Shown here: one piece after another, positions 1 through 64,000 of the stretch
Position numbering within the stretch: position 1 is the first letter of the stretch
How the letters are laid out: every line of letters begins with the position of its first letter
Assembly: GCA_036556085.1 (NCBI GenBank)
Contig: DATBKE010000116.1
Coordinates: 2,209 to 66,208 of the forward strand
Direction: 5' to 3'
Source of the DNA: Acidimicrobiia bacterium
GTDB taxonomy: Bacteria; Actinomycetota; Acidimicrobiia; Spongiisociales; ZC4RG35
Length of the DNA: 64,000 nt
Made by a program: the position numbers and the translations under genes
The notes under the pieces: generated by a model
Database searches by the model: none
The model's input: the letters and a program-made list of their open reading frames with translations, nothing else
What the model was told of the DNA's origin: nothing

Positions 1-717
1 GTAGGGCCCGAATGTGTGCTGGCCCATGTACAACGCGATGGTCAGCTCGCCAATAACGATGGCAAAGGTGAGCAGCGCCCCGGATAGGAGCGCCACCCGG
101 AGGTTGGGAAAGATCACCCGGCGAATGATCGTCGGCCACTTCGCCCCCAGACTCTGGGCCGCTTCCGTCAAGGTGCGGACGTTGATGGCCCGAAGCCCAT
201 TGTCGACCGAGCGATACATGTACGGGAACGAGAGGGCGGCGTAAGCGCAGATCAACATCACCCGCGTCGATCCATATGTCGAAAGAATCGCCAGCGGAGG
301 TCGGCTGTACATCCGGATCAGACCGAAGACGAGCACAACTGCCGGAATCACGAAAGGGAGGAGGGTGATGAACTCGATCACCGAACGGAGCTTCGGCACC
401 CGCAGAGTGACCCAATAAGCGGTGGGAACGATGACGAGCAGGGAGACGAAGATTGTGAGGACCGCGTTGATGGCCGATTCCCCGAACGTTCGCAAGAACT
501 CCGGGTCGGAGACGACGCGGCGGAACGCCTCAAAACTGAAGGTGCCACCGATGGCCCGGAATGCCCGTTCTCCCGTGGCGATCAGGGGAGTAAGGAAGTA
601 GGCGATGCCGGCAAGGAGGATCAGCCAGGCCATGACCTTGCTGCCGGTGCCGGCCTTGGCCGGGGTCACAACCGCAGCCGGAGTTTCGACCGCGGTGGGG
701 GCGGCGGTAACCGTCAT
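1..717 (-). CDS. ABC transporter permease (second membrane subunit; 3' end runs off window)
   Basis: Hand translation of the minus strand from ATG 715-717 gives MTVTAAPTAVETPAAVVTPAKAGTGSKVMAWLILLAGIAYFLTPLIATGE...TEAAQSLGAKWPTIIRRVIFPNL, an EAA-loop-type permease motif. ATGA overlap with the stop of the upstream permease. Absent from the ORF track only because no stop lies in the window. Confidence 0.8.
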   Translation of the reverse strand, partial: MTVTAAPTAVETPAAVVTPAKAGTGSKVMAWLILLAGIAYFLTPLIATGERAFRAIGGTFSFEAFRRVVSDPEFLRTFGESAINAVLTIFVSLLVIVPTAYWVTLRVPKLRSVIEFITLLPFVIPAVVLVFGLIRMYSRPPLAILSTYGSTRVMLICAYAALSFPYMYRSVDNGLRAINVRTLTEAAQSLGAKWPTIIRRVIFPNLRVALLSGALLTFAIVIGELTIALYMGQHTFGPY

Positions 718-1592
718 CCCAGCCACCTTTCCGCCCGCCGTTGCAAGATTGTGTAGATGCCGATAGAGACCCCCATGATCACCACCATCCCCATGGCCAC
801 TGCGTATCCGAGCCCCTGGTTCTGAAGCACATCACCAGAGATCTGGGCTCCGATCAAGATCGTGGCCAGGCGCAAAGTGCCGCCGGTCAAGGCGTATGCC
901 GTGGCGTGAGCGCCAAAGGCGTTGCCGAAGAGCAGGATGATGGTGCCGAGGATCGAAGGCAACAGCACCGGCAATGCGACGTGCCGCCAGTACTGCCAGG
1001 AAGTGGCTCCCAGGTTCTCCGAGGCCTCCTTCCATTCTTTCTTGAGACCTTCGAGGGCCGGGGTGATGGTGAGCACCATCAGTGGGAACTGAAAGAACAT
1101 GTACACCACCGACAGGCCCCAGAAGTTGTAGAGGGAAAATCCGGATTGGTAGAGCTCGACACCGAAGAAGCCGAAGAGGGCGGTGATCAGGCCGATCCGC
1201 CCGAGGGTGAAGATGAAGGCGGCTGCTAGGGGGACACCGGCAAAGTTGGAGGCCACCCCCGAAAAGGTGGTGAGAAGCGACCGAAAGGGCCGCGGCAACC
1301 CGCCGTAGATCACCGCCCAGGCCATGAGGAAACCAAAGACGCCGCCGATGATGGCGGTAACCAGGCTGATGCGGACCGAGAGCCCATAGGCCTCGAGGAC
1401 TTGGGGATCGGTCAGCTGTTGATAGTTGAGAAGGGTCCATCCACCCTCGTTGGCCTGGAAGCTGCGGACCAACAGGATCGCGGCCGGGCCAAGCAGGAAG
1501 GCGGTCGAGAACACAAGGAAGGGAACGATCCCGACCCAGTTCCAGCTGCGAGGTGGGGGGCGGTTGCCCCCCACCTCACTGATTGAGGTCAC
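714..1592 (-). CDS. ABC transporter permease
   Basis: 292-aa ORF with multiple hydrophobic spans and the EAA-type loop EASENLGATSWQYWRHVALPVLLP. Directly abuts the SBP gene (1592/1593). Confidence 0.9.
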   Translation of the reverse strand: MTSISEVGGNRPPPRSWNWVGIVPFLVFSTAFLLGPAAILLVRSFQANEGGWTLLNYQQLTDPQVLEAYGLSVRISLVTAIIGGVFGFLMAWAVIYGGLPRPFRSLLTTFSGVASNFAGVPLAAAFIFTLGRIGLITALFGFFGVELYQSGFSLYNFWGLSVVYMFFQFPLMVLTITPALEGLKKEWKEASENLGATSWQYWRHVALPVLLPSILGTIILLFGNAFGAHATAYALTGGTLRLATILIGAQISGDVLQNQGLGYAVAMGMVVIMGVSIGIYTILQRRAERWLG

Positions 1593-2768
1593 TCAGCCTC
1601 CGACGTTGACGCCAACGACCGAGTCCCACTGGGTAGTGATCGCCTCGCTAGCCGCCTCGATCTGCTCAAGCGTCGGGAAGACTGCTCCCTCGACGTCTGG
1701 CAGTCGATCGAGCTTCTCCTGAGGCACCGCGTTGTTCGCCACGAGATCTTCGTACCGAATCGGATGGCAGTAGCCGTCGAGCCACAGGTTCTGTCCCTCA
1801 TCGGAGTAGAGGAACTCCATCCAGAGCTTGGCGGCGTTGGGTTGCGGCGCGTAGGCACTGATGCCTTGCACGTAGACCCCGGCATAACGTCCGCTGGCCG
1901 GTACCACCACCTCGATATTGGCGATGTCGGCGTTCGCATCGCGGTTAGCGAGGGCGTTGTAGGTCCAGCGAATAGTGATCGGGGTTTCACCCGACGCCAC
2001 CGTTCCCGATTCGGCGATCACAGGCACCAGGTTGCCTGCCTCCGCCAGTTGGGCGAAGAACTCGAGACCGGGCGCGACATCATCGAGCGAACCGCCGTTG
2101 GCCAGACCGGCAGCTGTAACAGCCGCAATGGCCTGCGCCGAGACCCGGGGATCACCGGCCAGGGCGATGGCCCCGTTGTACTCGGGATTCAAAAGGTCAG
2201 CCCAGTCCTGGGGGACGTTTTCCACCACATCCGCGTTGACCTCGAAGGCGAGCACGCCGTAGTAGTCCCCGTACCAGAAGCCCTCTGGATCCTTGGCATC
2301 TTCAGGGATTGAATCCCAGGTCGACACCATGTACGGCTGGAGGAGACCCTCTTCCTTGGCCGGCTCGGCAAACCCGAGACCGATATCGACCACATCGGGA
2401 GCTTGCGGGCCGGTGCTGCCCTGGTTGGCGCGGATGGCTTCGAGCTCGTCGGCCGATCCTGCATCCGGGGCCAGTCCGTTGTAGGTGAGCCCGTACTTCT
2501 CGGTGAACGTGTCGATCACGCCCCCGTAATTGCACCAGTCCCGGGGAAGGGCAATGGTGGTGAGGGTTCCCTCCGCCTGGGCGGCGGCGATCAGGTCTTC
2601 CATGCCGCCAGCGCCGGCGGCGGTGGTCTCGGTTCCTCCTCCGGCCGTCGTCGCCGGCGCTTCGCCGGCGGTGGTGGCGGTTGCTGGAGCGGTGGTGGTT
2701 GCTGCTGTTCCTCCGCAGGCTGTAACCAACAGCCCGAATACGAGGAGGAGAATCAATTTCCGTTTCAG
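1593..2768 (-). CDS. ABC transporter substrate-binding lipoprotein (family-1 SBP, PotD/AfuA-like)
   Basis: Track ORF is 1593-2912, but its first 48 codons overlap the divergent ppa start region. The lipoprotein signal KRKLILLLVFGLLVTACGG begins at CTG 2768, 5 nt downstream of a perfect SD AAGGAGG (2774-2780). Alternative starts are GTG 2786 and ATG 2843. The body looks like a periplasmic solute-binding protein. Confidence 0.85.
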   Translation of the reverse strand: MKRKLILLLVFGLLVTACGGTAATTTAPATATTAGEAPATTAGGGTETTAAGAGGMEDLIAAAQAEGTLTTIALPRDWCNYGGVIDTFTEKYGLTYNGLAPDAGSADELEAIRANQGSTGPQAPDVVDIGLGFAEPAKEEGLLQPYMVSTWDSIPEDAKDPEGFWYGDYYGVLAFEVNADVVENVPQDWADLLNPEYNGAIALAGDPRVSAQAIAAVTAAGLANGGSLDDVAPGLEFFAQLAEAGNLVPVIAESGTVASGETPITIRWTYNALANRDANADIANIEVVVPASGRYAGVYVQGISAYAPQPNAAKLWMEFLYSDEGQNLWLDGYCHPIRYEDLVANNAVPQEKLDRLPDVEGAVFPTLEQIEAASEAITTQWDSVVGVNVGG

Positions 2769-2841
2769 GTGTGCCTCCTTCGACACTGTGAAACGCCAAG
2801 TTAACGAGCCGCCGACAGGAGTGCCGTCTAGGTTTCTCGGC

Positions 2842-3444
2842 ATGTTCACCTCGTGGCGGCCCCACCCCTGGCATGGGCTGCCGGTGGGACCTGAGCCGCC
2901 TCTGTTGGTCAACGCCTACATCGAGATCACGCCCTTTGACGTGATCAAATACGAGGTCGACAAGCCCAGCGGCTATCTCAAGGTCGACCGCCCCCAGCAG
3001 ACCTCGTCCTCGCCTCCCACCCTCTACGGCTTCATTCCTCAGACGTTCTGTGCCGAAGCCGTGGCTGCCCTCTGCCCGGGTGCCAGCGGGGGAGATGGCG
3101 ACCCCCTCGATATCTGCGTGATCTCCGAGCGCCCGATCGACCGGGCCGACATCCTCCTAACAGCAAGGGCCGTAGGCGGGCTCCAGATAGTCGACGAGGG
3201 CGAGGCCGACGACAAGGTGGTGGCGGTTCTCAGCAGGGATCCGGTCTGGGGAGACGTTGTCGAGCTGGCCCAGCTCCCACTTGCTTTGGTCGACCGGCTC
3301 GCCCACTATTTCGAGACCTACAAGCAGATATCGGGACAGCCCGACGTGATCACAATTCAGGAGCGTTATGGAGCAGAGCACGCCGGGCGCCTGATCGAGG
3401 CGGCCCAGCGGGATTATCAGACCCATTACCCGAAAGGAAGCTGA
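2842..3444 (+). CDS. ppa: inorganic pyrophosphatase (family I)
   Basis: C-terminal 200 aa of track ORF 2530-3444 starting at ATG 2842 (MFTSWRPHPWHGLPVG...). Contains YGFIPQT, DGDPLDICV and EADDKVVAV motifs typical of family I PPase. Confidence 0.9.
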   Translation: MFTSWRPHPWHGLPVGPEPPLLVNAYIEITPFDVIKYEVDKPSGYLKVDRPQQTSSSPPTLYGFIPQTFCAEAVAALCPGASGGDGDPLDICVISERPIDRADILLTARAVGGLQIVDEGEADDKVVAVLSRDPVWGDVVELAQLPLALVDRLAHYFETYKQISGQPDVITIQERYGAEHAGRLIEAAQRDYQTHYPKGS

Positions 3445-4853
3445 TGTCGATCCTGATCAAAAACGGAACTGTCATCACCGCCGCCGGCCAGCAGGAGGCC
3501 GACGTCCTGGTGGCAGGCGAGAAGGTCGAAAGCCTGTCTGCCCGCGGAACCAGCACCAAGGCCGACGAGGTCATCGACGCCACGGGCAAGTACGTGGTTC
3601 CGGGTGGCATCGACGTGCACACTCACATGGAGCTGCCGTTCGGCGGCACGTTCGCATCGGATGACTTCGAGACGGGGACCAGGGCTGCCGCCTGGGGAGG
3701 GACCACCACCATCATCGACTTCGCCGTCCAAACCAAAGGCCAAAACTTGATGGACGGCTTTGAGGCCTGGCGGTCCAAGGCCGAGGGCAATTGCGCCATC
3801 GACTATGGCTTCCATCTCATCGTCGGCGATGTCACCGACCAGTCGCTCAAGGAGATGGACATCGCCATGGGCGAAGGAGTGACTTCGTTCAAGATGTTCA
3901 TGGCCTATCCGGGTGTCTTCTACTCGACCGACGGCGAGATCTTCCGAGCGATGCAGAAGGCGGCCGAAAACGGGGCGACGATCATGATGCACGCCGAAAA
4001 CGGGATCGCCATCGACGTTCTTATCGCCCAGGCGCTGGAGCGGGGCGAGACCGACCCCATTTACCACGGCATCGTCCGTCGCTCGATTCTCGAAGGCGAG
4101 GCCACCCATCGGGCGATCAAGCTGGCCGAGTTGGCCGGATGCCCGCTGTACGTAGTGCACATGTCGGCGCTCGAGGCCTTGGCCGAGGTGACCAACGCCC
4201 GGGACGAGGGACTAAACGTCTTCGCCGAGACCTGTCCCCAATATCTGTTCCTTGACCTCGACGATCTGGGAAACGGCTTCGAAGGCGCCAAGTTTGTCTG
4301 CTCGCCACCGCTGCGCGATCGAGCCGAGGGCCATCAGGAGGCACTGTGGTCTGGCCTTGCCACCAACGACCTGCAGATCGTGTCCACCGATCATTGCCCG
4401 TTCTGCTTCGAAGATCACCCCGAGCTCGGACGGCAGAAGCGGTTGGGCGAGGGCGACTTCTCCAAGATCCCCAATGGACTTCCCGGGGTTGAGCACCGCG
4501 TGGAGTTGATCTACCACGGCGCCGTGGCCGAGGAGCGATTGTCGTTGGAGCGCTGGGTAGAGGTCTGCGCCACCACTCCCGCTCGGATGTTCGGCCTCTA
4601 TCCCCGCAAGGGCACGATCGCCGTTGGGTCAGACGCCGACATCGTCATCTTCGACCCCGAGAAGCGCCACCAGCTCTCGGCGACGACGCACCACATGCGC
4701 ACCGACTACTCGTGCTACGAAGGGATGGAGGTCTCGGGTGGGGTCGATACGGTGCTGTCGCGGGGTCGGGTGATCATTTCCGACGACCAATACCGCGGCA
4801 AGAAGGGCGACGGCCAGTACCTGGTTCGCGACCTCAACCAGTACCTCGTTTGA
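3444..4853 (+). CDS. hydA: dihydropyrimidinase / D-hydantoinase (cyclic amidohydrolase)
   Basis: 469 aa, MSILIKNGTVITA...GGIDVHTHMELPFGGT (HxH metal site), with length and layout typical of hydantoinases. TGATG overlap with the ppa stop. Confidence 0.9.
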   Translation: MSILIKNGTVITAAGQQEADVLVAGEKVESLSARGTSTKADEVIDATGKYVVPGGIDVHTHMELPFGGTFASDDFETGTRAAAWGGTTTIIDFAVQTKGQNLMDGFEAWRSKAEGNCAIDYGFHLIVGDVTDQSLKEMDIAMGEGVTSFKMFMAYPGVFYSTDGEIFRAMQKAAENGATIMMHAENGIAIDVLIAQALERGETDPIYHGIVRRSILEGEATHRAIKLAELAGCPLYVVHMSALEALAEVTNARDEGLNVFAETCPQYLFLDLDDLGNGFEGAKFVCSPPLRDRAEGHQEALWSGLATNDLQIVSTDHCPFCFEDHPELGRQKRLGEGDFSKIPNGLPGVEHRVELIYHGAVAEERLSLERWVEVCATTPARMFGLYPRKGTIAVGSDADIVIFDPEKRHQLSATTHHMRTDYSCYEGMEVSGGVDTVLSRGRVIISDDQYRGKKGDGQYLVRDLNQYLV

Positions 4854-5272
4854 TGCGCAGGCTGCTTGCTATCGCGGCTCTTGCGGTCATGTCCCTCGCC
4901 TGCGGCCAACAATCAGTCTTCAGCCTCCCGGTCGGCACCTGCTTCGACGACCAGGCCGATGGCGAGATCTCGTCGGTGCCGGAAGTGAATTGCGCCGAGC
5001 CTCACGACAACGAGGTCTTCGCATTGATCGAATACACCGAGACCGATACCTACCCGGGCACAGATCAGATGTCTGCGATCTCAGACGAGCTTTGCAGAGC
5101 GCAATTCGACGGATATGTCGGGATTGATTACGAGAGTTCGGCCCTGGAGGTTTTCCCCATCTTTCCCACCGAAGAAAGCTGGAACGAGGACGACGATCGC
5201 GAGATCATCTGTGCGCTCTACAACGACGACTTCTCGAAGATCACAGGTTCGATGGAGGGTGCTGCTCGCTAG
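4853..5272 (+). CDS. secreted lipoprotein, septum-formation-family-like Cys-paired domain
   Basis: ATG 4853 (TGATG overlap with hydA stop). Signal and lipobox MRRLLAIAALAVMSLACGQQ. GTCFDD...VNCAEPHDNEVFALI...REIICAL pattern recalls the Septum_form domain. Confidence 0.7.
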   Translation: MRRLLAIAALAVMSLACGQQSVFSLPVGTCFDDQADGEISSVPEVNCAEPHDNEVFALIEYTETDTYPGTDQMSAISDELCRAQFDGYVGIDYESSALEVFPIFPTEESWNEDDDREIICALYNDDFSKITGSMEGAAR

Positions 5273-6279
5273 TGCCTCGAGCAGTGGTGCTGGGGGGAAC
5301 CGGGAGCATTGGCCAGGCGGTTGCTCAGAGGCTGACTCCGGCCGGCTGGTCGGTTGAGCTGACCGGGCGAACTGCGGGTCGCCTCCCCGAGGAACTTCTC
5401 AGGGCGGGTGTCGAATTCCGACAGGCCGATCGCTCCGACACCCAAATGCTTTCAGAGACGATGAGCGGTGGGGCCGACCTTCTGGTCGACTGTGCCTGCT
5501 ACACGGCCGTCGATGCCCGGTCCCTCATCCCCTTCCTCGCCGATGTCGAGTCGACGGTGATGATCTCGAGCAAAGCGGTCTATGTCGACGAGTGGGGGCG
5601 ACACGTCAATTCGGATTCCCCACCGCACTTTCCTCTCCCGATCCGCGAATCGCAGCCGACGGTGGCACCGGCCGATCGGGACTATCGAACCGCGGCGGGT
5701 TACGCGCCAAACAAGGTCGCAGCCGAGCAGGTCTTGCTGAACAGTGGAGCGCCGGTGACGATCCTGAGGCCATCCAAGATTCATGGGGCAGGGGCGCTAC
5801 GACCCCGCGAGTGGGTGTTCGTAAAACGGGTTCTCGATCATCGGCCGGCGGTGTTCCTGGCCCGACGGGGCGAAGGTATCGATCACACCAGCGCCGCGGC
5901 CAACATCGCCGCCCTCGTCGAACGAGTTGCGGCGGTACCCGGTCGGCGAATCCTGAACAGCGCTGATCCCGACGCTCCCTCTGCTCTTGAAATCGCCCGC
6001 GTCGTGGCAGAACACCTCAATCATGAGTGGCAAGAGGTCCTGCTCGACCAACGCAACGACGGCCTCGGTTCGCACCCTTGGGAAGCTGCTTTCCCGATCG
6101 TCCTCGATACCGGCGCCGCGCTCGAACTTGGATACCAGCCCGCCGGCAGCTACGCCGATACCGCCACCGCAGAGATCGACTGGCTCGTTAATGAGCCCTC
6201 GCGTAGGCCGGCCGTTGATGATCTCTTCTTCGCTCCCTTTCTCGACTACGAGGCCGAGGATCGGTACTTGGGCGGCTAG
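5272..6279 (+). CDS. NAD-dependent epimerase/dehydratase family protein
   Basis: 335 aa with N-terminal Rossmann motif VVLGGTGSIGQAV. Start overlaps the preceding stop (TAGTG). Confidence 0.8.
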   Translation: MPRAVVLGGTGSIGQAVAQRLTPAGWSVELTGRTAGRLPEELLRAGVEFRQADRSDTQMLSETMSGGADLLVDCACYTAVDARSLIPFLADVESTVMISSKAVYVDEWGRHVNSDSPPHFPLPIRESQPTVAPADRDYRTAAGYAPNKVAAEQVLLNSGAPVTILRPSKIHGAGALRPREWVFVKRVLDHRPAVFLARRGEGIDHTSAAANIAALVERVAAVPGRRILNSADPDAPSALEIARVVAEHLNHEWQEVLLDQRNDGLGSHPWEAAFPIVLDTGAALELGYQPAGSYADTATAEIDWLVNEPSRRPAVDDLFFAPFLDYEAEDRYLGG

Positions 6280-7844
6280 ACGTCGCCGCTGACTATGAAG
6301 CTGGCCAGGATCCGGTCGAGCGCCTCGAAGTCGCGGTCGGCGTTGGCTTGCACCTGAACGCGTACCAAGTAGTTGGCCTCGACCGGGTGGGCCGCCACCA
6401 CCACGTAGGTAGCCGCTTCGTCGCCGCAATTGACGAACGTGTCATATGAACCCGTATAAAGCGGGTCTTCGTACACCTCGCGTCCGGCGAACTCGCAGAC
6501 TTCGGTGAAGTTGGACTGGATCTCGTCGAGCAACGCCTCCTCGCTGGTACTCGTTGCCCAATCGGAGGAGGCTGAGAAGATCATCCCGGGAGTCGACCAC
6601 GAATCGAAAAAGGTTGTGAGGCTGCTGGCCGCCCGCACGTCGACGATGAAGTTTCCGGCTTCATCTTCGTAGGGGGCGCCGTCGACGTCGCTCCACTCGA
6701 GCGGAACCTCCACTGAGATCGCACCCGTTTCGTCGGTGATCACGGAATACTCGGCATAGATGCTGGTGTCTTCTTCGACCGTGGCCTCCTCTTCGAGCTC
6801 CTCGGCGAAGGAGTAGAGCTCGGTGAGGGGCTCGCCGTTGAGCTGGCCAGACAAGAACTGGGCGGTGTCATAGCGCAGCACATCGATGTCGATCACTCCT
6901 TGCTCGCCCTGGGTGCGGATGACGTCGCAGAACTCCTCAAGCGTCCCCTCCAGCCCCAGGGACACTCCGGCCATCTGGGTGACGATGTCGCCGCCCGTCA
7001 GACCCGCCTGGTCGGCGGCTGACCCGGGCTGAACCGTCTCCACCCATACCCCGGTGGTGCCGTCATCGGCGGTGACCGCATAGCCGTTGATCCCGACCGA
7101 GTCGACATCGCGGCCGGTGGCAAGCTCATCGACCACGCTGCGCGCTTCCTCGACGCTGATGGCATAGTTCTGATCGGTGTCGTCGCGGCCGGCGTAGTTG
7201 ACGCCGACCACTTTCATATCATCTGTGACCAGCGGGCCCCCGGAATTGCCGCCGCGGATGCGGGCATCGTGCTCCAAGATGGCGTCGATTGACGCCCACT
7301 CGGTCTCCCCTGGAGCGTCGGCCTTGGAGATGATCCCCTGAGTCAATGCGAACTCAGGCTCACCCAACGGGTAGCCGGCCGCCTGCACCTCGAGGCCGGC
7401 GAAGATGTCGCCGTCGTACCACTCGAGGTAGTTGTAACCCTCGCCGTCCAGATCGATGACGGCGAGATCGTTGCATTCGGAGACTCCCAGGATCTGAGCA
7501 TTGACCGTTTCCGCCGATCCGCCGATGTGCACGTCGAGCAGCCCGGCGCCACTGACGACGTGGCTGTTGGAGACCGCGATGCCGGAAGGATCAATGATGA
7601 ACCCAGAACCGCTCCCGCCTCCCTCGAAACTTCCGAAATCGGGGGTAACGAAGGTGCCGGTGGAGACAATCTGAATCGTCGCCAGGGGTAGGTCTTCGAC
7701 CGTGGTGATGAGGCCTTCGGGCACCGTCGTAGTGCTGGCAATCGGCGAGGTCGTCGGGGTAGGTAGGGTCGTCGATGTTGTGGCGCCGCTTTGGCACGCG
7801 ACCAGTGCGATGGCCAGCAACGTCAACTTCAGATTGTGCTTCAC
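6276..7844 (-). CDS. trypsin-like (S1C/HtrA-like) serine protease lipoprotein with PDZ-like and extra C-terminal domain
   Basis: GSGSGFIIDPSGIAVSNSHVV (His region), NDLAVIDL (Asp), GGNSGGPL (Ser). Probable start is GTG 7844 after GGGAGA, giving VKHNLKLTLLAIALVACQSG (lipobox). The track ORF extends to 7943. Confidence 0.85.
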   Translation of the reverse strand: MKHNLKLTLLAIALVACQSGATTSTTLPTPTTSPIASTTTVPEGLITTVEDLPLATIQIVSTGTFVTPDFGSFEGGGSGSGFIIDPSGIAVSNSHVVSGAGLLDVHIGGSAETVNAQILGVSECNDLAVIDLDGEGYNYLEWYDGDIFAGLEVQAAGYPLGEPEFALTQGIISKADAPGETEWASIDAILEHDARIRGGNSGGPLVTDDMKVVGVNYAGRDDTDQNYAISVEEARSVVDELATGRDVDSVGINGYAVTADDGTTGVWVETVQPGSAADQAGLTGGDIVTQMAGVSLGLEGTLEEFCDVIRTQGEQGVIDIDVLRYDTAQFLSGQLNGEPLTELYSFAEELEEEATVEEDTSIYAEYSVITDETGAISVEVPLEWSDVDGAPYEDEAGNFIVDVRAASSLTTFFDSWSTPGMIFSASSDWATSTSEEALLDEIQSNFTEVCEFAGREVYEDPLYTGSYDTFVNCGDEAATYVVVAAHPVEANYLVRVQVQANADRDFEALDRILASFIVSGDV

Positions 7845-7853
7845 TGTTCTCCC

Positions 7854-9344
7854 ATGATCAGTCACTGGATCGACGGACGGCAATGGTCCGAGAAACCCGA
7901 ACGTACCGGAAAGGTATACGACCCGGCCACCGGAGAAGTGCAAAACGAGGTGGCATTGGCCGAAGTCCCGGAGGTCGATGCCGCCGTGGCCGCTGCTTCG
8001 GAGGCGTATCCGGCCTGGCGCGATACCCCGATCACGCGGCGCCAGAACGTCATGTTTGCTTTTCGCGAGCTAGTGGTGCAGAACCGGCACGAGATCGCCA
8101 AGCTCATCACTTCTGAGCACGGGAAGACCGAATCCGATGCCTTGGGCGAGGTGCAGCGGGGACTCGAGGTGGTGGAGTTCGCCTGCAACATCACTCATCT
8201 GATGAAGGGCGAGTTCTCCGAGCAGGTCTCGACCGGGGTCGACACTTTCACCATGCGCCAGCCGCTCGGCGTCGTCGCCGGGATCACGCCTTTCAACTTT
8301 CCGGCGATGGTCCCGATGTGGATGTACCCCCTGGCCATCGCCGCTGGCAACTCATTCGTCCTCAAACCTTCGGAGAAGGATCCTTCGCCTTCGTTGCTTT
8401 GCGCCGACCTATTGAAGGAGGCAGGACTTCCCCCCGGGGTCTTCAACGTCGTGAACGGGGACAAGGTGGCGGTCGATCGCATTCTCGAGCATCCCGATAT
8501 CGCGGCAGTTTCTTTCGTCGGATCAACGCCGATCGCCCGCTACATCTACGAAAACGGAACGAAAGCCGGAAAGCGGGTCCAGGCGCTCGGCGGGGCCAAG
8601 AACCACATGGTCGTGCTCCCGGATGCCGACATGGAGCTGGCGGCCGACGCGGCGGTATCGGCTGGCTATGGATCGGCCGGGGAGCGGTGCATGGCGATCT
8701 CGGTAGTGGTCACGGTGGGTGATGCCGCCGACCGGCTCCTGCCACACATCACCGCCCGCATCGCCAAGCTCCGCACCGGGCCCGGCCACGACCCCGATTC
8801 GGAGATGGGACCACTCGTCACCCCCGAACACCGGGACAAAGTGGTCGGATACATCGGTCAAGGCGAGGCAGAGGGTGCCGACCTGGTGGTGGACGGACGC
8901 GGCTATTCACCGGAGGGGTACGAGGGCGGGTTCTACGTCGCTCCCACCCTTTTCGATCGGGTTCAGCCAGGGATGAAGATCTACGAGGACGAGATCTTCG
9001 GGCCGGTTTTGGGGATGGTGCGCGTCGAGCATTACCAGCAAGCGATCGATCTCATCAACGCCAATCCGTATGCGAACGGAACTGCCGTCTTCACGAACGA
9101 CGGCGGGGCAGCCCGCAAGTTCGGAAACGAGATCCAGGTGGGGATGGTGGGAGTCAACATCCCGATCCCGGTACCCCTGGCCTTTTACTCGTTCGGCGGC
9201 TGGAAATCGTCGTTCTTCGGATCAAGCCCGATCTATGGGCCCGAGGGCATCCGTTTCTACACCCGCCAGAAAGTGGTCATCTCCCGCTGGCCCGACCCCA
9301 TCTACCGCGGGGTCGACCTGGGCTTCCCCCAACACGGCCGCTAA
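7854..9344 (+). CDS. mmsA: CoA-acylating methylmalonate-semialdehyde dehydrogenase
   Basis: ATG 7854 (MISHWIDGRQW...), 496 aa. Aldehyde dehydrogenase fold with the MmsA-type N-terminus and the C-terminal FGGWKSSFFG motif. Confidence 0.9.
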   Translation: MISHWIDGRQWSEKPERTGKVYDPATGEVQNEVALAEVPEVDAAVAAASEAYPAWRDTPITRRQNVMFAFRELVVQNRHEIAKLITSEHGKTESDALGEVQRGLEVVEFACNITHLMKGEFSEQVSTGVDTFTMRQPLGVVAGITPFNFPAMVPMWMYPLAIAAGNSFVLKPSEKDPSPSLLCADLLKEAGLPPGVFNVVNGDKVAVDRILEHPDIAAVSFVGSTPIARYIYENGTKAGKRVQALGGAKNHMVVLPDADMELAADAAVSAGYGSAGERCMAISVVVTVGDAADRLLPHITARIAKLRTGPGHDPDSEMGPLVTPEHRDKVVGYIGQGEAEGADLVVDGRGYSPEGYEGGFYVAPTLFDRVQPGMKIYEDEIFGPVLGMVRVEHYQQAIDLINANPYANGTAVFTNDGGAARKFGNEIQVGMVGVNIPIPVPLAFYSFGGWKSSFFGSSPIYGPEGIRFYTRQKVVISRWPDPIYRGVDLGFPQHGR

Positions 9345-9360
9345 CCCGGGGCAATTTGAA

Positions 9361-9393
9361 ACCTAAGGCTTCAACATGCGGATTCCGCATGTT
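9361..9393. repeat. left copy of a 33-bp imperfect inverted repeat flanking the AbiEi/DUF559 gene
   Basis: acctaaggcttcaacatgcggattccgcatgtt. 26/33 identical to the reverse complement of 10390-10422. Confidence 0.7.
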
Positions 9394-9395
9394 TT
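9373..9395 (+). terminator. hairpin plus short T-run downstream of mmsA (candidate intrinsic terminator)
   Basis: Perfect palindrome aacatgcgga-t-tccgcatgtt followed by tt (run gtttt), 29 nt after the mmsA stop. Confidence 0.5.
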
Positions 9396-9457
9396 AGCCG
9401 ACGGTTTGGGCAGACGACTCTCTAGAAACGCGGCTCCCCCTCACGCATGATCCGGGG

Positions 9458-10369
9458 ATGCTTCAAGCAGCCGAGCAACGCGCTTATCAGTTGGCGGGCC
9501 GACAAGCGGGCTATATCACCAGACGACAAGCAATCGCATGCGGGATGTCCGCCGACGCGATCATGCGTCGCGTCAAGGGCGGTCATTGGACTCGCGCAAA
9601 AGCGGGGCTCTATCTCATCCCGGGCTTCGACCTGACTTGGCGCGGCCAGCTGCTGGCGGCGACCGCTGCTCTCGGAGCTGTGGTATCGCACGAGTCAGCG
9701 GCCGAACTTCACCAACTCCCGGGAATCAAGCGCGGGGTAAAGGCTGTGACAGTTCGAACCCGAACGACGAATCGGTTTCCCAACGTCATTGTCCACCAGT
9801 CCACTGACCTCACTTCGGGCTACGTAGTCGAAGTTGAAGGGTTGCCCGTTACCGATGTCGTCCGAACTACTACAGACCTGGCTATAACCCTCGGACCTCG
9901 AACTATCGGCCGCCTCATCGATCACGTTGTCGTCAACAAGCTCGCCCCACTCGACGCATTCATGACCATCGTCGGGGATCTTTCCCGGAGAGGGAAACCG
10001 GGGATGAAAACGATGCATCAAGTGTTGGAACTCAGAGCCGGCGAGGCGTTCCTCGGCGACAGCGAACTAGAGCTCTTCGTCCTGCGCTGCTTGATCCGCT
10101 GGGGCTTTCCAGAGCCGGCCCCCCAGTATTCGTTGCCCTGGAGAACTCCTCGCCGCGGACGGGTCGACTTTGCCTTTCCAGAACTCCGCCTGATCATCGA
10201 GGTTGACGGACGCAAATGGCACACCACCATGGAAGCCTTTGAGGAGGATCGGTTGCGAGACAACCTCGCTCAACTTGCCGGCTGGAGAGTGATCCGGATC
10301 ACATACCGGATGCTGATCGATCGACCGGAAGACGTGAAGCGGATGATCGGGCAGGCGCTCGCTGCCTGA
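9458..10369 (+). CDS. AbiEi-like N-terminal domain / DUF559 (Vsr-like endonuclease fold) protein
   Basis: 303 aa. N-terminus GYITRRQAIACGMSADAIMRRVKGGHWTRAKAGLY (AbiEi_4-type wHTH). C-terminus VDFAFPELRLIIEVDGRKWH...RDNLAQLAGWRVIRITY is typical of DUF559. Confidence 0.85.
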   Translation: MLQAAEQRAYQLAGRQAGYITRRQAIACGMSADAIMRRVKGGHWTRAKAGLYLIPGFDLTWRGQLLAATAALGAVVSHESAAELHQLPGIKRGVKAVTVRTRTTNRFPNVIVHQSTDLTSGYVVEVEGLPVTDVVRTTTDLAITLGPRTIGRLIDHVVVNKLAPLDAFMTIVGDLSRRGKPGMKTMHQVLELRAGEAFLGDSELELFVLRCLIRWGFPEPAPQYSLPWRTPRRGRVDFAFPELRLIIEVDGRKWHTTMEAFEEDRLRDNLAQLAGWRVIRITYRMLIDRPEDVKRMIGQALAA

Positions 10370-10389
10370 CTCTCCATTCTTAATGCAGA

Positions 10390-10422
10390 AACATGCGGAT
10401 ACCGCAGCACTAAGCCTTAGGT
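10390..10422. repeat. right copy of the 33-bp inverted repeat
   Basis: aacatgcggataccgcagcactaagccttaggt. Contains the stop codon of the convergent LLM oxidoreductase gene. Confidence 0.7.
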
Positions 10423-11427
10423 TTGCGCTTGGAGGGTGGGGATGATGGAACGGCCGTACGCCTCCAGGGTGGCGTCCATCTGGTCGTGCATGAGGTAGAT
10501 GGCGAACTGGTCCACCCCCAGCGACTGCAGCTCCTGGAGCCGGGCGAGATGGCTCTCCACCCCACCCAGGAGGCAGAAGCGGTCGATGATCTCGTCGGGG
10601 ACGAAATCGGTGGAGGGGTTGCCGGCTTTGCCGTGATGGTCGTAGTCGTAACCTTCGCGGGCCTTGATGTAGTCGGTCAACGCCGTCGGAACCGAGGTCG
10701 ATTTCTCCCCGTAGCGCTTCACCAAATCGGCGACGTGGTTTCCCACCATGCCCCCGAACCATCTCACCTGATCGCGTTGATGCTCGAGGTCATCTCCCAC
10801 ATAGGCGGGGGCGGCGACGCAGATCGTCAAGGAGTCGGGGTCACGGCCCGCCTCGGATGCCGCCGCCCGGACGGCGCCAATCGTCCATTCGGCGATTTGG
10901 GGATCGGCCAGCTGGAGGATGAAACCGTCGTAGTGGGTTCCCGTCGATGCCAGGGCCTTGGGACCGTAGGCTGCCATCCACACCGGCAGATCGAAGCCCG
11001 AGGAGACCCAGGGGATCGACAATTCCCTGCCGTTGTATTCGACTGGGCGGCCGGCGACGAGATCCTTGATTACCTGCGTAGCCGTGGCCGTCGTTTCGAG
11101 AGTGGTGGGAGTTCGTCCGATGTAGCGAAGGGCGGAGTCGCCCCGACCCATTCCGCACACGAGCCTGGGCCCGTACATGTCTTGCAATGTGGCAAATAGC
11201 GATGCGAGCACCGTCCAGTCACGGGTGCCAGGGTTGGTCACCATGGGGCCCACCTTGAGGCGGGTGGTCTGGGCCAGAATCTGGCTGTAAATCACGAACG
11301 GCTCTTGCCAGAGGACGTGGGAATCGAAGGTCCACGCATAATCGAAGCCAAGCCGCTCGGCTTCAACCGCTCGGGAAATAACCTCCCGGGCGGGCGGGTT
11401 GGTCTGAAGAACGACCCCGAAGTCCAT
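10417..11427 (-). CDS. LLM-class (luciferase-like) oxidoreductase, probably F420-dependent
   Basis: MDFGVVLQTNPPAREVISRAVEAERLGFDYAWTFDSHVLWQEP... is a typical LLM TIM-barrel N-terminus. Start taken at ATG 11427; the track ORF begins at 11466. Confidence 0.85.
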   Translation of the reverse strand: MDFGVVLQTNPPAREVISRAVEAERLGFDYAWTFDSHVLWQEPFVIYSQILAQTTRLKVGPMVTNPGTRDWTVLASLFATLQDMYGPRLVCGMGRGDSALRYIGRTPTTLETTATATQVIKDLVAGRPVEYNGRELSIPWVSSGFDLPVWMAAYGPKALASTGTHYDGFILQLADPQIAEWTIGAVRAAASEAGRDPDSLTICVAAPAYVGDDLEHQRDQVRWFGGMVGNHVADLVKRYGEKSTSVPTALTDYIKAREGYDYDHHGKAGNPSTDFVPDEIIDRFCLLGGVESHLARLQELQSLGVDQFAIYLMHDQMDATLEAYGRSIIPTLQAQT

Positions 11428-11450
11428 AATTTTCACGATAGGCAGGAGGG

Positions 11451-11891
11451 TTGGTGTCACATTCAATTCAGGTCGTCTTCGCCTGCGAGGATCCGAATCG
11501 GCTCGCCGAGTTTTGGGCGGGAGCCTTGGGTTATGTCATCCAGCCGCCACCGGAAGGCTTCGCTTCCTGGGACGACTTCGCCGACTCCGTTGGCATACCC
11601 AGGGAGAAGCGCAATGACCTCTCGGCTGTGATCGACCCCGATGGCAATGGTCCCCGCTTCTTCTTCGAGCGCTATGACGGCGGTCAACCCAACCAGCGGG
11701 TGCACATCGACGTAAATTCGGTGGGAGACGGGGGCGACCTGGCCGATGACCAGCGTCGGGTCCGGCTGGCCGAGGAGCGGGAGCGACTGGAAAGGCTGGG
11801 TGCCGTTTACAAGCGAGAGGCGACAGGCCTGGCTGGCGAGATCTGGATCGAGATGTTCGATCCTGAAGGCAACTGGTTCTGCGTGCAATGA
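11451..11891 (+). CDS. VOC/glyoxalase-like domain protein
   Basis: 146 aa with IQVVFACEDPNRLAEFWAGALGY...VHIDV...DPEGNWFCVQ. AGGAGG lies just upstream; exact start (TTG 11451 or GTG 11454) is uncertain. Confidence 0.75.
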   Translation: MVSHSIQVVFACEDPNRLAEFWAGALGYVIQPPPEGFASWDDFADSVGIPREKRNDLSAVIDPDGNGPRFFFERYDGGQPNQRVHIDVNSVGDGGDLADDQRRVRLAEERERLERLGAVYKREATGLAGEIWIEMFDPEGNWFCVQ

Positions 11892-12913
11892 GCTCCGTCC
11901 TCGAACTCATCCCCCTTTCGATGCCGTGGATCGGGCTCGACCCGTTCATCTTCACCGTGCACCACGTCGATCATTACCCGGCTGGCAACCAGGCCCAGGG
12001 GCCCCAACCCGGGCTGGCGGGACGCCAAATCGGGGCCGACTTCTCGTACCGGGACGGTTGGAGCATGTACCACGGGCGTCAGGTGCCCGGTTTTCCTCAG
12101 CACCCACACCGCGGCTTTGAGACCGTCACCGTCGTTCGGCGCGGGTTCATCGATCATTCCGACTCCCTCGGTGCCACGGCCCGCTTCGGCCATGGCGACA
12201 CCCAGTGGCTGACAGCCGGTGGAGGGATCCAGCACTCAGAAATGTTCCCGCTCATCGATTCCGAGGGAGCGAATGAACTCGAGCTGTTCCAGATCTGGCT
12301 CAACCTCCCGCCGGCCCAAAAGATGGTCCCGCCCTATTTCCGTATGCTCTGGTCGGAGGAAATCCCGACGGTTGTCTCCGAAGACGGCCAGACCAGCGTC
12401 GACATCATCGCCGGCCGATTCGAGCATCACCGAGCTCCCGCTCCCCCGCCCGATTCCTGGGCGGCACGAGATTCTTCCGAACTGGCGATCTGGCTGATCC
12501 GTCTTGGCGCCGGGGCCAGGTGGGATCTCCCCGCTACCCACGCCGGGGTCAACCGCATGCTCCATTTCTTCGATGGAACCGAGGTGGCTATCGATCGGCA
12601 TCGAATCGCTCCTAATACCGGAGCGCGCCTCCGACCTGACCTGGCTACCAGTCTCACCAACCACGGCAGCCCGGCCGAGTTCCTGCTGTTGCAAGGTCAA
12701 CCCATCGGTGCCCCGGTTTTCCAGATGGGTCCATTCGTGATGAACAGTCCGGAGGAAATCTCCCAAGCCGTGCTCGACTACCGACTAACCCAGTTCGGAG
12801 GCTGGCCCTGGCCTTCCACCGAGCCGGTCCATGACCGCCGAGCAGGAAGGTTCGCGATCCACGCCGACGGTCGGCTCGAAGAGCGTGAGCGCGTGCCGCT
12901 CAAAACAGCCTAG
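11888..12913 (+). CDS. pirin family protein
   Basis: 341 aa with HPHRGFETVTVV metal-binding motif and bicupin length. ATGA overlap with the upstream gene. Confidence 0.9.
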   Translation: MSSVLELIPLSMPWIGLDPFIFTVHHVDHYPAGNQAQGPQPGLAGRQIGADFSYRDGWSMYHGRQVPGFPQHPHRGFETVTVVRRGFIDHSDSLGATARFGHGDTQWLTAGGGIQHSEMFPLIDSEGANELELFQIWLNLPPAQKMVPPYFRMLWSEEIPTVVSEDGQTSVDIIAGRFEHHRAPAPPPDSWAARDSSELAIWLIRLGAGARWDLPATHAGVNRMLHFFDGTEVAIDRHRIAPNTGARLRPDLATSLTNHGSPAEFLLLQGQPIGAPVFQMGPFVMNSPEEISQAVLDYRLTQFGGWPWPSTEPVHDRRAGRFAIHADGRLEERERVPLKTA

Positions 12914-12915
12914 GG

Positions 12916-13389
12916 CTATACCTCGTATTCGAGCTCTTCGCCCATCAGGGCGATAACGAGTAGTTGCTGGACACTGGCCAAATATTCGAGGGCCCCACGG
13001 TCATCTTCTTCGAGTCGTTCCATGTCCCCCTCTTCCTCGACCCCCAACCGGGCCGCCAGGGCCAAGCGCGATTCGTTCAACACTCTCATGAATGCCTCGG
13101 CCTCAGCCACCGAGGCCACAGTGCCGGCGGCGGCAGCTTCGAGAATCAGCTCGAAAGCTGAGCGATCGGCGGTCCGTGATTCCCTGAACTCGTCGACCAT
13201 CAGTCGCCACCATTCGTTCGAGGCATCGGCGTCCTCTCGATAGACGGGCGATTGCAGGCGAGCGGCTGCAGGATCGTTGGCCGGGTCCCCGAGACTGTTC
13301 AAGAATTCCGGCAGCTGAGATAGAAGATCGAGGTCCTCAGGAGTGAGCGTGACCAGGATGCCGTCCTCGACCGGAAGGAAGGGGATCAC
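12916..13389 (-). CDS. DUF2017 domain protein (ClpS-associated)
   Basis: 157-aa acidic protein overlapping the clpS stop by 4 nt. This is the position and composition typical of the actinobacterial clpS-DUF2017 pair. Confidence 0.75.
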   Translation of the reverse strand: MIPFLPVEDGILVTLTPEDLDLLSQLPEFLNSLGDPANDPAAARLQSPVYREDADASNEWWRLMVDEFRESRTADRSAFELILEAAAAGTVASVAEAEAFMRVLNESRLALAARLGVEEEGDMERLEEDDRGALEYLASVQQLLVIALMGEELEYEV

Positions 13390-13664
13390 TTTTCGATAGT
13401 GGCCCAGAGACCGTGCTGATGGAGGCGATAAGCGTCCATCTCGGCCTGCTCCCGCGGGCCTTGTGACACGGTGGCCTTGCCCTCGTTGTGCACTGCCAGC
13501 ATCAAGCGCGTAGCCTCCTCGATCGAATGCCCGAACAGCCGACGGAGGACCCAGACCACGTAGTCCATCAGGTTGACCGGATCGTTCCAGACCACCACCT
13601 GCCAGGGGAGGTCCGTATCGGTGACCGTATCGGGCACCGGTCTTTCGAGGGGCTTGGTCGTCAT
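13386..13664 (-). CDS. clpS: ATP-dependent Clp protease adaptor ClpS
   Basis: 92 aa: WQVVVWNDPVNLMDYVVWVLRRLFGHSIEEATRLMLAVHNEGKA. Confidence 0.95.
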   Translation of the reverse strand: MTTKPLERPVPDTVTDTDLPWQVVVWNDPVNLMDYVVWVLRRLFGHSIEEATRLMLAVHNEGKATVSQGPREQAEMDAYRLHQHGLWATIEK

Positions 13665-13700
13665 GCTAGAGAAATCGTATGTTCCCGCAGTGTGTATCGG

Positions 13701-14522
13701 TCAGCGCAGCACGGAGCGATAGGTACCGAGAAACTCGAGGTCGTCGAGGCTCGACGGACGCGGCTCGAAGATGCGCTTGATGCCCTCGGGCCCCGGCAGA
13801 TGGGTCAGGTCGACAAACATCCGGTAGCGCCACGCTTGTTCGGTGGGTCGGGACTCGATGCGCGTCAGATTGGCGCCCCGCAACCCGAGTTCGGTCAGGG
13901 CTAGGGCGAGGGCGCCGGGGGTGTGGGCGGTGGTAAAGGCAACGGTGGTCTTGTCAGCATCGTCGGCGATCTCGGGTTCGCCGGCACTGAGGACGACGAA
14001 ACGGGTTGTGTTGTGGGGCCGGTCGATCACGTCTCGCAGAAGGACCGTTAGTCCGAAAGGCTCTGCAGCTCTCTCCGGGCCCAAGGCGGCGCTCGTCGAG
14101 GTGCCCGATTCGGACACGATCCTCACCGCGCCGGCGGTGTCGTGCGCCGGAACGGAGCTCCATCCCCAGTGAGTCAATATTGCTTCGGCCTGCGCCAACG
14201 CCTCGGGATGGGAGTGCACCTCTCTGATGTCTTCTAATGAAGCTCCGTGATGCCCCAAGAGCACATGACGAACTTCCACCAGATGCTCGCGGACGATCTT
14301 CACCTGTCCGGGAAGAAGTCGGTCCAAAACCGCGAGGACACTCCCGGTGGTCGAATTCTCGATCGGCATGACGAGGAGATCGACCCCTCCCGATTGGAGT
14401 GAGTCGAAGGCGGCGACGAAGGTCGAAAAGCCCTCCCGGCTCTCGTCGGGGTAGAGCTCCTGGGCGGCCTGGTCGGAGTATGAATAGTCCTCGCCTTGAA
14501 AGCCGATGCGCACCGCAGGCAA
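13701..14522 (-). CDS. pheA: prephenate dehydratase
   Basis: VRIGFQGEDYSYSDQAA..., TRF and ESRPT motifs, C-terminal ACT domain. The N-terminal 88 codons of track ORF 13701-14786 overlap the upstream lipoprotein gene. Probable start is TTG 14522 or GTG 14513. Confidence 0.85.
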   Translation of the reverse strand: MPAVRIGFQGEDYSYSDQAAQELYPDESREGFSTFVAAFDSLQSGGVDLLVMPIENSTTGSVLAVLDRLLPGQVKIVREHLVEVRHVLLGHHGASLEDIREVHSHPEALAQAEAILTHWGWSSVPAHDTAGAVRIVSESGTSTSAALGPERAAEPFGLTVLLRDVIDRPHNTTRFVVLSAGEPEIADDADKTTVAFTTAHTPGALALALTELGLRGANLTRIESRPTEQAWRYRMFVDLTHLPGPEGIKRIFEPRPSSLDDLEFLGTYRSVLR

Positions 14523-14536
14523 CTTAACGTCTGCTA

Positions 14537-15052
14537 CTACTCCCCACTTAACCCCAAGGCGGCGGCGCACGCTTCGACCGCAGGCCCAAAATCGGGATCC
14601 TCGGTGGGGATCTGCTCGGGAGGAAAAGGAGCAAACGTGCCATCGAAGTCGGCGACTGGGTCGGGGAAGTCCTCCACCCCGCTCGCCCGCATGCATCCGG
14701 CATAGTCCTGAAGCTGGGCGCGAACCATCACTCGCAGGCCAGGCGAATTCTCCAATCCCAGGAATTCGCTCAGAGGTCCGGCACAAAGAGTGACCGCCTG
14801 ACGAAAGCTCGGATCGGTGGCGACATCCCCGGCGAGAGCACCCATGTCAGGACGACCCTCATCGTCGACCGCGATCTCAGAGAGGTCGAAGCCGGCGGCC
14901 TGCATGCAGGCCCCAAACACTGCCACCGCCTCGCCCGCAGTTGCGGGCGCGGCCGTGGTGGTTGGGGGCAGGGTCGACTCCGAGACCTCGGTGGTCGGCG
15001 CCGAACAGCCCACCAAGCAAGCCAGAAGGGTCCCCCCAACGAACCGTCGCAT
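14537..15052 (-). CDS. secreted lipoprotein, unknown function
   Basis: MRRFVGGTLLACLVGCSAPTT lipobox, Thr/Pro/Ala linker, and two Cys-containing repeats (GACMQAAGFD / AGCMRASGVEDFPDP). Confidence 0.7.
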   Translation of the reverse strand: MRRFVGGTLLACLVGCSAPTTEVSESTLPPTTTAAPATAGEAVAVFGACMQAAGFDLSEIAVDDEGRPDMGALAGDVATDPSFRQAVTLCAGPLSEFLGLENSPGLRVMVRAQLQDYAGCMRASGVEDFPDPVADFDGTFAPFPPEQIPTEDPDFGPAVEACAAALGLSGE

Positions 15053-15087
15053 CGAATTCGAGCCTAGGTCGCACCTAGGTTTGTCGA

Positions 15088-15315
15088 TTAGCGGCGGTGA
15101 CGCGCCCTTCCGAATCCGGCCTCAGATCCGGCTTCCTCAAGCTTGAGGGAGAACAGCGTCGGGCGGCGCGCGCCGAAGACCTTGGTTGCATCGGCCACAC
15201 CCTGTGCCCGGCTCTCAGTGAGGTCGACCTGAACGGCACCACATCGACTGCATTTGCTGCGATTCCCTGTCGTCACGTAGTCGTGCGCGCTAGCGCACGA
15301 GCGAATAATCGTCAT
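15088..15315 (-). CDS. small hypothetical protein, possible Cys4-type zinc ribbon
   Basis: 75 aa with a good SD (GGGAGGTAGGGG) 4 nt before the ATG and Cys residues spaced C-x(15)-CxxC. No family recognised. Confidence 0.4.
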   Translation of the reverse strand: MTIIRSCASAHDYVTTGNRSKCSRCGAVQVDLTESRAQGVADATKVFGARRPTLFSLKLEEAGSEAGFGRARHRR

Positions 15316-15410
15316 TTGCCCCTACCTCCCAGATCAATCGACCATCACTCTAAGTGACGGTCGGCCAGGGAGCAGGTAACCAGCCGCGATTGCACCGCCG
15401 GCACTAGCTA

Positions 15411-17489
15411 TCAATCGTTGACGAGCATCATCGCCAAATCCCGGACCCGGACGTCCTCGCCCTTCCCCAACTCTTTGATGCCATCGTCAAGCATCACGTA
15501 ACAGAAGGGACAGGAGACAGCGACCTCACTGGCCCCGGTCGCCAAGGCTTCCTCCGCCCTTTCGATGTTGATTTTCTTGCCGGTGTGCTCTTCCATCCAG
15601 AACCGGGCACCCCCCGCACCGCAGCAAAGGGCCCTGGTGCCGTGACGGCGCATCTCCACTAGCTCTGCGCCAGTCGCCGCCGCCACCTCACGAGGCGCCA
15701 GATAGATGTCGTTGTGCCGGCCGAGGTAGCAGGGGTCGTGATAAGTGGTTTTCCGAGCCGATCCATTGCCACCGAAAGTGATCTGTTGCCGGGTCAGGAG
15801 GTCGGCCAGGAGTTGGGAATGGTGGACGACCTCGTACTCCCCGCCCATCTGCGGATACTCGTTGGCCAGAGTGTTGAAGCAGTGCGGGCATTGCGTGATG
15901 ATCTTCTGCACCCCTCGGGCCGCAAACGTCTCGATGTTCTGAGTCGCCAGCTGCTGCCACAGATACTCATTGCCGGCGCGACGGGCGGGATCGCCGTTGC
16001 AGACCTCGGCGGTGCCGAGGATGGCGAAATCGATTCCGGCCTGGTGCAACAACTTGGCCAACGCGATCGACACGGCCATGTTGCGATCATCGAATGATCC
16101 CGCACAACCGACGAACCAGAGATACTCGGCGCTGTCGGCATCCTCGCCCAGGATCGGAACATGGAAGTCGAGGGCTGCCGTCCAGGACCCGCGCTTTTCC
16201 TTGCTCATGCCCCAAGGATTGCCCTGGTTCTCCATCGCCACGAAGGCCTTCGAGAGCTCGCTCGGAAAGGAGGACTCCATCATGGTCAGGTAGCGACGGA
16301 TGTCGAGGATTCGATCGAGAATCTCGATATTGACCGGGCAGATCTCGTCGCACGCTCGACAAGCGGTGCACGACCACACTTCCTCGGGCCGGACTCTTTG
16401 CATCACGTTGTCCCCGGTGATTTCGATGCCGTCGACAAGGCTCACGGGCGGTGAGACTCCGGCACTGACGGCGGCCACCTCCCCCACCTTGAGAACCATC
16501 TCACGAGGGTCCAAGGGCTTGCCGGTGATGTTGGCCGGACAGACCGCGGTGCAGCGGCCACAAATCGTGCACGCGTCGGTGTCGAAGAGCTGTTTCCAGG
16601 TGAAATCGCTCACCACCGAAGCGCCGATGGTGTCGATGTCTTCGACCTCAGCCAGGTTGACTACCGGCCGCATCGCTCCCTTGGGCCGACCGTGCGGCGA
16701 GAGGAACATGTTCGTTGGGCTCGTCAGCATGTGCCGGAGCTTGGTGGTCGGCAGGATGACGAGAAAGGCCAAGAAAGCGGCGGCGTGCACGATCCACGAG
16801 GTGAGATGAACCGTCCCCGCCGCCGAATCCGGAACTAGGAATGACAGCGGATATCCCACTGCCGACCAGCGCTCGAAGCCAGGACGCCCGTATAGGGCGA
16901 TTCGAGCCGCCTCAGTGGTGAGGCCGGTGACTCCCAGCAACGCCAGCGTGATGAGATTCCACGCATCCTCGGGCTTGGTCTTCGAGCGGAGGCGCCAAGG
17001 CCGCTGCAGGTAGCGGCGAACGAATGCCCAAGCCAGGCCGCCGAGGAACACCAGCGAAGTGAGGTCGAGAATCAGCGAGTACCCGAGATATACCCCGCCC
17101 TCGAGGAATTTGAGGTTGTTGGGTAACAGGTGGTCGATCTCGAGAATGACCGTGCCGGCAAAGAGGATCAAAAACCCGAAATAGATCATCGAGTGCATCA
17201 AGCCGGCCGCCCGATCCCGCAGCAGAGTCTGCATGGAGAGGCCGCGGAAAAGCTGGCGCACTCTCTCTCGCCAACGACCGGACCGGGGATCGCGGGCACC
17301 TCTCTCCCACGATCGCGCACGTAGGAAAAAGAGCGCTCCCGCCAGAGCAATGAAGGCGGCGGTAGTGACGTAGAAGACCGCTTGCAGCCATCCCGGGACG
17401 TTGCCGAACACGACCCGTCCCACCTCGGGTTCGACGACCTCGTGCAAGGTCCCCAGATACCCGAGCAGGACCGCCCCTAGCGCACCCAC
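15411..17489 (-). CDS. membrane-anchored (Fe-S)-binding reductase (HdrD/GlpC/DsrK-like, two 4Fe-4S motifs plus CCG domains)
   Basis: 692 aa. About 6 N-terminal TM helices, CTICGRCTAVCP and CTACRACDEICP ferredoxin motifs, and C-terminal Cys-rich CCG repeats (ALCCGAGG). Confidence 0.85.
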   Translation of the reverse strand: MGALGAVLLGYLGTLHEVVEPEVGRVVFGNVPGWLQAVFYVTTAAFIALAGALFFLRARSWERGARDPRSGRWRERVRQLFRGLSMQTLLRDRAAGLMHSMIYFGFLILFAGTVILEIDHLLPNNLKFLEGGVYLGYSLILDLTSLVFLGGLAWAFVRRYLQRPWRLRSKTKPEDAWNLITLALLGVTGLTTEAARIALYGRPGFERWSAVGYPLSFLVPDSAAGTVHLTSWIVHAAAFLAFLVILPTTKLRHMLTSPTNMFLSPHGRPKGAMRPVVNLAEVEDIDTIGASVVSDFTWKQLFDTDACTICGRCTAVCPANITGKPLDPREMVLKVGEVAAVSAGVSPPVSLVDGIEITGDNVMQRVRPEEVWSCTACRACDEICPVNIEILDRILDIRRYLTMMESSFPSELSKAFVAMENQGNPWGMSKEKRGSWTAALDFHVPILGEDADSAEYLWFVGCAGSFDDRNMAVSIALAKLLHQAGIDFAILGTAEVCNGDPARRAGNEYLWQQLATQNIETFAARGVQKIITQCPHCFNTLANEYPQMGGEYEVVHHSQLLADLLTRQQITFGGNGSARKTTYHDPCYLGRHNDIYLAPREVAAATGAELVEMRRHGTRALCCGAGGARFWMEEHTGKKINIERAEEALATGASEVAVSCPFCYVMLDDGIKELGKGEDVRVRDLAMMLVND

Positions 17490-17571
17490 GCCAGCCAGCG
17501 GCCCGATGAGGGCCGACGCCTTCAGCCGTTTCTCGGTCTCGGGAGCCTGCGCCTCTTCTTCTAGGTGAGTG

Positions 17572-18285
17572 TCAAGCGAGGCCGAGCTCCTTCTTCAACT
17601 CCTCGAGACGGGCGTCGGCCTGGGCCATCGAGACAGCCTCGCGCAACTCGCTCTCTGCCCCTTCCGGCGTCGCTTCGCGTAGTTCGGCACGGGCCTGCGC
17701 CTCCGACAACCGGCGTTGGATCTTTTCCTCGACCTTGTCGAGACTGGGAGCGTTGGTTTCCATCGAGACCGAAATCGTCTCGACGGCTCGGTTGACTGCT
17801 TCTTGCATACGAGCCTGCTCCAGCTGTCCCACGAGCTGCATGCGCTTGGCCGCCAGCTCCTGAAGGCGCATGGCGTTTTGGGTGACAGCGCTTTTAGCGG
17901 AGTCCGCTTGCGTGATTGCGATCTCGTACTGCTCTTTGAACCCCTCCAAGTTCGACTCGGCGGCCTGCAATTTGAGGGCGACAGATTGGGCGGCGTTGGT
18001 CCACTTGGTCTGGCTGGCGGTGTCTCCCGAGTTCTTGGCCGACTCCGCCTTCAGCAAGGCTTGCTTGGCGATCTCGCGAGCCTCGCCGACATCCTTGGCC
18101 GAGTCTTCGATCTTGGCTTCGATCTGAGTGCGGTGAGCGATGACCTTGGCCGCTTGGTTTCGCAGCTCCTGGTCTCTCCTCTTGGCTTCGTTTATCGCCT
18201 GTTCGATCTCGACTGACGGATCCATGGCTCGTTCGGCGGCCATGCCAAAAAGAGTTCGCAGGTAGTTCCAGATGCGCCGCAGCAT
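17572..18285 (-). CDS. pspA: PspA/IM30 family protein
   Basis: ATG 18285 gives a 237-aa coiled-coil protein, MLRRIWNYLRTLFGMAAERAMDPSVEIEQAINEAKRRDQELRNQAAKV... The track ORF's 107-codon N-terminal extension overlaps the upstream gene. Confidence 0.9.
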   Translation of the reverse strand: MLRRIWNYLRTLFGMAAERAMDPSVEIEQAINEAKRRDQELRNQAAKVIAHRTQIEAKIEDSAKDVGEAREIAKQALLKAESAKNSGDTASQTKWTNAAQSVALKLQAAESNLEGFKEQYEIAITQADSAKSAVTQNAMRLQELAAKRMQLVGQLEQARMQEAVNRAVETISVSMETNAPSLDKVEEKIQRRLSEAQARAELREATPEGAESELREAVSMAQADARLEELKKELGLA

Positions 18286-18322
18286 TTGTCGCCTTTCGTG
18301 TCCGGTCGGCGAGGATACCGGG

Positions 18323-19516
18323 TCAGCGAGTGCGACGGCCCCGGCCGCGGGAGCCGCGGGAGGCACTTCCCCGACCGCGGCTTGGGAAGGGAATCCCCGG
18401 ACGCCTGCCACCCCTCCGACGGGGCCCGCCCGACCAGTCGTATGGCAACCCCCGCCCCATCCCCCCCACCAGGATCGAGAACACGTCGAGCCAGTCCATG
18501 CCCAGCCCTCCGTGAGTGCGTGGGGCCCGCGGGGCGGGAACCGGCTGGCTGTCGTAGGGAATCTGGCGGGGATCGGGTGACTCGCCCCGCCGGAGCTTTT
18601 CGGCATCGGCTTCGCAAACCATCACTTTTCTCGCCCCGGCCGGGGTTTGGATCTCGGCTTCCACCCGGCCGGTCCCGTGCGTCGGATCGAAGAAACAAGG
18701 CGAAGGGGCATCTTCGGTCGGTTCTGGCGGCAGGGGGCGTCCCTCCACCAGGGCTTGGGCGGCGTCGAGCTGCCAGCGGGCACGGTCGAGATCATCGGAG
18801 AGGTCCTCGAGCTGATCCAGGGATGACGCCTCCGCGAGCCGCGATTCTGCCTGGCGAAACGTCTCGGAGGCCTCTCGATAATGCGAGGTTGCGGTGTCGT
18901 TGCCTGCCACCCGGGGATCATCGGCGAGTTCGACGATGGCGGTGGCGATCACATCCATCTGCTGGCGGATCTCGACTCGAGCTTCCTCGAAGAGCTTCTC
19001 CTTCGCCCGGCCCCGCTCGGCGTTTCCCCTCCAGATGAAGAGCCCCACCAACCCGACCACCCCGATCACAACCAGCACCGGGACCAAGTTGAAGCCTCCT
19101 CCTTCAGACACAGGCTCGGCACCGGTCAAGGAAGCGGCGAACTCTTCGAAGTCCTCTCCGTAACTGCTGCCTCCGGTGGCAACGGTGTCGTCAAGCGCGG
19201 AGTCGATTTCCTCGTCGTCGTATTCGGTACTGACGGCCCCGATCTCGCTGGGGGTCAAGACGACGATCGTTCCGGAGCCAACGCTATCAAGCAACGTGTC
19301 CGCCACTTCGTCGGCGTCTGCGTCTGACTCGAGGCCGACGAAATAGACCTCCTCGAAACGGTCAGCGAGTGCCTCGAGCTCGTCAACGGGGGCGTCGACT
19401 CCCGCATCCAGGTAGTACCCCCGCAACTCGAGGCTGTCGACGATGGGGGAGACGTCGGGTCCGGCCTGCTCCACTGGTGCCAGCAACAACCCAGCCAGGA
19501 GCAGCAGCCCGATCAC
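18323..19516 (-). CDS. bitopic membrane protein, unknown function (acidic ectodomain, cytoplasmic coiled coil, Arg/Gly-rich tail)
   Basis: 397 aa. Signal/TM MIGLLLLAGLLLAP, second TM FNLVPVLVVIGVVGLVGLFIW, motif PCFFDPTHG...VMVCE, tail GGPRRRGGRRPGIPFPSRGRGSASRGSRGRGRRTR. GTGA overlap with the bcp stop. Confidence 0.7.
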   Translation of the reverse strand: MIGLLLLAGLLLAPVEQAGPDVSPIVDSLELRGYYLDAGVDAPVDELEALADRFEEVYFVGLESDADADEVADTLLDSVGSGTIVVLTPSEIGAVSTEYDDEEIDSALDDTVATGGSSYGEDFEEFAASLTGAEPVSEGGGFNLVPVLVVIGVVGLVGLFIWRGNAERGRAKEKLFEEARVEIRQQMDVIATAIVELADDPRVAGNDTATSHYREASETFRQAESRLAEASSLDQLEDLSDDLDRARWQLDAAQALVEGRPLPPEPTEDAPSPCFFDPTHGTGRVEAEIQTPAGARKVMVCEADAEKLRRGESPDPRQIPYDSQPVPAPRAPRTHGGLGMDWLDVFSILVGGMGRGLPYDWSGGPRRRGGRRPGIPFPSRGRGSASRGSRGRGRRTR

Positions 19517-19956
19517 GACACGCCAAGTTCTTCGGTCAAACGAGCAACGTGTCCCTTGGCCTTGACGTTGCGGAACTCTCGCTCGAGCTCGCCATTGGGG
19601 CCGATGACGAAGGTGGACCGAATGAGGCCAACGGATTCTTTCCCATAGAGCATCTTCGGGCCCCAGGCGCCGAACTGCTCGGCGACTTTGTGGTCGGTGT
19701 CTGAAAGAAGCGGAAAATTGAGGTTCTCCTTCTCCTTAAAGCGGGCGTTCTTGGCCGGAGCATCGGGACTGATCCCCACCAGGTCGTATCCGGCCTCCTG
19801 GAGCGCGGCATAGTTGTCGCGAAAGTCACAGGCCTCGGCGGTACAACCGGGGGTCATCGCTGCCGGGTAGAAAAAGACAATCAGCTTTCGCCCCCGGTGG
19901 TCGGCCGTGGAGAACGGTTGTCCATCCTGATCGGGCAAAGTGAAATCAACGCTCAT
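19513..19956 (-). CDS. bcp: thioredoxin-dependent thiol peroxidase (peroxiredoxin Q/Bcp)
   Basis: 147 aa: VFFYPAAMTPGCTAEACDFRD. Confidence 0.9.
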   Translation of the reverse strand: MSVDFTLPDQDGQPFSTADHRGRKLIVFFYPAAMTPGCTAEACDFRDNYAALQEAGYDLVGISPDAPAKNARFKEKENLNFPLLSDTDHKVAEQFGAWGPKMLYGKESVGLIRSTFVIGPNGELEREFRNVKAKGHVARLTEELGVS

Positions 19957-19965
19957 AGTCCGACC

Positions 19966-20877
19966 TTATCCGCCGACCAGGGCTCTGAGGAAAAACGCAA
20001 GATTGGCGGGGCGTTCTCCAAGGCGTCGCACCAAATACGGATACCAATGCGAGCCATATGGGAGATAGATGCGAATTGGGTACCCGGCTTGGGATAGCTC
20101 CGACTGGGCCCTGGACCGAACTCCATAGAGCATCTGGAATTCGAATGGGCCGCTCCGTGTCCGCGCAAGTCGCCTGGTCAACTCGATCAACTTCGGGTCG
20201 TGCGTGGCAATGGCGGGCGTGACTCGATCGGCCGCCATCAACATCTCCAGCAGGCGAGCAAACGCGGCGTCGACGTCGTCACGATCGGTGAACGCAACAA
20301 CGCGATCTTCGACGTAGGCGCCCTTGCAAAGCCGCAGATGTCCACCGTGCATCACCAGGCTGTCGACATCGCCCGGCGTGCGATACAGGTACGCCTGCAG
20401 GGCGAGACCGAGGTTGCCACGGAGCTCTTGTGCCGAGCGGTATAGATCGACGGTGGCCCCGGTGTAGCGCGAATCCTCCATATCGATCGTGATGGTCAGC
20501 CCCAGGTCGGCCGCGGTGGCCGCCAATCGGTCCAGTGTCTTGGCGGCGAGACTCTGGTCGATGGCTAGGCCCAGCTGCGTGAGCTTGACCGAGATGTTGG
20601 CGTCGAGGCTGTTCTCGGCGATGCGCCCCAGACACTCCTCGTAGCCTTTGTAGGCCTGCTCCACCTCGGCGGGCGATGTGACCTCTTCGCCCAGCAGATC
20701 GAGGGAGACTGCCATGCCCGACTGATTGAGGCGCCGAGCAACCGCGGCCGCCTCATCAAGGGTCTCGCCGGCAACGAAGCGATGGGCTAATCGCTGTCCG
20801 GCTTTGGTACGGGTGATGAGGCGCTCGATCGGGGGTGATTCGGCTGTTCCCACCACGAGGCGGGAAAAGAGGCTCAT
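19966..20877 (-). CDS. proline dehydrogenase (monofunctional PutA-like)
   Basis: 303 aa with ...FVAGETLDEAAAVARRLNQSGMAVSLDLLGEEV..., a typical PRODH TIM barrel. ATGA overlap with the proC stop. Confidence 0.85.
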   Translation of the reverse strand: MSLFSRLVVGTAESPPIERLITRTKAGQRLAHRFVAGETLDEAAAVARRLNQSGMAVSLDLLGEEVTSPAEVEQAYKGYEECLGRIAENSLDANISVKLTQLGLAIDQSLAAKTLDRLAATAADLGLTITIDMEDSRYTGATVDLYRSAQELRGNLGLALQAYLYRTPGDVDSLVMHGGHLRLCKGAYVEDRVVAFTDRDDVDAAFARLLEMLMAADRVTPAIATHDPKLIELTRRLARTRSGPFEFQMLYGVRSRAQSELSQAGYPIRIYLPYGSHWYPYLVRRLGERPANLAFFLRALVGG

Positions 20878-21680
20878 CCCGAGCCGAGCTCCCTAGCTCT
20901 TTGGGCGGCGGCTCGCACCGCGTCCTCGACCAACGCCCGAAATCCGCGTTCCTCCAGGACGTGGACGGCGGCGGCCGTGGTTCCCCCCGGAGAAGTCACC
21001 TGCGATCGAAGCTCGAAAGGTCCTCGCTCCGTTTCGGTAAGGAGATGGCCGGCGCCCCGGATCGTCTGATTGACAAACGATTCGGCAATATCGCGGGGCA
21101 GGCCTTCGCGCACGGCCGCTTCGGTGAGAGCCTCGGCCAGAAGGAAGACGTAGGCCGGACCCGTGCCGCTGACCGCAGTGACGGCGTCGAGGAGACCCTC
21201 GTCAAGTTGCTGCACGCCCCCGACGGCCTCGAGCACCAGCCGCGCCTTCTCGAGGTCTTGTTCCCCAGCATGGCGGCCAGCCGCCATTCCGGTAACCGCT
21301 TCCTTCACCAAGGCCGGCGTGTTCGGCATTGCCCTCACCACGGCGACGTCGCCCAGAGCCGACTCGTAGATCGAGGTCGGGACCCCGGCGGCGATCGAGA
21401 GCAAGACCTGTCCAGGCCGGAGCGCTCCCTTCAGCTCCCCCAGAAGGGCCGCAACATCGCGCGGCTTCACTGAGATAACGACGACGTCGCGACCGGCAGC
21501 GCCGTGGGGTGAGAGCGCCACCTCGATCCCGGTGCGTTGCTGAAGCTGAGCCACTCTCTCCGGTCGTCTCACGACCAATGTGAGCTCTGAGGGTTCCCAC
21601 CCTGCGTTGAGCAGTCCGGCGGCGAGAGCCTCGCCCATCGCGCCGACTCCGACGACGGCGACCGTAGGGCGCGTGGTCAT
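20874..21680 (-). CDS. proC: pyrroline-5-carboxylate reductase
   Basis: 268 aa with VAVVGVGAMGEALAAGL Rossmann motif and the C-terminal SPGGTT motif. Confidence 0.9.
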   Translation of the reverse strand: MTTRPTVAVVGVGAMGEALAAGLLNAGWEPSELTLVVRRPERVAQLQQRTGIEVALSPHGAAGRDVVVISVKPRDVAALLGELKGALRPGQVLLSIAAGVPTSIYESALGDVAVVRAMPNTPALVKEAVTGMAAGRHAGEQDLEKARLVLEAVGGVQQLDEGLLDAVTAVSGTGPAYVFLLAEALTEAAVREGLPRDIAESFVNQTIRGAGHLLTETERGPFELRSQVTSPGGTTAAAVHVLEERGFRALVEDAVRAAAQRARELGSG

Positions 21681-22303
21681 CTTGGCGAGTATATGGACGG
21701 GTCGCTGGTGGCCAGATTGGTGCGGATCATCTCGACCACCGTCGCCAGCGCATTGGGGTTGTATCCCTCGGGGATGATGAGGTCCGCGTAGCGCTTCGAA
21801 GGCTCGACGAACTCGAGGTGCATCGGGCGCACGGTGGAGAAGTATTGGTTCAAGACCGAATCGAGATTGCGACCCCGTTCGTCGATGTCGCGTTGGATGC
21901 GACGCGCCAATCGCAAATCGGCGTCGGTGTCGACGTAGATTTTGAGGTCGAGATGAGAGCGAAGGTCGGCGTCGGCCAGCACCAGGATCCCCTCCACTAT
22001 CACGACCCGGGTGGGCTCGGCTGGAACCGTTCGCTCGGCGCGCAGATGGGCGGAGAAGTCGTAAGTGGGGATCTCGGTGGCCTCACCCTTGCCCAACAGG
22101 ATGAGGTGTTCGATCAGGAGCTCAGTCTCGAGAGAATCCGGATGGTCGTAATTGACCGCTGCTCGCTCGGCAAACGCCAGCTCCGGTCGATGCCGGTAGT
22201 AGGCATCGTGCTGGATGATCCTGACCCCAGACAAAGTGGAGGCCACCGCCGCGGCAATAGTGGTCTTGCCGGAGCCGGATCCGCCAGCGATCCCGATCAC
22301 CAT
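21677..22303 (-). CDS. udk: uridine kinase
   Basis: 208 aa with P-loop IGIAGGSGSGKTT and YDHPDS and DTDADLRLARRIQRD motifs. Confidence 0.9.
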   Translation of the reverse strand: MVIGIAGGSGSGKTTIAAAVASTLSGVRIIQHDAYYRHRPELAFAERAAVNYDHPDSLETELLIEHLILLGKGEATEIPTYDFSAHLRAERTVPAEPTRVVIVEGILVLADADLRSHLDLKIYVDTDADLRLARRIQRDIDERGRNLDSVLNQYFSTVRPMHLEFVEPSKRYADLIIPEGYNPNALATVVEMIRTNLATSDPSIYSPR

Positions 22304-22356
22304 ACGTTCTTGCGTGAAAACCCTCGGATTAGGGGCGCGATGCTACGCAAGAATGG

Positions 22357-23238
22357 TTAGGACTGGCCGGTCCTCAGCTTTCGCATGTCCCCCAGAACAT
22401 TGGAGACGAGGGTGGTCTCGGGGGATGCGACCACAGATCTCAGAGCGCGCCGATTGGGATCGACTTCGTACTCCTCTTCGTCCTCTTCCTCATCGTCGTC
22501 TTCGTAATCCTCGTCGTCCTCGTCGTCGGTGGCCCCAGGGCTGAGGTCGACGGCTCCCTCGACTTGATGATCGCCCAGCCAATCGAGGATGGGGGGGTCC
22601 GGCTCCGAACTGACGACGACGCTGACCTCGTTGAGGACGATCGGTTCGGGTACGGGGACCGTGTCGATGGCCACCTCAACCTGGGTGTCTGGGGCAGGAA
22701 CCGTAAGCCCCCGTCCGAGGAGGGCGCTGAGGAATTGGAGGGCGCGGGAGTTGCCGAAGGTCTCCTGCAGAGACGCCAGGCTGAACGAAGGAACGAGGGC
22801 ACAAACCGCGGCCCACTCCTCGGAATGGAGGGTGACAGGAGTTGCAACTTCGGAGGCAAGGCGAAGGGACGTCGACTCGGTGACCCCCTGGGAGGTGACC
22901 TCGTGCTCCATCTGCCGGAGGCGTTCGACCTCCATCATGACCTCGGCTACGTCCCAACCGCGCAAGGCAGGATCGAAGTCGGGTTCGGCGACGAGGAAGG
23001 CACCATCTCCTGTCGACGTGAGCACGTGCAGGGCATCGACTGTCGCCCGCAGGGCCTCTTCCGCGTTGCGGGGAACGCGTTGGCCCGCCAGGCCGGCACC
23101 AACGATGCGGCCATCACCGAAATGGATTACTCCGGGGCGCGAGCCATCGATTCTCAATGTGGCCGTCTTGGCCGTGACCCGCATTATTTGCAACAGGTCA
23201 TTCACCGACCAGTTGCTCAGACTCCCCGAAAGAAGCAT
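22357..23238 (-). CDS. DUF4388 (PATAN-like) domain protein with polyacidic C-terminal region
   Basis: MLLSGSLSNWSVNDLLQIMRVTAKTATLRIDG...GVIHFGDGRIVGA matches the DUF4388 N-terminal signature. C-terminal DDEDDEDYEDDDEEEDEEEYE. Confidence 0.7.
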   Translation of the reverse strand: MLLSGSLSNWSVNDLLQIMRVTAKTATLRIDGSRPGVIHFGDGRIVGAGLAGQRVPRNAEEALRATVDALHVLTSTGDGAFLVAEPDFDPALRGWDVAEVMMEVERLRQMEHEVTSQGVTESTSLRLASEVATPVTLHSEEWAAVCALVPSFSLASLQETFGNSRALQFLSALLGRGLTVPAPDTQVEVAIDTVPVPEPIVLNEVSVVVSSEPDPPILDWLGDHQVEGAVDLSPGATDDEDDEDYEDDDEEEDEEEYEVDPNRRALRSVVASPETTLVSNVLGDMRKLRTGQS

Positions 23239-23318
23239 CCCTCGTCGACCTCCTGAGTTACCAGAGATGTATCGGCCCTCTCGGTGGCGAAGTTGAGTGA
23301 GAGCTAGCCTCGAAATAG

Positions 23319-24917
23319 ATGCAGGTTCTTGAGAGCCGGGTGGATCGGCGCAGCGACGAGTTCGCTTCCAACTACCGGGCCAGTCGGGCTCGCCTCGACG
23401 AATTCGGGGCCCTCCAGGCCGAGGCCCGGCTGGGCGGGGGTCAGAAGTACATCGATCGCCACCGCTCCCGGGGCAAGATGCTGGTGCGGGAGCGAATCGA
23501 GCTCTTGCTCGACCCCGATTCCCACTTCCTCGAGCTCTCGACGTTGGCGGCGTGGGGGACCGACAAGAAGCTCGGCGCCAATGCCGTCACCGGTGTCGGG
23601 GTCGTGTCGGGAGTCGAATGCATGATCTCGGCCAACGATCCCACCAGCCAGGCGGGATCATCGAACCGGTACAGCCTGGCTAAGACCCTGCGGGCGCAGG
23701 ACATCGCCCGAGAGAATCGGCTGCCGCTTATCAACCTCGTCGAATCGGGTGGAGCCGACCTGCCAGATCAGGCCGAGGTTTTCATCACCGGCGGCAAATG
23801 GTTCCGAAACCTCACTCAACTCTCACGCCTCGGTATCCCGACAGTCGCTTTGGTATTCGGGAACTCGACTGCCGGCGGCGCCTATGTGCCGGCGATGTGT
23901 GACTACTCGGTGATGGTGAAGGAGCGAGCCAAGGTCTTTCTCGGCGGCCCGCCACTGGTGAAGATGGCGACTGGGGAAGAGTCGACCGACGAGGAGCTGG
24001 GCGGAGCCGAAATGCATTCCCGGGTCTCCGGTCTTTCCGATTACTTCGCCCAAGATGAGCCTGACGCGATTCGCATCGGCCGTGACATCGTTGCCCACCT
24101 CAACTGGCGCAAGCACGGATACGGACCCACGCAGTCGCCCGACGCCCCGGTCCATGACGCCGACGACATCCTTGGCCTCATCCCGGCCGATCTCCGCACA
24201 CCTTTCGATCCTCGCGAGATCCTGGCTCGCACCCTCGACGGCTCGCGCTTCGAGGAGTACAAGGCGACCTACGGCACGTCACTCGTCACCGGATGGGGAT
24301 CGATACATGGCTTTGTCGTTGGGGTTCTCGCCAACGCCCAGGGGGTGCTCTTCTCCGAGGAAGCTCACAAAGCCACCGAGTTCATTCAGCTTTGCAACCG
24401 CTACGACACACCGCTCCTTTTCATCCACAACACCACCGGCTACATGGTGGGCAAGGAATACGAACAGCGGGGGATCATCAAAGACGGGGCGAAGATGATC
24501 AACGCGGTGGCCAACTCGACCGTCCCCCATTTCGCCCTGATGGCTGGGGTCTCCTATGGGGCAGGCAACTACGGCATGTCAGGACGCTCCTACAGCCCGA
24601 GGTTTGTCTTCGGCTGGCCGAATCACAAGGTGGCGGTGATGGGGCCCAAGCAACTGGCGGGGGTGATGTCGATCATCGCCCGGCAGGCAGCGGTCGACCA
24701 GGGCCGCCCCTTCGACGAGGACGCCGATCAACAACGACGTGCTTTGATCGAGACCCAGATCGGGCACGAAGAACAGGCGTTTTTCTCTACTGCTCGAATC
24801 CGCGACGACGGTCTCATCGATCCGCGGCAAACCCGCCACGTCCTCGGGATCGCCCTCTCCGCCAGCCACTCGGCACCCGTGCAAGGATCGGCAGAGTTCG
24901 GCGTCTTCCGCATGTAG
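23319..24917 (+). CDS. acyl-CoA carboxylase carboxyltransferase (beta) subunit, methylcrotonyl-CoA carboxylase-like
   Basis: 532 aa. N-terminus ...GGGQKYIDRHRSRGKMLVRERIELLLDPDSHFLELS is typical of MCCase beta-type carboxyltransferases. Confidence 0.9.
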   Translation: MQVLESRVDRRSDEFASNYRASRARLDEFGALQAEARLGGGQKYIDRHRSRGKMLVRERIELLLDPDSHFLELSTLAAWGTDKKLGANAVTGVGVVSGVECMISANDPTSQAGSSNRYSLAKTLRAQDIARENRLPLINLVESGGADLPDQAEVFITGGKWFRNLTQLSRLGIPTVALVFGNSTAGGAYVPAMCDYSVMVKERAKVFLGGPPLVKMATGEESTDEELGGAEMHSRVSGLSDYFAQDEPDAIRIGRDIVAHLNWRKHGYGPTQSPDAPVHDADDILGLIPADLRTPFDPREILARTLDGSRFEEYKATYGTSLVTGWGSIHGFVVGVLANAQGVLFSEEAHKATEFIQLCNRYDTPLLFIHNTTGYMVGKEYEQRGIIKDGAKMINAVANSTVPHFALMAGVSYGAGNYGMSGRSYSPRFVFGWPNHKVAVMGPKQLAGVMSIIARQAAVDQGRPFDEDADQQRRALIETQIGHEEQAFFSTARIRDDGLIDPRQTRHVLGIALSASHSAPVQGSAEFGVFRM

Positions 24918-24943
24918 GTGCCTTTTTTGCGAACCCAGGGTTG

Positions 24944-24968
24944 TGATCCGCGTCTAGCGCGGATTACG
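24944..24968 (+). terminator. 10-bp stem hairpin after the carboxyltransferase gene (no T-tract)
   Basis: gtgatccgcg-tctag-cgcggattac, 27 nt after the stop codon. No U-run, so its terminator function is uncertain. Confidence 0.3.
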
Positions 24969-25010
24969 GCACTCAGAATCAGAGAATCGACAACTACCTA
25001 ATCTGACAGC

Positions 25011-25586
25011 ATGGCTGCCACTTCGACCATGCTCGCCCTCGGGACCGAGCTACCCAAGTTCCTACTCAACGACGTTCGCACCAACGAGAACGTCGGATCC
25101 GACGATTTCGCCGATCGCCCGGTGTTGGTCGCCTTTATCTGCGTCCACTGTCCCTATGTGAAGCGCATCCAGGACGGGCTCGCTCAATTCGGCAAGGACT
25201 TTCACGGCACGGACCTCGCAATTGTCGGCATCGCTTCCAACGACATCGAGGCCTATCCGGAGGATGCCCCCGAGAACCAGGCCCGCGTTGCCGACGAAGT
25301 GGGATTTACCTTCCCCATCCTTTTCGACGAGAGCCAAGAGGTGGCCCGGGCTTTCACCGCCGCCTGCACACCGGACTTTTTTCTGTTTGATCACGATCAC
25401 CGACTGGCCTATCGCGGCCAGTTCGATGGCGCGCGGCCCAGTAACGACGTCGAAGTGACCGGCGAGAGCTTGCGCGCGGCGACGAAAGCGGTTCTCGCCC
25501 GCGAAGAGGTCAAAGTCGACCAGGTGCCCTCGCTGGGATGCTCGATCAAATTTCGCTCGGAGGGCGAGCCCGTCACCCTTAGGTAG
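25011..25586 (+). CDS. thioredoxin-fold (TlpA/AhpC-TSA-like) protein
   Basis: 191 aa with VLVAFICVHCPYVK active-site-like motif and the TPDFFLFD pattern. Confidence 0.8.
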   Translation: MAATSTMLALGTELPKFLLNDVRTNENVGSDDFADRPVLVAFICVHCPYVKRIQDGLAQFGKDFHGTDLAIVGIASNDIEAYPEDAPENQARVADEVGFTFPILFDESQEVARAFTAACTPDFFLFDHDHRLAYRGQFDGARPSNDVEVTGESLRAATKAVLAREEVKVDQVPSLGCSIKFRSEGEPVTLR

Positions 25587-26433
25587 AGAGAAACCGGGCC
25601 TCGTGGGCGGCCACGACTTTGATCCACAAGGACGCGAGGGCGGCGGGCTGGACATCGAGGCGCATACCGAACAGGTCACTAATTACCGCCAACCAGTCGT
25701 CGGGCCGATCGAGCACCCGCTCGGAGCGTTCTTCACCATCGATGCGAGTCAGCACCAGACCCCGCAACATGTCCACGCCGGTCGCATGACGCCGCTGAGC
25801 GGTTAGCACTCTCACAAAACCCGACTCCGGTGAGGTCGACAAGTAGGCGTGGCGCTCGCGGAAGGCGTCGATCGAGACCGCTCCCAGGCGGAAGCTCATG
25901 CCGGCGAAGGAACCCGTCGGATCATGCGCCAGATGCCAATCGCCGACACCATCGTTTGTCTCGGCCAACCCAAACCGCATCGGTGTTTGCTGGTAGTCAC
26001 CGGCCATCAGTGGGAGGGGCTCGTACAACGCATCACCCAACCCCGCATCGACATACCACTTGCCCTCTGGATTGGCATCAGTCGGCAAACCTTCCACGAC
26101 GAGAACGAGATGGTTGGTGAGCGCCTCGGCACTGGGCCCCTCGGGGCCATGGACGCCGCCGACGTGACGGGTCACGCGATAGCCGAGCGCTTCCAACAGT
26201 TCAAAGAATGCGCCGTTGAGGTGATAGCAATACCCGCCACGTCCGTCGTACGCCACGCGCCGGAGCGAATCGATCGGATCGATGCCCCACTGCTGGCCAA
26301 GGTGGATCCAGATGGTCTCGTAGGGCACGTGCTCGACCTGGGCCCGATGGAGACGACCCAGCGCCTCGGCTGAGGGCGGCTCGGGATGGAGTCGCAACCG
26401 ACGGAGGTAAGCGTCGACATCTTCGCTGTCCAT
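25579..26433 (-). CDS. arylamine N-acetyltransferase
   Basis: MDSEDVDAYLRRLRL...VPYETIWIHLG...GRGGYCYHLNGAF (catalytic Cys). Start taken at ATG 26433 (alternative 26457); the track ORF extends to 26601. Confidence 0.85.
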   Translation of the reverse strand: MDSEDVDAYLRRLRLHPEPPSAEALGRLHRAQVEHVPYETIWIHLGQQWGIDPIDSLRRVAYDGRGGYCYHLNGAFFELLEALGYRVTRHVGGVHGPEGPSAEALTNHLVLVVEGLPTDANPEGKWYVDAGLGDALYEPLPLMAGDYQQTPMRFGLAETNDGVGDWHLAHDPTGSFAGMSFRLGAVSIDAFRERHAYLSTSPESGFVRVLTAQRRHATGVDMLRGLVLTRIDGEERSERVLDRPDDWLAVISDLFGMRLDVQPAALASLWIKVVAAHEARFLST

Positions 26434-26491
26434 CGGCGTCTTCCGGGATCCAGTCATTGAGCGATTCAACCAGTCAGCCGATAGGTGATCG

Positions 26492-27964
26492 GTGCGTCTC
26501 CGAAGCTCTCTCGGAATTCTCAGCCTCATCGTCCTGCTGGCGGCCGACCTCCCGCCCGGTGGCACGTTCACAGACGACAACGGCAACCCCCACGAGCCCA
26601 ATATCGAGGCGCTCTTCGCCGCCGGTATTACGTCGGGATGCGCTCACAGTCGCTTCTGTCCGAGCGAAGCCGTCACCCGCGGACAGATGGCTGCTTTTCT
26701 CAGCCGTGCCCTCTCGCTAGCTCACACCTCGACTAACCACTTCACGGATGACGAAGGCTCTCCCTACGAGGACTTCATCAATCGGCTGGCCCAGAGCGGA
26801 ATCACCACCGGATGCAACGCCACCAGCTTCTGTCCCAACCACCCGATCACCCGGGAGCAGATGGCGGCCTTCCTGGTCCGCGGCTACGGCTACGGGGAGG
26901 CGCCCATCGACCGATTTCTCGACGATGAGAACTCGGGCTTCGAAGACGAGATCAACCGCCTCGCCTCCGCCGGTATCACTACCGGCTGCGCGGCTGACCG
27001 CTTCTGTCCGACGGAGGCGGTTCTACGCGACCAGATGGCAACCTTCCTCGTTCGAGCCGAGAACCTCTCTCCCATCCCCGTATCAGCCCCGGCGGAGTGT
27101 CAAATCCTTCCGCCTAACAACATCTGGAACACCCGAGTCGACCAGGCACCGGTCCACGCCCGCTCGTCCCAGTACGTGTCGTCGATCGGGGCCAGCTCTC
27201 AGGTGCACGCCGACTTCGGATCGGGGGTCTGGCCTCCCGGATCGACCTCCCCCATCGGCATCCCGTTTGTCGCTGCCGACTCAAGCCCGGTGCCGATCGT
27301 CTATACGGCCTACGGCGACGAGAGCGACCCCGGACCCTTCCCCATCCCCCTGACCGCGCCGGTGGAAGGTGGACCCAGCTCCGATGGCGATCGCCATGTT
27401 CTCGCGCTCGACCAAACGGCTTGTCGTCTCTACGAGCTCTACCGGGCTTTCCCCCAGGCAACTGCCTGGGCTGCCGACTCGGGGGCGGCCTACGACCTCC
27501 GTTCCAACGCCCTTAGGCCAGCGGGTTGGACTTCGGCCGACGCCGCCGGGCTTCCGATCTTTCCCGGACTGGTTCGCTACGACGAAGTCGCTTCCGGCTT
27601 CATCGGGCATGCCATTAGGTTCACGGCTCCCCAGACGCAGCGCGCCTACGTGTGGCCGGCGCGGCACTTCGCCTCGTCCAACACTTCAACGAGCTTGCCG
27701 CCGATGGGCCAACGCTTCCGGCTCAAGGCGTCGTTCGATCACAGCGGATTTTCGCCCCAAGTGCAGGTCATCCTCACCGCGCTCAAGCAGTACGGGATGA
27801 TCCTGGCCGACAACGGATCCGCTTGGTACCTCTCCGGTGCCCCCGACTCTCGCTGGGACAACGACATTCTTCACGAGCTGGGAGCAATCCCCGGTTCGGC
27901 GTTCGAAGCCGTCGACGTGTCTGCCTGGCAAGTGGCCGCCGACTCAGGTGAGGTCGCGCCCTAG
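26492..27964 (+). CDS. secreted protein: three SLH-like repeats plus uncharacterised ~300-aa C-terminal domain
   Basis: Signal peptide MRLRSSLGILSLIVLLAADL. Three repeats of about 50 aa, F(T/L)DD..x..I..L...GIT(S/T)GC....FCP...(V/I)TR.QMA.FL.R. The C-terminal domain (GDRHVLALDQTACRLYELY...) is unrecognised. Confidence 0.8.
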   Translation: MRLRSSLGILSLIVLLAADLPPGGTFTDDNGNPHEPNIEALFAAGITSGCAHSRFCPSEAVTRGQMAAFLSRALSLAHTSTNHFTDDEGSPYEDFINRLAQSGITTGCNATSFCPNHPITREQMAAFLVRGYGYGEAPIDRFLDDENSGFEDEINRLASAGITTGCAADRFCPTEAVLRDQMATFLVRAENLSPIPVSAPAECQILPPNNIWNTRVDQAPVHARSSQYVSSIGASSQVHADFGSGVWPPGSTSPIGIPFVAADSSPVPIVYTAYGDESDPGPFPIPLTAPVEGGPSSDGDRHVLALDQTACRLYELYRAFPQATAWAADSGAAYDLRSNALRPAGWTSADAAGLPIFPGLVRYDEVASGFIGHAIRFTAPQTQRAYVWPARHFASSNTSTSLPPMGQRFRLKASFDHSGFSPQVQVILTALKQYGMILADNGSAWYLSGAPDSRWDNDILHELGAIPGSAFEAVDVSAWQVAADSGEVAP

Positions 27965-27983
27965 AGAGCTACGCTCCGCGTCC

Positions 27984-29960
27984 GTGAGCAGAGCGATTCG
28001 AAAGGTCCTCGTCGCCAATCGGGGCGAGATCGCCCGTCGCATCTTTCGCACCTGCCGGGCGATGGGGATCGCCACAGTGGCGGTCTTTTCCGACGCCGAT
28101 CGCCACTCGCCGTTCGTAGCCGAGGCCGATGAAGGTTTTGCCCTCGGAGGCAACACTCCAGCCGAGTCCTATCTCGATACGGAGAAGGTGCTGGAGGCGG
28201 CGCGTGTCACGGGAGCCGACGCGATCCATCCCGGATATGGCTTCCTGGCAGAGAACGGCAACTTCGCCGCCCGGGTAGTGAGCGCCGGTCTTACCTGGAT
28301 TGGCCCCAGTCCCCAAGCGATCACGACCATGGGCAGCAAGCTCGAATCGAAGCGGCTCGTGGAAGCAGCGGGAGTGTCGACGCTGCCCTCGGTTGACCTC
28401 ACCGGAATGAACGAAGCCGGGATTGCCCAGGCGGGTGAACAGATCGGCTATCCCCTCTTGGTCAAGGCCTCGGCAGGCGGTGGTGGCAAGGGGATGCGGA
28501 TCGTTCGCCGCCCATCAGACCTCGCGGAGGCGGTCGCCTCGGCCGGCAGGGAAGCGACGTCGGCGTTCGCAGACGGCACGGTCTTCATTGAGCGTTATTT
28601 GGACCGACCCCGTCACATCGAGATCCAAGTGATGGGTGATCGCCATGGTCAGATCAGCACCCTGTTCGAACGTGAGTGCTCGATCCAACGACGCCATCAG
28701 AAGATCGTCGAGGAGGCACCCTCGCCCGCTCTCGACGAACCAACCCGATCCCGCATGTGCGAGGCGGCCATAGCGGTCTGCAAAGCGGTCGACTACGAAG
28801 GGGCCGGCACGGTCGAGTTTCTCTTCGATGGAGGCGAGTTCTATTTCCTGGAGATGAACACTCGCCTGCAAGTGGAGCATCCGGTGACCGAGGAGATATG
28901 TGGCGTCGACCTCGTCCGCTGGCAGATCCTGGTTGCCGGCGGCGAACGGCTGGGGGAAGAACTGATGGAGCCGGCTCGCATAGGGCATGCAATCGAGGTC
29001 AGGCTTTATGCCGAGGACCCTATGCGTGACTTCTTGCCGGTCACCGGGACGATGGACCGCTTCGAGTTCTCGGAAGTGCTGGGGCTCCGGGTCGAGTCGG
29101 GAGTCGAGTCCGGCTCGGTCATGAGTCCGTTTTACGACCCACTGATCGCCAAGGTGATCGCCTGGGCGGAGACCCGTGAAGAAGCGGCATCGCTGCTGGC
29201 CCGCTCGCTCCAAACGGCCCGCATCCATGGACCGACCAACAACCGCGACCTGCTGGTCCGCATCCTCCGGCACCCGGAATTTCTCGAGGGGAAGACCGAC
29301 ACCGATTTTCTGGAACGCAACCCGCCGGCAGAGCTCGGAGTGCCCCTACCTACCCGGGAAGAGTGTGAGCTAGGGGCAATAGCCGCGGCTTTGGCGGCCG
29401 CCGCTGCCCGCCGGGATCACGCTGACCTGCTGCCCGCGATTCCTTCCGGCTGGCGGAACAATCCCTCGCAATTACAAACCGTCAGGTTTGCGCAGGGGGA
29501 CCGAGAGATCCATATCGGGTACCGATATGACGATATGGGGGTGACGGTCGAGGTCGACAGCCAGCCCCTCCACGGGATCGAAGTTCACGGGGTGAAGGTG
29601 GACCGCGTGGGGCTGTTGGTCAACGGTCACCTGCGCGGATTCACGGTCCATCGAGTGGGCGACGTGGTTCACGTCGATGGCCCGACCGGTTACATAAGAC
29701 TGCGGGAGATCCCGCGTTTTCCCGAGTCATCCATCGACGAAGAAGCTGGCTCTCTCCATGCCCCGATGCCCGGCAAGGTGATCAAGGTGCTGGTGGCTCT
29801 AGGCGAGACCGTCTCCGAAGGCCAGGCATTGTTGGTGCTGGAGGCGATGAAAATGGAGCACAGCCTGCGTGCCCCCCACGCCGGGATCGTAAGAGACATC
29901 CGAGCCGGTGAGGGGGAGCAAGTGGCGGCGGACCAGGTGCTGGTGGTCGTCGAGGCCTAG
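27984..29960 (+). CDS. acyl-CoA carboxylase alpha subunit (biotin carboxylase + BCCP), MCCase-alpha-like
   Basis: GTG 27984 gives VSRAIRKVLVANRGEIARRIFRTCRAMGI... ATP-grasp core and C-terminal biotinylation motif LEAMKMEH. The upstream part of the track ORF overlaps the SLH gene. Confidence 0.9.
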   Translation: MSRAIRKVLVANRGEIARRIFRTCRAMGIATVAVFSDADRHSPFVAEADEGFALGGNTPAESYLDTEKVLEAARVTGADAIHPGYGFLAENGNFAARVVSAGLTWIGPSPQAITTMGSKLESKRLVEAAGVSTLPSVDLTGMNEAGIAQAGEQIGYPLLVKASAGGGGKGMRIVRRPSDLAEAVASAGREATSAFADGTVFIERYLDRPRHIEIQVMGDRHGQISTLFERECSIQRRHQKIVEEAPSPALDEPTRSRMCEAAIAVCKAVDYEGAGTVEFLFDGGEFYFLEMNTRLQVEHPVTEEICGVDLVRWQILVAGGERLGEELMEPARIGHAIEVRLYAEDPMRDFLPVTGTMDRFEFSEVLGLRVESGVESGSVMSPFYDPLIAKVIAWAETREEAASLLARSLQTARIHGPTNNRDLLVRILRHPEFLEGKTDTDFLERNPPAELGVPLPTREECELGAIAAALAAAAARRDHADLLPAIPSGWRNNPSQLQTVRFAQGDREIHIGYRYDDMGVTVEVDSQPLHGIEVHGVKVDRVGLLVNGHLRGFTVHRVGDVVHVDGPTGYIRLREIPRFPESSIDEEAGSLHAPMPGKVIKVLVALGETVSEGQALLVLEAMKMEHSLRAPHAGIVRDIRAGEGEQVAADQVLVVVEA

Positions 29961-30613
29961 CCGGCCTGCACCACCCGAACGTCGCTGTAGCCGAGTCCCA
30001 GAAGGAAATTGGTGAGCACTTCGGCGGCGTTGGCCTCCGCCTCCTCGATGATGCCCGACACCCGGGCTTGCTCCACCAGCACGTCCTCCGCCACCTGCCG
30101 GGCATCGGTCTCCAGACGGGGATCGCCCTGGCGGAAGACTCCCGTCGATCGATCGAGCACCTGCGTGGCCTCGTTGTCTACGGCCACATATTGGATGTCC
30201 GCCGCCGGAAGGCGGACTACCACCTCCCCGGTCTCGAGGTCGACGTCGAATGAGGAGGCGTCGAGTGCCGAGAGGTCGACCCCCGCCCCAATCCGCGCCA
30301 CGGCCAGCAGAGTCAGAGAGTCGCCGGTCGCCCAATTGAGGATGCCGGAGTTGGTGCCCTTCTCGACGATGGTGTACTCGACGTATTCGACGGTGGTGAG
30401 GTTGGCGAGTTCCCGGATCGAGCGGATCACCACCGGACCGACTTCCTCGAACGGCTCGCCCTCGAAAGCGGTGGAGATGTCGTCCACCGTGGGGATGCGG
30501 TCGACGATGGCCCGAACGGCCAAGAACCCCGCCAGTAACAGGAGGATGGTCATCGCCACCAGCGCGTAGGGCCAGCGCGAAGCCTCCCTGACGATCGTGG
30601 GTCGCTCGTCCAT
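29957..30613 (-). CDS. DUF4230-like membrane-anchored protein
   Basis: 218 aa with N-terminal TM PYALVAMTILLLLAGFLAVRAIV. Size and layout match DUF4230. Confidence 0.6.
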   Translation of the reverse strand: MDERPTIVREASRWPYALVAMTILLLLAGFLAVRAIVDRIPTVDDISTAFEGEPFEEVGPVVIRSIRELANLTTVEYVEYTIVEKGTNSGILNWATGDSLTLLAVARIGAGVDLSALDASSFDVDLETGEVVVRLPAADIQYVAVDNEATQVLDRSTGVFRQGDPRLETDARQVAEDVLVEQARVSGIIEEAEANAAEVLTNFLLGLGYSDVRVVQAG

Positions 30614-30651
30614 CCGATCAAGGTACCCCAGACGAATAGTGTTGTCGGCGG

Positions 30652-31524
30652 ATGCAAGAACGAATTGGGTTCGTAGGGCTGGGGATCATGGGGCGGGGGA
30701 TGGTTGCCAACCTGGCGACCAAGGGGTATCGCCCGATGGTTTGGAATCGGACCCCGGGCAAAGCCGACGGTCTCAAGGTGGAAGAGGCTGACGATCTGGC
30801 CTCCCTCGCCAAAGGCAGCGACATCATCATCATCTGCGTTTCGGACACCCCGGATGTGGTGGAGGTTGTGTCGGGACTCACTGACGGACTCAGCGAGGGA
30901 CAGTTGATAATCGATCACTCCACCATCTCTCCGCTCGAGACCCGCCGGCTGGCTATGGGTCTGGTCGAGAGAAAAATCGATTGGCTCGACGCGCCGGTCA
31001 GCGGTGGCTCCGAGGGAGCAGAAAAAGGGACGCTGACCACCATGATCGGTGGCAGCGAAGCGGACGTAAAAAGAGCCCGCCCGATACTCGAGTGTTATTC
31101 GACCACCATCACCCACCTGGGACCGGTGGGAAGCGGCCAGCTCGCCAAGCTCGTGAATCAAATCCTCGTGGTCGGCAATCAGCTCGCCGCCTCAGAGGCA
31201 CTTCTCTTCGCCGAGGCGGCGGGGCTCGATCTGGCACGCACCCTTGATGCCGTCAAAGGCGGGGCGGCCGGATCCTGGATGCTGGCCAACCGCGGGCCGC
31301 AGATGATCACAGGAAATTGGGAGCCGGGATTCACGATTGATCTCCAGCAGAAGGACCTGCGTCTGGTCCTCGACACCGCCGACGAGATCGGCACTCCTCT
31401 GCCGGGCACAGCGCTCATCTTCCAGCTCTACCGAGCCCTGCAGCACTCCGGTCTGGGACAGGAGGGAAATCACGCTCTCATCAAGGCCCTGCGCCAGCTA
31501 GCGGGGGAGACCTCCCGTGCGTGA
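30652..31524 (+). CDS. NAD(P)-dependent 3-hydroxyisobutyrate dehydrogenase-like oxidoreductase
   Basis: 290 aa with IGFVGLGIMGRGMVANL and DAPVSGG motifs of the beta-hydroxyacid dehydrogenase family. Confidence 0.85.
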   Translation: MQERIGFVGLGIMGRGMVANLATKGYRPMVWNRTPGKADGLKVEEADDLASLAKGSDIIIICVSDTPDVVEVVSGLTDGLSEGQLIIDHSTISPLETRRLAMGLVERKIDWLDAPVSGGSEGAEKGTLTTMIGGSEADVKRARPILECYSTTITHLGPVGSGQLAKLVNQILVVGNQLAASEALLFAEAAGLDLARTLDAVKGGAAGSWMLANRGPQMITGNWEPGFTIDLQQKDLRLVLDTADEIGTPLPGTALIFQLYRALQHSGLGQEGNHALIKALRQLAGETSRA

Positions 31525-32293
31525 GATCCTCCTCGATCTGGTGGCCGAACAGGACGATCTCGATCGTCTGGTGGCGGGGTTGCGGGCCGAACAGTGGGAC
31601 TTACCCACCCCCGCCGAACCCTGGTCGATTCGCGACACGATTTCCCACTTGGCCTTCTTCGATGAGCGCCAGACCCAGGCGATTCTCGACCCGGAAGGTT
31701 TCGCTCGCGAGGTCAATCAGCGACTCATCGGCGACTACGACGAATACATGGCGATTGGTCTCGAACATGGCCGCTCGGTGGAGCCGCCGGAGGTGCTCGA
31801 GTGGTGGCGAAATGCCCGGGCCGAGGAGCTCACAGCTCTGTGGACGATGGCGCCCGAGCAGCAACTCCCCTGGTACGGGCCGCCGATGAAGGCCCGCTCA
31901 GCGGCGACCGCCCGCCTGATGGAAACTTGGGCCCACGGCCATGACGTCGCCCAGGCCCTTTCCTTCCAGAGGGCCCCTACCGACCGGCTATTTCACATCG
32001 CCGAGCTCGGGGTGAAGACCTTCTCCTGGAGCTTCATCAATCGAGGTCTCGAAGTTCCGTCACAACGGGTGCGGGTGGAGCTGAGCGGTCCGGCGGGTAA
32101 CACCAGGGTTTGGAATGCGGAGGCGGATGAATCGATCACCGGGCCGGTAGCCGACTTTTGCCTGGTGGTCGCCCAGCGCATCAACCACCGCGACACCGAC
32201 TTGAAGATCGAAGGTGAGGTCGCTCGCCGCTGGATGGAGATCGCTCAGGTGTTCGCCGGGCCTCCGGGACCGGGGAGACCTGCCACGTCCTGA
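31517..32293 (+). CDS. TIGR03084-type DinB/MDMPI_N-like metal-binding protein
   Basis: 258 aa: MREILLDLVAEQDDLDRLVAGL...WSIRDTISHLAFFDE. 8-nt overlap with the upstream gene. Confidence 0.7.
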   Translation: MREILLDLVAEQDDLDRLVAGLRAEQWDLPTPAEPWSIRDTISHLAFFDERQTQAILDPEGFAREVNQRLIGDYDEYMAIGLEHGRSVEPPEVLEWWRNARAEELTALWTMAPEQQLPWYGPPMKARSAATARLMETWAHGHDVAQALSFQRAPTDRLFHIAELGVKTFSWSFINRGLEVPSQRVRVELSGPAGNTRVWNAEADESITGPVADFCLVVAQRINHRDTDLKIEGEVARRWMEIAQVFAGPPGPGRPATS

Positions 32294-33210
32294 GTGGTTT
32301 CTTTCAAGAAGGAGGATCCTCCCGCCACCAGGCCGGCGATCAAAGGAATCCAGTAAGAGACGATCCGATAGATCAGCACCGGCGCCAGCGAGATCTCGGC
32401 GTCGAAGCCAAAGGCCGCCAGGGCTCCCACCAATCCGGCCTCGGCAAATCCCACTCCCCCGGGGGTCCCAGGAAGGCCACCCGCCAGCTGGCCCACCCCG
32501 AACGCCGCAGCGGTCTGCATCGGTGTGAGGTGGAGGTCGAAGGCCTGCATAACCAAGAAGAGGGCGAAGGCCTCCAGAGCCAGCCGTGACCAGAGAAGAA
32601 ACTGCGAGCGCCCGTCTGGAATGTGGCTTTCCATGGGAGGACCGAGACGATCGCGAAACCGGGGGGGAAGGCGGGTGGCGAGCAGGCCGATCAGCCTGGT
32701 TCCGAATAACAAGAGCAGGCCGATCGTGATGGCGATGATCCCCAAGACCCAGGTCCCCGCTTCGAGCGATTCATAAAGGCCGCGATTGATCACCCACAGC
32801 AACGCGAACCCGGTGCCCAGCAACAACCCGGCATAGTTGAGGACCGTGGCGCGCACGGCGGCACCCCCCGAAGCGCGCGCCTCCTTCCGAACCATCCACG
32901 ACATCGCCACCGGAGTGACCGCACCGCCCGCCGGGATCAACCGGGCGACACCTGCGCCCACCAAGGCCGCTTTCACGGCCGAGCTGGGGTGGAGATGCCC
33001 TCCCGTCTCGACGACCCCGTGCCGGAACTGGAGGCCGAAGGCCCAGAGGGCGGCGATCTGGCCTGCTGCGGCCACCAGCAGGAGGATGCCGGAGAGGATG
33101 TCAAAAGGAGGAATGTCGAGATTGGTCAGGGTGAGTACGAGGGCGGTCGCATACACCAAGGCTGTGACCGCGGCGATGGCGAATATGGTGCGGCGGCTAA
33201 GACGCCGCAT
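32245..33210 (-). CDS. flippase-like / lysylphosphatidylglycerol-synthase TM-region (UPF0104) membrane protein
   Basis: Start ATG 33210 (TAATG overlap with the plsY stop), MRRLSRRTIFAIAAVTALVYA..., polytopic with about 8 TM helices. The upstream part of the track ORF overlaps plsY. Confidence 0.7.
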   Translation of the reverse strand: MRRLSRRTIFAIAAVTALVYATALVLTLTNLDIPPFDILSGILLLVAAAGQIAALWAFGLQFRHGVVETGGHLHPSSAVKAALVGAGVARLIPAGGAVTPVAMSWMVRKEARASGGAAVRATVLNYAGLLLGTGFALLWVINRGLYESLEAGTWVLGIIAITIGLLLLFGTRLIGLLATRLPPRFRDRLGPPMESHIPDGRSQFLLWSRLALEAFALFLVMQAFDLHLTPMQTAAAFGVGQLAGGLPGTPGGVGFAEAGLVGALAAFGFDAEISLAPVLIYRIVSYWIPLIAGLVAGGSSFLKETTQDVAGLPGPGGPANT

Positions 33211-33851
33211 TAGAAGCGGACCGACTCCGTGGCTCTCGAGAGATGCTGCCCGTCGGTATCGAAGATTGCCCGATGAAGAGCGGCCCGCAATCCCGGCAAC
33301 CGGCCGGGGTTGCCCTGCATCCGGCGGCCGACCATCAGCAGGCTCAAACCCAAGCAGCCAAGAACCGACGCTGCTGGGCGTTGGAAGATAACGGCGAGGA
33401 CAGGTAATGAGGCCCAACCCAAGAATCCGCACAGCCCACCGCCAAACTTCCACCCGGCTACGGCCCAGCCCCCCGGCCAGACGATCAACGACGGGTCGAT
33501 TCCCAACAGGACCCCCGCCGATGGAGCCAGCCCGCGCCCCGAACGGCCGCGCATGAAGATCGACCAGTTGTGTCCGATGACGATGGCCAATCCAGAGACG
33601 GCGACCAATGCCGGCCCCAGCTGCTGCTCACGCATGAGCACCACCGGGATTAGGGCCTTGAAGCCGTCGAGAATGGCGGCGGCAAATCCGGCCTTCAAAC
33701 CCGCCACCCGGGTCAGGTTGCCGGCGCCGACGTTCCCGCTTCCTACTTTGCGGAGGTCAACGCCTAACGCTCTTCCGATCAGGAATGCAAACGGCACCGC
33801 CCCCAGCAGGTAAGAAACGACGGGTGTAAGCCATATGAGGGGGTGAGTCAT
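33210..33851 (-). CDS. plsY: glycerol-3-phosphate acyltransferase PlsY
   Basis: 213 aa: SYLLGAVPFAFLIGRALGVDLRKVGSGNVGAGN. Confidence 0.9.
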   Translation of the reverse strand: MTHPLIWLTPVVSYLLGAVPFAFLIGRALGVDLRKVGSGNVGAGNLTRVAGLKAGFAAAILDGFKALIPVVLMREQQLGPALVAVSGLAIVIGHNWSIFMRGRSGRGLAPSAGVLLGIDPSLIVWPGGWAVAGWKFGGGLCGFLGWASLPVLAVIFQRPAASVLGCLGLSLLMVGRRMQGNPGRLPGLRAALHRAIFDTDGQHLSRATESVRF

Positions 33852-34582
33852 GCCCAGCGAAAAGTTAACAGCAGGAAACTCGCCAGAAGCTCCCGAACCT
33901 CGTTGGGAGCCTCGGTGACCATCATGTGTCCCGCTCCATCTACGACCTCGAGTTGGGCTCCTCCAATGGCTGTCGCCAGGCGACGGACAGCATTGAGAGG
34001 CACCATGCGATCGAGCTTTCCAGCGATGACCAACGTAGGAACCTTGACGCTGGCGGCCGCCTCCGCTCCGCGCCCGTAAGCACCGGTGGCCCTGAGATCG
34101 ATCCCGAGATTGCCGAGCTCGGATTCGAGGAGTCGTCCGCTGACGATGGCAGGAGCGATGCCCGGGTCGGGATGCCCGCCCAGTCGGCCGATCGGGTCAT
34201 AGGACCATCCGACAATCATCGACACTGCCTTATCGAGGCGGTTGTCGGCCGCATCCTGTAACTCAGAGTTGACTTCGATCGAGGTCGAAGTACCAGTCAG
34301 AACCAGCCGCTCAACCAGATCGGGGCGGATCCGGGTCAGTTCCAGCGCGATGAGACCGCCCATGCTGTGACCGACCACAGCAGCCGCTCGATCGAACTTT
34401 CCTGCCACCCATTGGGCCATCTCCTCCACCGTCTCCAGCGGTTGGTCATGATCCTCCCCGTGCCCGGGAAGATCGAGGGCGACAACTTCGGGCCCACGGC
34501 TTCGGAGCCAGCGCGCTTGGTATCGCCACCTGGTGCGGTTCTCGCCCGCACCGTGGATGAGGACTACTAGCCCTGGCTCGAT
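33848..34582 (-). CDS. alpha/beta hydrolase (start codon unresolved)
   Basis: The canonical-start ORF is 33848-34429 (GTG) and contains the nucleophile elbow GHSMGG. Hand translation shows the same frame stays open upstream and encodes VVLIHGAGEN...VVALDLPGHG (oxyanion HG motif), with no ATG/GTG/TTG. The upper bound given here is ATC 34582. Confidence 0.75.
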   Translation of the reverse strand: MEPGLVVLIHGAGENRTRWRYQARWLRSRGPEVVALDLPGHGEDHDQPLETVEEMAQWVAGKFDRAAAVVGHSMGGLIALELTRIRPDLVERLVLTGTSTSIEVNSELQDAADNRLDKAVSMIVGWSYDPIGRLGGHPDPGIAPAIVSGRLLESELGNLGIDLRATGAYGRGAEAAASVKVPTLVIAGKLDRMVPLNAVRRLATAIGGAQLEVVDGAGHMMVTEAPNEVRELLASFLLLTFRWA

Positions 34583-35859
34583 CGAAGCCCCCGTCGGAGG
34601 TCGGCGATGAGATCGTCAGGACTCTCGAGTCCGACCGACATCCGCACCATGCCCGGATCGACCCCCGCCATGGCCAGACCCTCGGCATCGAGTTGTTGAT
34701 GAGTCGTGGAGGCCGGGTGAATCACCAAGGAACGGCTATCACCGACATTGGCCAGGTGCGAAAAGAGCCGAACGCTTTCGATAAAGCGGGCCCCTGCCTC
34801 CCGGCCTCCTTTGACCGTGAAAGCGAATACGGCTCCCGCTCCTCGTGGCAGCAACCGGTTGGCCACCTCATAGTCGGGATGATCGAGTCGCCCTGGATAG
34901 AGAACTCGCTCCACCTCGGGGGCGGCGGCGAGAAAGTCGACGATGCGGTGGCTGTTGGCGAGATGGCGATCCATCCTCGCCGGGAGGGACTCGATGCTCT
35001 GGAGGAGTCGGAACGCGGTTTCCGGGGCGAGACAGGCGCCGAAATCGCGCAGCCCCTCAGCTCGCGCCCTAGCGATGAAGGCGGCCGGACCGAACTCGTC
35101 GGTGAAGACCACGTCGTGATAGGGGGCATAAGGCTCGGTGAGTCCGGGGAAACGACCCGAGGACTTCCAATCGAAACGACCGGAATCGACCAGCACCCCG
35201 CCGATCACCGATCCGTTGCCAGCCAGAAACTTGGTCGCCGAGTGAATGACGAGATCGGCTCCATGGTCAAAGGGCCGGCATAAATAAGGTGTGGCGAAGG
35301 TGTTGTCGATCAGAAACGGTACTCCGGCCTCGTGGGCGATCTCAGCCACCCGGGGTTGATCGATGACGCTCATTCCGGGGTTACCGATCGTCTCGGCGAT
35401 CACGGCACCGGTCTCGGGGAGAATTGCCGCCTTGATCCCGTCGAGGTCATCACTGGGCACGAACGTGGTCGTGATCCCGAAGCGGGGAAGCGTGACCCGA
35501 AGCAGGTTGGCGGTGCCGCCGTAGACCGCCGCCGAGCAAACCAGATGCCCGCCGGCTCCAACCAAGGTCATTACGGCCAACGCCAGGGCAGCCTGGCCAC
35601 TGGCCGTCGCCACCGCCCCTACTCCTCCTTCGAGTGAAGCCATCCGCTCCTCAAAAGCCGCCACGGTGGGGTTGGAGATCCGGGAGTAGATGTGTCCCGG
35701 CCGCTCCAGGTTGAAAAGAGATGCGGCGTGTTCAGTGTCCTCGAAGACGAAGCCAGCCGTGAGGTAAATGGGCATCACCCGGGCTCCAGTAGCGGGGTCG
35801 GCCCTCACTCCGGCGTGGACGGCCCGGGTCTCAAAGCCCGGGTTTTCCGGCTGAGTCAT
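34567..35859 (-). CDS. metY: O-acetylhomoserine aminocarboxypropyltransferase (sulfhydrylase), PLP-dependent
   Basis: 430 aa: FETRAVHAG...YSRISNPTV...SATKF (PLP lysine). Confidence 0.9.
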   Translation of the reverse strand: MTQPENPGFETRAVHAGVRADPATGARVMPIYLTAGFVFEDTEHAASLFNLERPGHIYSRISNPTVAAFEERMASLEGGVGAVATASGQAALALAVMTLVGAGGHLVCSAAVYGGTANLLRVTLPRFGITTTFVPSDDLDGIKAAILPETGAVIAETIGNPGMSVIDQPRVAEIAHEAGVPFLIDNTFATPYLCRPFDHGADLVIHSATKFLAGNGSVIGGVLVDSGRFDWKSSGRFPGLTEPYAPYHDVVFTDEFGPAAFIARARAEGLRDFGACLAPETAFRLLQSIESLPARMDRHLANSHRIVDFLAAAPEVERVLYPGRLDHPDYEVANRLLPRGAGAVFAFTVKGGREAGARFIESVRLFSHLANVGDSRSLVIHPASTTHQQLDAEGLAMAGVDPGMVRMSVGLESPDDLIADLRRGLRSSQG

Positions 35860-35866
35860 TGCCGGC

Positions 35867-38077
35867 TCAGGCGGGCCCGACGGTGACCGGGATGCCGTTC
35901 AGCACCGCATTACCCGATACCGGATCGATCGACCCGTCCGAGAGGAAGTTGACGTTGACGCCGGCATAAGCCGCCGCCACCTGCATGGCCGATCCCAGGC
36001 GACCGTGACCCCACCCGTAAGGAATCGAGACCACCCCCGGACGGATATCGGCAGTGACCTCTACCGGCACCTCCACCTTCCCGGCCGCCGAAGCGACCAG
36101 GGCCTTTTCGCCATTGACCAGGCCCCAGCGTTCGGCATCATCGGGGTGGACCTCGAGCGTGCATCGCTCTCTACCCTTCATCAAGACCTCGACGTTGTGG
36201 GTCCACGAGTTGGCCGACCGCAGTTGGCGCCGGCCCACCAGCATCGCCTCACCATTCCGTCCTTTGGCGATGGCGTCTTGCAATCGCGGGAGGTCGGAGA
36301 TGATCGCCTCGGGTGTCAACTCGATCCGACCAGAAGCCGTGGCGAGTACCTGGTCGAGGCGAGGCTCGAGAGGGCCGAAGTCGATGCCGTGCGGGCTTTC
36401 CTCGAGCTTTTGCAGGCTCAGCCCTCCCGGAGTTGCCCCGAAATGATCGCCGCGGTTGCCGATTCGCAAGAGAAAGTCGAGATTGCGCTCCGGCCAGGGA
36501 CGATCACCGAGGGCCTCAAGGATTTCGACCGGGTCCCGACCGCTGATGGGCGAGTCCGCCTTCTGCACTTCCGCCTGGATGGCACCGGTCAAAGCCGCTG
36601 CTGCGAGCAGGTTGGGATCGGCCTCGGGGCCAAACCCGCTGAAGATGGCGGCCAGCTTGACCAGAATCTCGAACTCGGAGGGCGCCTCGGTTTCGAAAAC
36701 CGGTGGCGAATAGTCGGCGTAGTCCCGGACCGAGAATCCCGTGAAGGCCAGGTCGTAGTGGGATCGCTCGAGAGCAGAAGGGGGAGGCAGCACCACGTCG
36801 GCATGGCGCGAGGTCTCGTTGAGGTAAACGTCGACAGAAACCATGAAATCGAGCCCTTCGAGCGCCTCCTCGAGGGCCGCGCTGTTCGGAGTGGTGAGAG
36901 CAGGGTTGCCGGCCAGGGTCACGAGCATCCGCACCTGTCCCTCGCCGGGGGTGACCATCTCTTCGATCAAGCTCGCCACCGGGAGCTCGCCGATCACTTC
37001 CGGCCGACCGCTCGCCCGCCCGTGCCAGCGCCCCATAACGAAAGGGCGCTTGGCCCGCTGGCCGCCAATGTGCGACGGGTAGGGGAACATGGCTCCTCCC
37101 GCCCGGTCAAGATTGCCGGTGATGACGTTGAGCACGTCAACCGCCCAAGAGGCGGTGGTGCCGAAGGCGACGGTGTGGGTGCCGATCCGGCCATAGACCG
37201 CAGCCCTCCTGGCATGGCTCAGATCCTCCGCCACCACTCGCGTGACCGCTGCGTCCACTCCGGTGAACCCGGCGGTCGCCTCAGGCGTAAAGGGCGCTAT
37301 CAGATCGAGAAGAGCGTCGAAGCCCTCCACTCGATCGCGGAGATGATCGGCCAAGACGGGCCGTTCCTCGAGAATCGCCTGGGCGATCGCGAGGAGAAAG
37401 GCGGCGTCGGCACCGGGGTTGATGGCGATCCAGCGATCGGCTTTGGCGGCGGTCTTCGTCCGGCGGGGATCGACGACGACGAATTTGCCTCCTCGCGCCT
37501 GTAATCGCTCGAGCCGACCGGGGAAATCCGGAGCGGTGCAGAGGGAACCATTTGACTCGTATGGATTAGCTCCCAGCATGAGGAGGTAGTCGGTCCGGTC
37601 GAGATCGGGCACAGGAATGCTGAGTGGATGACCGAACATCAGACCGGCGGAGACATGCTTGGGCAGCTGGTCGACAGAAGAAGCCGAGAACACGTTCTTG
37701 GTGGCCATCGCTTTTATCAGCGGTCGCAGCGCCAAGCTGTTCTCAAACTGGTGAGCATTGGGATTGCCGAGATAGACCGCAGTCGCTTCCCGGCCGTGTG
37801 CGTCAGTGATCTGTACCCAACGATCGGCGATCAGCGCGTACGCCTCTTCCCACGAGGCAGGGCGATGGTGGCCGTCCTCTTTGATCATCGGGGTCCGGAG
37901 GCGGTCCGGATCCTCATAAAGCTGTTTCAACGTCGAGCCTTTGGGGCAGATGAAACCTGCCGACATCACGTGAGATCGGTCACCCCGGATCCGCTTGACG
38001 CGCTCGTCCACGATTTCGATTTCGAGGCCACAGCTCGCCTCGCACAGTGGACAGGTTCGAAAGGCGGCCCGTTCCAT
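35867..38077 (-). CDS. molybdopterin-dependent oxidoreductase (MopB superfamily, FdhF/BisC-like)
   Basis: 736 aa with N-terminal 4Fe-4S motif CPLCEASCGLEI...ICPKG, followed by the molybdopterin-binding and C-terminal dinucleotide-binding regions. Confidence 0.85.
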   Translation of the reverse strand: MERAAFRTCPLCEASCGLEIEIVDERVKRIRGDRSHVMSAGFICPKGSTLKQLYEDPDRLRTPMIKEDGHHRPASWEEAYALIADRWVQITDAHGREATAVYLGNPNAHQFENSLALRPLIKAMATKNVFSASSVDQLPKHVSAGLMFGHPLSIPVPDLDRTDYLLMLGANPYESNGSLCTAPDFPGRLERLQARGGKFVVVDPRRTKTAAKADRWIAINPGADAAFLLAIAQAILEERPVLADHLRDRVEGFDALLDLIAPFTPEATAGFTGVDAAVTRVVAEDLSHARRAAVYGRIGTHTVAFGTTASWAVDVLNVITGNLDRAGGAMFPYPSHIGGQRAKRPFVMGRWHGRASGRPEVIGELPVASLIEEMVTPGEGQVRMLVTLAGNPALTTPNSAALEEALEGLDFMVSVDVYLNETSRHADVVLPPPSALERSHYDLAFTGFSVRDYADYSPPVFETEAPSEFEILVKLAAIFSGFGPEADPNLLAAAALTGAIQAEVQKADSPISGRDPVEILEALGDRPWPERNLDFLLRIGNRGDHFGATPGGLSLQKLEESPHGIDFGPLEPRLDQVLATASGRIELTPEAIISDLPRLQDAIAKGRNGEAMLVGRRQLRSANSWTHNVEVLMKGRERCTLEVHPDDAERWGLVNGEKALVASAAGKVEVPVEVTADIRPGVVSIPYGWGHGRLGSAMQVAAAYAGVNVNFLSDGSIDPVSGNAVLNGIPVTVGPA

Positions 38078-38124
38078 AAATGGAGGTTAGGACGTATCGT
38101 GAGGTCGAGAAGAGGGTTCCCCAG

Positions 38125-39684
38125 ATGACCACCAAGATCACCTACGCCACCATGTCGGCCGACAACGCCGAGCTCAATCAGAGCTTCGACGAGGCGGTCG
38201 AGCGGGTCCGAGCCGGACTCGGCCAGCGACATCCGTTCGTCGTAGACGGGGAGGAGCGCTGGGGGGAGGGCTTTTACGAAGAACGCTCCCCGATCGATTC
38301 CGAAATAGTCGTCGGCAGCTTCGCCCAAGCGACCGATGCCGACGCCAACGACGCCGTCGCGGCCGCGAGGAAGTTCTTCCCCATCTGGGCCGATACACCC
38401 TGGCGGGAACGGGCGACCCTGCTGCTCAGCGCCGCCGACATCATGGAGGCCAGGCAATTCGAACTCGCTGCCTTGGTGGCGATCGAAGTCGGGAAGAATC
38501 GGCTCGAGGCCCTGGGTGATGTGGCGGAGACGGTCGAGTTCTTCCGTTACTACGTCCGGCAGATGGAGGAACACGATGGCTTCGTAACTCCGCTCTCCAA
38601 GCTATCGGCCGTCGAGGACAACCAGTCGGTCCTCCGTCCTTACGGGGTCTGGACGGTGATCTCTCCTTTCAATTTCCCGATGGCGCTGGCGGGCGGACCC
38701 TCGATCGCAGCCCTTTTGACCGGGAACACCGTCGTCCTCAAGCCCTCCAATGCCGGAGCGCTCACCGGTCTCGAGTTCGCCAAAGTGCTGGCGGCAGCGG
38801 GAGTGCCGCCGGCGGCTTTCCAGGTTGTCACCGGATCCGGCAGCAAAGTGGGGGCGACCCTGGTCAACCACCCCGACGTTGCCGGCATCACCTTTACGGG
38901 CTCCTACGACGTGGGGATGGGGATCTACAAGGGCTTCGCCAAAGATTTTCCCAAGCCGGCGGTGTGCGAGATGGGAGGGAAGAACCCCGTGATCGTCACC
39001 GCCACGGCCGACCTCGATGTGGCGGCGGAAGGTGTGACCCGGGCCGCATTCGGATTCTCGGGCCAAAAGTGCTCGGCCAACTCACGGGTCTATGTCGAGC
39101 GTCCGGTATACGACGAGTTCATCGATCGACTGGTGGAACGAACCGAATCGCTCCGGGTGGGAAACCCGCTCGAGAACGGCGTTTTCGTCGGACCAGTAAT
39201 CGACAGCCAGGCCACCAAGCGCTTCGAGGAGGCAGTGGCAGAGGTCAAGGCAAGCGGCGGAGAGGTGCTGGCGGGCGGCGAACTCGTCTCAAAGGACGGG
39301 CTCGAGCGCGGCAACTTCGTCGAGCCCACCGTGGTCACGGCACCGGAGTCCTCCTGGGTGTGGGATCGCGAGCTGTTCCTGCCCTTTGTGGCGGTGATGC
39401 CGGTCGATTCACTCGACGAGGCCCTCACCCGGGCCAACGACACCGAGTTCGGGCTCACCGCTGGTCTGTTCTCAAATGACGAGATGGAAATCGAGGAGTT
39501 CTTCGACCGCATCGAAGCGGGGGTGACCTACGTCAATCGACAGGCCGGGGCGACCACCGGCGCCTGGCCGGACATGCAGTCATTCGGCGGGTGGAAGGGC
39601 TCGGGAACCTCGGGCACGGGTGGCGGCGGTCCCTGGTACCTCCGTCAATACATGCGCGAGCAAAGCCGAACCCGGATCCGCTGA
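38125..39684 (+). CDS. aldehyde dehydrogenase, RocA/PruA-like (L-glutamate gamma-semialdehyde dehydrogenase candidate)
   Basis: ATG 38125, 519 aa. Contains CEMGGKN, FGFSGQKCSANSR and C-terminal FGGWKGSGTSGTGGGGPWYL, which resembles the Bacillus RocA tail. Confidence 0.8.
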   Translation: MTTKITYATMSADNAELNQSFDEAVERVRAGLGQRHPFVVDGEERWGEGFYEERSPIDSEIVVGSFAQATDADANDAVAAARKFFPIWADTPWRERATLLLSAADIMEARQFELAALVAIEVGKNRLEALGDVAETVEFFRYYVRQMEEHDGFVTPLSKLSAVEDNQSVLRPYGVWTVISPFNFPMALAGGPSIAALLTGNTVVLKPSNAGALTGLEFAKVLAAAGVPPAAFQVVTGSGSKVGATLVNHPDVAGITFTGSYDVGMGIYKGFAKDFPKPAVCEMGGKNPVIVTATADLDVAAEGVTRAAFGFSGQKCSANSRVYVERPVYDEFIDRLVERTESLRVGNPLENGVFVGPVIDSQATKRFEEAVAEVKASGGEVLAGGELVSKDGLERGNFVEPTVVTAPESSWVWDRELFLPFVAVMPVDSLDEALTRANDTEFGLTAGLFSNDEMEIEEFFDRIEAGVTYVNRQAGATTGAWPDMQSFGGWKGSGTSGTGGGGPWYLRQYMREQSRTRIR

Positions 39685-40379
39685 CGGCCGTCCTCGTCAC
39701 TGGCGCCTCCGGTCTCCTTGGGCGGCGCGTCGTCCAATCCCTGCAGAGTCGAGATCTCTCGGTTGCAGCCGCACCCCGCGACTTGTCTCAGGTTGACGTC
39801 TCGCCTGTCGATGCGGTGGTGATCTGTGCGACTGATTCCAGCCGGCCCTTCGAAGTCGACCTCGGTCAAATCGACTTTCTCGTCACCCACACCGAAGCTC
39901 ACCTCGTCTATCCCTCGATCGTCGGCTGTGATCTCATGCCGTGGCCGTACTATGAAGCCAAGGCCACCTGCGAGGAGAGCCTTCAGAGCCGGGCTAGTCG
40001 GTGGACGATCATCCGCGCCACCCAGTTCCATCAACTGATCTGGGGTTGGTACACCGCTCCTACCCGCTGGCCCTGGCTGGCGGTCCCCGTCGAGACGCGA
40101 TACCAGGTACTTGATCCTGTGGTTCATGCCGAGGCGCTGGCGGCGGCCGTCTCCGACCAGATGTTCGGCCGCCTCCCTGACGTCGGCGGTCCGTTCGCCT
40201 ATGAGGCGCGGGAGCTGGCCCGCTCCTGCCAGCGGGCGATCGGACGAAAGCGGCCGGTTCTGACCTACAACAAGCGAGGACTGTTCGGCGCCGCCCTTCG
40301 CGCCGGCGCCAACCTCACCCCCAATCGCGCCGGTGGCGAGACCTGGAACGAATTTATTGCCAGGCGAATGAAGCGCTAG
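39591..40379 (+). CDS. NAD(P)H-binding NmrA/SDR-like protein
   Basis: Rossmann motif VLVTGASGLLGRRV. The only canonical start, GTG 39591, overlaps the upstream gene by 94 nt. CTG 39681 overlaps its TGA (CTGA) and would give LTAVLVTGASG. Confidence 0.7.
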   Translation: MEGLGNLGHGWRRSLVPPSIHARAKPNPDPLTAVLVTGASGLLGRRVVQSLQSRDLSVAAAPRDLSQVDVSPVDAVVICATDSSRPFEVDLGQIDFLVTHTEAHLVYPSIVGCDLMPWPYYEAKATCEESLQSRASRWTIIRATQFHQLIWGWYTAPTRWPWLAVPVETRYQVLDPVVHAEALAAAVSDQMFGRLPDVGGPFAYEARELARSCQRAIGRKRPVLTYNKRGLFGAALRAGANLTPNRAGGETWNEFIARRMKR

Positions 40380-41497
40380 CGGGTCGAACCAAACCAGATC
40401 CGGACGCCGTCGGGATCATCGACTCCAAAGACCGTGTCGCCCCATGCCTCGACTTTGAGCTCTCGGGTTACCGGCACTCCCCCGGCAACGAGATGCTCGT
40501 GCCAGGCCACGACATCTTCGACAAAGAATCCCAGCTCGAGTCCGGAAGGACGAGGCCAGCTCGACCCCGGCGGGGGACCGAGCAGCTGCAGCGTCTCCCC
40601 GCCGGCAGCCTCCAACACTGCGCCGGAACCGGTCTCACGATCCCATCCGGTGAGTCGGCGGAACCCGAGGATGCGCTCGTAGAAGTCGACCGAGCGCCCA
40701 AAGTCCGAGACCCGCAGCAAAGCCCGCAGCCCTTCCACCCGACCCGGGGCACGGGTCGGCGCTTCGCCGGTGATGACCCGCCTCGCCTCGGCGATCGTGA
40801 AGCGCCCGGCAGTTACCTCACGCCCGACAATCACCCCTGCCAACCGCCGGGTGCCGACGCTCAGTCGGCGCATGGTGGCGATGTCGTTGAGATCGCGCAC
40901 CCCTCCCGACGCAATGACGGGCTCTTCCACCGCCTTCAACGCCTCGGCCAACACCGCGAACCCGGGGGCTTCGGTCAAGGCGTCGCGCTTTGCCTCCCCA
41001 ATCAGAAATGCGGCCGCTCCGGCCGAAGACATCTCAACCAGGGCCTCCTCGAGATACCGACCCGAGTGTCCTGTCCAGCCGCCGGTGACCACCTCGCCGT
41101 CCGGGAGGACATCGAGGGCGACGGCAACTTTGTCGTGGAAGTTGCGGCACGCCTCCCAGACCATGTTCTGGTTCTCGATCGCCGCCGTCCCCATCACCAC
41201 CCGCCAGGCGCCGTTGTTGATCAGGCGCTCGAGCTCGGACTCAGATCGAACTCCGCCCGCGACTTGGACCGGGATAGTGGCGGCTTTGAGGATCTCGTCG
41301 ATCAGCGGGCGATTGCGGTACTCGCGCCGAATGGCGGCGTCGAGATCGACCACATGCAGGTAGTCAACTCCAAGTCGTTCCCATGACAGGCAGCGCCCGA
41401 TGGGATCGGCGTCGAGATGAACGACCTCCCGCAGATCGCCGTGAGTCAAACGAACGGAGCGCCCGTCCAGGATGTTGACCCGGGCGTAGAGGTCCAT
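40376..41497 (-). CDS. fusion protein: HisA/HisF-family (beta/alpha)8 barrel + C-terminal VOC/glyoxalase domain
   Basis: 373 aa. Residues 1-245 show the HisA-like pattern (LHVVDLDAA, VQVAGGVRS, VALDV, ASGGVRDLNDI, GVIVGRE). Residues 255-373 are VOC-like (LRVSDFGRSVDFYERILGF...DPDGVRIWF). Confidence 0.85.
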   Translation of the reverse strand: MDLYARVNILDGRSVRLTHGDLREVVHLDADPIGRCLSWERLGVDYLHVVDLDAAIRREYRNRPLIDEILKAATIPVQVAGGVRSESELERLINNGAWRVVMGTAAIENQNMVWEACRNFHDKVAVALDVLPDGEVVTGGWTGHSGRYLEEALVEMSSAGAAAFLIGEAKRDALTEAPGFAVLAEALKAVEEPVIASGGVRDLNDIATMRRLSVGTRRLAGVIVGREVTAGRFTIAEARRVITGEAPTRAPGRVEGLRALLRVSDFGRSVDFYERILGFRRLTGWDRETGSGAVLEAAGGETLQLLGPPPGSSWPRPSGLELGFFVEDVVAWHEHLVAGGVPVTRELKVEAWGDTVFGVDDPDGVRIWFGSTR

Positions 41498-41500
41498 GCT

Positions 41501-43339
41501 TCATTCTGCCTTCTGTTTGCCCGTCTCGCCTTCGATACCGAGCGTGGTCTCGACCGCCTCGATGGTCTGCCCCCCTTTTGCCACCGGGGCAAAGAGATCT
41601 CCGAACCGGGCGAGGCGGTCCCAGAAGTTGCCGATGTTGAAATCACCGTTGCGGAGGGTGTCGACCTCTTTCCAGGTGATCGGAAAGGAGATCGGAGCTC
41701 CGGGTCGTGGGCGAACCGAGTAGACCGAGGCGATGGTCTGACCGTAGGCGTTGCGGTTGTGGTCGATGAAGACCTTGCCTTTGCGTTTGGGGATGTCCCA
41801 CTCCATGGTGAGATCAGCGGGGTTGGCAGCGACGAGGAGCTTGCCGATTGCTTCCACCAGCCGCCTTACGCGCGAGTGTCGATACTTGGCCTCGATCGGC
41901 ACGTAGACGTGAAGCCCTTTGGAACCGGAGAGCTTGGGATATCCATTCAGGCCCAGTCGGCCGAGCAGTACTTCGAGGAGCTTCGCTCCGGCCACGACCT
42001 GTTCCCACTCCGCCCCTTCGGCTGGATCGAAATCAAAGATCGCTAGATCGGGATGTTCGAGGTTCCCGGCCCGGGAGTGGAAGGGGTGGATCTCGATGCA
42101 GCCCATGTTGGCGAACCACATCAGCGACTCCCGGTTGGAGGCGAGCAGAAAGTCCTGAGCTCCCCCCGACGAGTCCGACGGCACCGCCGCCGTCTCCATC
42201 CAGGCGGGCTGATGTCCGGGTGCCCGCTTCTCGTAAAAGGTCGGACCATTGATGCCGTCCGGATATCGGGACATGGAAATGGGTCGGTCGCGCAAGTGAG
42301 GCAACAACACTGACGACACCGAGGCGTAGTACTGAATGAGATCGCCCTTGGTGAAGCCCTCGGGGAAGAAGGGCTTGTCAAGGTTCGAGAGCTTGAGCGG
42401 ACGGACTCCGGGAACGAGAAGGTTCTTACCGTCCTTCTTCCCCCTGACCTTGGCCGGGAAATCGATCCGGCCGGAGTCGATGTTTCGTCCTTCGCTCTTG
42501 CTGCTCGGTCCCTTGCTGATCGTTTCCTCGAGCTCGTTTTGGATGGCATCGTGGCTTGATTGCTCTCGCGCCTCGGAGATCACCACCATCGACAGCTCGT
42601 CGTGGAGGGCGGCCTCGATCAGCGGTCCGATCCGGAGGGTGCCTTCGCCGTAGGGGAGGTGTCTCACTTCCCCACCGGCGTTGAAGAGGTTGTCGGTGAA
42701 TTGGGTTTGCAGCGGGTCGATCATCCAGCCGGGAAAGCTCCCGCGAATGAAGCCGATAACCGATTCGAATGCTTCGACGCTGGTGAGGGCTCCGCCGGTC
42801 TGGGCGTGGACGTGAGCCCAGTCGACGATCGGCCGGATGAAGCTGAACTCGTCGGCCAGAAGGGCGATATCACCGAGGGTTCCGAAGTTCCGCTCGGCCC
42901 CGCTCGTCTCGAGCCCGAGACCGACCCCCATCTGCTCGATCTTGGGGCTGATCCTTCGCAGTCGCTCCTGGATCATTCCGGTCAACACTTCGGGGTCGCG
43001 GCCCTGGGCGGCACCGAAGTGGGCGCAGATGATGCGACTGCCGAGAGCCCGGCCCAGCTTCATCGTGTGCTCGAGGGCGGCCAGGCATTGTTTCGCCCTG
43101 TCCTCGTCTTCGACGGTGAGTACGGCGAAGTAGGGAGCGTGGACAGATACCCAGATGTCGCGCTCTCGGGCGAGATCGCCGAACCGTTGACATCGCTTCT
43201 CCTTCCAGGGGAAGGCGGTGACGAAGGCGAGCTCGAAAGCGTTGTGGCCCTTCTTGACGAGATCGTCGAGGAACGCGGCGTCGTCTTCCGGTTTGCCGCG
43301 TGGAAGGCCCGAGATCCCGAAGCGAATCTGGGCCGGCAT
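41501..43339 (-). CDS. fusion protein: endonuclease IV-like AP_endonuc_2 TIM barrel + LigD-type primase-polymerase (AEP) domain
   Basis: 612 aa. N-terminal part has SVHAPYF, ICAHFGA, GLETSG, DWAHVHAQTGG, VRHLPYGEGTL, VVISEA. C-terminal part has KLSNLDKPFFPEG, AIFDFDP, SGSKGLHVYVP, FIDHNRNAYGQT. Confidence 0.9.
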   Translation of the reverse strand: MPAQIRFGISGLPRGKPEDDAAFLDDLVKKGHNAFELAFVTAFPWKEKRCQRFGDLARERDIWVSVHAPYFAVLTVEDEDRAKQCLAALEHTMKLGRALGSRIICAHFGAAQGRDPEVLTGMIQERLRRISPKIEQMGVGLGLETSGAERNFGTLGDIALLADEFSFIRPIVDWAHVHAQTGGALTSVEAFESVIGFIRGSFPGWMIDPLQTQFTDNLFNAGGEVRHLPYGEGTLRIGPLIEAALHDELSMVVISEAREQSSHDAIQNELEETISKGPSSKSEGRNIDSGRIDFPAKVRGKKDGKNLLVPGVRPLKLSNLDKPFFPEGFTKGDLIQYYASVSSVLLPHLRDRPISMSRYPDGINGPTFYEKRAPGHQPAWMETAAVPSDSSGGAQDFLLASNRESLMWFANMGCIEIHPFHSRAGNLEHPDLAIFDFDPAEGAEWEQVVAGAKLLEVLLGRLGLNGYPKLSGSKGLHVYVPIEAKYRHSRVRRLVEAIGKLLVAANPADLTMEWDIPKRKGKVFIDHNRNAYGQTIASVYSVRPRPGAPISFPITWKEVDTLRNGDFNIGNFWDRLARFGDLFAPVAKGGQTIEAVETTLGIEGETGKQKAE

Positions 43340-43429
43340 TTCGGCGAGGATAAAGGAGGGCTGGCGGAACTAGTCAGGTTGTGTGTAATCGCGACCACCC
43401 TGACGTGTCTTGCTCGACGTGCCGAAGAG

Positions 43430-43582
43430 ATGGGGATGAGCACGACGACTCTCGCCACCAAACAGATGATTCCCCTCCTGGGGATGATGTGGCGCGGGAT
43501 GTGGGGCGCCACTGCTGCCACCGCAGCTGCTCAGGTCATCGCTGCCGACGAAGACAGCGACGACGAAGAAACCGCCGCCTGA
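43430..43582 (+). CDS. candidate small protein (50 aa), Met/Trp-rich with acidic tail
   Basis: MGMSTTTLATKQMIPLLGMMWRGMWGATAATAAAQVIAADEDSDDEETAA. High third-position GC. Sits in an otherwise empty 290-bp intergenic region. No clear SD. Confidence 0.3.
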   Translation: MGMSTTTLATKQMIPLLGMMWRGMWGATAATAAAQVIAADEDSDDEETAA

Positions 43583-43629
43583 TTCCTCGCCGTTCATCGA
43601 ACGGCCTCCCATACCTAGGGTGACCCCTG

Positions 43630-44097
43630 ATGCCCGCCGTCACCAAGAGTCCGGCGCTGCGAGCGTTTTGGCGGCTTCACCGGTTCCTGCTCCGAATCAG
43701 CAATGGCCGCTTCTTCACCCGGCTCGGGCCGGGACGCCAGTTGCTGTTGACCACCAGAGGACGTAAATCTGGCGAGCCGAGGCAAGTAGGCCTTACCTAC
43801 CTGGCCGATGGTGATTGGTGGGTAGTGATCGCCTCCAATGCCGGGGAGGACTCGAACCCGGCCTGGTGGCTGAATCTTCTCGCCGAGCCAACAGCCACGG
43901 TGACAGTCGGTGGCGAAACCATCCCGGTCACTGCTCGTGAACTGGAAGAGCCCGAGCGCTCATCGTTCCTCTCTCGCTTTGTTTCAGAGATCGACGCCAG
44001 CTACGCCGAATACCAGCGGCGAACGGCGCGCAGACTCCCTGTGATAGCGCTAGGCCGTGCGGCGGCTGCGAGTCCAGAAGGCGGTTCCCACAAGTAG
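43630..44097 (+). CDS. deazaflavin (F420H2)-dependent nitroreductase family (Ddn-like, split beta-barrel)
   Basis: 155 aa: LLLTTRGRKSGEPRQVGLTYLADGDWWVVIASNAGEDSNPAWWLNL. Confidence 0.85.
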   Translation: MPAVTKSPALRAFWRLHRFLLRISNGRFFTRLGPGRQLLLTTRGRKSGEPRQVGLTYLADGDWWVVIASNAGEDSNPAWWLNLLAEPTATVTVGGETIPVTARELEEPERSSFLSRFVSEIDASYAEYQRRTARRLPVIALGRAAAASPEGGSHK

Positions 44098-44334
44098 GAG
44101 TAGCGAAGCTGCCAACGGAATCGGCCCTGAGCCGAAAATAACCAAGACGCCGTAGAAGACGCTGAGCACCGACACCATCCACAGCGGGACAGTCGCTTCC
44201 CGAATCGCGTAGAACAGTGACAGGCCCGCAAAAGCAGCGAAGAAGAAGCCGCTGCTTTGGCCGGTCGCTATTCCGACTCCGATCAACAAGGCGGCCGGAA
44301 TCGCGATGAGCCAAAACCGGTTGTCCCAATGCAA
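44050..44334 (-). CDS. possible small 3-TM membrane protein
   Basis: The hydrophobic C-terminal 94 aa of track ORF 44050-44490 (the N-terminal part is the complement of tRNA-Lys). TTG 44334. Has a 48-nt convergent overlap with the Ddn-like gene. Confidence 0.3.
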   Translation of the reverse strand: MHWDNRFWLIAIPAALLIGVGIATGQSSGFFFAAFAGLSLFYAIREATVPLWMVSVLSVFYGVLVIFGSGPIPLAASLLLLVGTAFWTRSRRTA

Positions 44335-44406
44335 CGTCGCCGAACCTACTCGCCGGCAGTGAGCGAGCCGGTGTCGGATGACTTTGCTGGCTGGTTCAAT
44401 AGAGGC

Positions 44407-44480
44407 GGGCCCGTAGCTCAAGCAGGCAGAGCAGGGGACTTTTAATCCCAAGGTTGAGAGTTCGATTCTCTCCGGGCCCA
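44407..44480 (+). tRNA. tRNA-Lys (anticodon TTT)
   Basis: Hand-folded cloverleaf: acceptor GGGCCCG/CGGGCCC, D stem GCTC/GAGC, anticodon loop CTTTTAA, T arm GAGAG-TTCGATT-CTCTC, discriminator A. CCA is not encoded. Confidence 0.9.
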
Positions 44481-44519
44481 CCGGACACAAATCAATGCTG
44501 ACGGGAACCGCTTGTCATT

Positions 44520-44777
44520 GTGGATAATGGCGGAAGCACACGGAGGTCCTCGATGCAGACCAGCTCCATTCCCTCCGCCCCAGATGCCCAATCCCCTGCA
44601 GGAGCGGAAGTCCGGTATCTGGTGGAAGGCCCAACCGGCAACATGATCCACTCCACCGTCCCGCCCGGTCAGGCCAATAGGGCAACCGTCCACGCCACAG
44701 TGAGCGAGTTCTGGCACGTTCTGTCTGGCGAGGGCCAGATTTGGCGGCGAGGGGAACCGACCGCTCCTGAAGGCTGA
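44520..44777 (+). CDS. cupin-like small ORF, possibly truncated
   Basis: 85 aa. EVRYLVEGPTG...HATVSEFWHVLSGEGQIWRRGE looks like the first half of a cupin barrel, and the ORF ends where the second half would be expected. Confidence 0.35.
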   Translation: MDNGGSTRRSSMQTSSIPSAPDAQSPAGAEVRYLVEGPTGNMIHSTVPPGQANRATVHATVSEFWHVLSGEGQIWRRGEPTAPEG

Positions 44778-44857
44778 CTCCAGACGTCGCCCTGCGTAGA
44801 TCCGCCTCACGACACCAACGAACACCGCGTCGTACGCTGCGACTGAGAGGAGAAGAA

Positions 44858-45445
44858 ATGGCCGATCCGGTGGACGACATCATCGGGGACTACCGAGGGT
44901 TCGCGGCACAGCAGCACCACCGGCTGCTCGCCCGGGGTATCGACATCCGGCCATACTCGCTCAGCCACCTGGCATACCGCGTGCCAGAGTGGGACCAGTA
45001 CATCCACCTGCGCACGCTGCTCGAACGCCACGCCAGCTCGAACGTCGAAAACGTTTGGAACGGTCGGCCGATCTCATTGATCCTTCTTGCCACCCCGCTC
45101 GAGGTCCTCGAGGGAATGAGCGTGCCGCTGATCGAACTCATCCCACCGGTCCACCAGCGCGTCTACAAGATGGGCCTCGAGCATCTCGGAGTGGTCATTG
45201 GGGAGGAGGTGGATGCCTTCTCGAGGGAGCATCGCGACGTCTTAACCGGTCAGCAGTTCCAGAACGAGCACAACGAGCCCTACTACGTCCTCTTTGAGGA
45301 CTTCACCCACGTGAAGTTCCACCGCCGTCCGCTGCACGACGTCCTCGTCCTCCAGGGAGCCACATTCGATGGAATCGTCCATGTCGATGACTGGGTCCCA
45401 CAGCGCCTCGTAACGGCTACCGGCCCACACCCTCTGCCGCGGTGA
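44858..45445 (+). CDS. YecM-like VOC-fold metal-binding protein
   Basis: 195 aa: SHLAYRVPEWDQY...NGRPISLILLATPL...LIELIPP...GLEHLGVVIG. Confidence 0.6.
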   Translation: MADPVDDIIGDYRGFAAQQHHRLLARGIDIRPYSLSHLAYRVPEWDQYIHLRTLLERHASSNVENVWNGRPISLILLATPLEVLEGMSVPLIELIPPVHQRVYKMGLEHLGVVIGEEVDAFSREHRDVLTGQQFQNEHNEPYYVLFEDFTHVKFHRRPLHDVLVLQGATFDGIVHVDDWVPQRLVTATGPHPLPR

Positions 45446-45463
45446 GCGTGAGAGTACGCCCTA

Positions 45464-45503
45464 TTCAAGTCATTTGACTATTTAGTCAACTTGAACATAA
45501 CCT
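45464..45503 (+). promoter_or_regulatory. AT-rich imperfect palindrome (candidate ArsR operator) overlapping -35/-10-like hexamers
   Basis: TTCAAGT-catt-TGAC-tattta-GTCA-ACTTGAA (45464-45495). TTGACT at 45474-45479, then TAACCT at 45498-45503 after an 18-bp spacer. GTG start at 45510, 6 nt after the -10, suggests a leaderless transcript. Confidence 0.4.
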
Positions 45504-45509
45504 GGCAGG

Positions 45510-46085
45510 GTGCGCCGGGTGCTGGCTCTTGAGTCTCGGGAACAGATCGAGCTGCTTGGGGACGACCTCAAGCTGGCCATCCTCGAACAGGCGATCCGTC
45601 CCACGACCGTGTCCGCGATGGCGGTCGCACTCGGAGTTCCCCGGACTCGGCTTTATCACCACGTCAAGCGCTTGTTGGACAACGACCTGTTGCGGGTCGT
45701 CAAGCAGCGCCAGGTGGGACCGGTTGTTGAGAGTCAGTATCAAGCGACTGCGGTCAACTACCGGGTGTCGAAGCGGCTCCTCGAATCCCTGTCCATATCC
45801 GAAGTCGGGGCTGTCCTCGTCTCCTTGGTATTCGGCCCGGCCAAGGCGGAGTTCGTCACGGCATTGCAAGACGGCCTGTTCTCATTGATGGACTCAAAAC
45901 GCCGGCGGGAAGTCCAAGTCGCCCGGCATCACATGATGCTGACTCCCGCCGAGCTGAACCAACTCATTGGAGAACTCGAGGAGCTTTACGCCCGCTACGA
46001 CCCCGATCCGCAGATCGAGCGGGAGGGAACGATCCCGGTGGCGGCTGTGAGCGTCGTCCATCCCCGCCGTAGCAGATCGGGGTGA
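45510..46085 (+). CDS. ArsR-family (wHTH) transcriptional regulator
   Basis: 191 aa: LKLAILEQAIRPTTVSAMAVALGVPRTRLYHHVKRLLDNDLLRV. GTGA overlap with the MFS gene. Confidence 0.8.
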   Translation: MRRVLALESREQIELLGDDLKLAILEQAIRPTTVSAMAVALGVPRTRLYHHVKRLLDNDLLRVVKQRQVGPVVESQYQATAVNYRVSKRLLESLSISEVGAVLVSLVFGPAKAEFVTALQDGLFSLMDSKRRREVQVARHHMMLTPAELNQLIGELEELYARYDPDPQIEREGTIPVAAVSVVHPRRSRSG

Positions 46086-47323
46086 GGACGCTCCTCGCCA
46101 ATGTTGGATTCCGGCGACTGTGGATGTCCCACGTCATTTCCACTTTTGGAGACTCAGTGACTGCCTTGGCTCTCCTCCTGACCGCTCAGCGGCTCACCGG
46201 CTCGACCGCAGCCGTGGCTACCACTGCCATCGCCATCGCTCTTCCTCAGCTCCTGTTCGGGCTCTTCTCCGGAGTGTTGGTCGACCGCTGGGACCGTCGG
46301 CGGATCATGGTCTCTTCAGACCTGGTGCGAGCTGGCCTGGTCCTCGGTTTCGTTGCGATCAACTCGGCCGACCTGATGTGGCTCCTGTATTTCATTGCGT
46401 TCGTCCAGGCCACAGTCGGCACACTCGACAACCCAGCTCGGTCGGCGGTGCTTCCTCAGATCGTCGGGGAATCGACTGACCAGTCACCTTCCGGCTCCAA
46501 CCTATTGGCGGCCAACTCGCTGTTTCAAAGCAGCGCGATCGTGGCCGGGGTACTGGGAACCGCCACCGCCGGTCTCGTTGCCGGGCTCGCCTCCACCATG
46601 ACTCCGCTCTTCGTCCTCGACGCAGTTACTTATGTCGTGTCGTCGACCCTGGTAGCCAAGCTCGTCATTGAGAAGAGGGCGGCGACCGACTTGGGCCAAC
46701 CGGCCAAACGGATCTGGTCCGAGCTGCGCTCGGGACTCCGTTTGGTCACATCCTCGAGATCACTGAGGACTGTTCTGGTGGGTGCCGGAGTCGTGATGCT
46801 CGGTCTCGGTGCGGTCAACGTGCTTCTAGTGCCATTCATCGTCAACGAACTTGCCGTGCCTGAGACCTGGTTCGGCTTGCTTGAGGCCGCCCAGGTTTCA
46901 TCGATGGTTCTGGCCGGCCTATTGGTGGCGTCCATCGGCAAACGAATTCGCCCGGGGACATTGCTTCCGGTCGGACTAACGGGAATCGCCGTGTTCGTGA
47001 CGGCCATGAGCCTCGCCTCCAGCGTCTGGCATCTGATCGTCCTTCTATTTGCCGTGGGCTGGTTCGTATCGCCGACCCAAGGTGCCGTCTCGACGATCAT
47101 CCAGAGCGAAGTCCCGGCCGCATCGCTTGGCAGGGTCAGCTCCAGCCTGGGAACCGTGGTGACCACCGCTCAGGTCGTCTCCATGGCCCTGGCCGGAGTT
47201 GCGGCGGAGCTGCTCGGTCTGCGGACGGTGTTCGTCATCGCCGGTGGTATCACTCTCTTGTCCGCTGCTCTCACCTACCTCGGACAACGAACGTCGCAGG
47301 ATTTGGTCGCCGCCGCTAACTAG
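46082..47323 (+). CDS. MFS transporter (EntS/MFS_3-like)
   Basis: 413 aa with about 12 TM helices and the VLVDRWDRRRIM loop motif. Confidence 0.85.
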   Translation: MRTLLANVGFRRLWMSHVISTFGDSVTALALLLTAQRLTGSTAAVATTAIAIALPQLLFGLFSGVLVDRWDRRRIMVSSDLVRAGLVLGFVAINSADLMWLLYFIAFVQATVGTLDNPARSAVLPQIVGESTDQSPSGSNLLAANSLFQSSAIVAGVLGTATAGLVAGLASTMTPLFVLDAVTYVVSSTLVAKLVIEKRAATDLGQPAKRIWSELRSGLRLVTSSRSLRTVLVGAGVVMLGLGAVNVLLVPFIVNELAVPETWFGLLEAAQVSSMVLAGLLVASIGKRIRPGTLLPVGLTGIAVFVTAMSLASSVWHLIVLLFAVGWFVSPTQGAVSTIIQSEVPAASLGRVSSSLGTVVTTAQVVSMALAGVAAELLGLRTVFVIAGGITLLSAALTYLGQRTSQDLVAAAN

Positions 47324-47621
47324 TCCCCGGGGTTGGATCGAATACGGGCCTCCGGGAACCCAGCCCAAACGGCCGATGGTGGGGAATGGACCGATTCAAA
47401 GAGCTTTGCAGGGGCTTTCAACGGAAGCTGCTCGGCCAAGGAAACGCCAGCCACTACGGGGACCTGGCTTGGGTGGTCCGACCGGAATTGGCGACAAGCA
47501 TTCCCCGGCGCGCGTGGCGCGAGGAGCTTGACCGAATCGCGGTCACCACCCTCGGCGACCAAGTGTTGATCGACAGCTAGCCCACTGCCGATCCGAGCAA
47601 TTCTTCTTATCCTCTCGGGTC

Positions 47622-47981
47622 GTGAATGAGCAAGTCGAACTAACTCTTCAGCTGGTTGAAGCCACCGACGCCGAGACGCTCGATCGAGCTACGCAGAGCC
47701 TGCGTCGCGATCTGAATGAGATCGACTTGGTGCAGGCACGCCCCACCGATACCGCCAGCGTCCCCGGGGCCAAGGGAGACCTCAACCTTCTGGGAACCCT
47801 TTCGGTCACCATGGTGAGCGCAGCGATTCCACACGTAATAGCCCTCATTAGCCGATGGCTTAGTGATCGGGGACGTTGCGTGGTTCGAATTGACAAGCCC
47901 GACGGCACTTCACTCGAGATCCAGCACAGCCTGAAGAAAGACGAGATCGAGCGTATCGTCGCCAGCCTTGTCCCCAAGTAA
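47622..47981 (+). CDS. EACC1-like protein (effector-associated constant component 1)
   Basis: 119 aa: VELTLQLVEATDAETLDRATQSLRRDLNEIDLV...PGAKGD...VTMVSAAIPHVIALISRWL...VVRIDKPDGTSLEIQ. Sits immediately upstream (3-nt gap) of a caspase gene. Confidence 0.7.
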   Translation: MNEQVELTLQLVEATDAETLDRATQSLRRDLNEIDLVQARPTDTASVPGAKGDLNLLGTLSVTMVSAAIPHVIALISRWLSDRGRCVVRIDKPDGTSLEIQHSLKKDEIERIVASLVPK

Positions 47982-47984
47982 GAC

Positions 47985-49547
47985 ATGACCAGCACCCCTC
48001 GCCGGCTGGCTTTGGTGATCGCCACAACCGAATACGACGACAGCCGGCTGCTCCGCTTGGGAGCGCCTTTGGCCGACGCCCTCGAATTGGCCCGGACTCT
48101 GAAGGAGCACGGTGACTTCGACGTCGAAACGCTGATCAATGCCGAGGCGCAAACGGTCCAGAGACGCATTGAGCGCTTCTGCAAAGCGGGACGGCAGAGC
48201 GCCGACACCATCCTCGTCTACTTCACCGGACACGGAGTCAAAGATGATGACGGCAACCTTTACTTTGCTCTTCGTGACACGGACCGCGACCTATTGAGGA
48301 CGACCGCTGTCTCCGCCGAATTGTTGGCGGCGGTGATGGACGAGAGCCCTGCCCGTTCCCAGCTCCTGATGCTCGACTGCTGCTACTCCGGCGCTTATGC
48401 CCGTGCGCTGCGCCCCAAAGGCGAAGAAGACGCCGGGCTCGGTGACCAGTTCGCCTCTTCCCCGGCAGCTCGGGGTCGGGTGGTGCTGGCGGCCTCGGGA
48501 GCCATCGAGCAAGCGTGGGAGGAAGACGCCGGTTCCATCTACACCCGAGCAGTGGTGGACGGGATACGGACCGGCCGCGCCGACCTCGACGGCGATGGCC
48601 GCATCACCGCCAGCGAACTCCACGCCCACGTCAGCGAGAATCTCCGAAGCGAAGGGCGGCAGACTCCGCGCAAGTTCGAATTCGACGATGCCGGGAGCCT
48701 GCTGGTCGCCCGTCGGGGTGAGGCGCCACCAATCGTTCCGAGCATGCCCGCCGCAAAGAGAGCAAAGCGACCCGCGGTCCGAGAAAGGCAGATCACTCCC
48801 TCAAATCGAAAGGCTCCGGCCTGGATCCCTGGGATGATGGCGGTGGCCCTCGCCGCGGTGCTCGGAACCCTGTGGCTGAGCGGAGGGATTGGCTTCCTTC
48901 CTTCGCCCTTGATCGAGGTCACCACCACGGCCGCCGTAGTGGTGCCACCACCTCCAACTGCCGTTGCATCGGCGACCACAGTCAGCACCGCAGTTGAGTG
49001 GCAGGTAGCGATCGACGAGCAGTTCACCGTTAACGACCGGGAATGGGCCGAGGGCGATTTCGGCGACACCTCCGCTGACTGGTTCTTCCGATTCGTCGGG
49101 GGAACGTACGAGGGGGGTTTCACCACAGGGACGTCCGATCTGACTTACTACAGCACGGTTCCGTTTACTCCCGAATCGAGGCCCTTGTACATCGAAACTG
49201 AAACCACGAGCTATTCGGCAGGCAGCCAATGCGGAATTGCGTTGCAAAACGCGGATGGATCGCTGACGGCAGTAGGAATAGGCAGTGGCGAGGTCGTCGC
49301 CCGTCATCATGTTGAGAACGAGATCGCCAATTCCGGGTCGTGGCCGGTACCTTTAGCAGGACCAACTGAGACCCAACTAGGGCTTTGGATCGACGGGTCA
49401 ATTGTCACGATCTATATCGATGACCGCGAGCTGGCGAGCTTCGATGAGCCTTCGCTCACAGACATCTCCGCGATTGGAGTCGGCCTGATCGGTGGGACCG
49501 ACGTGTATTGCGGGTTCGATTACATCGTCGCTCAAGAAGGTGACTGA
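47985..49547 (+). CDS. caspase-family (C14) peptidase with TM helix and extracytoplasmic beta-rich (ConA/LamG-like) domain
   Basis: 520 aa. RRLALVIATTEYDD, His in ILVYFTGHG, Cys in LLMLDCCYSGAYA. K/R-rich segment, then TM AWIPGMMAVALAAVLGTLWLSGGIGFL, then a C-terminal domain of about 200 aa. Confidence 0.85.
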   Translation: MTSTPRRLALVIATTEYDDSRLLRLGAPLADALELARTLKEHGDFDVETLINAEAQTVQRRIERFCKAGRQSADTILVYFTGHGVKDDDGNLYFALRDTDRDLLRTTAVSAELLAAVMDESPARSQLLMLDCCYSGAYARALRPKGEEDAGLGDQFASSPAARGRVVLAASGAIEQAWEEDAGSIYTRAVVDGIRTGRADLDGDGRITASELHAHVSENLRSEGRQTPRKFEFDDAGSLLVARRGEAPPIVPSMPAAKRAKRPAVRERQITPSNRKAPAWIPGMMAVALAAVLGTLWLSGGIGFLPSPLIEVTTTAAVVVPPPPTAVASATTVSTAVEWQVAIDEQFTVNDREWAEGDFGDTSADWFFRFVGGTYEGGFTTGTSDLTYYSTVPFTPESRPLYIETETTSYSAGSQCGIALQNADGSLTAVGIGSGEVVARHHVENEIANSGSWPVPLAGPTETQLGLWIDGSIVTIYIDDRELASFDEPSLTDISAIGVGLIGGTDVYCGFDYIVAQEGD

Positions 49548-50301
49548 CAACCTCGCCGCCGCGGCTGAAGTGTTGAAGGGAGCACTTCCGATCCTGGCTT
49601 TCACCGGAGCTGGGATCTCAACCGAGTCGGGCATCCCCGACTTCCGCGGCCCTAACGGCCTCTGGACCAAGATGGATCCGGCCGATTTCACCATCGAGAA
49701 GTATCTGGCCGATCCCGAGCGGCGGAAGCGAGGATGGAGGATGCACGCCGAGGGATCGCTGTGGGGAGCACGGGCGACCCTGACTCCAAACGCCGCTCAC
49801 CTCGCCCTGGTCGACCTCTATCGAGATCAGCGTCTCGTCGGTTGCGTCACGCAGAACGTCGACGGCCTCCACCTCCAAGCTGGTCTTCCCGAGGAAGCGG
49901 TTGCCGAAGTGCATGGCCACGTTCGCGCCGTTCGTTGCTACGACTGCGGGCTCACCTGGCCCACCGAGGAAATCCTGGTGCGGGTTGATCAAGGTGAGGA
50001 GGAGCCGCGGTGTGAGATCTGCAGAGGGGTCATCAAAACCACCACCGTTATGTTCGGCGAGAATCTCCCACAGGCAATCGTCGATAAGGCTTGGGCGCTT
50101 GCCTCCCGGGCTCGATCGGTCCTCGCCATTGGCACCACCCTCGGGGTGTGGCCGGCGGCGGAGATTCCCTTTTCCATGGTTCAGTCCGGAAAGCCCCTGG
50201 TAATCGTCAACGAGGGCGAGACCGAGATGGATCGCCTGGCGACCGTCCGACTCGAGGGAAAGGCGGGGGCGACGGTGAGCGAGTTGGCCAGGAGCATTTA
50301 A
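49540..50301 (+). CDS. Sir2-family NAD-dependent protein deacylase
   Basis: GTG 49540 overlaps the caspase 3' end by 8 nt. FTGAGISTESGIPDFRG, TQNVDGLH, catalytic EVHG, and Zn ribbon CYDC...CEIC. Confidence 0.9.
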   Translation: MTDNLAAAAEVLKGALPILAFTGAGISTESGIPDFRGPNGLWTKMDPADFTIEKYLADPERRKRGWRMHAEGSLWGARATLTPNAAHLALVDLYRDQRLVGCVTQNVDGLHLQAGLPEEAVAEVHGHVRAVRCYDCGLTWPTEEILVRVDQGEEEPRCEICRGVIKTTTVMFGENLPQAIVDKAWALASRARSVLAIGTTLGVWPAAEIPFSMVQSGKPLVIVNEGETEMDRLATVRLEGKAGATVSELARSI

Positions 50302-50303
50302 CG

Positions 50304-51248
50304 GTGAAGCTGATTCCTTTGGAGCAAGAAATGCTCCCCGCCCTTTACGACCTTTATCGCCGGATCGAGATCTTCGACCAGATCCCGATCGTCACCCCTT
50401 GGGAGGAGATCGCCGAGATGGCAGACGATCCCCATCTCGACCTACCCAACGACGGTCGCCTGGCTCTGATCGACGACCAGGTCGTGGGCTTCTGCCACGT
50501 CATCCGTCGGCCGGGAGAGTCCGATCATGCCCGCGCCTTCCTCGTCGGCGGGGTTGACCCCGACTATCGCCGGCAAGGCATCGGCAGCGCGCTGCTTTCC
50601 TGGGAGATGGATCGGGGGGCACAGATATTGCGCCGGGAGTCGCCCCACGTTCCCCGCTTCCTCCGCACCTTTGCCTTCGACTTCGAACAGGCCGCCATCG
50701 CCCTCTATGAGCGCCATGGGCTTACTCCGATTCGGTCCTTCGCCGAGCTGATCCGGCCCCTGCATGAGCCTGTACCCACAAGACCAGTTCCAGGCATCGA
50801 CATCGTCAGCTGGGAGGACGGACGTTATGAAGAGGCTCGGCTGCTGCTGAACCTGGCCTTCCGCGACCATTGGGGTTCGACTCCCCGCGACGGCGCTGCC
50901 TGGGACCATTTCATCAGAGGCACTGGCACCCGTCTCGATCTTTCGTGCATGGCGCTGGCCGGCGATCGCCTGGTTGGCGTGACGGTCAATGCTCATTTCC
51001 CATCCGACCAGGAGATCACCGGGCGCCGAGATGGCTGGATCGGTCATCTCGGCACCCACCCCGAATTCCGCAAGCGCGGGATCGCTTCGGCTCTGATCGA
51101 GCGGTCTTGCGCTCAATTCAGTGAGGCTGGCTTCGACCACGCCCTGATCGGCGTCGACTCCGCCAGCCTCACCGGTGCCTATCGCCTATACGAAAGTCTC
51201 GGCTTCCGACCGCTGCATCGACAGGTGCAGCATCAGATCGAGGTCTAA
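50304..51248 (+). CDS. tandem-GNAT N-acetyltransferase (MshD/mycothiol-synthase-like architecture)
   Basis: GTG 50304, 2 nt after the Sir2 stop. 314 aa with two GNAT cores (VDPDYRRQGIGSALL and THPEFRKRGIASALI). Confidence 0.8.
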   Translation: MKLIPLEQEMLPALYDLYRRIEIFDQIPIVTPWEEIAEMADDPHLDLPNDGRLALIDDQVVGFCHVIRRPGESDHARAFLVGGVDPDYRRQGIGSALLSWEMDRGAQILRRESPHVPRFLRTFAFDFEQAAIALYERHGLTPIRSFAELIRPLHEPVPTRPVPGIDIVSWEDGRYEEARLLLNLAFRDHWGSTPRDGAAWDHFIRGTGTRLDLSCMALAGDRLVGVTVNAHFPSDQEITGRRDGWIGHLGTHPEFRKRGIASALIERSCAQFSEAGFDHALIGVDSASLTGAYRLYESLGFRPLHRQVQHQIEV

Positions 51249-51772
51249 CCGGTGATGGGCTCGCCATCGGGTCCGATGACCCACCAGATGTCGCCTACCC
51301 CTTGGCCGTTGATGTCGCCCGGGGCGGCGTCAGCCGCGAAGTAATAGAGTGGCCAGCCGTTGTAGGTGACCTGCATGGTCCCGTCGCCCCGATCGGCCAG
51401 GCCCAGGAGCGAAGCGTCGAGGCCCTCCCCCGCCGCAACCTCGGTGGTGAGCGGCGGCCAGTTGGCGGCGCAATCGTCAAAGCAGGTCGGGTCGCCCTGC
51501 TCATCGGGCGTGAAGATGTAGAGGGTTGACCCCTCCGCATCGGTGATGATGTCGCCCAGATCGGTCGAGGAAACCGCCAGGGCTTCCCCTTCCGCTGTTG
51601 CCATGGTGGTGGCAGCGGCGGTTGTTTCGGGAGCGGCGGTGGTCTCAGCAGGGGCAGCGGTAGTAACGGCGTCGGCGGTGGTGCCGGGAGCGGCGGTGGT
51701 GGCGACGCCGCCTCCTCCGCAGGCAGCGACGATCAAGACGATGATGGCTATTAGGGCTCGATTTGTTTTCAT
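51245..51772 (-). CDS. lipoprotein with Lipoprotein_15-type repeats (COG4315-like)
   Basis: MKTNRALIAIIVLIVAACGGGG lipobox, Thr/Ala linker, GSTLYIFTPDEQGDPTCFDDCAANWPP and GWPLYYFAAD repeats. Confidence 0.8.
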   Translation of the reverse strand: MKTNRALIAIIVLIVAACGGGGVATTAAPGTTADAVTTAAPAETTAAPETTAAATTMATAEGEALAVSSTDLGDIITDAEGSTLYIFTPDEQGDPTCFDDCAANWPPLTTEVAAGEGLDASLLGLADRGDGTMQVTYNGWPLYYFAADAAPGDINGQGVGDIWWVIGPDGEPITG

Positions 51773-51866
51773 ATTTCCAACCTCCAGAGAGCCATACGGC
51801 AGTAGTCGAAGCTCTGGTTCCCGGTCTGCTTGAGATCACCGCCAAGTAGCCTGATGGCCAAGAACC

Positions 51867-53618
51867 ATGGGATATAAGGCACCTCTCGAAGACATCGACT
51901 TCACCCTCAACCACGTTGTCGACCTGGCGGCCGTCGCCAAGCTCAACGGCTTCCAGCATGCCGATCCCGAGACCGTACGGGGAGTGCTGGAGGAGGCGGG
52001 ACGATTTTTCTCAGAGGTCATCGCCCCTTTGAACACCGTCGGCGACAAGCAGGGAAGCCGCCTCCAATCGGATGGAACCGTCAAGACCCCTGAGGGCTTT
52101 CGGGCCGCCTACGCCAAGTTCGTCGAAGCGGGCTGGGGCGGCGTCCATGTCGACGAGCGCTGGGGTGGCGGCGGCCTTCCCTACATCGTCGGGGTCGTTA
52201 TCCAGGAAATGTTCAAGTCCGCCAATATGGCCTTCTCGCTTTGTCCCCTCCTCACCCAAGCCGCCATCGAGGCGCTCAGCCAGCATGGATCCGAGAAGCA
52301 GCAAGCCACTTATCTGGAAAAGCTGGTCTCCGGCGAGTGGAGCGGAACGATGTGCCTCACCGAACCCCAAGCTGGCTCCGACGTCGGGGCACTGACCACC
52401 AGAGCCGAGCCCCAGGGCGACGGCACCTATCGCCTCTTCGGCCAAAAGATCTTCATCACGTGGGGTGAGCACGACCTCACCGAGAACATCGTCCATCTCG
52501 TCCTGGCCCGCACGCCCGATGCCGCCCCCGGCACCAAAGGGATCTCGCTCTTCCTGGTTCCCAAATTCATTCCCAACGCAGAAGGCGAACCCGGCGAGCG
52601 CAACGACCTCAAAGTGGTGTCGATCGAGCACAAGATGGGCATCCACGCCTCACCCACCTGCGTCCTCTCCTTCGGCGACGAGGGCAAGGGTGCTCTCGGA
52701 TTCCTGATCGGAGAAGAGCAATCGGGAATGCGATACATGTTCACGATGATGAACACGGCTCGGATCGGAGTCGGGATCGAAGGTCTTTCGATTACGGAAG
52801 CCGCTTATCAGAAGGCACTGGAATTCTCCCGGGTGCGAGTCCAGGGCCGGCCGGTGGGCGAACACGAGGACGCCGAGATCATCGAGCATCCCGATGTCCG
52901 GCGGATGCTTCTCACCATGCGTGCCTACAAAGAGGCCCTCCGCGGGGTTCTCTATTACAACGCCTATCAACTCGATCGCGAGCGCCACGGCGAGAGCGAA
53001 GAGGATCGGCAACGAGCAAGCGAACTGGTCGCGCTATTCACCCCCATCTCCAAGGCCTGGTCCACCGACGTCGGAGTCGAGATGGCCTCGATCGGAATCC
53101 AGGTTCACGGAGGCATGGGGTTCATCGAGGAGACCGGAGCCGCCCAGTTCTATCGCGACATCCGCATCGCCCCCATTTACGAGGGAACCAATGGCATCCA
53201 GGCCATCGATCTCGTCAGCCGCAAGCTCGGCATGCGCCAGGGCCAGGTTCTGTCCGAGTTGCTCGACGAGATCCAGCGGACTGCGGGCGAGTGTGGACCT
53301 GACCTCGCCGACCTCGCCGCCCCGTTGCTGGAGGCACTGACGGCGGCGCGCCAGGCCACTCAGCATCTCCTGGCGGTCGGCGATCCCAACGACGCCCTGG
53401 CAGGAGCAACTCCCTACTTGGAGATGTTGGGTTTGCTGCTGGGAGGTTGGGTTCACACCCTGTCGGCACTCTCGGCGTCGCAAAAGCCCGAGGACGACTT
53501 CATGCGGGGGCGGCTGGGCTTGGCGCGTTTCTATAACACGCAGATCCTCCCGAAGGCCGCGGCTCTCCTGCCGGCGGTCACCGCCCCTCAGACTCAACTG
53601 GCAGAGTCCTTCCTCTAA
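51867..53618 (+). CDS. long-type acyl-CoA dehydrogenase (FadE5-like)
   Basis: 583 aa. MGYKAPLEDIDFTLNHV... N-terminal extension, LTEPQAGSD motif, C-terminal helical domain. Confidence 0.9.
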   Translation: MGYKAPLEDIDFTLNHVVDLAAVAKLNGFQHADPETVRGVLEEAGRFFSEVIAPLNTVGDKQGSRLQSDGTVKTPEGFRAAYAKFVEAGWGGVHVDERWGGGGLPYIVGVVIQEMFKSANMAFSLCPLLTQAAIEALSQHGSEKQQATYLEKLVSGEWSGTMCLTEPQAGSDVGALTTRAEPQGDGTYRLFGQKIFITWGEHDLTENIVHLVLARTPDAAPGTKGISLFLVPKFIPNAEGEPGERNDLKVVSIEHKMGIHASPTCVLSFGDEGKGALGFLIGEEQSGMRYMFTMMNTARIGVGIEGLSITEAAYQKALEFSRVRVQGRPVGEHEDAEIIEHPDVRRMLLTMRAYKEALRGVLYYNAYQLDRERHGESEEDRQRASELVALFTPISKAWSTDVGVEMASIGIQVHGGMGFIEETGAAQFYRDIRIAPIYEGTNGIQAIDLVSRKLGMRQGQVLSELLDEIQRTAGECGPDLADLAAPLLEALTAARQATQHLLAVGDPNDALAGATPYLEMLGLLLGGWVHTLSALSASQKPEDDFMRGRLGLARFYNTQILPKAAALLPAVTAPQTQLAESFL

Positions 53619-53621
53619 TCC

Positions 53622-54389
53622 ATGGACATCGCCGGCAAGGTGGCGGTGGTAACTGGGGCAGGGAGCGGGATCGGAGCCGCCTTGACCCGATCATTCTCCG
53701 GCAACGGGGCCAAGGTGATGGCCGCCGACATCGACCTCGGCCGGGCAGCTGAGATCGCCAGCGAAACCGGGGCTTACCCGATTGGGGTCGATGTTTCCCA
53801 GGAGGAAGACAACATCCGTCTCATCGAGGAGACGGAAGCCCAGCTGGGGCCGATCGACCTCTTCTGCGCCAATGCCGGTATCGCGTACGAAGGTTCCGAG
53901 CAGAGCCCAGACGAGGAGTGGGAGCGGATGTGGCGGGTGAACTTTCTCTCCCATGTCTACGCCGCCCGCCACCTCTTCCCCCGCTGGCAGGAGCGAGGCG
54001 CCGGCTATTTTCTCGTGACCGCGTCGGCGGCAGGCCTCCTGACCAACATCGGCGCCGCCCAATACTCGGTGACCAAGCACGCTGCTGTGGCCCTGGCCGA
54101 ATGGCTGGCGGTTACCTACGGCGACGATGGGATCAAGGTTTCCTGTCTTTGCCCGCAAGGGGTTCTGACCCCGATCCTGGAGCAGGAGGGCGAGACCAGC
54201 GAGTACCTGCGGGCATCGGCCATCACGCCCGAGGCTGTGGCGGAGTCGGTTGTGGAGGGCCTGGCTGCGGAGCGCTTCCTCATCCTGCCTCATCCGGAGG
54301 TGGCCGGCTACGAGCAGCGCCGGGCGGAGGACCGCGACGGCTGGCTCGAAGCAATGCGCCGGCTCCGGCGTAACCTTCGCGGGCGATGA
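53622..54389 (+). CDS. SDR-family oxidoreductase
   Basis: 255 aa with VAVVTGAGSGIGAAL and YSVTKHA catalytic motifs. Confidence 0.9.
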   Translation: MDIAGKVAVVTGAGSGIGAALTRSFSGNGAKVMAADIDLGRAAEIASETGAYPIGVDVSQEEDNIRLIEETEAQLGPIDLFCANAGIAYEGSEQSPDEEWERMWRVNFLSHVYAARHLFPRWQERGAGYFLVTASAAGLLTNIGAAQYSVTKHAAVALAEWLAVTYGDDGIKVSCLCPQGVLTPILEQEGETSEYLRASAITPEAVAESVVEGLAAERFLILPHPEVAGYEQRRAEDRDGWLEAMRRLRRNLRGR

Positions 54390-55552
54390 ACAAGCGGCGA
54401 GTAGCCATCACCGGGGTCGGAATCGTCAGCCAGCCGGGGATCGGAGTCGCTGACTTCTGGAAGGGACTCCAGACCGAACCCGTTCCAGGCCAGCATCACG
54501 AGATCACCAACTGGGATCCGGAGCAATGGATGCCGCGCAAGGAAGCCCGTCGCGTTGATCGGTTCGCCCAGATGGCCCTCGTGGCGACAGAAGAGGCGAT
54601 GAAGCAAGCGGGTTCCTTGACCGCCACCACCGATCGGATCGCGGTGGCGATTGCCAGCGGGATCGGAGGCTTGGCAGCTCTGGAGGAACTTGTCGAAAGC
54701 TCCTACGACCCGGAGCGTCGTCCTTCCCCGTTGTTGATACCGATGATGATGTGCAACGCCGCCGCCGCCGCAGTTTCGATCAAGTACGGATTCGGCGGTC
54801 CGGTGACCACTCAGGTGGTGGCCTGTGCCGCCGGAGCTCAAGCGATCACCGACGCCCTCCGCACCGTGCAATGGGGCTACGCCGACGCCGCCATCGCCGG
54901 TGGCTGCGAAGCCGCCGTTCGCCAGCCCGCCGTCGCTGGCTTTCTCTCTTCGAAGGCGATGTCACCAACTACCACCGCCCGACCTTTCTCAGTCGACCGT
55001 GACGGAATGGTCCTCGGAGAGGGCGCCGGCATCTTTGTCATCGAGGAATGGGAGATGGCGCATGCCCGCGGGGCCGCGATTCTGGCCGAGCTCGCCGGCG
55101 CCTCGGCCACCGGCGATGCTCACCATCTCACGGCCCCACATCCCGAAGGGGAGGGAGCCGAGCGCGCCATCCGCTTGGCCCTGGCCGACGCCGGTCTCGA
55201 AACTGCTGATGTGGGATATGTCAACGCCCATGGCACCGGAACCGATCTCAACGACCGGACCGAAGGAGCGGTGATCTCCAGAGTCTTCGACCCCCAACCA
55301 CCGGTGTCCTCGATCAAAGGCAGCACCGGACACGCCTTAGGGGCGAGTGGGGCCATCGAAGCGGTGGCTTCGGTCCTTGCTATCACCAACCGCGAGCTGC
55401 CGCCCAACCTCGGTATGACCCGTCAGGATCCTGAGATCCCGCTGACCGACATCGTCACCGAGCCGAGACGGTTTGATCCCGCCCCGGTGATCACCAACTC
55501 CTTCGGCTTCGGCGGCCACAACAGCGTCCTCGTTATCTCGCCGCCGTCGTAA
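54386..55552 (+). CDS. beta-ketoacyl synthase family protein (KAS II-like, short)
   Basis: 388 aa. VAITGVGIVS, active-site Cys in VVACAAGAQ, NAHGTGT, GHALGASG. ATGA overlap with the SDR gene. Confidence 0.85.
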   Translation: MNKRRVAITGVGIVSQPGIGVADFWKGLQTEPVPGQHHEITNWDPEQWMPRKEARRVDRFAQMALVATEEAMKQAGSLTATTDRIAVAIASGIGGLAALEELVESSYDPERRPSPLLIPMMMCNAAAAAVSIKYGFGGPVTTQVVACAAGAQAITDALRTVQWGYADAAIAGGCEAAVRQPAVAGFLSSKAMSPTTTARPFSVDRDGMVLGEGAGIFVIEEWEMAHARGAAILAELAGASATGDAHHLTAPHPEGEGAERAIRLALADAGLETADVGYVNAHGTGTDLNDRTEGAVISRVFDPQPPVSSIKGSTGHALGASGAIEAVASVLAITNRELPPNLGMTRQDPEIPLTDIVTEPRRFDPAPVITNSFGFGGHNSVLVISPPS

Positions 55553-55557
55553 CCTGA

Positions 55558-55648
55558 GAACACACACGGGAGCCCCACCTGGGGCTGAGAGGGAGAACCA
55601 CTCCGACCGTAGAAACCTGATCCGGATAATGCCGGCGTAGGGAGGAGA
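55558..55648 (+). promoter_or_regulatory. TPP (THI-box) riboswitch
   Basis: GGGAGCCCCACCTGGGGCTGAGAGGG...ACCTGATCCGGATAATGCCGGCGTAGGGAGGAG contains the CTGAGA and ACCTGATC-GGATAATGCC-GCG cores. The 3' end overlaps the SD (GGGAGGAG) of the thiamine SBP gene. Confidence 0.9.
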
Positions 55649-55651
55649 TCG

Positions 55652-56611
55652 ATGAAGCGACTAGTGCTGTTGGTGGTCTGGGCGGCGACCGCTTTCGGGT
55701 GCGCATCCGACGAACCGGTGACCCTCACTTTGATCTCTCACGACTCCTTCGCCGATGCGGTGACCGAGGAGACCTTCGCCGCTTTCACCTCCGAGACAGG
55801 TGTGGCGGTGGAGGTGCTGGCGGCTGGAGACACCGGAGCCATGGTCAACCAAGCGATCCTCACCAAGGACAACCCGTTGGCCGACCTGCTCTTTGGCGTC
55901 GATGACACGTTCTTGCAGCGCGCGGTCGACGCAGAGATTTTCGGCGGCGAGGTCAGTGCGATTGACTACGGCGACGTCTGCATCAACTACGACCGCGAGG
56001 CGTTTACGACCAGCCCGCCGCCAGAAACGCTCGACGACCTCACCGCCCATGCCAACCAGCTCGTAGTGGAGGACCCGTCGCTCTCCTCACCGGGCCTGGC
56101 ATTCCTGCTCTCGACGATCGACCGCTATGGAGAGGGTTGGGTCGACTACTGGACTACCTTGCGCGACAACGGTGTGCTGGTCGCCCCGGGGTGGTCGGAG
56201 GCCTACTACGGCGAATTTTCGGGCGGGGCCGGAGAAGGTGACCGGCCCCTCGTGGTTTCCTATGCGTCGTCTCCCCCGGCGGAAGTGATCTTTGCCGATC
56301 CTCCGGTGGAAGAACCGCCGACGGCGGTTATGACAGACGGCTGCTACCGACAGACCGAATTCGCCGGAGTCCTGGCCGGGACCGACCACCCTGATGAGGC
56401 AGCAGCGTTGATCGACTTCATGCTCAGCGTGCCATTCCAGGAAACCATTCCGCTCACCTGGTTCGTCTACCCGATCAACAAGGAGGCCGCGTTGCCTCCG
56501 GCATTTGTCGAGAACACGGCGGTGCCGAGCGACCCGGTGCAGATGGATCCGGCCACGATCGATGAGAATCGCGAGCAATGGCTGGAAGAGTGGTCCGAAA
56601 TCTTCGGATAG
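55652..56611 (+). CDS. thiB: thiamine ABC transporter substrate-binding lipoprotein
   Basis: 319 aa with lipobox LVVWAATAFGCAS. TbpA-like pattern (LISHDSF...) and the preceding TPP riboswitch. Confidence 0.85.
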   Translation: MKRLVLLVVWAATAFGCASDEPVTLTLISHDSFADAVTEETFAAFTSETGVAVEVLAAGDTGAMVNQAILTKDNPLADLLFGVDDTFLQRAVDAEIFGGEVSAIDYGDVCINYDREAFTTSPPPETLDDLTAHANQLVVEDPSLSSPGLAFLLSTIDRYGEGWVDYWTTLRDNGVLVAPGWSEAYYGEFSGGAGEGDRPLVVSYASSPPAEVIFADPPVEEPPTAVMTDGCYRQTEFAGVLAGTDHPDEAAALIDFMLSVPFQETIPLTWFVYPINKEAALPPAFVENTAVPSDPVQMDPATIDENREQWLEEWSEIFG

Positions 56612-58119
56612 CGCTCCTCTGGGGGCTACCGCTCCTCTTCATTGGCTATCTCTTCGTTTATCCGCTGACGCGGATTCTGGCCGAGTCGCTCACCGGTGAG
56701 GGCTTCGCCCAAGTCCTCGATCGGGAGCGATTTCGCAACGCCGCCTGGTTCACCGTGTGGCAAGCGGTGGTCTCGACTGTTCTCACCCTGATCGCCAGCC
56801 TCCCACTCACCTGGGCGATATCGCGTTTCAACTTCAGAGGCAAGCAACTCGTTCGCGCATTGGTCACCATCCCCTTCGTTCTTCCGTCGGTGGTGGTGGC
56901 AGCGAGCTTTCTCGATCTGCTGCCGCCCGGAGTGGTCGCCATCCTCGCCGCTCACGTGTTCTACAACGTGGCGGTTGTGGTCCGCACCGTTGGCGGCGTG
57001 TGGAGCAGGATCGATCCCCGAGTGGAGGATGCCGCCGCCACCTTGGGGGCATCACCGTGGCGAGTCTTCCGCTCCGTGACCCTGCCGCTCCTTCGACCCG
57101 CTCTTGCCTCTGCCGCCGCCATCGTTTTCCTGTTTTGTTTCGCCTCCTTCGGCACGGTTCTTATCTTGGGCGGGGGGCGAATTCGAACGATCGAGGTCGA
57201 GATCTACCAGCAAGCGGTGACCTTTCTCAACCTTCCGGTGGCAGGCGCGCTCGCCGTTCTGCAACTGGTCTTCGTGCTGACGGCGCTGGTGGTGGCCAAC
57301 CGGCTGCAGCGCCGGATCGGTGTCGACTTGGCGGCCGAAGTCACCCTCCCGCCCCCCGGCCCTCGACATCGGCTCGCCGTCGCAGCTTCAGTACTCATCA
57401 CGCTGGGTTTTCTGGCAGTGCCCCTGGCATCGCTGGTGAGCAGCTCGATCAGCCGCCGCGGCTGGAGCGGACTGGCGGGCAACGCCGCCAGTGCTCTCAG
57501 CCCCGGGCAGGCGATCGGCAACTCGCTCCTCTACGCGGCGATCGCCACGATCATCGCTACCGGAGTCGGGTTGGCGGCGGCGCGGATAATCGAAAGGCGA
57601 GGGGGAGGATGGCTCGACACCGCTCTCATGCTCCCACTGGGGGTGTCGGCGGTCACGATTGGATTTGGCTTCCTCCTCGCCCTCGACCAACCCTTTGACT
57701 TGCGCGGGTCGTTCATCCTGGTGCCCTTGGCTCACGCGTTGGTGGCAACACCCCTCGTCGTGAGGGCGGCGCTCCCTCTCCTCCGATCGATCAGACCCGA
57801 GCTGCGAGAAGCAGCCCGGGTGCTGGGCGCCTCCCCGGCCCTCGTGTGGAAGGAGATCGACTTTCCGATCATCGCCCGGGCCTTGGCAGTGGGGGCAGGC
57901 CTGGCGGCGGTGGTTTCTCTCGGCGAGTTCGGTGCCACGTCCTTCGTCGCCCGACCCGCGAGTGTCACCGTGCCGACGCTGATCTTCCGCTTGCTCGGCC
58001 GCCCGGGGACATCTTCTTTTGGAACTGCGATGGCCCTGGCGGTGATCCTGGCGGCGATGACCGCCTCGCTGGTGTTGTTGATCGATCGCCTCCGGGGTAG
58101 CGAGGCGGGGACCTTTTGA
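56578..58119 (+). CDS. thiP: thiamine ABC transporter permease (duplicated permease domain)
   Basis: 513 aa with two EAA loops (DAAATLGASPWRVFRSVTLP and EAARVLGASPALVWKEIDFP). Start may be GTG 56590. Confidence 0.85.
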   Translation: MAGRVVRNLRIALLWGLPLLFIGYLFVYPLTRILAESLTGEGFAQVLDRERFRNAAWFTVWQAVVSTVLTLIASLPLTWAISRFNFRGKQLVRALVTIPFVLPSVVVAASFLDLLPPGVVAILAAHVFYNVAVVVRTVGGVWSRIDPRVEDAAATLGASPWRVFRSVTLPLLRPALASAAAIVFLFCFASFGTVLILGGGRIRTIEVEIYQQAVTFLNLPVAGALAVLQLVFVLTALVVANRLQRRIGVDLAAEVTLPPPGPRHRLAVAASVLITLGFLAVPLASLVSSSISRRGWSGLAGNAASALSPGQAIGNSLLYAAIATIIATGVGLAAARIIERRGGGWLDTALMLPLGVSAVTIGFGFLLALDQPFDLRGSFILVPLAHALVATPLVVRAALPLLRSIRPELREAARVLGASPALVWKEIDFPIIARALAVGAGLAAVVSLGEFGATSFVARPASVTVPTLIFRLLGRPGTSSFGTAMALAVILAAMTASLVLLIDRLRGSEAGTF

Positions 58120-58826
58120 TGCTCTCGGTCAGAGACGTCTCGGTCGAATTCGGAGCCAAGGTCGCCCTTGATCGGGTCTCACTCGACCTCGGACAGGCTG
58201 AGATTCTTGCCCTTTTGGGCCCGTCGGGCTCGGGGAAGTCGACCCTGCTTCGGGCCATCGCCGGCCTTGAGGAAATCACCACCGGAACGATCACCTTCGA
58301 AGAGGAGGACTTGGCTGGCGTTCCCACTCACTTGCGCGGTTTCGGCCTCATGTTTCAGACCTATGCCCTCTTTCCGCACCTCACCGTCGCCGGCAACGTC
58401 GCCTTCGGCCTGCGGATGGCCAATCTGGAACCGGCTTCGATCAAGTCCCGGGTCAGTGAGGTGCTCGAGTGGGTGGGTCTGAGCGAACTCGCTAGTCGAC
58501 GAATCGAGCGCTTGTCGGGCGGGGAGATGCAGCGGGTGGCGCTGGCCCGGACCCTTGCTCCCAATCCCCGGCTGGTGATGCTCGACGAGCCGGTAGGCGC
58601 TCTCGATCGGCGACTGCGGGAGCGACTGGTGGAGGACATGGCCGACTCGTTGCGAGAGACAAAGCTGGGAGTGATCTACGTCACTCATGATCACGATGAG
58701 GCGCGGGTAATCGCCGATCGAGTGGCGTTGATGAACAACGGTCGTATCGTCCAGACGGGGACCTATCAGGAAATTGCCGAACGCCCTGCCGACGCCTGGG
58801 TGGCCGACTTCGTCGCCTCCTCCTAG
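58116..58826 (+). CDS. thiQ: thiamine ABC transporter ATP-binding protein
   Basis: 236 aa with Walker A GPSGSGKST, signature LSGGEMQR and Walker B VMLDEP. ATGA-type overlap with thiP. Confidence 0.85.
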   Translation: MMLSVRDVSVEFGAKVALDRVSLDLGQAEILALLGPSGSGKSTLLRAIAGLEEITTGTITFEEEDLAGVPTHLRGFGLMFQTYALFPHLTVAGNVAFGLRMANLEPASIKSRVSEVLEWVGLSELASRRIERLSGGEMQRVALARTLAPNPRLVMLDEPVGALDRRLRERLVEDMADSLRETKLGVIYVTHDHDEARVIADRVALMNNGRIVQTGTYQEIAERPADAWVADFVASS

Positions 58827-59215
58827 ATCGCCCCCATCGCTTCGGCAAAACCAGGAGGCGGCCGGCTCAGCTTTCCTTCCCGATTGGTGAAGGCCGCCCG
58901 CAAGTCGAGGCTGGCGATGAGCTGATCCTGGCGGCGGATCTCCTGGGACCAGCGCGAGCTGGCGCGTGACACCTCTGTGACCTTGGTCTCAATCACCAGA
59001 TCCTCATGCAAGGTTGCCGAGGCGAAGAAGCGAGCGGTCAACTCGACGAGAACGATCTGGAACCCTGCCTCTCCCATCACGTCGAGCCCAAAGCCCACCG
59101 CCGCCAACGCCTCCACGCGGGCCGCCTCGAAGTATTGGAGGTAGGCCGTGTGGTTGACGTGGTTGTAAGGGTCGAGTTCGTAAAAGCGCGGGCGGATCGA
59201 AAACCGGTGAGCCAC
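58823..59215 (-). CDS. acyl-CoA thioesterase (4HBT/YbgC-like hotdog fold)
   Basis: 130 aa: RPRFYELDPYNHVNHTAYLQYFEAAR. Confidence 0.85.
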   Translation of the reverse strand: MAHRFSIRPRFYELDPYNHVNHTAYLQYFEAARVEALAAVGFGLDVMGEAGFQIVLVELTARFFASATLHEDLVIETKVTEVSRASSRWSQEIRRQDQLIASLDLRAAFTNREGKLSRPPPGFAEAMGAI

Positions 59216-59234
59216 CGGCCGACATTAGGTCGGG

Positions 59235-59597
59235 CTAATCGTGTCGAGCGATGCAGAACTCGTTGCCATCGGGATCGGCCATCACCCTCCAATGAAAGCC
59301 CCCAATGTCATGGTCCTCGACCTGGCTGCCGCCCAGTTCGAGAATTCTTGCCGAGGCGGCGTCGATGTCTTTGACACTGGTGTCGAGGTGGAGGCGACGT
59401 CGGCCGGGAGTTGGATCGGCGACCCTTTGAAACGCGATCGAGTAGCCACCCTGGCGCTGGCGACGGAGCCAGATGAAACCGTCGGTGCGATGTCCGACCT
59501 CTACACCGAGAAGCTGTGACCAGAAGGAAGCCAGCTTCTCCTCATCAGTCGTGTTGATGACGACCGAGGTCACCTCGACCACTGCCTCGTCAGTCAT
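59235..59597 (-). CDS. VOC/glyoxalase-like domain protein
   Basis: 120 aa: VVINTTDEEKLASFWSQLLG...LHLDTSV...DPDGNEFCI. Internal GTG starts are also possible. Confidence 0.75.
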   Translation of the reverse strand: MTDEAVVEVTSVVINTTDEEKLASFWSQLLGVEVGHRTDGFIWLRRQRQGGYSIAFQRVADPTPGRRRLHLDTSVKDIDAASARILELGGSQVEDHDIGGFHWRVMADPDGNEFCIARHD

Positions 59598-59619
59598 GCG
59601 ATCCTCCTACTCTCGCCAG

Positions 59620-60639
59620 GTGCGCGCCTGGCTTCTCCACGACACCACCGGTATAGATGCCCTTGGCCTCGAAGACGTGCCAACCCCCGAGCCTGGTCCA
59701 GGACAGGCCCGAGTTCGGCTGAAGGTAGCTGGTCTCAATCATCTCGATGTTTGGGTGTCGATGGGACTTCCGAAGCCGAAATCACTCCCTCACATCTTGG
59801 GCGGAGACGGCGCGGGGATCATCGAAGCCCTCGGCCCGGGAGTGAGCGGATGGAAGGTGGGCGATGAAGTTGTCATCAATCCCTCGCTCTCCTGTGGCGA
59901 GTGCGAGTTCTGTCGCGCTGACAACATGGTCTTTTGTCGCCAGTACTCGATCCTGGGCGAGGTGGAGCCGGGCACTCTCGCCGAGCAGATCGTTGTTCCC
60001 GTCGCCAGCCTGATCGCCAAGCCGGCGGGGCTCAGTTGGGAGGTGGCAGGCACCTTCGGACTGGCCACCTCGACGGCTTATCGAATGCTCGCTCGGGCCG
60101 AAATCAAGGCGGGAGAGACCGCGCTGGTGGTAGGAGTGGGGGGCGGAGTTTCCTCGGCGGCGGCCCTCATTGCGCTGGCGATGGGGGCGCGGGTTCTGGT
60201 GACTTCGCGAGATCAGAAGAAGATCGCCTGGGCGATGGAGCACGGCGCAGATGCGGGCTTCGACTCCGGTTCGTCCTTCTCCGTCAATGTCAAGGAGGCG
60301 ACCGGCCGGGGTGCCGACGTGGTGGTGGAGAACGTCGGCAAGGCGACCTGGGACCAATCGTTTCGCTCGCTGGCGCCCGGGGGTCGAATGGTGATCTGCG
60401 GGGCAACGGCCGGAAACAGGGTGGAACTGGCGCTTCCCGTCGTCTGGTTCAAGCAGCTGAAGATCATCGGCTCCACCATGGCCAATCGTTCGGAATTCGA
60501 GGCCGCGCTAGATCTCGTCGCTAGCGGTCGGGTGCAGCTTCCAATCGATCAGATCTTCCCCTTCGAAGAACTCCCGGCCGCCATGGAGCGTATTGATAAA
60601 GGTGAGCAGCTGGGCAAGGTCGGCATAAGAGTCTCCTGA
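59620..60639 (+). CDS. zinc-type alcohol dehydrogenase / quinone oxidoreductase (MDR family)
   Basis: GTG 59620 gives (M)RAWLLHDTTGIDALGLEDVPTPEPGPGQARVRL... GVGGGVSSAA Rossmann motif. The track ORF's longer N-terminus overlaps the divergent VOC gene. Confidence 0.85.
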   Translation: MRAWLLHDTTGIDALGLEDVPTPEPGPGQARVRLKVAGLNHLDVWVSMGLPKPKSLPHILGGDGAGIIEALGPGVSGWKVGDEVVINPSLSCGECEFCRADNMVFCRQYSILGEVEPGTLAEQIVVPVASLIAKPAGLSWEVAGTFGLATSTAYRMLARAEIKAGETALVVGVGGGVSSAAALIALAMGARVLVTSRDQKKIAWAMEHGADAGFDSGSSFSVNVKEATGRGADVVVENVGKATWDQSFRSLAPGGRMVICGATAGNRVELALPVVWFKQLKIIGSTMANRSEFEAALDLVASGRVQLPIDQIFPFEELPAAMERIDKGEQLGKVGIRVS

Positions 60640-61451
60640 TGGCCGACTTCCTTCGAGTCAATCGCCGGCTCTTCCTCGCCACTTTGGGCAAAGGATCCAT
60701 GGCCCTGGTCGTCTTCGGCGCCTGCGGCGATACCGGTGGCTCTGGGAGAACTCCGTCGACATCATCCGCAGTGCCCTCGACGACGGCTGGCGGCACGACC
60801 AGCTCTCCAGCTACTACTTCACCTGCCACGAGCTCAGCCTCTTCGACGACGTCACCTGCCGCTGACGCTCAATTCCAGCGCGTCAATCTGGGCTTCGTCT
60901 CGGCCTACATCGTTGTGCGCGGAAGCGAGGCGGCAATAGTCGACACCGGTGTCTCCGGAAGTGAGGGCGATATCGAGGCGGCGCTGGGAGAGGTGGGTCT
61001 GGGTTGGGAACAGGTTGGCCATGTCATCCTGACCCATCGACATCCCGACCACCAGGGAAGCACTCCGGCGGTGCTGGATGCAGCCAGCGGAGCGACTGGC
61101 TATGCCGGTGAAGGAGACCTCGACAGCATTACTGCTCCTCGCCAGCTCACCGCCGTGGTCGATGGTGACAATGTCTTTGGTCTCGACGTGGTCAGTACTC
61201 CCGGCCACACCGCCGGACATATCTGCCTGCTCGATCCGGTGGCCGGGGTATTGGTGGCAGGCGATGCATTGGTAGGTGCCGCGGGAGGCGTCGCGGCCCC
61301 CGATCCACAGTTCAGCTCCGACCATGACGAGGCGCTGCGATCGGTTGAGAAACTCGCCGGATTGGCGTACGAGCAGATTCTTTTTGGCCACGGCGATCCG
61401 GTGACGTCTGGCGGCTCGGGGTTGGTCGTCAACCTGGCCGCCGGCCTCTAG
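60639..61451 (+). CDS. MBL-fold metallo-hydrolase, Tat-signal lipoprotein
   Basis: 270 aa. Twin-arginine VNRRLFLATLG, lipobox VFGACGD, Ser/Thr/Pro linker, THRHPDHQG (HxHxDH). Confidence 0.85.
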   Translation: MADFLRVNRRLFLATLGKGSMALVVFGACGDTGGSGRTPSTSSAVPSTTAGGTTSSPATTSPATSSASSTTSPAADAQFQRVNLGFVSAYIVVRGSEAAIVDTGVSGSEGDIEAALGEVGLGWEQVGHVILTHRHPDHQGSTPAVLDAASGATGYAGEGDLDSITAPRQLTAVVDGDNVFGLDVVSTPGHTAGHICLLDPVAGVLVAGDALVGAAGGVAAPDPQFSSDHDEALRSVEKLAGLAYEQILFGHGDPVTSGGSGLVVNLAAGL

Positions 61452-61500
61452 TACTGCCCCTCCTATACTTTCCCGCCGCAAGGAGAGCCGGTCCCTGTTC

Positions 61501-61576
61501 GGGGGTGTGGTGAAGCTTGGCCGTTCACGCCGGCCTGTCAAGCCGGAGGTCGCGGGTTCGAATCCCGTCATCCCCG
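61501..61576 (+). tRNA. tRNA-Asp (anticodon GTC)
   Basis: Hand fold: acceptor GGGGGTG/CATCCCC (one G-T pair), D stem GTGA/TCAC, anticodon stem CCGGC/GCCGG with loop CTGTCAA, T arm GCGGG-TTCGAAT-CCCGT, discriminator G. Confidence 0.9.
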
Positions 61577-61605
61577 CTAACCCAGATGATGACTTGCTCT
61601 CCTTT

Positions 61606-61678
61606 GGCCAGGTAGCTCAGTTGGGAGAGCGACGGTCTGAAAAACCGTAGGTCGGCAGTTCGATCCTGCCCCTGGCCA
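61606..61678 (+). tRNA. tRNA-Phe (anticodon GAA)
   Basis: Acceptor GGCCAGG/CCTGGCC, D arm GCTC-AGTTGGGA-GAGC, anticodon stem ACGGT/ACCGT with loop CTGAAAA, T arm GGCAG-TTCGATC-CTGCC, discriminator A. Confidence 0.95.
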
Positions 61679-61740
61679 CCCAAATACCCTCGATGGCCGA
61701 CCTAGCCCAAGAAGCGATTGGGGGCGGGCAAGGAATCGCC

Positions 61741-63009
61741 TCAGGGGTCGCGACCGCTGGTGGTATAGCGATGTCCCGTGGGACTGGTCCATAGGTGATC
61801 GCCCGAGTCAAGCGGTTCGTGTTTCCACCCGCCCTCATGCCGGAGCATGTGATGATGGCGACAGAGGGGGACCAGGTTGCCGACCTCGGTCGGGCCACCT
61901 ACTCCGTAGGGCTGACGATGATCGAGGTCGCAGTTCGAGGCCGGCATCCGACAGCTTGGAAAGACGCAGCGTCGATTTCGAGCCTCGACGAAACGCCTCT
62001 GACTCCTGGTGGGACGGCGCCGGGTGATGCCATTCGCCACTGGTAGACCCGAATCTGGGTCGGTGACGGTAAAACGCCACTCCCCGGCCACCTGCTCGGC
62101 CGCCACCTGACGACAGATGTCGGCGATGACGGGACCGAAGCCTCCAAGCTCGCCGGGGGTCTCGGCCAGGCCGACCAGCGTGGCGAGGTCGACCAGAAGA
62201 TCAATGGTTCCCCTGCCGGTGGCATGGTCGACGACCTTGCCCATCAACAGGTCCAAGAAGACATCGGCTCGGATCTGGTCGAGAGTTCGACCATCGCTTC
62301 CGGCGAGGGAGAAGGCAATCTCAGTGATCCGCCGGAGTGCGGCCACAGCCTCGGGGGCCGCGAGGTCATAGCCCGAAAGGTGAGCCGTTCCCTCCTCGCT
62401 GGCCTCGAGTTCCACCCTCCGCTCGGCCAGGGCCTCTTCATAACGGCGCTGGGCGAGGTCGGGATCCGCTTCCACGCAGCGCTTGCGCAGGTAGGCGGCG
62501 AGCTGGCCCGAGGTCAATTGAGACGCCCGCTCGATCACCTCGGCTGCCAATGGCTGGGCGGTCTCGGGAGGGAGAGAGGCCAGACCCTTCACCAGCACCC
62601 CAGCCCTTCTCCGATCGATCCGTCCCCAGAGGAGGGCCGAGAAGACTGCCGGCAGGGCGAGAAGGCCGGAGGCAAAGGCGAGGTCGAGGGTGGCGGCCCG
62701 ACGCGTGAGCCGGAGGGCAGAGCCGATCTCAGCCTCGGCGGCGCCATAGGCTGCCTCGATGTCCGCGGGATCGGTTTCCTCCTCCCAGGAGCGAGAGATG
62801 GAAACCATGTCCCGATAGACCTGGGCCTGGAAGTGAGAGGCCAGTCGTTGGTGGGCTCGCAAGACCAAGACCCGGTCATAGGAACCGAGCTCGCTGACAT
62901 CGATCGTCGCCAGCACCTGGGCCAGGTCGCAACCGGGAGAAAGCCGGTCCAAATCCTCAGGAAGAACGCTGGTGCTAGTGTTGTAGCTATCGAACATTTG
63001 TACGATCAA
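61741..63009 (-). CDS. DUF222 + HNH endonuclease protein (mycobacterial REP13E12-like family)
   Basis: 422 aa with C-terminal CVFPSCRMPASNCDLDHRQPY...GNLVPLCRHHHMLRHEGGW (HNH). The long helical N-terminal region is typical of DUF222. Confidence 0.85.
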   Translation of the reverse strand: MIVQMFDSYNTSTSVLPEDLDRLSPGCDLAQVLATIDVSELGSYDRVLVLRAHQRLASHFQAQVYRDMVSISRSWEEETDPADIEAAYGAAEAEIGSALRLTRRAATLDLAFASGLLALPAVFSALLWGRIDRRRAGVLVKGLASLPPETAQPLAAEVIERASQLTSGQLAAYLRKRCVEADPDLAQRRYEEALAERRVELEASEEGTAHLSGYDLAAPEAVAALRRITEIAFSLAGSDGRTLDQIRADVFLDLLMGKVVDHATGRGTIDLLVDLATLVGLAETPGELGGFGPVIADICRQVAAEQVAGEWRFTVTDPDSGLPVANGITRRRPTRSQRRFVEARNRRCVFPSCRMPASNCDLDHRQPYGVGGPTEVGNLVPLCRHHHMLRHEGGWKHEPLDSGDHLWTSPTGHRYTTSGRDP

Positions 63010-63122
63010 CCTACAAGACAGCTGGGACAGAATCCATCCCCCTGTCAGAACTTTCTCTGAAGAATCGAGAAGAACTTTTCCGCTTGGCTGGCTCGAGCGC
63101 CTTTCGGGATTAGCGTCGAAAC

Positions 63123-63800
63123 ATGGCCCCCGACGTACGGCTGACCGATCAAGCCGGGAAGCCCTGGGTTCTTGCCGATCATCTTGATGCCGCTGCCTTG
63201 CTGATCTTCCTCCGCGGCGACTGGTGATCGTATTGCAACGGCCAGCTGGTCAGCCTGGCGAGACTCCACCCTCAGTTTCTTGAAGCCGGGACCCGGCTCT
63301 TTGCTATTTCGATCGATTCGCCGAAGCAGAACTCGGCCATGATCGAGAAGTTGTCGTTGCCCTTCCCCTATCTCTCCGATCCTGATCGGTCCCAGGCGAT
63401 CACACCCTTCGGAGTGGCCGACGAAAAAGACGAGCGCAACATCTCGCGTCCGGCCCTAGTGGTGCTGACCGCCGATGCCAAGGAAGCGTTCCGTTTCGAA
63501 TCACGGGACTTCGCTGACCGGATGCCCGAAGAAGACGTGCTGGCGACCGTCCGAGCACTCGGTTTTCCGGCGACGACTCAGGAGCCTCCAGAAGTCGGTC
63601 CTGCCAAGGCCGGGCCCCGGACCCTCAGCCTTCGCGAACTGAAGGTGTATTACCGGGGAGCTCGCTTCGCTGCCCAGGCCATGGGGCTACGGCATGCGCA
63701 CTACGCCGATGAAATCAAGGTCGACTCGAAGGCCTTCGTGGCAGAGATGGATCGCTACACCGCAGCCATCGAATGGCTCGAAAGGCTCAACTCGAAGTAG
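63123..63800 (+). CDS. redoxin/peroxiredoxin-like thioredoxin-fold protein with in-frame TGA at the active site (selenoprotein candidate or pseudogene)
   Basis: ATG 63123 is in frame with track ORF 63339-63800. Hand translation gives MAPDVRLTDQAGKPWVLADHLDAAALLIFLRGDW-TGA-SYCNGQLVSLARLHPQFLEAGTRLFAISIDSPKQNSAMIEKL... The TGA (63225-63227) occupies the first Cys position of the WCxxC motif. Confidence 0.6.
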
Positions 63801-63842
63801 CTCGATTCAAGTTCTCGAGCACTAGAACCGATCCCGATTCCC

Positions 63843-64000
63843 ATGTCGGTGCGATGGCCTTTGTGCTTGTTCGTGGTCGTCGCACTGGTGACGGCAGCAG
63901 CTCCAGCTTTCGCTACCGAGAGTCCGGAGATCCAACCGCTCGGAAATGAGATCTTGCTGGCCGGCGTCTACTCCGATCAGTGGGTGGCGGGATCGGACCT
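63843..64000 (+). CDS. secreted protein, N-terminal fragment (runs off window)
   Basis: ATG 63843: MSVRWPLCLFVVVALVTAAAPAFATESPEIQPL..., a signal peptide with an AFA-T cleavage-like site. Confidence 0.4.
   Translation, partial: MSVRWPLCLFVVVALVTAAAPAFATESPEIQPLGNEILLAGVYSDQWVAGSD

What the first reader, a model, noticed from the sequence alone, without database searches (positions are those of the whole stretch)
40376..41497. HisA-like barrel fused to a VOC/glyoxalase domain, 3 nt downstream of the repair fusion and outside any his operon
Seen in sequence:
- The 373-aa ORF starts 3 nt after the stop of the EndoIV-PrimPol gene on the same strand, so it is probably co-transcribed.
- Its N-terminal roughly 245 aa follow the HisA/PriA pattern (LHVVDLDAA, PVQVAGGVRS, VAVALDV, ASGGVRDLNDI, GVIVGRE).
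- The first strand reads ARVNILDG. HisA/PriA enzymes, as I recall them (IPAxDLxxG), carry the catalytic Asp at that position, so here the Asp appears replaced by Asn.
- The phosphate-binding segment (IGEAKRDALTE) is divergent.
- The C-terminal roughly 120 aa form a VOC fold (LRVSDFGRSVDFYERILGF...FVEDVVAWHEHL...DPDGVRIWF).

Inference: this is a neofunctionalised HisA paralogue, possibly acting on a ribosyl, ribulosyl or phospho-sugar compound, joined to a metal-dependent VOC domain. The operon link to a DNA-end or AP-site processing enzyme raises the possibility that it handles sugar-phosphate or damaged-nucleotide products. That last idea is speculative.
Basis: partly seen in the sequence, partly recalled or inferred. 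Interest (0 to 1): 0.65.

Follow-up and report, generated by a model that had tools for sequence, protein, structure and literature searches.

The report
HisA-like barrel with Asn replacing catalytic Asp
This soil-actinobacterial gene belongs to an undescribed offshoot of the histidine-pathway enzyme HisA: it keeps the substrate-gripping residues, has permanently swapped one catalytic aspartate for asparagine, often carries a metal-less glyoxalase-type domain, and usually sits just after a DNA-repair fusion gene, so it probably does something other than make histidine.

Summary

- **Domains:** residues 1-245 form a HisA/PriA-type (βα)8 barrel and residues 258-373 a VOC domain.
- **Catalytic site:** the β1 catalytic Asp is Asn8. 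This Asn is fixed in every relative examined, while Asp129, Asp172, the phosphate "gripper" residues Arg84/Thr104 and the stacking Trp141 are kept. About 40 further positions are fixed to residues that differ from canonical Acidimicrobiia HisA.
- **Family:** a tight clade (at least 50% identity inside, at most about 45% to any canonical HisA), apparently confined to Acidimicrobiia. It is never next to his genes.
- **VOC domain:** it lacks the glyoxalase-I metal ligands (His→Arg258, Glu→Gln304, His→Gly/Leu, Glu→Trp). Some family members have no VOC domain at all. "Metal-dependent" is therefore not supported.
- **Neighbour:** the EndoIV-like–PrimPol gene lies directly upstream on the same strand in 65 of 68 informative metagenome loci. 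It is missing in several deeper branches, and the whole block is syntenic.

Best reading: a neofunctionalised HisA paralogue that binds a ProFAR-like phosphoribosyl ligand. Its function is unknown and a repair role is speculative. I could not show that it coexists with a canonical hisA in one genome.

The parts
40376..41497 (-). Whole gene: 373-aa HisA-like barrel plus VOC domain (stop TAG at 40376..40378)
   Evidence: ORF list; Pfam His_biosynth plus Glyoxalase; AlphaFold2 model with mean pLDDT 91.2; metatranscriptome contigs at 99% identity or more cover 40557..41471
40763..41497 (-). HisA/PriA-type (βα)8 barrel, residues 1-245
   Evidence: Pfam 7-230, E=1.2e-48; TIGR00007 173.8 bits against a cutoff of 228.95; Foldseek top hits are MtPriA 3zs4/2y88 with TM (target) 0.91 and rmsd 1.9 Å
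41474..41476 (-). Asn8 codon (AAC) at the position of the β1 catalytic Asp (Asp11 in PriA, Asp7 in Salmonella HisA)
   Evidence: PDB alignments; Asn in 115 of 116 family members, the other being a gap; Asn in all 21 family versus Asp in all 25 canonical sequences; codon checked
41480..41482 (-). Arg6, a family-specific invariant Arg two residues before Asn8 on β1 (canonical: Ala)
   Evidence: family Arg in 21 of 21, canonical Ala in 24 of 25
41111..41113 (-). Asp129, retained (= PriA Asp130)
   Evidence: Invariant in the family and in canonical HisA
40979..40984 (-). Asp172-Ala173: the loop-6 catalytic Asp is retained (= Asp171 Sc / Asp175 Mt / Asp176 Se), followed by Ala in place of the canonical Gly
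   Evidence: Residue count on the 1vzw alignment; Asp172 invariant
41186..41248 (-). Loops 3 and 4 with Arg84 and Thr104 (= Arg85/Thr105 of MtPriA, the grippers of the distal phosphate of ProFAR); Ala80 replaces the canonical Gly (Ser81 in PriA)
   Evidence: Arg84 and Thr104 invariant; their role taken from PMC9088769; Ala80 against Gly in 25 of 25 canonical sequences
41075..41077 (-). Trp141 (= Trp145 of HisA/PriA, which stacks on ProFAR)
   Evidence: Invariant in both groups; role from PMC9088769
40727..40768 (-). Conserved Gly/Pro-rich linker, residues 244-257 (G-x-x-P-x-R-A-P-G)
   Evidence: Column conservation; the stand-alone homologues end just after Gly244
40379..40726 (-). VOC domain, residues 258-373 (two βαβββ modules), without the canonical metal ligands: Arg258 (40724..40726), Gln304 (40586..40588), Gly323, Trp368
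   Evidence: Pfam Glyoxalase; DSSP of the model; profile alignment to glyoxalase I 6bnz/6bnn/5d7z; codons
41498..41500 (-). 3-nt spacer between the upstream stop (TGA, 41501..41503) and the ATG
   Evidence: no promoter-like site in 39400..44200 and no terminator-like site at the junction
41501..43339 (-). Upstream gene: AP_endonuc_2 (EndoIV-like TIM barrel, residues 25-267) fused to a LigD primase-polymerase domain (residues 330-583)
   Evidence: Pfam; NCBIfam ligD_pol 240.5 bits, above its cutoff; orthologue directly upstream on the same strand in 65 of 68 informative metagenome loci and in L002, L003, L005, L006, L008, L009, L010 and L012
39591..40379 (+). Convergent 262-aa NAD(P)-binding-like gene whose stop overlaps the stop of the target gene (shared CTAG)
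   Evidence: orthologue in the same position in L002/L003, L009 and L012
38080..39684 (+). Convergent 534-aa aldehyde dehydrogenase, part of the conserved syntenic block
   Evidence: Pfam Aldedh; below all NCBIfam equivalog cutoffs; an Aldedh lies within 1.5 kb downstream on the opposite strand in 47 of 52 informative loci

Best explanation
The gene encodes a member of a previously uncharacterised, Acidimicrobiia-restricted offshoot of the HisA/PriA phosphoribosyl-isomerase family that has taken on a new function outside histidine biosynthesis.

Shown:
- The barrel is structurally a PriA/HisA.
- It keeps both phosphate-binding ends, the distal-phosphate grippers (Arg84, Thr104), the stacking Trp141, Asp129 and the loop-6 acid Asp172.
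- The β1 catalytic Asp is fixed as Asn8, with a new invariant Arg6 beneath it.
- About 40 further positions are fixed to residues different from canonical Acidimicrobiia HisA. About ten of these lie on catalytic-face loops (Gly80→Ala, Glu142→Thr, Gln168→Glu, Ile169→Ala, Gly201→Arg, Lys226→Arg, Ala227→Glu, His229→Thr).

Inferred:
- It still binds a bis-phosphorylated, ProFAR-like N-ribosyl (phospho-sugar) ligand.
- It cannot run the normal Asp-driven Amadori step efficiently. It therefore either catalyses a different acid-assisted step through Asp172/Asp129 on a more anionic ligand, or holds such a ligand.
- The C-terminal VOC domain is a metal-free accessory module, of the kind seen in bleomycin-resistance and uncharacterised VOC proteins. 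It probably serves for dimerisation or small-molecule binding, and it is dispensable for the core function because some family members lack it.
- In the window the gene is most likely co-transcribed, and possibly translationally coupled, with the EndoIV-like–PrimPol gene.
For: - Fold and family.
- Asn8 invariant: 115 of 116 aligned members (the exception is a gap), all 14 genome/ENA loci read and all 79 readable metagenome loci. Asp in all 25 canonical Acidimicrobiia HisA.
- D7N and D11N are the substitutions crystallographers used to obtain ligand complexes of HisA/PriA (PDB titles). Asp11/Asp175 are named as the catalytic residues in PMC13055916 and PMC5404923.
- Retained binding residues, with roles from PMC9088769.
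- Discrete clade: only about 5 full-length 50%-identity clusters at 277-319 bits, then a gap to full-length canonical HisA at 185 bits or less (only fragments of family members fall between). The family is monophyletic on a long stem.
- 39 positions are fixed differently from canonical HisA. That argues for a new constraint rather than decay.
- Never in a his context in 15 genome/ENA loci. A canonical Asp-bearing hisA sits in a hisC..hisH-hisA-hisF cluster in an Acidimicrobiaceae MAG.
- VOC metal ligands are missing. The VOC domain is absent or replaced in L012-L015.
- The gene appears expressed in soil metatranscriptomes.
- 3-nt spacer with no predicted promoter or terminator at the junction.
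Against: - No biochemical data exist.
- Asp→Asn variants of PriA can retain some turnover. 2Y88 is the D11N variant with the product PRFAR bound, so slow ProFAR isomerisation is not excluded.
- I could not show that any genome carrying this gene also carries a canonical hisA/priA.
- The canonical Acidimicrobiaceae HisA also scores just under the TIGR00007 cutoff (224.9 against 228.95). Failing that cutoff is therefore weak evidence on its own.
Confidence: 0.6

Rival explanations
1. DNA-repair accessory: the barrel works with the EndoIV-like–PrimPol protein on a sugar-phosphate moiety at DNA lesions. Candidates are a ring-opened abasic site, a 5'-deoxyribose-phosphate end, or the ribonucleotide patch laid down by a Prim-Pol.
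For: - Same-strand adjacency with the EndoIV-like–PrimPol gene in 65 of 68 informative metagenome loci, median spacer 66 nt, 3 nt in the window.
- The adjacency spans three sub-clades down to about 50% identity, including L012, which lacks the VOC domain.
- In mycobacteria EndoIV, Prim-PolC and LigC act together in base excision repair, and the gap is filled with ribonucleotides (PMC5663958).
- HisA chemistry starts with acid-catalysed opening of a ribose-5-phosphate ring, and Asp172 is kept.
- The family has gained several invariant Arg residues (Arg6, Arg35, Arg91, Arg118, Arg201, Arg232).
Against: - The adjacency is absent in L004, L007, L013, L014 and L015, and two genes intervene in L001.
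- The downstream aldehyde dehydrogenase and further housekeeping genes (PlsY, LPG synthase) are conserved to a similar degree. Inherited synteny is therefore enough to explain the link.
- The retained pocket (two phosphate sites about one ProFAR length apart, stacking Trp) looks like a small-molecule site.
- No nucleic-acid-binding domain was found.
- No RNA contig spans the gene junction.
Confidence: 0.15
2. Pseudoenzyme: a catalytically dead HisA that only binds ProFAR/PRFAR or a related nucleotide, acting as a sensor, buffer or scaffold. The VOC domain would add a second binding or dimerisation surface.
For: - Asn8 is the substitution used to trap ligands in HisA/PriA crystals.
- The ligand-binding residues are kept.
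- An invariant outer helix α5 (R-[YF]-L-E-E-V-L-x-E-M-S-S-A-G) suggests a protein-protein surface.
- The VOC domain is also without catalytic metal ligands.
Against: - Asp129 and Asp172 remain invariant.
- About ten catalytic-face positions are newly fixed. That is more typical of a re-tooled active site than of a dead one.
- No DNA-binding or signalling output domain is attached.
Confidence: 0.17
3. It is simply the organism's histidine (and perhaps tryptophan) pathway isomerase, a HisA/PriA with an unusual Asn that has moved out of the his operon.
For: - Best family hits are HisA/PriA.
- JGI annotates relatives as ProFAR isomerase.
- The ProFAR-binding residues are retained.
- Coexistence with a canonical hisA in one genome was not demonstrated.
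Against: - The β1 Asp that the literature names as catalytic is replaced in every member.
- Ser81, required for PRA isomerisation, is Ala.
- Canonical Asp-bearing hisA genes in his operons exist in the same class and family-level taxa.
- The clade lies on a long branch apart from them.
- It never lies next to his genes.
Confidence: 0.06

Closest known systems
HisA / PriA (ProFAR isomerase, EC 5.3.1.16; e.g. M. tuberculosis PriA 2Y88/3ZS4, S. coelicolor PriA 1VZW, Salmonella HisA 5A5W)
   Same: - Same (βα)8 fold: TM 0.91, rmsd 1.9 Å, 31-34% identity.
- Same loop lengths.
- Retained Asp129, Asp172, Arg84/Thr104 grippers, Trp141, Arg16, His48 and the SGG and G-x phosphate loops.
   Different: - β1 catalytic Asp→Asn, with an Arg two residues upstream.
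- GGG→AGG, DG→DA, K-A→R-E and 39 fixed differences in all.
- Not in a his operon.
- Extra VOC domain.
- Scores 51 bits lower on TIGR00007 than a canonical Acidimicrobiaceae HisA.
Described PriA/HisA sub-families and recruited paralogues (subHisA, subTrpF/subTrpF2, PriB, AdeK of the adechlorin cluster)
   Same: These are offshoots of the same enzyme in Actinomycetota that changed specificity after gene loss or duplication (PMC5404923, PMC13055916).
   Different: - According to those papers, all of them keep the two catalytic Asp residues and change substrate-binding residues only. This clade changes a catalytic residue.
- This clade is fused to VOC.
- It lies in Acidimicrobiia MAGs, which the 1,284-genome survey did not report.
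HisF-like paralogues recruited outside histidine synthesis (WbuZ, AglZ/HisF2)
   Same: A precedent for His_biosynth-family barrels working in non-histidine pathways. They gave weak hits here (67 and 66 bits).
   Different: Those derive from HisF and act with a HisH-like amidotransferase in glycan amidation. This protein is clearly HisA-derived (174 against 51 bits for HisF), and no amidotransferase gene was seen beside it in the annotated loci.
VOC superfamily: glyoxalase I (6BNZ, 1F9Z) and metal-free or uncharacterised members (3VCX, 4HC5; bleomycin- and mitomycin-binding proteins 1XRK, 1KLL)
   Same: Paired βαβββ modules, the FY..LGF motif after β1 and the DPDG motif before the last strand.
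   Different: The four glyoxalase-I metal ligands are Arg258, Gln/Glu304, Gly/Leu323 and Trp368 here. The domain is fused to a TIM barrel. Its ligand is unknown.
Mycobacterial LigC / Prim-PolC / EndoIV excision-repair module (PMC5663958)
   Same: The neighbouring gene joins an EndoIV-like barrel and a LigD-type Prim-Pol in one chain. Those are two activities that cooperate in that pathway.
   Different: No HisA-like or VOC component is described for that module. No ligase or Ku domain turned up among the genes annotated within about 10 kb of the window gene or in the annotated relatives' loci.

Membership tests
HisA/PriA ProFAR isomerase | (βα)8 His_biosynth fold | tested here: met
   Pfam E=1.2e-48; Foldseek TM 0.91 to 3zs4/2y88
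HisA/PriA ProFAR isomerase | Catalytic Asp at the end of β1 (Asp7 Se / Asp11 Mt, Sc) | tested here: not met
   Asn8 in the window and in all family members with a residue at that column
HisA/PriA ProFAR isomerase | Catalytic Asp on loop 6 (Asp176 Se / Asp175 Mt) and Asp130 | tested here: met
   Asp172 and Asp129 are invariant
HisA/PriA ProFAR isomerase | ProFAR-binding residues: distal-phosphate grippers Arg83/Ser103 (Arg85/Thr105) and stacking Trp145 | tested here: met
   Arg84, Thr104 and Trp141 are invariant; roles from PMC9088769
HisA/PriA ProFAR isomerase | Score above the curated equivalog cutoff (TIGR00007, 228.95 bits) | tested here: not met
   173.8 bits. This is a weak criterion: a canonical operonic Acidimicrobiaceae HisA scores 224.9
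HisA/PriA ProFAR isomerase | Location among his genes (hisH-hisA-hisF) | tested here: not met
   No his genes in the window or in the annotated relatives' loci; none of the 15 genome/ENA loci shares a his-type neighbour. Canonical arrangement seen in L033
HisA/PriA ProFAR isomerase | ProFAR (or PRA) isomerase activity; complementation of hisA/trpF mutants | not testable with these tools
   Needs an enzyme assay or genetics
PriA (bifunctional HisA/TrpF) | Ser81, Arg143 and His50, needed for PRA isomerisation (PMC13055916) | tested here: not met
   Ala80 is at the Ser81 position (family Ala in 19 of 21). The Arg143 equivalent is Gly in the window (Arg in 62 of 116). His48 is kept
VOC metalloenzyme (glyoxalase I type) | Paired βαβββ modules | tested here: met
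   Pfam Glyoxalase E=1.3e-16; DSSP shows two βαβββ units at 258-306 and 321-371
VOC metalloenzyme (glyoxalase I type) | Four metal ligands (His/Glu/His/Glu or equivalent) | tested here: not met
   Profile alignment to 6bnz/6bnn/5d7z: His→Arg258 (invariant in the 17-sequence VOC alignment; Arg in 99 of 116 overall), Glu→Glu304 in most relatives but Gln in the window, His→Leu/Gly, Glu→Trp/Phe
Metal-free ligand-binding VOC (bleomycin/mitomycin-binding type) | VOC fold without metal ligands that binds a small molecule in the inter-module cleft, usually as a dimer | tested here: inconclusive
   Fold and lack of ligands fit. Sequence matches to 1xrk/1kll are weak (E about 1e-5). Binding and oligomeric state were not testable
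Operon partner of EndoIV-like–PrimPol (no named family) | Conserved same-strand adjacency across lineages | tested here: met
   65 of 68 informative metagenome loci and 8 of the 14 distinct genome/ENA loci. It is not universal and cannot be told apart from block synteny
Anti-phage defence systems (PADLOC) | Match to any defence-protein model | tested here: not met
   No hit for the target or its three neighbours

The most novel reading that the evidence does not exclude
A HisA-fold barrel has been recruited into a nucleic-acid repair module. Together with the EndoIV-like–PrimPol fusion it would recognise or process a ring-opening sugar-phosphate at a DNA lesion (abasic site, 5'-dRP end or embedded ribonucleotide). 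That would make it the first His_biosynth-family protein acting on DNA.
Probability: 0.12. Interest if true: 0.85.

Novelty: new variant of a known kind. Interest (0 to 1): 0.5.

Why it matters
HisA/PriA is a textbook system for how enzymes change function. Every described offshoot keeps both catalytic aspartates and alters only binding residues.

This clade is widespread and appears expressed in soil Acidimicrobiia. It has fixed the very substitution that structural biologists use to obtain ligand-bound HisA/PriA crystals. At the same time it has re-tooled and frozen the rest of the catalytic face and added a metal-less VOC domain.

Working out its ligand would show either a new reaction on the HisA scaffold or a natural enzyme-to-binder transition. 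If the operon link is functional, it would connect phosphoribosyl chemistry to Prim-Pol-based excision repair.

On the practical side, public annotations that call these proteins ProFAR isomerase are probably wrong. They could mislead metabolic reconstructions of Acidimicrobiia MAGs.

Tried and rejected
1. **Same-genome test for a canonical hisA.**
   - I searched canonical Acidimicrobiia HisA twice and compared 'longest contig' lengths with those of contigs carrying the Asn8 gene (2,316,925; 632,438; 608,319; 568,427 bp and others). There was no match.
   - NCBI accession neighbourhoods did not coincide (MGH8929008 against MGH9132178).
2. **Co-transcription.** Metatranscriptome contigs cover the gene, but none crosses the 41497/41501 junction.
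3. **A second, independent link to AP endonucleases.** The Exo_endo_phos protein two genes downstream in L007 sits after the lipoprotein LppM and carries its nuclease-like domain only at the C-terminus of a 643-aa protein. Its L004 counterpart has no such Pfam hit. I rejected it as a repair link.
4. **A metabolic theme through the aldehyde dehydrogenases.** The neighbours are heterogeneous: true PruA in L005 and L012, succinate-semialdehyde dehydrogenase in L001, and an unassigned type in the window. Rejected.
5. **Neighbours of the stand-alone forms (L013-L015).** They have nothing in common.
6. **Defence-system models.** No hits.
7. **PDB sequence search with the EndoIV-like domain.** No hit at E≤0.01, so the 'EndoIV' label rests on Pfam and on motifs read by eye.
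8. **Literature.** No paper on a HisA–VOC fusion or an Asn-type HisA clade turned up in the searchable library.
Full report
**1. What is in the sequence**

The ORF lies on the minus strand at 40376..41497 and encodes 373 aa. The upstream 612-aa gene (41501..43339, minus strand) ends in TGA at 41503..41501. Three bases (AGC) separate that stop from the ATG. Downstream, a convergent 262-aa NAD(P)-binding-like gene ends inside a shared CTAG, so the two stop codons overlap. No promoter-like site was found anywhere in 39400..44200, and none of the terminator-like sites lies at the gene junction.

Pfam places His_biosynth on residues 7-230 (E=1.2e-48) and Glyoxalase on residues 259-369 (E=1.3e-16). 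The best NCBIfam model is HisA TIGR00007 at 173.8 bits, below its 228.95 cutoff. An AlphaFold2 model built on 52 relatives is confident (mean pLDDT 91.2). It shows an eight-stranded βα barrel followed by two βαβββ modules. Foldseek puts M. tuberculosis PriA (3zs4, 2y88) and Salmonella HisA (5a5w) on top, with target TM about 0.9 and rmsd about 1.9 Å.

**2. The Asp-to-Asn change is real and fixed**

In HMMER alignments to solved PriA structures, 'LYARVNILDG' aligns with 'LLPAVDVRDG'. Asn8 (codon AAC, 41474..41476) therefore occupies the position of catalytic Asp11. Counting along the 1vzw alignment shows two further correspondences:
- Asp129 equals PriA Asp130.
- Asp172 equals the loop-6 catalytic Asp (Asp171 in S. 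coelicolor, Asp175 in M. tuberculosis, Asp176 in Salmonella).

The literature names Asp11 and Asp175 as the catalytic pair (PMC13055916; PMC5404923). D7N and D11N are the variants crystallised with ProFAR or PRFAR bound (PDB titles).

Asn8 is present in 115 of 116 aligned relatives, the exception being a gap. It is also present in all 14 genome/ENA loci read and in all 79 readable metagenome loci. All 25 canonical Acidimicrobiia HisA sequences have Asp.

**3. What is kept and what is changed**

Kept and invariant:
- Arg84 and Thr104, equal to Arg85/Thr105 of MtPriA, which grip the distal phosphate of ProFAR.
- Trp141, equal to Trp145, which stacks on the substrate.
- Arg16, His48 and the SGG and G-x phosphate loops.

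The roles of these residues come from PMC9088769.

Thirty-nine positions are at least 90% conserved in the family as a residue that is rare or absent in canonical Acidimicrobiia HisA. On the catalytic face these are:
- Pro5→Ala, Ala6→Arg, Asp8→Asn, Arg10→Leu
- Gly80→Ala (the Ser81 position that PriA needs for PRA isomerisation)
- Glu142→Thr, Gln168→Glu, Ile169→Ala, Gly201→Arg
- Lys226→Arg, Ala227→Glu, His229→Thr

An outer helix (residues 147-160, R-[YF]-L-E-E-V-L-x-E-M-S-S-A-G) is also almost invariant. This pattern indicates a re-tooled, constrained site rather than decay. The active-site charge moves toward positive (loss of Asp, gain of Arg6 and Arg201). From that I infer a more anionic ligand moiety.

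**4. The family**

An exhaustive search of 1.84 billion cluster representatives with the barrel alone found only about five full-length 50%-identity clusters of this type (277-319 bits, all starting M-[DE]-[LI]-Y-[AG]-R-[VI]-N-I-L). Only fragments of family members score between them and the full-length canonical HisA proteins, which reach 185 bits or less and 27-41% identity. In the GTDB scan the highest identity to any canonical HisA was 45%.

Named members are all Acidimicrobiia or Acidimicrobiaceae MAGs. One is labelled Acidobacteria (L014), possibly a binning error. NCBI calls them 'HisA/HisF-related TIM barrel protein'. JGI calls them ProFAR isomerase.

A neighbour-joining tree puts the family on a long stem away from canonical Acidimicrobiia HisA.

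Near-identical DNA occurs in many soil and rhizosphere metagenomes. Soil metatranscriptome contigs cover 40557..41471 at 99% identity or more, so the gene appears to be expressed, with the caveat that RNA libraries can contain DNA.

**5. The VOC domain**

A profile of 17 family VOC domains finds uncharacterised VOC proteins (3vcx, 4hc5) and glyoxalase I (6bnz, 1f9z) at E about 1e-10 to 1e-12. Bleomycin- and mitomycin-binding proteins match weakly.

Aligned to maize glyoxalase I, the four metal ligands correspond as follows:
- The first His corresponds to Arg258, invariant in the 17-sequence VOC alignment and Arg in 99 of 116 family members overall.
- The first Glu corresponds to Glu304 in most relatives but Gln in the window.
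- The second His corresponds to Leu or Gly.
- The second Glu corresponds to Trp or Phe.

A canonical metal site is therefore absent, most clearly in the window protein.

The VOC domain is also facultative:
- L013 (249 aa) and L014 (247 aa) stop right after the barrel.
- L015 (289 aa) and L012 (338 aa) carry unrelated tails.

The tree suggests that VOC was gained after the earliest split and lost or replaced at least once.

**6. Gene neighbourhood**

The window holds no other HisA/HisF-like ORF and no his or trp gene.

Among 15 loci from ENA, JGI and GTDB (14 distinct, because L002 and L003 carry the same arrangement):
- The EndoIV-like–PrimPol gene is directly upstream on the same strand in eight distinct loci (L002/L003, L005, L006, L008, L009, L010, L012).
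- It is two genes away in L001.
- It cannot be judged in L011, where the contig is too short.
- It is absent within 10 kb in L004, L007, L013, L014 and L015.

In 80 JGI metagenome loci, 65 of the 68 with at least 400 nt upstream have the PrimPol gene upstream on the same strand. This sample is biased toward VOC-bearing relatives of the window protein. The median spacer is 66 nt.

An aldehyde dehydrogenase lies within 1.5 kb downstream on the opposite strand in 47 of 52 loci, and PlsY and LPG-synthase genes follow in many. The whole block is therefore syntenic. The PrimPol adjacency fits an operon, but it does not go beyond what inherited gene order would give. The aldehyde dehydrogenases are of different kinds, and the neighbours of the unlinked members have nothing in common.

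A canonical hisC..hisH-hisA(Asp)-hisF cluster exists in an Acidimicrobiaceae MAG (L033), and Asp-type HisA is common in the class. I could not place a canonical hisA and an Asn8 gene in one genome. Contig-length matching, accession proximity and the genome scan all failed.

**7. Interpretation**

Most likely (about 0.6) this is a neofunctionalised HisA/PriA-derived barrel. It would still bind a ProFAR-like, bis-phosphorylated N-ribosyl ligand but no longer perform the standard Asp-driven Amadori rearrangement. It would act through Asp172/Asp129 on a different substrate or step. A metal-free VOC module would serve as an accessory binding or dimerisation domain.

Rival readings:
- A ligand-holding pseudoenzyme (about 0.17).
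- A repair accessory of the EndoIV-like–PrimPol protein (about 0.15). It is attractive because EndoIV, Prim-PolC and LigC cooperate in mycobacterial excision repair (PMC5663958), but it rests on synteny alone.
- A true but odd HisA (about 0.06). It is not excluded, because D11N PriA was crystallised with the product bound.

**8. Novelty**

The 2026 survey of PriA expansions across 1,284 Actinomycetota genomes reports only the Ornithinimicrobiaceae subTrpF2 and AdeK cases, both keeping Asp11 and Asp175. No paper on a HisA–VOC fusion or an Asn-type clade turned up.

I class it as a new variant of a known kind: a HisA-superfamily member with a changed catalytic residue, a new domain partner and an unknown function.

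Noticed in passing
window 41501..43339 (-): The upstream gene fuses an AP_endonuc_2 (EndoIV-like) barrel to a LigD-type primase-polymerase. Orthologues at 57-94% identity recur across Acidimicrobiia loci. By eye the EndoIV metal-ligand motifs (SVHAPYF, AHxG, GLGLET, VDWAHVHA, RHxPYGEG, ISEA) are conserved. The domain has no PDB sequence hit at E≤0.01 and only a weak nfo hit (1.7e-4). The fusion joins two activities that cooperate in mycobacterial LigC/Prim-PolC excision repair.
   Followed up: partly
L012:10001-11017, L013:10001-10750, L014:3930-4673, L015:10001-10870: Members of the same Asn8 family without a VOC domain: two stand-alone barrels (247 and 249 aa) and two with unrelated C-terminal tails (289 and 338 aa). 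L012 still sits 9 nt after an EndoIV-like–PrimPol gene.
   Followed up: partly
window 40376..40379: The target gene and the convergent NAD(P)-binding-like gene (39591..40379) end in a shared palindromic CTAG, so their TAG stop codons overlap. The convergent protein matches Rossmann-type Pfam models only over its first 45 or so matched residues (34-82).
   Followed up: no
L009, L092, L093 (87% relatives): In the closest clade but one, the spacer between the PrimPol fusion and the HisA-like gene is about 440 nt instead of 3-40 nt. Tight coupling is therefore not conserved even among near relatives.
   Followed up: no
window 38080..39684 (+): The 534-aa aldehyde dehydrogenase resembles L-glutamate-γ-semialdehyde dehydrogenase (432-436 bits) but falls well below every equivalog cutoff. 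Separate proline dehydrogenase and P5C reductase genes lie at 19966..21680.
   Followed up: partly
window 47985..49547 (+): A 520-aa protein with an N-terminal caspase-type (Peptidase_C14) domain and a long uncharacterised C-terminal part.
   Followed up: no
window 11451..11891 (+), 11888..12913 (+) and 44858..45445 (+): Two more VOC-type genes occur in the window: a Glyoxalase_6 protein whose end overlaps the start of a pirin gene, and a YecM-family protein about 1.5 kb beyond the start of the PrimPol fusion gene, on the opposite strand.
   Followed up: no
L033:10001-10741: A canonical, operonic Acidimicrobiaceae HisA (hisH-hisA-hisF) scores 224.9 bits on TIGR00007, just under the 228.95 cutoff. 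This explains why NCBI also labels some true HisA proteins of this class 'HisA/HisF-related TIM barrel protein'.
   Followed up: yes
L004:11230-15478 and L007:11245-15522: In the VOC-bearing members not linked to PrimPol, the gene is followed by an LppM lipoprotein, a protein of about 600 aa (Exo_endo_phos domain in L007 only) and IMP dehydrogenase. This is a second, smaller conserved arrangement.
   Followed up: partly

What the first reader, a model, noticed from the sequence alone, without database searches (positions are those of the whole stretch)
41501..43339. Endonuclease IV-like TIM barrel fused to a LigD-type primase-polymerase: a possible self-contained clean-and-fill DNA repair enzyme
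Seen in sequence: this is one uninterrupted 612-aa ORF.
- Residues 1-285 carry, in order, motifs that correspond to the metal-ligand motifs I recall for Nfo/AP_endonuc_2 enzymes: SVHAPYF, ICAHFGA, GLGLETSG, IVDWAHVHAQTGG, VRHLPYGEGTL, MVVISEA.
- Residues 320-600 are an unmistakable LigD polymerase (AEP) domain: KLSNLDKPFFPEG, TKGDLIQYY, AIFDFDP metal site, SGSKGLHVYVP, FIDHNRNAYGQT.

Established knowledge: canonical LigD combines Pol, 3'-phosphoesterase and ligase modules. Stand-alone Prim-Pol paralogues exist in actinobacteria, and mycobacterial Prim-PolC together with LigC has been linked to excision-repair gap filling. Endo IV nicks AP sites and removes 3' blocks.

Inference: the 3'-end-cleaning role of the LigD PE domain appears to be taken over by an Endo IV-type domain. 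That would make this a Rosetta-stone style fusion linking AEP polymerases to base-excision or 3'-block repair. No Ku and no ATP-dependent ligase are present in the window. I do not recall this architecture being described.
Basis: partly seen in the sequence, partly recalled or inferred. Interest (0 to 1): 0.8.

Follow-up and report, generated by a model that had tools for sequence, protein, structure and literature searches.

The report
Endo IV-like nuclease fused to LigD-type polymerase
A soil actinobacterial lineage encodes one protein joining an Endonuclease IV-like DNA-end-cleaning domain to a LigD-type repair polymerase, an uncharacterised, mislabelled architecture suggesting a "clean the end, then fill the gap" repair enzyme.

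Summary
Window 41501-43339 (minus strand) is one 612-aa ORF with an AP_endonuc_2 TIM barrel (res 25-267, E=4.5e-23) and a LigD primase-polymerase domain (res 330-583, E=3.4e-87). It is not an assembly artefact. At least 216 protein clusters and at least 80 species-level Acidimicrobiia MAGs carry the same architecture. Four clusters carry the reverse order (Pol then TIM).

The N-domain is a nuclease-type barrel, not a sugar-isomerase type:
- Foldseek's best hits are Endo IV (TM 0.73-0.78).
- Eight of the nine Endo IV metal ligands and the DNA-inserting Tyr are conserved family-wide.
- The ninth ligand is His or Gln (Gln in this window).

It still fails the curated Nfo HMM cut-off and the strict Nfo signatures, so it is an uncharacterised sister family. 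The Pol domain keeps its catalytic Asp triad and 5'-phosphate pocket but lacks the Prim-PolC Loop 3 extension. No Ku, ligase or PE domain lies within about 10 kb in 86 loci. The conserved operon partner is an odd HisA-like/VOC protein.

Best reading: a bifunctional enzyme that cleans 3' ends or incises AP sites and then fills the gap, with ligation done by a separate enzyme. Its activity and pathway (BER/SSB versus NHEJ) are untested. I found no published description; databases mislabel it "NHEJ DNA ligase".

The parts
41501..43339 (-). Complete 612-aa fusion ORF (ATG at 43339-43337, TGA stop at 41503-41501)
   Evidence: GC3 of 0.79 is typical of coding frames in this window.
42512..43339 (-). 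N-terminal Endo IV-like (beta/alpha)8 barrel, residues 1-276 (Pfam AP_endonuc_2 residues 25-267 = 42539-43267). Candidate metal ligands: H67, H107, E144, D173, H176, Q211, E224, H227, E256. Y70 corresponds to Nfo Y72.
   Evidence: Pfam. AF2 model with pLDDT 87.5 and pTM 0.86. Foldseek top hits are Endo IV. Ligand mapping.
42398..42511 (-). Inter-domain linker, residues 277-314. It is partly conserved (R285, F294-P295, G304) and a beta-hairpin is predicted at 299-309.
41564..42397 (-). LigD-type AEP primase-polymerase domain, residues 315-592 (Pfam PF21686 residues 330-583 = 41591-42352). Catalytic D436, D438, D526; loop-2 R519; 5'-phosphate pocket K322, K331; SGSKGLH motif 471-477.
   Evidence: All listed residues are invariant in A1.
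41504..41563 (-). Short C-terminal tail, residues 593-612. It is too short to hold the 43-aa alpha8 + Loop 3 extension of Prim-PolC.
40376..41497 (-). Operon partner: a 373-aa HisA/HisF-related TIM barrel (Asn replaces the HisA catalytic Asp) fused to a VOC/glyoxalase domain. Its ATG lies 3 nt after the fusion's stop, and a GAAGG Shine-Dalgarno-like motif sits inside the fusion's last codons.
   Evidence: It lies downstream on the same strand in 74 of the 76 TIM>Pol loci that have enough flank.

Best explanation
The gene encodes a bifunctional DNA-repair enzyme.

Proposed mechanism:
- The N-terminal domain is a metal-dependent phosphodiesterase of an uncharacterised sister family of Endonuclease IV. 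It is proposed to produce a clean 3'-OH in one of two ways: incising 5' of abasic sites, or removing 3' blocks (3'-phosphate, 3'-phosphoglycolate, 3'-unsaturated aldehyde) left by oxidative strand breaks or by glycosylase-lyases.
- The tethered LigD-type AEP polymerase docks on the downstream 5'-phosphate through its conserved Lys pocket and fills the short gap with rNTPs or dNTPs.
- A separately encoded ligase seals the nick.

The likeliest setting is Ku-independent repair of single-strand breaks and base-excision intermediates, like the mycobacterial EndoIV / Prim-PolC / LigC pathway. Use at double-strand ends is not excluded.

Shown here: domain identities, conserved active-site residues, recurrence of the fusion in both domain orders, and absence of Ku, ligase and PE nearby.

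Inferred: the substrates, the hand-off between domains, and the pathway.
For: - Both domains score far above the Pfam cut-offs, and the ligD_pol equivalog-domain model is passed at 240.5 bits against a cut-off of 214.7.
- The N-domain model is confident (pLDDT 87.5).
- Foldseek ranks T. maritima Endo IV first (E=9.5e-14). TM-scores are 0.73-0.78 for Endo IV/Apn1, 0.62-0.69 for sugar epimerases and 0.58-0.67 for UVDE.
- An alignment bridged through 26 stand-alone relatives to E. coli Nfo puts H67, H107, E144, D173, H176, E224, H227 and E256 on Nfo H69, H109, E145, D179, H182, D229, H231/232 and E261, and Y70 on Y72.
- These positions are at least 97% conserved in 216 TIM>Pol fusions, 4 Pol>TIM fusions and 86 stand-alone proteins.
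- In NCBIfam the N-domain and nine of its relatives hit only Nfo and CbiR models, both phosphodiesterases, and never a sugar isomerase.
- The Pol domain keeps the Asp triad, the loop-2 Arg and both 5'-phosphate Lys residues.
- The fusion exists in both orders within one TIM subfamily.
- At least 80 species genomes carry it at a stable chromosomal locus.
- There are no Ku, PE or ligase-domain hits in 1.3 Mb of flanks plus the window.
- In mycobacteria EndoIV co-purifies with LigC and was the best 3'-processing nuclease for Prim-PolC/LigC BER in vitro (PMC5663958).
Against: - No activity has been measured.
- The N-domain fails the curated Nfo threshold (20.9 vs 129.65 bits) and all three strict Nfo signatures.
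- Sequence-only searches against PDB are insignificant.
- In the window protein the Nfo-H216 ligand is Gln, as in 110 of 216 fused orthologues, and D229 is replaced by a Glu with shifted spacing. Metal content and chemistry may therefore differ.
- CbiR shows that this branch of the superfamily can act on non-DNA phosphodiesters.
- The Pol domain lacks the Loop 3 that adapts Prim-PolC to gaps, so it resembles NHEJ-type polymerases.
- The only conserved neighbours are small-molecule-type enzymes (HisA-like/VOC, aldehyde dehydrogenase), not repair genes.
- The inter-domain geometry is not confidently predicted (pTM 0.53).
- Whether these genomes contain Ku or ATP-dependent ligases could not be checked.
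Confidence: 0.62

Rival explanations
1. It is an NHEJ accessory enzyme. Ku and a stand-alone ATP-dependent ligase are encoded elsewhere in the genome. The fusion supplies the polymerase and, through the Endo IV-like domain, the 3'-end resection that the LigD phosphoesterase (PE) domain normally performs at double-strand breaks.
For: - The Pol domain is as similar to the Methanocella NHEJ polymerase (192.7 bits) as to Prim-PolC (190 bits).
- It lacks the gap-specialising Loop 3, like NHEJ PolDom.
- No PE domain is seen in any of the 86 loci, which fits functional replacement.
- NHEJ components encoded as separate genes are known (PMC5663958 introduction; PMC7719229).
Against: - There are no Ku or ligase hits within about 10 kb in 86 loci.
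- The fusion sits in a housekeeping-type syntenic block.
- Whether the genome contains Ku at all is unknown.
Confidence: 0.22
2. The N-domain is not a DNA nuclease. It is a small-molecule phosphodiesterase or sugar-phosphate enzyme working with the co-transcribed HisA-like/VOC protein (and perhaps the adjacent aldehyde dehydrogenase) in a metabolic or salvage pathway. Under this reading the polymerase domain has a separate role or a regulatory one.
For: - Pfam places the domain in the 'xylose isomerase-like TIM barrel' family.
- CbiR, a cobamide phosphodiesterase, is a weak second-best family for the relatives.
- The HisA-like/VOC gene lies downstream in 74 of 76 loci and appears translationally coupled.
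- The aldehyde dehydrogenase gene is conserved in 61 loci.
Against: - The Endo IV-type nine-residue site and the DNA-inserting Tyr are conserved.
- Endo IV gives the best structural matches.
- No sugar-isomerase model is hit.
- Covalent fusion to a DNA polymerase in both orders is hard to explain for a metabolic enzyme.
- The reversed fusions lack the HisA-like neighbour.
Confidence: 0.1
3. It is a UVDE-like or nucleotide-incision enzyme. The barrel nicks 5' of bulky, UV-induced or oxidised bases, and the polymerase then carries out strand-displacement synthesis (alternative excision repair).
For: - UVDE appears among the weak profile hits to PDB (E about 0.09).
- One relative (P0162) has a weak UvdE Pfam hit.
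- UVDE also has a three-metal site, and Endo IV itself performs nucleotide incision (both statements rest on established knowledge).
Against: - Foldseek TM-scores to UVDE (0.58-0.67) are lower than to Endo IV.
- The window protein has no UvdE Pfam hit.
- The ligand pattern matches Nfo position for position.
Confidence: 0.05
4. It is an artefact: two adjacent genes merged by a sequencing or assembly error.
For: None found.
Against: - The same uninterrupted architecture appears in at least 216 clusters and at least 80 independently assembled species genomes, including long-read chromosomes.
- Linker residues are conserved.
Confidence: 0.01

Closest known systems
Endonuclease IV (Nfo / Apn1; AP endonuclease family 2)
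   Same: - Same (beta/alpha)8 fold, and the best Foldseek match (TM 0.73-0.78).
- Eight of nine trinuclear-site ligands and the Tyr72 equivalent are conserved at matching strand ends.
   Different: - About 16% identity.
- Fails TIGR00587 (20.9 vs 129.65 bits) and all three strict family signatures.
- H216 is Gln in the window protein and His or Gln across the family.
- D229 is replaced by Glu with a one-residue shift.
- It is fused to a polymerase.
- It belongs to a separate, uncharacterised clade whose stand-alone members (DPANN archaea and others) are named only 'TIM barrel protein' or 'deoxyribonuclease-4'.
LigD polymerase domain / stand-alone NHEJ polymerase (Mtb PolDom 2iru, Methanocella Pol 5dmu)
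   Same: - Full-length match to PF21686 and TIGR02778.
- The catalytic Asp triad, loop-2 Arg, 5'-phosphate Lys pocket and SGxxGxH motif are conserved.
   Different: - It is not joined to a ligase or PE domain.
- It is not next to ku or a ligase in any of 86 loci.
- Its partner is an Endo IV-like barrel instead.
Mycobacterial LigC / Prim-PolC / EndoIV excision-repair complex (Plocinski et al. 2017, PMC5663958)
   Same: The same pairing of activities, Endo IV-type 3'-end processing followed by AEP gap filling, is achieved there by protein-protein association.
   Different: - Here the two activities are covalently fused.
- The Pol lacks the Prim-PolC-specific alpha8 + Loop 3 extension.
- No LigC gene is adjacent.
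- The nuclease is not an orthologue of mycobacterial EndoIV (5zhz is only a weak hit).
LigD phosphoesterase (PE) domain
   Same: It would be a functional analogue: a metal-dependent 3'-phosphatase/phosphodiesterase that prepares 3'-OH ends for a LigD-type polymerase or ligase (established knowledge).
   Different: - The fold is unrelated.
- No PE domain was detected in the protein or in any of the 86 loci.
- Replacement of PE is an inference and was not tested.
CbiR cobamide-remodelling phosphodiesterase; MJ1311 (3wqo)
   Same: They are members of the same nuclease/phosphodiesterase-like branch of the AP_endonuc_2 superfamily and appear as weak hits.
   Different: - Scores are far below cut-off.
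- CbiR acts on a small molecule, and MJ1311 is uncharacterised.
- Neither is fused to a polymerase.

Membership tests
AP_endonuc_2 / xylose isomerase-like TIM barrel superfamily (PF01261) | Match to the family HMM above the gathering score, and a (beta/alpha)8 fold | tested here: met
   82.7 bits against a cut-off of 31.1. The AF2 model is an eight-stranded barrel with pLDDT 87.5.
Endonuclease IV (Nfo), TIGR00587 | Score above the curated Nfo HMM cut-off | tested here: not met
   20.9 bits against 129.65. The relatives also fall short at 19-57 bits.
Endonuclease IV (Nfo) | Nine metal ligands of the trinuclear site (E. coli H69, H109, E145, D179, H182, H216, D229, H231, E261) | tested here: inconclusive
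   Seven are identical. D229 is replaced by an invariant Glu with shifted spacing. H216 is Gln in the window protein, and 110 Gln / 106 His among the fused orthologues.
Endonuclease IV (Nfo) | The three strict family-2 AP endonuclease signature patterns (recalled from memory, then validated on E. coli Nfo) | tested here: not met
   All three match E. coli Nfo at the expected positions. None matches the window protein or any of the 220 fusions. Signature 1 matches 9 of 86 stand-alone relatives.
Endonuclease IV (Nfo) | AP-endonuclease / 3'-diesterase activity on DNA | not testable with these tools
   This needs biochemistry.
Sugar isomerase/epimerase branch of PF01261 | Closest sequence and structure relatives are isomerases or epimerases with a simple E-D-H-E type site | tested here: not met
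   NCBIfam returns no isomerase or epimerase model for the N-domain or for nine relatives. Foldseek TM-scores are 0.62-0.69, against 0.73-0.78 for Endo IV. The two extra His residues on beta3 and beta4 and the E..H hairpin are present.
UVDE (PF03851) | Match to the UvdE HMM, with UVDE as the best structural match | tested here: not met
   No UvdE hit for the window protein. TM-scores are 0.58-0.67.
LigD polymerase domain (PF21686 / TIGR02778) | HMM match above cut-off, plus the catalytic Asp triad and the 5'-phosphate pocket | tested here: met
   292.7 bits (cut-off 27.4) and 240.5 bits (cut-off 214.7). D436, D438, D526, R519, K322 and K331 align to the Mtb PolDom catalytic and pocket residues and are invariant.
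DNA ligase D (full LigD, TIGR02776), the name given by databases | Presence of an ATP-dependent ligase domain, and a score above cut-off | tested here: not met
   241.8 bits against 373.2, covering only the Pol part. There is no tblastn hit to the LIG or PE regions of a bona fide LigD. The database label 'NHEJ DNA ligase' is a misnomer.
Prim-PolC (LigC-associated BER polymerase) | Conserved C-terminal extension of about 43 aa (alpha8 + Loop 3, residues 294-336) | tested here: not met
   The alignment to 5op0/6sa0 ends at chain residue 292-297. Only 20 residues remain in the window protein, and the orthologues end at the same place.
Prim-PolC (LigC-associated BER polymerase) | Operonic association with ligC | tested here: not met
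   No ligase-domain hit in the window or in 85 related loci.
Bacterial NHEJ system | Ku encoded in the same genome, usually near ligD | tested here: inconclusive
   No Ku within about 10 kb in 86 loci. The rest of these genomes could not be searched.
Known anti-phage defence systems (PADLOC) | Match to a defence-system protein model | tested here: not met
   No families matched for the fusion or its operon partner.

The most novel reading that the evidence does not exclude
The conserved two-gene operon is a previously unknown four-domain repair module. It comprises the Endo IV-like nuclease and AEP polymerase, followed by a HisA-like barrel (catalytic Asp replaced by Asn) fused to a VOC/glyoxalase domain. 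Under this reading the second protein binds or detoxifies the sugar-phosphate or aldehydic products released at damaged termini (for example 5'-dRP, 3'-unsaturated aldehyde or ribose-derived lesions), or recognises them in DNA. That would give an uncultured soil lineage a Ku-independent pathway for oxidised or sugar-damaged strand breaks.
Probability: 0.12. Interest if true: 0.85.

Novelty: new variant of a known kind. Interest (0 to 1): 0.6.

Why it matters
Bacterial LigD-type polymerases are mostly thought of as NHEJ parts. Their role in excision repair rests on one mycobacterial study that used separate proteins. Here a recurrent covalent fusion, found in both domain orders, joins such a polymerase to an Endo IV-like nuclease with no Ku or ligase nearby. 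That is independent genomic evidence that 3'-end cleaning and AEP gap filling form one functional unit, and it offers a single polypeptide in which the hand-off can be studied.

The finding also does three other things:
- It defines an uncharacterised sister family of Endonuclease IV, with stand-alone members in DPANN archaea and other groups, and a natural His/Gln polymorphism at one metal ligand.
- It shows a systematic database mis-annotation: proteins with no ligase domain are called "NHEJ DNA ligase".
- It identifies an unexplained conserved partner (a HisA-like/VOC protein).

Tried and rejected
- phmmer of the N-domain alone against PDB gave nothing significant. A 10-sequence profile gave only weak hits: MJ1311 E=0.013, UVDE about 0.09, Endo IV 0.2-0.5.
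- hhalign of the N-domain profile against the single E. coli Nfo sequence gave a spurious alignment at 1.4% probability and was discarded. It was replaced by a MAFFT/HMM alignment bridged through 26 stand-alone relatives.
- Model coordinates are not exposed to the sandbox, so the ligand cluster could not be checked geometrically.
- The context of the nearest stand-alone relative, P0124, contains no repair genes.
- The contexts of the reversed fusions contain no Ku or ligase. One of them has an MPG-type glycosylase and a PolX 9-10 kb away, which is too far to count as linkage.
- PADLOC returned no defence-system match for the fusion.
- Seven literature searches found no description of this architecture. 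The Antarctic Dry Valley paper describes a different fusion, RMMBL nuclease with LigB. Sharda et al. mention 20 extra domains in Ku/LigD proteins, but the supplements held here contain no AP_endonuc or PF01261 entry; one of those files was truncated.
- The full-length AF2 model gives no confident domain docking (pTM 0.53), so I make no claim about channelling geometry.
- Two independent recruitments of the barrel: rejected as unproven. The TIM domains of both fusion orders form one clade, so the two orders support coupling but not independent origins.
Full report
**1. Observation**

The ORF lies at exactly the stated coordinates but on the minus strand. It spans 41501..43339, encodes 612 aa, starts with ATG and ends with TGA.

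Pfam finds AP_endonuc_2 ("xylose isomerase-like TIM barrel") at residues 25-267 (82.7 bits, cut-off 31.1, E=4.5e-23). It finds LigD_Prim-Pol at residues 330-583 (292.7 bits, E=3.4e-87). NCBIfam's ligD_pol equivalog-domain model is passed at 240.5 bits against a cut-off of 214.7. The specific Nfo model TIGR00587 reaches only 20.9 bits against 129.65.

**2. Not an artefact, and not rare**

- A search of 5.8 billion proteins returned 2046 hits. The best 120 are all about 600 aa, carry PF01261+PF21686, and are 62-96% identical to the window protein.
- A scan of GTDB species-representative genomes found 341 relatives. The best 80 are all full-length fusions in Acidimicrobiia-type MAGs, including complete long-read chromosomes. 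No cultured isolate is among those 80.
- Independent assemblies at 90-96% identity match residues 1-612.
- Linker residues R285, P295 and G304 are invariant.
- Sources name the protein "non-homologous end-joining DNA ligase" or "bifunctional NHEJ protein LigD", although it has no ligase domain.

**3. What kind of barrel is the N-domain?**

Sequence alone is weak against PDB. An AlphaFold2 model built from 10 orthologues is confident (pLDDT 87.5, pTM 0.86) and is an eight-stranded beta/alpha barrel.

| Foldseek target group | TM-score |
|---|---|
| Endo IV / Apn1 | 0.73-0.78 |
| MJ1311 | 0.69-0.74 |
| Tagatose/psicose epimerases | 0.62-0.69 |
| UVDE | 0.58-0.67 |

T. maritima Endo IV ranks first and second (E=9.5e-14).

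An exhaustive HMMER search of 1.84 billion representatives with the N-domain found 623 representatives at E<=1e-3. Many are stand-alone proteins of about 275 aa. In NCBIfam these relatives hit only deoxyribonuclease IV models and the CbiR phosphodiesterase model, all below cut-off, and no sugar isomerase.

I aligned the window N-domain, 26 of these relatives and E. coli Nfo (fetched from MG1655). The columns for Nfo H69, H109, D179, H182, H231/232 and E261 are invariant. Those for E145 and D229 (Glu here) are at least 90% conserved.

| Window residue | Nfo ligand or residue | Conservation |
|---|---|---|
| H67, H107, E144, H176 | H69, H109, E145, H182 | 100% |
| D173, E224, H227, E256 | D179, D229, H231/232, E261 | 97% or more |
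| Y70 | Y72 (recalled as the Tyr that inserts into the DNA minor groove) | 214/216 TIM>Pol, 4/4 Pol>TIM, 82/86 stand-alone |
| position 211 | H216 | 110 Gln / 106 His in TIM>Pol; His in all Pol>TIM; His in 75/86 stand-alone |

These counts come from 216 TIM>Pol fusions, 4 Pol>TIM fusions and 86 stand-alone proteins. The window protein has Gln at position 211.

Three strict family-2 AP-endonuclease signatures, recalled from memory, match E. coli Nfo at the expected positions. They match none of the fusions.

Conclusion: this is a nuclease/phosphodiesterase-type barrel with an Endo IV-like trinuclear-site constellation. It belongs to a distinct and uncharacterised sister family, not to Nfo proper.

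**4. The polymerase domain**

| PDB entry | Protein | Bits |
|---|---|---|
| 5dmu | Methanocella NHEJ polymerase | 192.7 |
| 5op0 / 6sa0 | M. smegmatis Prim-PolC | 190 |
| 2iru | Mtb LigD PolDom | 145.5 |
| 2fao | Pseudomonas LigD | 141.8 |

Aligned to Mtb PolDom, the catalytic aspartates map to D436, D438 and D526. The loop-2 arginine maps to R519, and the two 5'-phosphate-pocket lysines to K322 and K331. All six are invariant among 18 orthologues. The Mtb residue numbers come from memory and agree with the chain numbering after a 3-residue offset.

[quoted passage not shown] The window protein has only 20 residues after the aligned core, and the orthologues end at the same place. The domain is therefore a competent LigD-type AEP polymerase of the NHEJ-core type, not a Prim-PolC orthologue.

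**5. Both domain orders exist**

P0130 has LigD_Prim-Pol at residues 30-281 and AP_endonuc_2 at 347-581. Three further clusters (P0271-P0273) are collinear with it over 97-99% of their length at 47-51% identity.

On a neighbour-joining tree of the barrel domain:
- The four Pol>TIM proteins form one clade.
- That clade and the TIM>Pol group together form a 33-tip clade.
- Only 2 of the 77 stand-alone representatives fall inside it.

One barrel subfamily is therefore persistently tied to this polymerase in either order. That argues for functional coupling. It does not prove independent recruitment.

**6. Genomic context**

I used a bona fide Ku and a PE-LIG-POL LigD from Cupriavidus pBB2 as tblastn queries against the whole window and 85 related loci (1.3 Mb). 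There is no hit to Ku, PE or the ligase domain; only the Pol part matches. Pfam on window genes between 23 and 59 kb agrees. The reversed fusions also lack Ku and ligase within 10 kb. PADLOC gives no defence-system match.

The locus is a stable chromosomal block shared with a 64%-identical relative. The shared genes include aldehyde dehydrogenase, LPG synthase, AhpC, biotin carboxylase and DUF4230.

The one tightly linked gene is the downstream 373-aa HisA/HisF-related barrel fused to a VOC/glyoxalase domain:
- It is on the same strand in 74 of the 76 TIM>Pol loci with enough flank, and effectively abutting in 59 of them.
- In the window its ATG lies 3 nt after the fusion's stop, behind a GAAGG motif.
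- The upstream genes are not conserved (2-10 loci).
- The partner is itself lineage-specific and uncharacterised.
- It has Asn where HisA has its catalytic Asp.
- It is absent next to the reversed fusions.

**7. Mechanism**

The best-supported reading has three steps.
1. The Endo IV-like domain makes a ligatable or extendable 3'-OH, either by AP-site incision or by removing 3'-blocking groups.
2. The tethered AEP polymerase, anchored on the downstream 5'-phosphate, fills the short gap.
3. A separate ligase seals the nick.

This mirrors the published mycobacterial pathway. There EndoIV co-purifies with LigC and was the most effective 3'-processing nuclease for Prim-PolC/LigC repair of FPG-generated gaps (PMC5663958).

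- Shown here: domain identities, conserved catalytic residues, recurrence of the fusion, and absence of Ku, ligase and PE nearby.
- Inferred: the substrates, the hand-off between domains, and the pathway.

The main rival is a role in NHEJ in which the barrel replaces PE. It is favoured by the absence of Loop 3 and weakened by the lack of any ku or ligase linkage. It cannot be excluded, because the rest of these genomes could not be searched. A metabolic role for the barrel is suggested only by the HisA-like/VOC and aldehyde dehydrogenase neighbours. It is disfavoured by the ligand set, by the structural matches and by the polymerase fusion itself.

**8. Novelty and verdict**

Seven full-text searches found no description of this architecture. 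The closest published fusions are different ones, for example RMMBL nuclease with LigB.

The finding is a new domain architecture built from known repair modules. Its nuclease belongs to an uncharacterised Endo IV-like family. It is widespread in uncultured soil Acidimicrobiia and systematically mis-annotated. I rate it a new variant of a known kind, with interest 0.6. It is a good Rosetta-stone lead with clear experiments, but it is not categorically new and its function is so far untested.

Noticed in passing
window 40376-41497 (-): The operon partner of the fusion is a 373-aa HisA/HisF-related TIM barrel fused to a VOC/glyoxalase domain. All six family members examined have Asn where E. coli HisA has its catalytic Asp7 (RVNILDG vs ALDLIDG), while the second catalytic Asp is kept. 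The family is lineage-specific to Acidimicrobiia MAGs and has no known function.
   Followed up: partly
window 47985-51248 (+): A 520-aa caspase-like Peptidase_C14 protein (weak PADLOC 'caspase' hit, 36 bits) is followed by an overlapping SIR2-family ORF and a double-GNAT acetyltransferase ORF, about 5 kb from the fusion. This could be a defence or regulatory gene set. It is not conserved next to the fusion in relatives.
   Followed up: partly
L003 11932-12735 (-) and L005 12338-13141 (-): Next to the reversed Pol>TIM fusions, on the opposite strand, lies a second stand-alone 267-aa AP_endonuc_2 gene. It has a full nuclease/phosphodiesterase-type motif set (HAPF, VVHP, CLDTSHA, VHLSDN, DDH, LELN). 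Its best NCBIfam hit is CbiR (37 bits, below cut-off). It belongs to a different subfamily from the fused barrel.
   Followed up: partly
L005 about 21142-21917 (-): A Pur_DNA_glyco (MPG-type) glycosylase gene and a PolX (HHH_8 / thumb / PHP) gene lie 9-10 kb from one reversed fusion. Both are BER-related, but they are too distant to count as linkage.
   Followed up: no
protein P0125 (374 aa): This apparent stand-alone relative (43% identity) has a low-complexity C-terminal tail that looks like an out-of-frame translation of a Pol domain. It is probably a frameshifted fusion gene rather than a true stand-alone protein.
   Followed up: no
fusion residue 211 (window 42707-42709, -): There is a natural His/Gln polymorphism at the position aligned to Endo IV ligand H216. 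Among TIM>Pol orthologues 110 have Gln and 106 have His. All reversed fusions and most stand-alone relatives have His. This may reflect a different metal preference at site 2.
   Followed up: partly
L006 2638-6851 (+): Upstream of the closest stand-alone barrel gene (P0124) there is a run of about ten similar-sized ORFs of roughly 90 aa with no Pfam hits.
   Followed up: no
record titles (e.g. L032, L034, L039, L043): Several MAGs that carry the fusion at about 64% identity are labelled 'uncultured Acidobacteriota' (one is labelled 'Boseongicola'). Their fusion-gene matches sit in the same identity range as the Acidimicrobiia-labelled MAGs, and L039 (same contig as L001) shares the window's gene order. 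The submitter taxonomy is probably wrong.
   Followed up: no
window 43340-43629: A 290-nt intergenic region separates the fusion from a divergently transcribed gene for an F420H2-dependent quinone reductase-like protein. No sigma-70-type promoter consensus was found there, and there is no obvious Shine-Dalgarno motif before the fusion's ATG.
   Followed up: partly

Follow-up and report, generated by a model that had tools for sequence, protein, structure and literature searches.

A two-gene EACC1–caspase locus in an Acidimicrobiia bacterium is probably a self-contained, ectodomain-gated death module

Introduction

How might a bacterial caspase be controlled when no NTPase accompanies it and a putative sensor is built into the caspase protein itself? 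The question is raised by a two-gene locus in a 64,000-nucleotide stretch of DNA from an Acidimicrobiia bacterium (the whole stretch analysed here, hereafter the window). [quoted passage not shown] That assignment is not supported by Kaur, Burroughs, Iyer and Aravind (eLife 2020; PMC7159879), whose ‘System 4’ is a self-contained, membrane-associated two-gene system of EACC1 and caspase; as the pair was defined as stand-alone in 2020, lacking an NTPase is its normal state. The same authors found that 33% or more of the caspases paired with EACC1 carry transmembrane (TM) helices, cited a caspase partner with a TM helix plus an extracellular PBP domain, and proposed sensing at the level of the membrane (PMC7159879).

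The view that EACC1 has no experimental characterization is likewise out of date, given that Evans et al. (2025; bioRxiv 10.1101/2025.11.14.688446) report that cleavage of EACC1 by a caspase yields a C-terminal fragment with toxic activity that permeabilizes liposomes. In their system from Ktedonobacter racemifer, the KrAvs12 caspase cuts KrEACC1 at about Asp49 into fragments of 5.7 and 7.1 kDa, toxicity is confined to the C-terminal fragment, and only cleaved EACC1 causes liposome leakage; stress-response roles are also raised, from EACC1-DnaK fusions (bioRxiv 10.1101/2025.11.14.688446). Against this background, we consider it probable that the window locus is a self-contained EACC1–caspase two-gene death module of the System 4 type (Kaur et al., 2020), gated by an ectodomain and releasing a pore-forming toxin.

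An EACC1 gene directly followed by a caspase gene

The locus consists of two ORFs, of which the first has a GTG and the second an ATG start, and its layout is as originally described in coordinates, lengths and the 3 nt that separate the genes:

47622..47981, + strand: EACC1 gene, predicted latent pore-forming toxin (119 aa plus stop; PF19953)
47985..49547, + strand: 520-aa membrane-anchored EACC1-type caspase with ectodomain (profile matches, orthologue alignment)

Profile searches agreed with both gene assignments. Residues 21–116 of the small ORF match Pfam PF19953 (EACC1) with 28.1 bits against a gathering score of 23.6 (E 2e-6), most EACC1 orthologue clusters have a precomputed match to the same family, and the protein fits the description of Kaur et al. 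(PMC7159879), i.e. a conserved, small-residue-rich hydrophobic helix flanked by short alpha+beta extensions. The large ORF is a C14 caspase by PF00656 (Peptidase_C14; E 1.7e-18, 67.6 bits against a cut-off of 21.4) and by NCBIfam NF047832, ‘caspase, EACC1-associated type’ (149.9 bits against a cut-off of 140).

The caspase domain and an EF-hand-type loop

Three features lie within the protease domain, which occupies the N-terminal half of the large protein:

48000..48719, + strand: caspase (C14) domain, residues 6–245 (PF00656, NF047832, dyad)
48231–48233, + strand: catalytic His83 (FTGHG), aligned to the GHG His of MALT1 paracaspase
48381–48383, + strand: catalytic Cys133 (LDCCYSG), aligned to the LDMC Cys of MALT1 paracaspase
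48582..48617, + strand: EF-hand-type loop DLDGDGRITASE, residues 200–211 (pattern matches)

The predicted His/Cys dyad aligns with that of MALT1 and is invariant in 18 orthologues, over which the caspase domain has a mean pairwise identity of 79%. In the MALT1 alignment, Asp131 (of LDCC) also falls at the position of the S1 aspartate of Arg/Lys-specific para- and metacaspases.

The EF-hand-type loop is flanked by model helices at residues 185–196 and 209–222. A pattern approximating PROSITE PS00018 occurs in all 120 nearest homologues (the first 340 residues being scanned). Under a stricter definition of the loop the count is 118 of 120, almost always near residue 200. Pfam EF-hand_5 scores on the loop at E 9.6e-4 and 19 bits, under its gathering threshold of 25.9. 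Such a family-wide loop suggests a cytoplasmic Ca2+ input, one that the favoured explanation does not need.

Membrane topology

Beyond the caspase domain the protein continues through a basic segment, one TM helix and a low-complexity linker:

48720..48815, + strand: disordered K/R-rich juxtamembrane segment, residues 246–277, cytoplasmic side (pLDDT <50)
48816..48899, + strand: single TM helix, residues ~278–305 (hydrophobicity, model)
48900..48995, + strand: Thr/Ala/Val/Pro-rich linker, residues 306–337, predicted wall-spanning spacer (composition)

The TM helix (KD 1.9 over 19 residues; modelled at 281–298) is present in all orthologues. No other TM-like hydrophobic segment was reached in the caspase protein, and thus no N-terminal signal-like segment was seen. 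Five K/R residues lie within the 25 residues before the helix and none after it, and the bias recurs in all 18 orthologues (3–8 before the helix against 0–1 after). The linker, 17 to 60 residues long in the orthologues, has a T+S+A+P+V fraction of 0.91 and a pLDDT <50.

From this bias around a single TM helix we infer an N-in/C-out topology, with the caspase in the cytoplasm and the C-terminal jelly roll outside, as the original prediction had it. The same orientation is favoured by the cytosolic location of the EACC1 substrate, from the Thr/Pro-rich linker, from the co-variation of Cys416 and Cys509 in 186 copies of the C-terminal domain (29 C/C, 2 C/other and 1 other/C), and from the position of that domain after a signal or TM segment in most of 148 other proteins. 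A putative sensor built into the caspase protein is not as unusual as had been thought: caspase–TM–ectodomain layouts are common, and in 93 of the 120 nearest homologues the caspase is followed by a hydrophobic segment.

The ectodomain and the source of the trigger

The C-terminal region forms one further feature:

48996..49544, + strand: extracytoplasmic ConA-like jelly-roll domain, residues 338–520 (divergent PF06439/DUF1080 relative)

Residues 339–519 were modelled as all-beta with block-mean pLDDT of 84–96, and Foldseek matched the model to ConA-like lectin/glucanase folds, including GH16, YesU, galectin and CBM66 (probability 1.0, E 1e-8 to 1e-7, target-normalized TM 0.5–0.69), so that the jelly-roll fold first read from the sequence is supported by the structure prediction. 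At the level of sequence the domain is divergent. A direct Pfam search of the window ectodomain found nothing at E up to 10, the ectodomains of 11 orthologues gave weak Laminin_G matches only (in 3 of the 11), and an ectodomain profile found nothing significant among PDB sequences. The domain profile finds 260 proteins, the remote ones examined being mostly PF06439 by Pfam, and reaches PF06439-annotated domains with E down to 1e-27. With PF06439 (‘3-keto-disaccharide hydrolase’/DUF1080) the window domain shares the jelly-roll fold as well as the N...W...G and CG/YG signature columns. The GH16 catalytic motif ExDxxE is absent by eye from the ectodomain sequences, and the 18-orthologue alignment shows no conservation of the acidic positions in ‘YIETETT’; the ectodomain is without an enzymatic signature. 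Elsewhere its cytoplasmic partners include Pkinase, TIR, nSTAND1, EAD7 and CHAT, and its fusion to a caspase is limited to the Acidimicrobiia clade of the window protein.

These features bear on where the trigger lies. An alternative, which we judge unlikely, keeps the same cleavage of EACC1 and dispenses with an external ligand: the ectodomain would be only a wall or membrane tether, and an inside trigger, e.g. a rise in Ca2+ or membrane damage, would act via the EF-hand loop or the TM helix. Metacaspases are Ca2+-dependent, and the canonical EF-hand loop occurs in the homologous caspases (120/120) whatever their C-terminal domain, both of which count for such a trigger. So does the unusually high pairwise identity of the TM helix (76%, against 79% for the caspase and 45% for the ectodomain), as does the membrane-level sensing proposed by Kaur et al. 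(PMC7159879). However, the C-terminal region is hypervariable across the family, as expected of a sensor that determines specificity, the ectodomain is also joined to kinases and to TIR/STAND proteins in arrangements typical of receptors, and the putative EF-hand loop falls short of the Pfam threshold.

EACC1 as a predicted toxin precursor

The small protein divides around a conserved loop:

47622..47780, + strand: EACC1 residues 1–53, acidic, predicted autoinhibitory fragment (beta1, alpha1, beta2)
47766..47780, + strand: G49-A-K51-G52-D53 motif, exposed loop, predicted caspase cleavage region (conservation, low pLDDT)
47781..47978, + strand: EACC1 residues 54–119, predicted toxic pore-forming fragment (hydrophobic segment, beta-hairpin, helix)

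The AF2 model (pLDDT 80.7, pTM 0.74) has the order beta-alpha-beta, loop, beta-alpha-beta-beta-alpha, with N-terminal elements E4–13, H17–31 and E37–41. A Foldseek search with this model gave no significant match, the best PDB hit (E ~1e-3, TM ~0.4) being to generic alpha/beta (ferredoxin-like) folds. Residues 47–53, with pLDDT <50, lie in the loop that leads from the N-terminal beta-alpha-beta unit to the hydrophobic segment. Within it, G49, K51, G52 and D53 do not vary across 14 orthologues, and GAKG(A)D or GAKVAD is retained in distant Streptomyces-type EACC1. The hydrophobic peak that follows (residues ~55–78, KD 1.7–2.1) is kept in all orthologues.

By analogy with KrEACC1, the window EACC1 is predicted to be cleaved by its partner caspase, its C-terminal fragment being pore-forming. 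A cut after Asp53 would give an N-terminal fragment of 5.8 kDa and pI 4.3, the predicted counterpart of the N-terminal KrEACC1 fragment (5.7 kDa), which is not toxic, and a C-terminal fragment of 7.3 kDa and pI 9.1, compared with 7.1 kDa for the toxic KrEACC1 fragment. The K. racemifer protein likewise has a predicted cleavable linker just ahead of its hydrophobic segment. It counts against the favoured explanation that KrEACC1 and the window clade align over the C-terminal half only (hhalign probability 70%), that KrEACC1 Asp49 aligns 3 residues downstream of Asp53, and that, given Asp131 at the S1 aspartate site, the P1 residue could be Lys51 instead of Asp53.

The model put forward in 2020 arranges the parts differently, with EACC1 as a membrane-inserted sensor that activates the caspase, which then processes itself, the C-terminal domain set free in this way being the effector. 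Its basis is a comparative-genomics proposal (PMC7159879), and the conserved small-residue hydrophobic helix of EACC1 fits it. We regard it as very improbable for this locus, as the KrEACC1 experiments show a substrate and toxin role (bioRxiv 10.1101/2025.11.14.688446), the C-terminal domain has no enzymatic signature, and a domain beyond the TM helix, outside the cell, could not be released by a cytoplasmic protease. The cleavage and toxicity results of Evans et al. also reverse the roles given in the original prediction: EACC1 would be the death effector, and the caspase protein the sensor plus activator.

Genomic neighbourhoods, mobility and inheritance

Neighbourhoods of relatives came from exact-protein look-ups, and pattern-prefiltered scans gave 4 (metagenome) and 5 (genome) loci. 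In all 14 orthologous loci that have upstream DNA, the gene immediately preceding the caspase is an EACC1 orthologue, and the same order on the same strand was found in 4 further loci, including those of distant WD40-type and PBP-type relatives. No NTPase adjoins the pair in about 12 homologous loci, orthologous and distant, so the absence of one, which had been singled out as unusual, is shared with the relatives. The claim that no STAND, AAA or vWA gene occurs anywhere in the window held for the part checked, with no STAND, AAA+/MoxR or vWA found in the caspase protein, the window neighbours or the window's largest ORFs. That the locus is a decayed remnant of a STAND or vWA-MoxR system that lost its NTPase is scarcely credible. 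It is contradicted by two intact genes, by orthologues with a caspase 79% identical on average and an invariant dyad, by relatives that likewise have no adjacent NTPase at any locus examined, and by the definition of the system as two-gene (PMC7159879).

In many Acidimicrobiia, the interval between hemW and lepA is a fixed core-genome site of the pair. In at least 9 loci it sits between hemW (radical SAM)-hrcA-dnaJ and lepA-rpsT, and the flanking core proteins are only 62–97% identical, which indicates long vertical retention. At least 4 other genomic contexts exist, the window's among them, and in one of them an integrase lies 4.6 kb from the pair. For the hemW|lepA site, co-regulation with the heat-shock genes was considered and rejected, as perfect CIRCE operators lie directly before hrcA, away from the cassette.

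The window copy has different surroundings, including genes for F420 reductase, YecM, HTH, MFS, Sir2, GNAT, ACAD and LigD, none of which is present in 16 homologous loci outside the window's contig. As predicted, a tRNA-Lys gene lies about 3 kb upstream (44407–44482, 3.1 kb away); no repeat of its 3′ end was found elsewhere near the locus and no integrase among the ORFs scanned in the window. The suggestion that both the leader and the EACC1 gene are AT-rich stood only for the gene, which is mildly GC-poor (GC 0.581, z -2.0), as is the ectodomain-coding part (GC 0.570); the leader, 47324–47621, has a GC of 0.624 against 0.630 for the window. The GC3 of the cassette (0.66/0.71) is lower than that of its neighbours (0.74–0.81), which suggests mobility. 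The hypothesis of an island was rejected, with only a mild GC/GC3 dip over the cassette and a leader that is not AT-rich. An upstream 64-aa ORF (47386–47580) is conserved in no other locus, an Rfam search of 44000–50500 returned tRNA only and no further RNA element, no sigma-70-like promoter was found at the locus, and terminator-like sites showed no excess over shuffled sequence.

A fixed site among housekeeping genes in many relatives is atypical for a phage-defence island and counts against the favoured explanation. It is also a ground for an alternative that we think rather unlikely, namely that the module is not primarily anti-phage and is instead a vertically inherited Acidimicrobiia switch for death or envelope stress (development, starvation, wall damage). 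Consistent with this are the divergence of the flanks at the shared site, the absence of an integrase, att repeats and further defence genes near the window copy, and the stress roles raised from EACC1-DnaK fusions (bioRxiv 10.1101/2025.11.14.688446). Against it stand the additional contexts of the pair and the integrase near one of them, the lowered GC3 of the window copy, CIRCE operators that precede hrcA and not the cassette, and the fact that the sole experimentally studied homologue is phage-triggered (bioRxiv 10.1101/2025.11.14.688446).

Proposed mechanism and relation to known systems

In the favoured reading of an ectodomain-gated death module, the membrane-anchored caspase probably cuts EACC1 and thereby releases a pore-forming toxin, as its K. 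racemifer homologue does. The 520-aa protein would cross the membrane once, with a cytoplasmic caspase, a Thr-rich stalk and an outside ConA-fold, DUF1080-like domain. The most likely trigger would be a ligand from the envelope or from a phage, probably a glycan, that binds or clusters the ectodomain and so brings cytoplasmic caspase domains together and activates them. The active caspase would then cut the co-translated EACC1 at the exposed, invariant G-A-K-G-D loop near residue 53, stripping off the acidic, autoinhibitory N-terminal part and freeing a basic C-terminal fragment that may oligomerize into membrane pores and kill or arrest the cell. By extension from the studied homologue, this would amount to abortive infection or to programmed death. 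Of the originally proposed surface-gated protease, the general idea and the cell-death outcome are thus kept, but not the caspase as effector (Evans et al., 2025).

The window locus resembles System 4 in having a 5′ EACC1 gene and then a 3′ gene with an N-terminal caspase, and the two have in common the lack of an NTPase, membrane association, an actinobacterial host and a variable region C-terminal to the caspase. It differs in its Acidimicrobiia host lineage, where the pair is mostly fixed at hemW|lepA, and in a DUF1080/PF06439-like ConA-fold domain that the main text of the System 4 paper does not name (PMC7159879). The novelty is restricted to this outward-facing lectin-fold (divergent DUF1080/PF06439-like) domain on a caspase. 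With the K. racemifer system the locus shares an EACC1 gene directly upstream of an LDCC-motif caspase; however, KrAvs12 belongs to the cytosolic STAND (Avs) ATPases and detects phage tail connector proteins (10.1101/2025.11.14.688446), whereas the window caspase has no NTPase and instead a TM helix and an external domain.

More broadly, the proposed logic is that of caspase–gasdermin systems, where a pore former is freed once a clan CD protease has cut away an autoinhibitory part. Protease-activated pore formation is found in bacterial gasdermins and in the eukaryotic death receptor–caspase–gasdermin axis, and the latter couples a receptor domain outside to a caspase inside, as proposed for the window locus. 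Gasdermin and EACC1 have no sequence relation and no significant structural match, and, unlike in the caspase–gasdermin axis, receptor and caspase are a single polypeptide in the window locus. We offer as a tentative possibility a single-polypeptide bacterial ‘death receptor’, in which the lectin-fold domain outside the cell would respond to a glycan signal (for example a phage receptor-binding protein, damage to the wall or a kin signal), switch on a possibly Ca2+-tuned caspase and free the pore toxin, as a vertically inherited core-genome function in Acidimicrobiia and not a mobile defence.

Significance

The sole experimentally studied EACC1 module depends on a STAND sensor in the cytosol, while about three-quarters of the nearest homologues of the window caspase place their variable domain beyond a TM segment. 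The window module is small and NTPase-free, combining an ectodomain of ConA fold, one TM helix and a compact caspase with a toxin precursor of 119 aa, four parts in all. It would offer a tractable way to study the activation of a bacterial caspase from the cell exterior, and could reveal the cues that are sensed, such as phage adsorption, wall damage or glycans. As the ectodomain recurs on kinases and on TIR, STAND and CHAT proteins, identifying the ligand of any one of them would inform many others. Testable leads on regulation and on roles outside defence come from the family-wide EF-hand loop and from the constant position at hemW|lepA.

The EACC1-caspase gene pair

Two adjacent genes make up the locus:

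47622-47981, + strand: EACC1 gene (119 aa), GTG start
47985-49547: caspase gene (520 aa), beginning 3 nt past the EACC1 ORF

The smaller ORF matches the Pfam EACC1 family (PF19953; 28.1 bits against a gathering score of 23.6), and the larger matches both Peptidase_C14 (E = 1.7e-18) and the NCBIfam model 'caspase, EACC1-associated type' (149.9 bits, above the cut-off of 140). His83 and Cys133 of the caspase align with the catalytic GHG histidine and LDMC cysteine of the MALT1 paracaspase and are invariant in 18 full-length orthologues (50-65% identity to the window protein). The sequence features listed in the original prediction, among them both ORFs and the His/Cys residues of the caspase, are real. 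An EACC1 orthologue lies directly 5' of the caspase gene in all 14 loci with upstream DNA, and EACC1 holds the same position in distant WD40-type and PBP-type relatives. In one MAG contig (CAWIXU010000006.1; L006, 9995-11640) the caspase orthologue is broken into several frames beside an intact EACC1 gene; the breaks look like frameshifts, due either to long-read assembly errors or to a pseudogene.

In the definition of Kaur et al. (PMC7159879), an EACC1 gene stands 5' of a gene whose product has an N-terminal caspase followed by one of ∼50 alternative domains. At least 33% of these partner proteins carry TM helices, and explicit cases are given in which such helices precede an extracellular periplasmic-binding-protein domain. 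Among the 120 nearest homologues of the window caspase, 93 carry at least one TM-like segment past the caspase, and many have a caspase-TM-large beta domain architecture ending in WD40, YVTN or PQQ propellers or a PBP domain. No STAND, AAA+ or vWA gene adjoins the pair in any homologous locus examined, nor does one occur among the window neighbours or the ten largest window ORFs. The original prediction took the missing NTPase as unusual; given the two-gene definition of Kaur et al., the NTPase-free state is the defined state of the system and no anomaly. The prediction's observation is confirmed, and its interpretation is supported in part. This pair is an ordinary, intact representative of an already known system, the EACC1-caspase two-gene system, and does not define a new kind.

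Ectodomain and membrane topology

Residues 339-519 of the caspase were modelled by AlphaFold2 as a 14-strand all-beta domain (block-mean pLDDT 84-96), and Foldseek matched the ectodomain to ConA-like lectin/glucanase folds in the PDB, including GH16 enzymes, Bacillus subtilis YesU, galectins and CBM66 (E down to 1e-8; target-normalised TM-scores 0.5-0.69), which bears out the predicted jelly roll. The GH16 ExDxxE motif is absent from the domain, and Pfam did not recognize it directly. A search of 1.84 billion representative proteins with an ectodomain profile found 260 proteins; Pfam called PF06439 (3-keto-disaccharide hydrolase, formerly DUF1080) in seven of the first ten remote matches scanned and in several of a second ten. 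In most of 148 other proteins analysed the domain, often in tandem copies, follows a signal peptide or TM segment, and its cytoplasmic N-terminal partners include Ser/Thr kinases, TIR, TIR-nSTAND1-WD40, TCAD9-nSTAND1, AAA_16-TPR, EAD7, CHAT and zinc ribbons. Homologues in which it sits past a TM helix on kinase, TIR, TIR-nSTAND1, TCAD9-nSTAND1, AAA_16-TPR, EAD7 or CHAT proteins are P0171-P0175, P0178, P0183, P0196, P0274 and P0289. The DUF1080-like ConA-fold domain seems to be an extracytoplasmic module that signalling and conflict systems have in common. Among the proteins of this search it is joined to a caspase only in the clade of Acidimicrobiia orthologues, and this ectodomain type is the new element of the locus.

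A Kyte-Doolittle scan found a single hydrophobic segment in the window caspase (residues ∼278-305), preceded by five K/R within 25 residues and followed by none, a bias repeated in all 18 orthologues (3-8 before, 0-1 after). In the AlphaFold2 model, for which the orthologue alignment served as input, a helix lies at 281-298 between disordered juxtamembrane and linker segments; the Thr-rich linker varies from 17 to 60 residues across orthologues. Cys416 and Cys509 are invariant in the clade and co-vary over 186 domain copies (29 C/C, 2 C/other, 1 other/C), the pattern that a disulfide in an exported domain should leave. Together, the hydrophobic segment, the K/R bias, the placement of the domain elsewhere, the cysteine co-variation and the Thr-rich linker place the caspase inside the cell and the jelly roll outside, the orientation originally predicted.

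Mean pairwise identity within the clade is 79% for the caspase domain, 76% for the TM helix, 61% for EACC1 and 45% for the ectodomain. The TM helix (48816-48899, residues 278-305; APAWIPGM.AVALAA.LGTLWL.G) is nearly as conserved as the protease domain and far more so than its flanking segments (30-45%), which suggests a role beyond anchoring.

Predicted cleavage of EACC1

In the EACC1-KrAvs12 system of Ktedonobacter, the caspase cuts KrEACC1, an autoinhibited monomer when uncleaved, near Asp49 into 5.7 and 7.1 kDa fragments; toxicity is confined to the C-terminal fragment, and only cleaved EACC1 permeabilises liposomes (Evans et al., 2025; bioRxiv 10.1101/2025.11.14.688446). The AlphaFold2 model of the window EACC1 (pLDDT 80.7, pTM 0.74; beta1-alpha1-beta2, loop, beta3-alpha2-beta4-beta5-alpha3), with pLDDT below 50 at loop residues 47-53, matches that autoinhibited monomer with its cleavable linker. 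KrEACC1, taken from the supplementary table, aligns to the clade over the C-terminal half only (hhalign probability 70%). This puts KrEACC1 Asp49 three residues past window Asp53, inside the ±3 tolerance reported by Evans et al. A cut at Asp53 is predicted to yield fragments of 5.8 kDa (pI 4.3) and 7.3 kDa (pI 9.1). The motif G49-x-K51-G52-D53 is invariant in the EACC1 orthologue alignment, immediately before the hydrophobic segment, and distant EACC1 proteins retain GAKG(A)D or GAKVAD. From the MALT1 alignment, caspase Asp131 (LDCC) occupies the position of the S1 aspartate in Arg/Lys-specific para- and metacaspases, so that Lys51 may be an alternative P1 residue to Asp53.

A conserved EF-hand-type loop

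The caspase domain contains a loop of canonical EF-hand pattern (DxDxDGxIxxxE; DLDGDGRITASE, residues 200-211, window 48582-48617), flanked by two helices in the model. The loop, typically DLDGDGDITLDE, is found in 120 of 120 EACC1-type caspase homologues regardless of the C-terminal domain, at the same position in P0002-P0120. Neither calcium nor an EF-hand loop is mentioned in the main texts of Kaur et al. or Evans et al.; the conservation of the motif suggests that Ca2+ may regulate the caspase.

Genomic context

At least nine loci share a single fixed site, where the pair is inserted on the opposite strand between lepA-rpsT and hemW(radical SAM)-hrcA-dnaJ-rsmE...phoH-ybeY, with flanking proteins 62-97% identical:

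L001, 9654-11533: pair at the fixed site
L012, 5309-7394: pair at the fixed site
L014, 7134-9013: pair at the fixed site
L015, 6377-8407: pair at the fixed site
L005, L007, L010, L013, L016: further fixed-site loci

The cassette, present here in many Acidimicrobiia, splits an otherwise ancient gene string, and its fixed core-genome site suggests that it has long been inherited vertically, which is unusual for a module of the defence type. Perfect CIRCE operators (TTAGCACTC-N9-GAGTGCTAA) lie directly 5' of hrcA in L005 (8394-8420) and L012 (4105-4131), so that hrcA is the first gene of the heat-shock operon and the radical-SAM gene lies upstream of it.

Other copies of the pair adjoin a SpoIIE/HATPase_c_2 and a PolX gene, glycoamylase and sortase genes, or FtsX/ABC genes with an integrase 4.6 kb away. 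The window pair sits between MFS and Sir2 genes; lepA, hemW, hrcA and dnaJ are absent from the window, the GC and GC3 of the cassette are somewhat below those of its neighbours, and no att-like repeat of tRNA-Lys was found at the locus. Two further features of the window are:

49540-50301, + strand: Sir2-family gene, apparent GTG start at 49540, overlapping the caspase stop codon by 8 nt (GTGACTGA) and followed by a double-GNAT gene
41501-43339, - strand: one ORF in which an AP-endonuclease-2/xylose-isomerase-like TIM barrel is fused with a LigD primase-polymerase domain, located shortly upstream of the tRNA-Lys region

Co-transcription of the cassette with Sir2 is possible, but no other locus has Sir2, so the link is probably coincidental.

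Proposed mechanism

The most likely mechanism is one in which the caspase would be activated from the outside in, the activated caspase would cleave EACC1, and pore formation would follow. As a compact model, the locus is of use for studying how a bacterial caspase is activated across the membrane.
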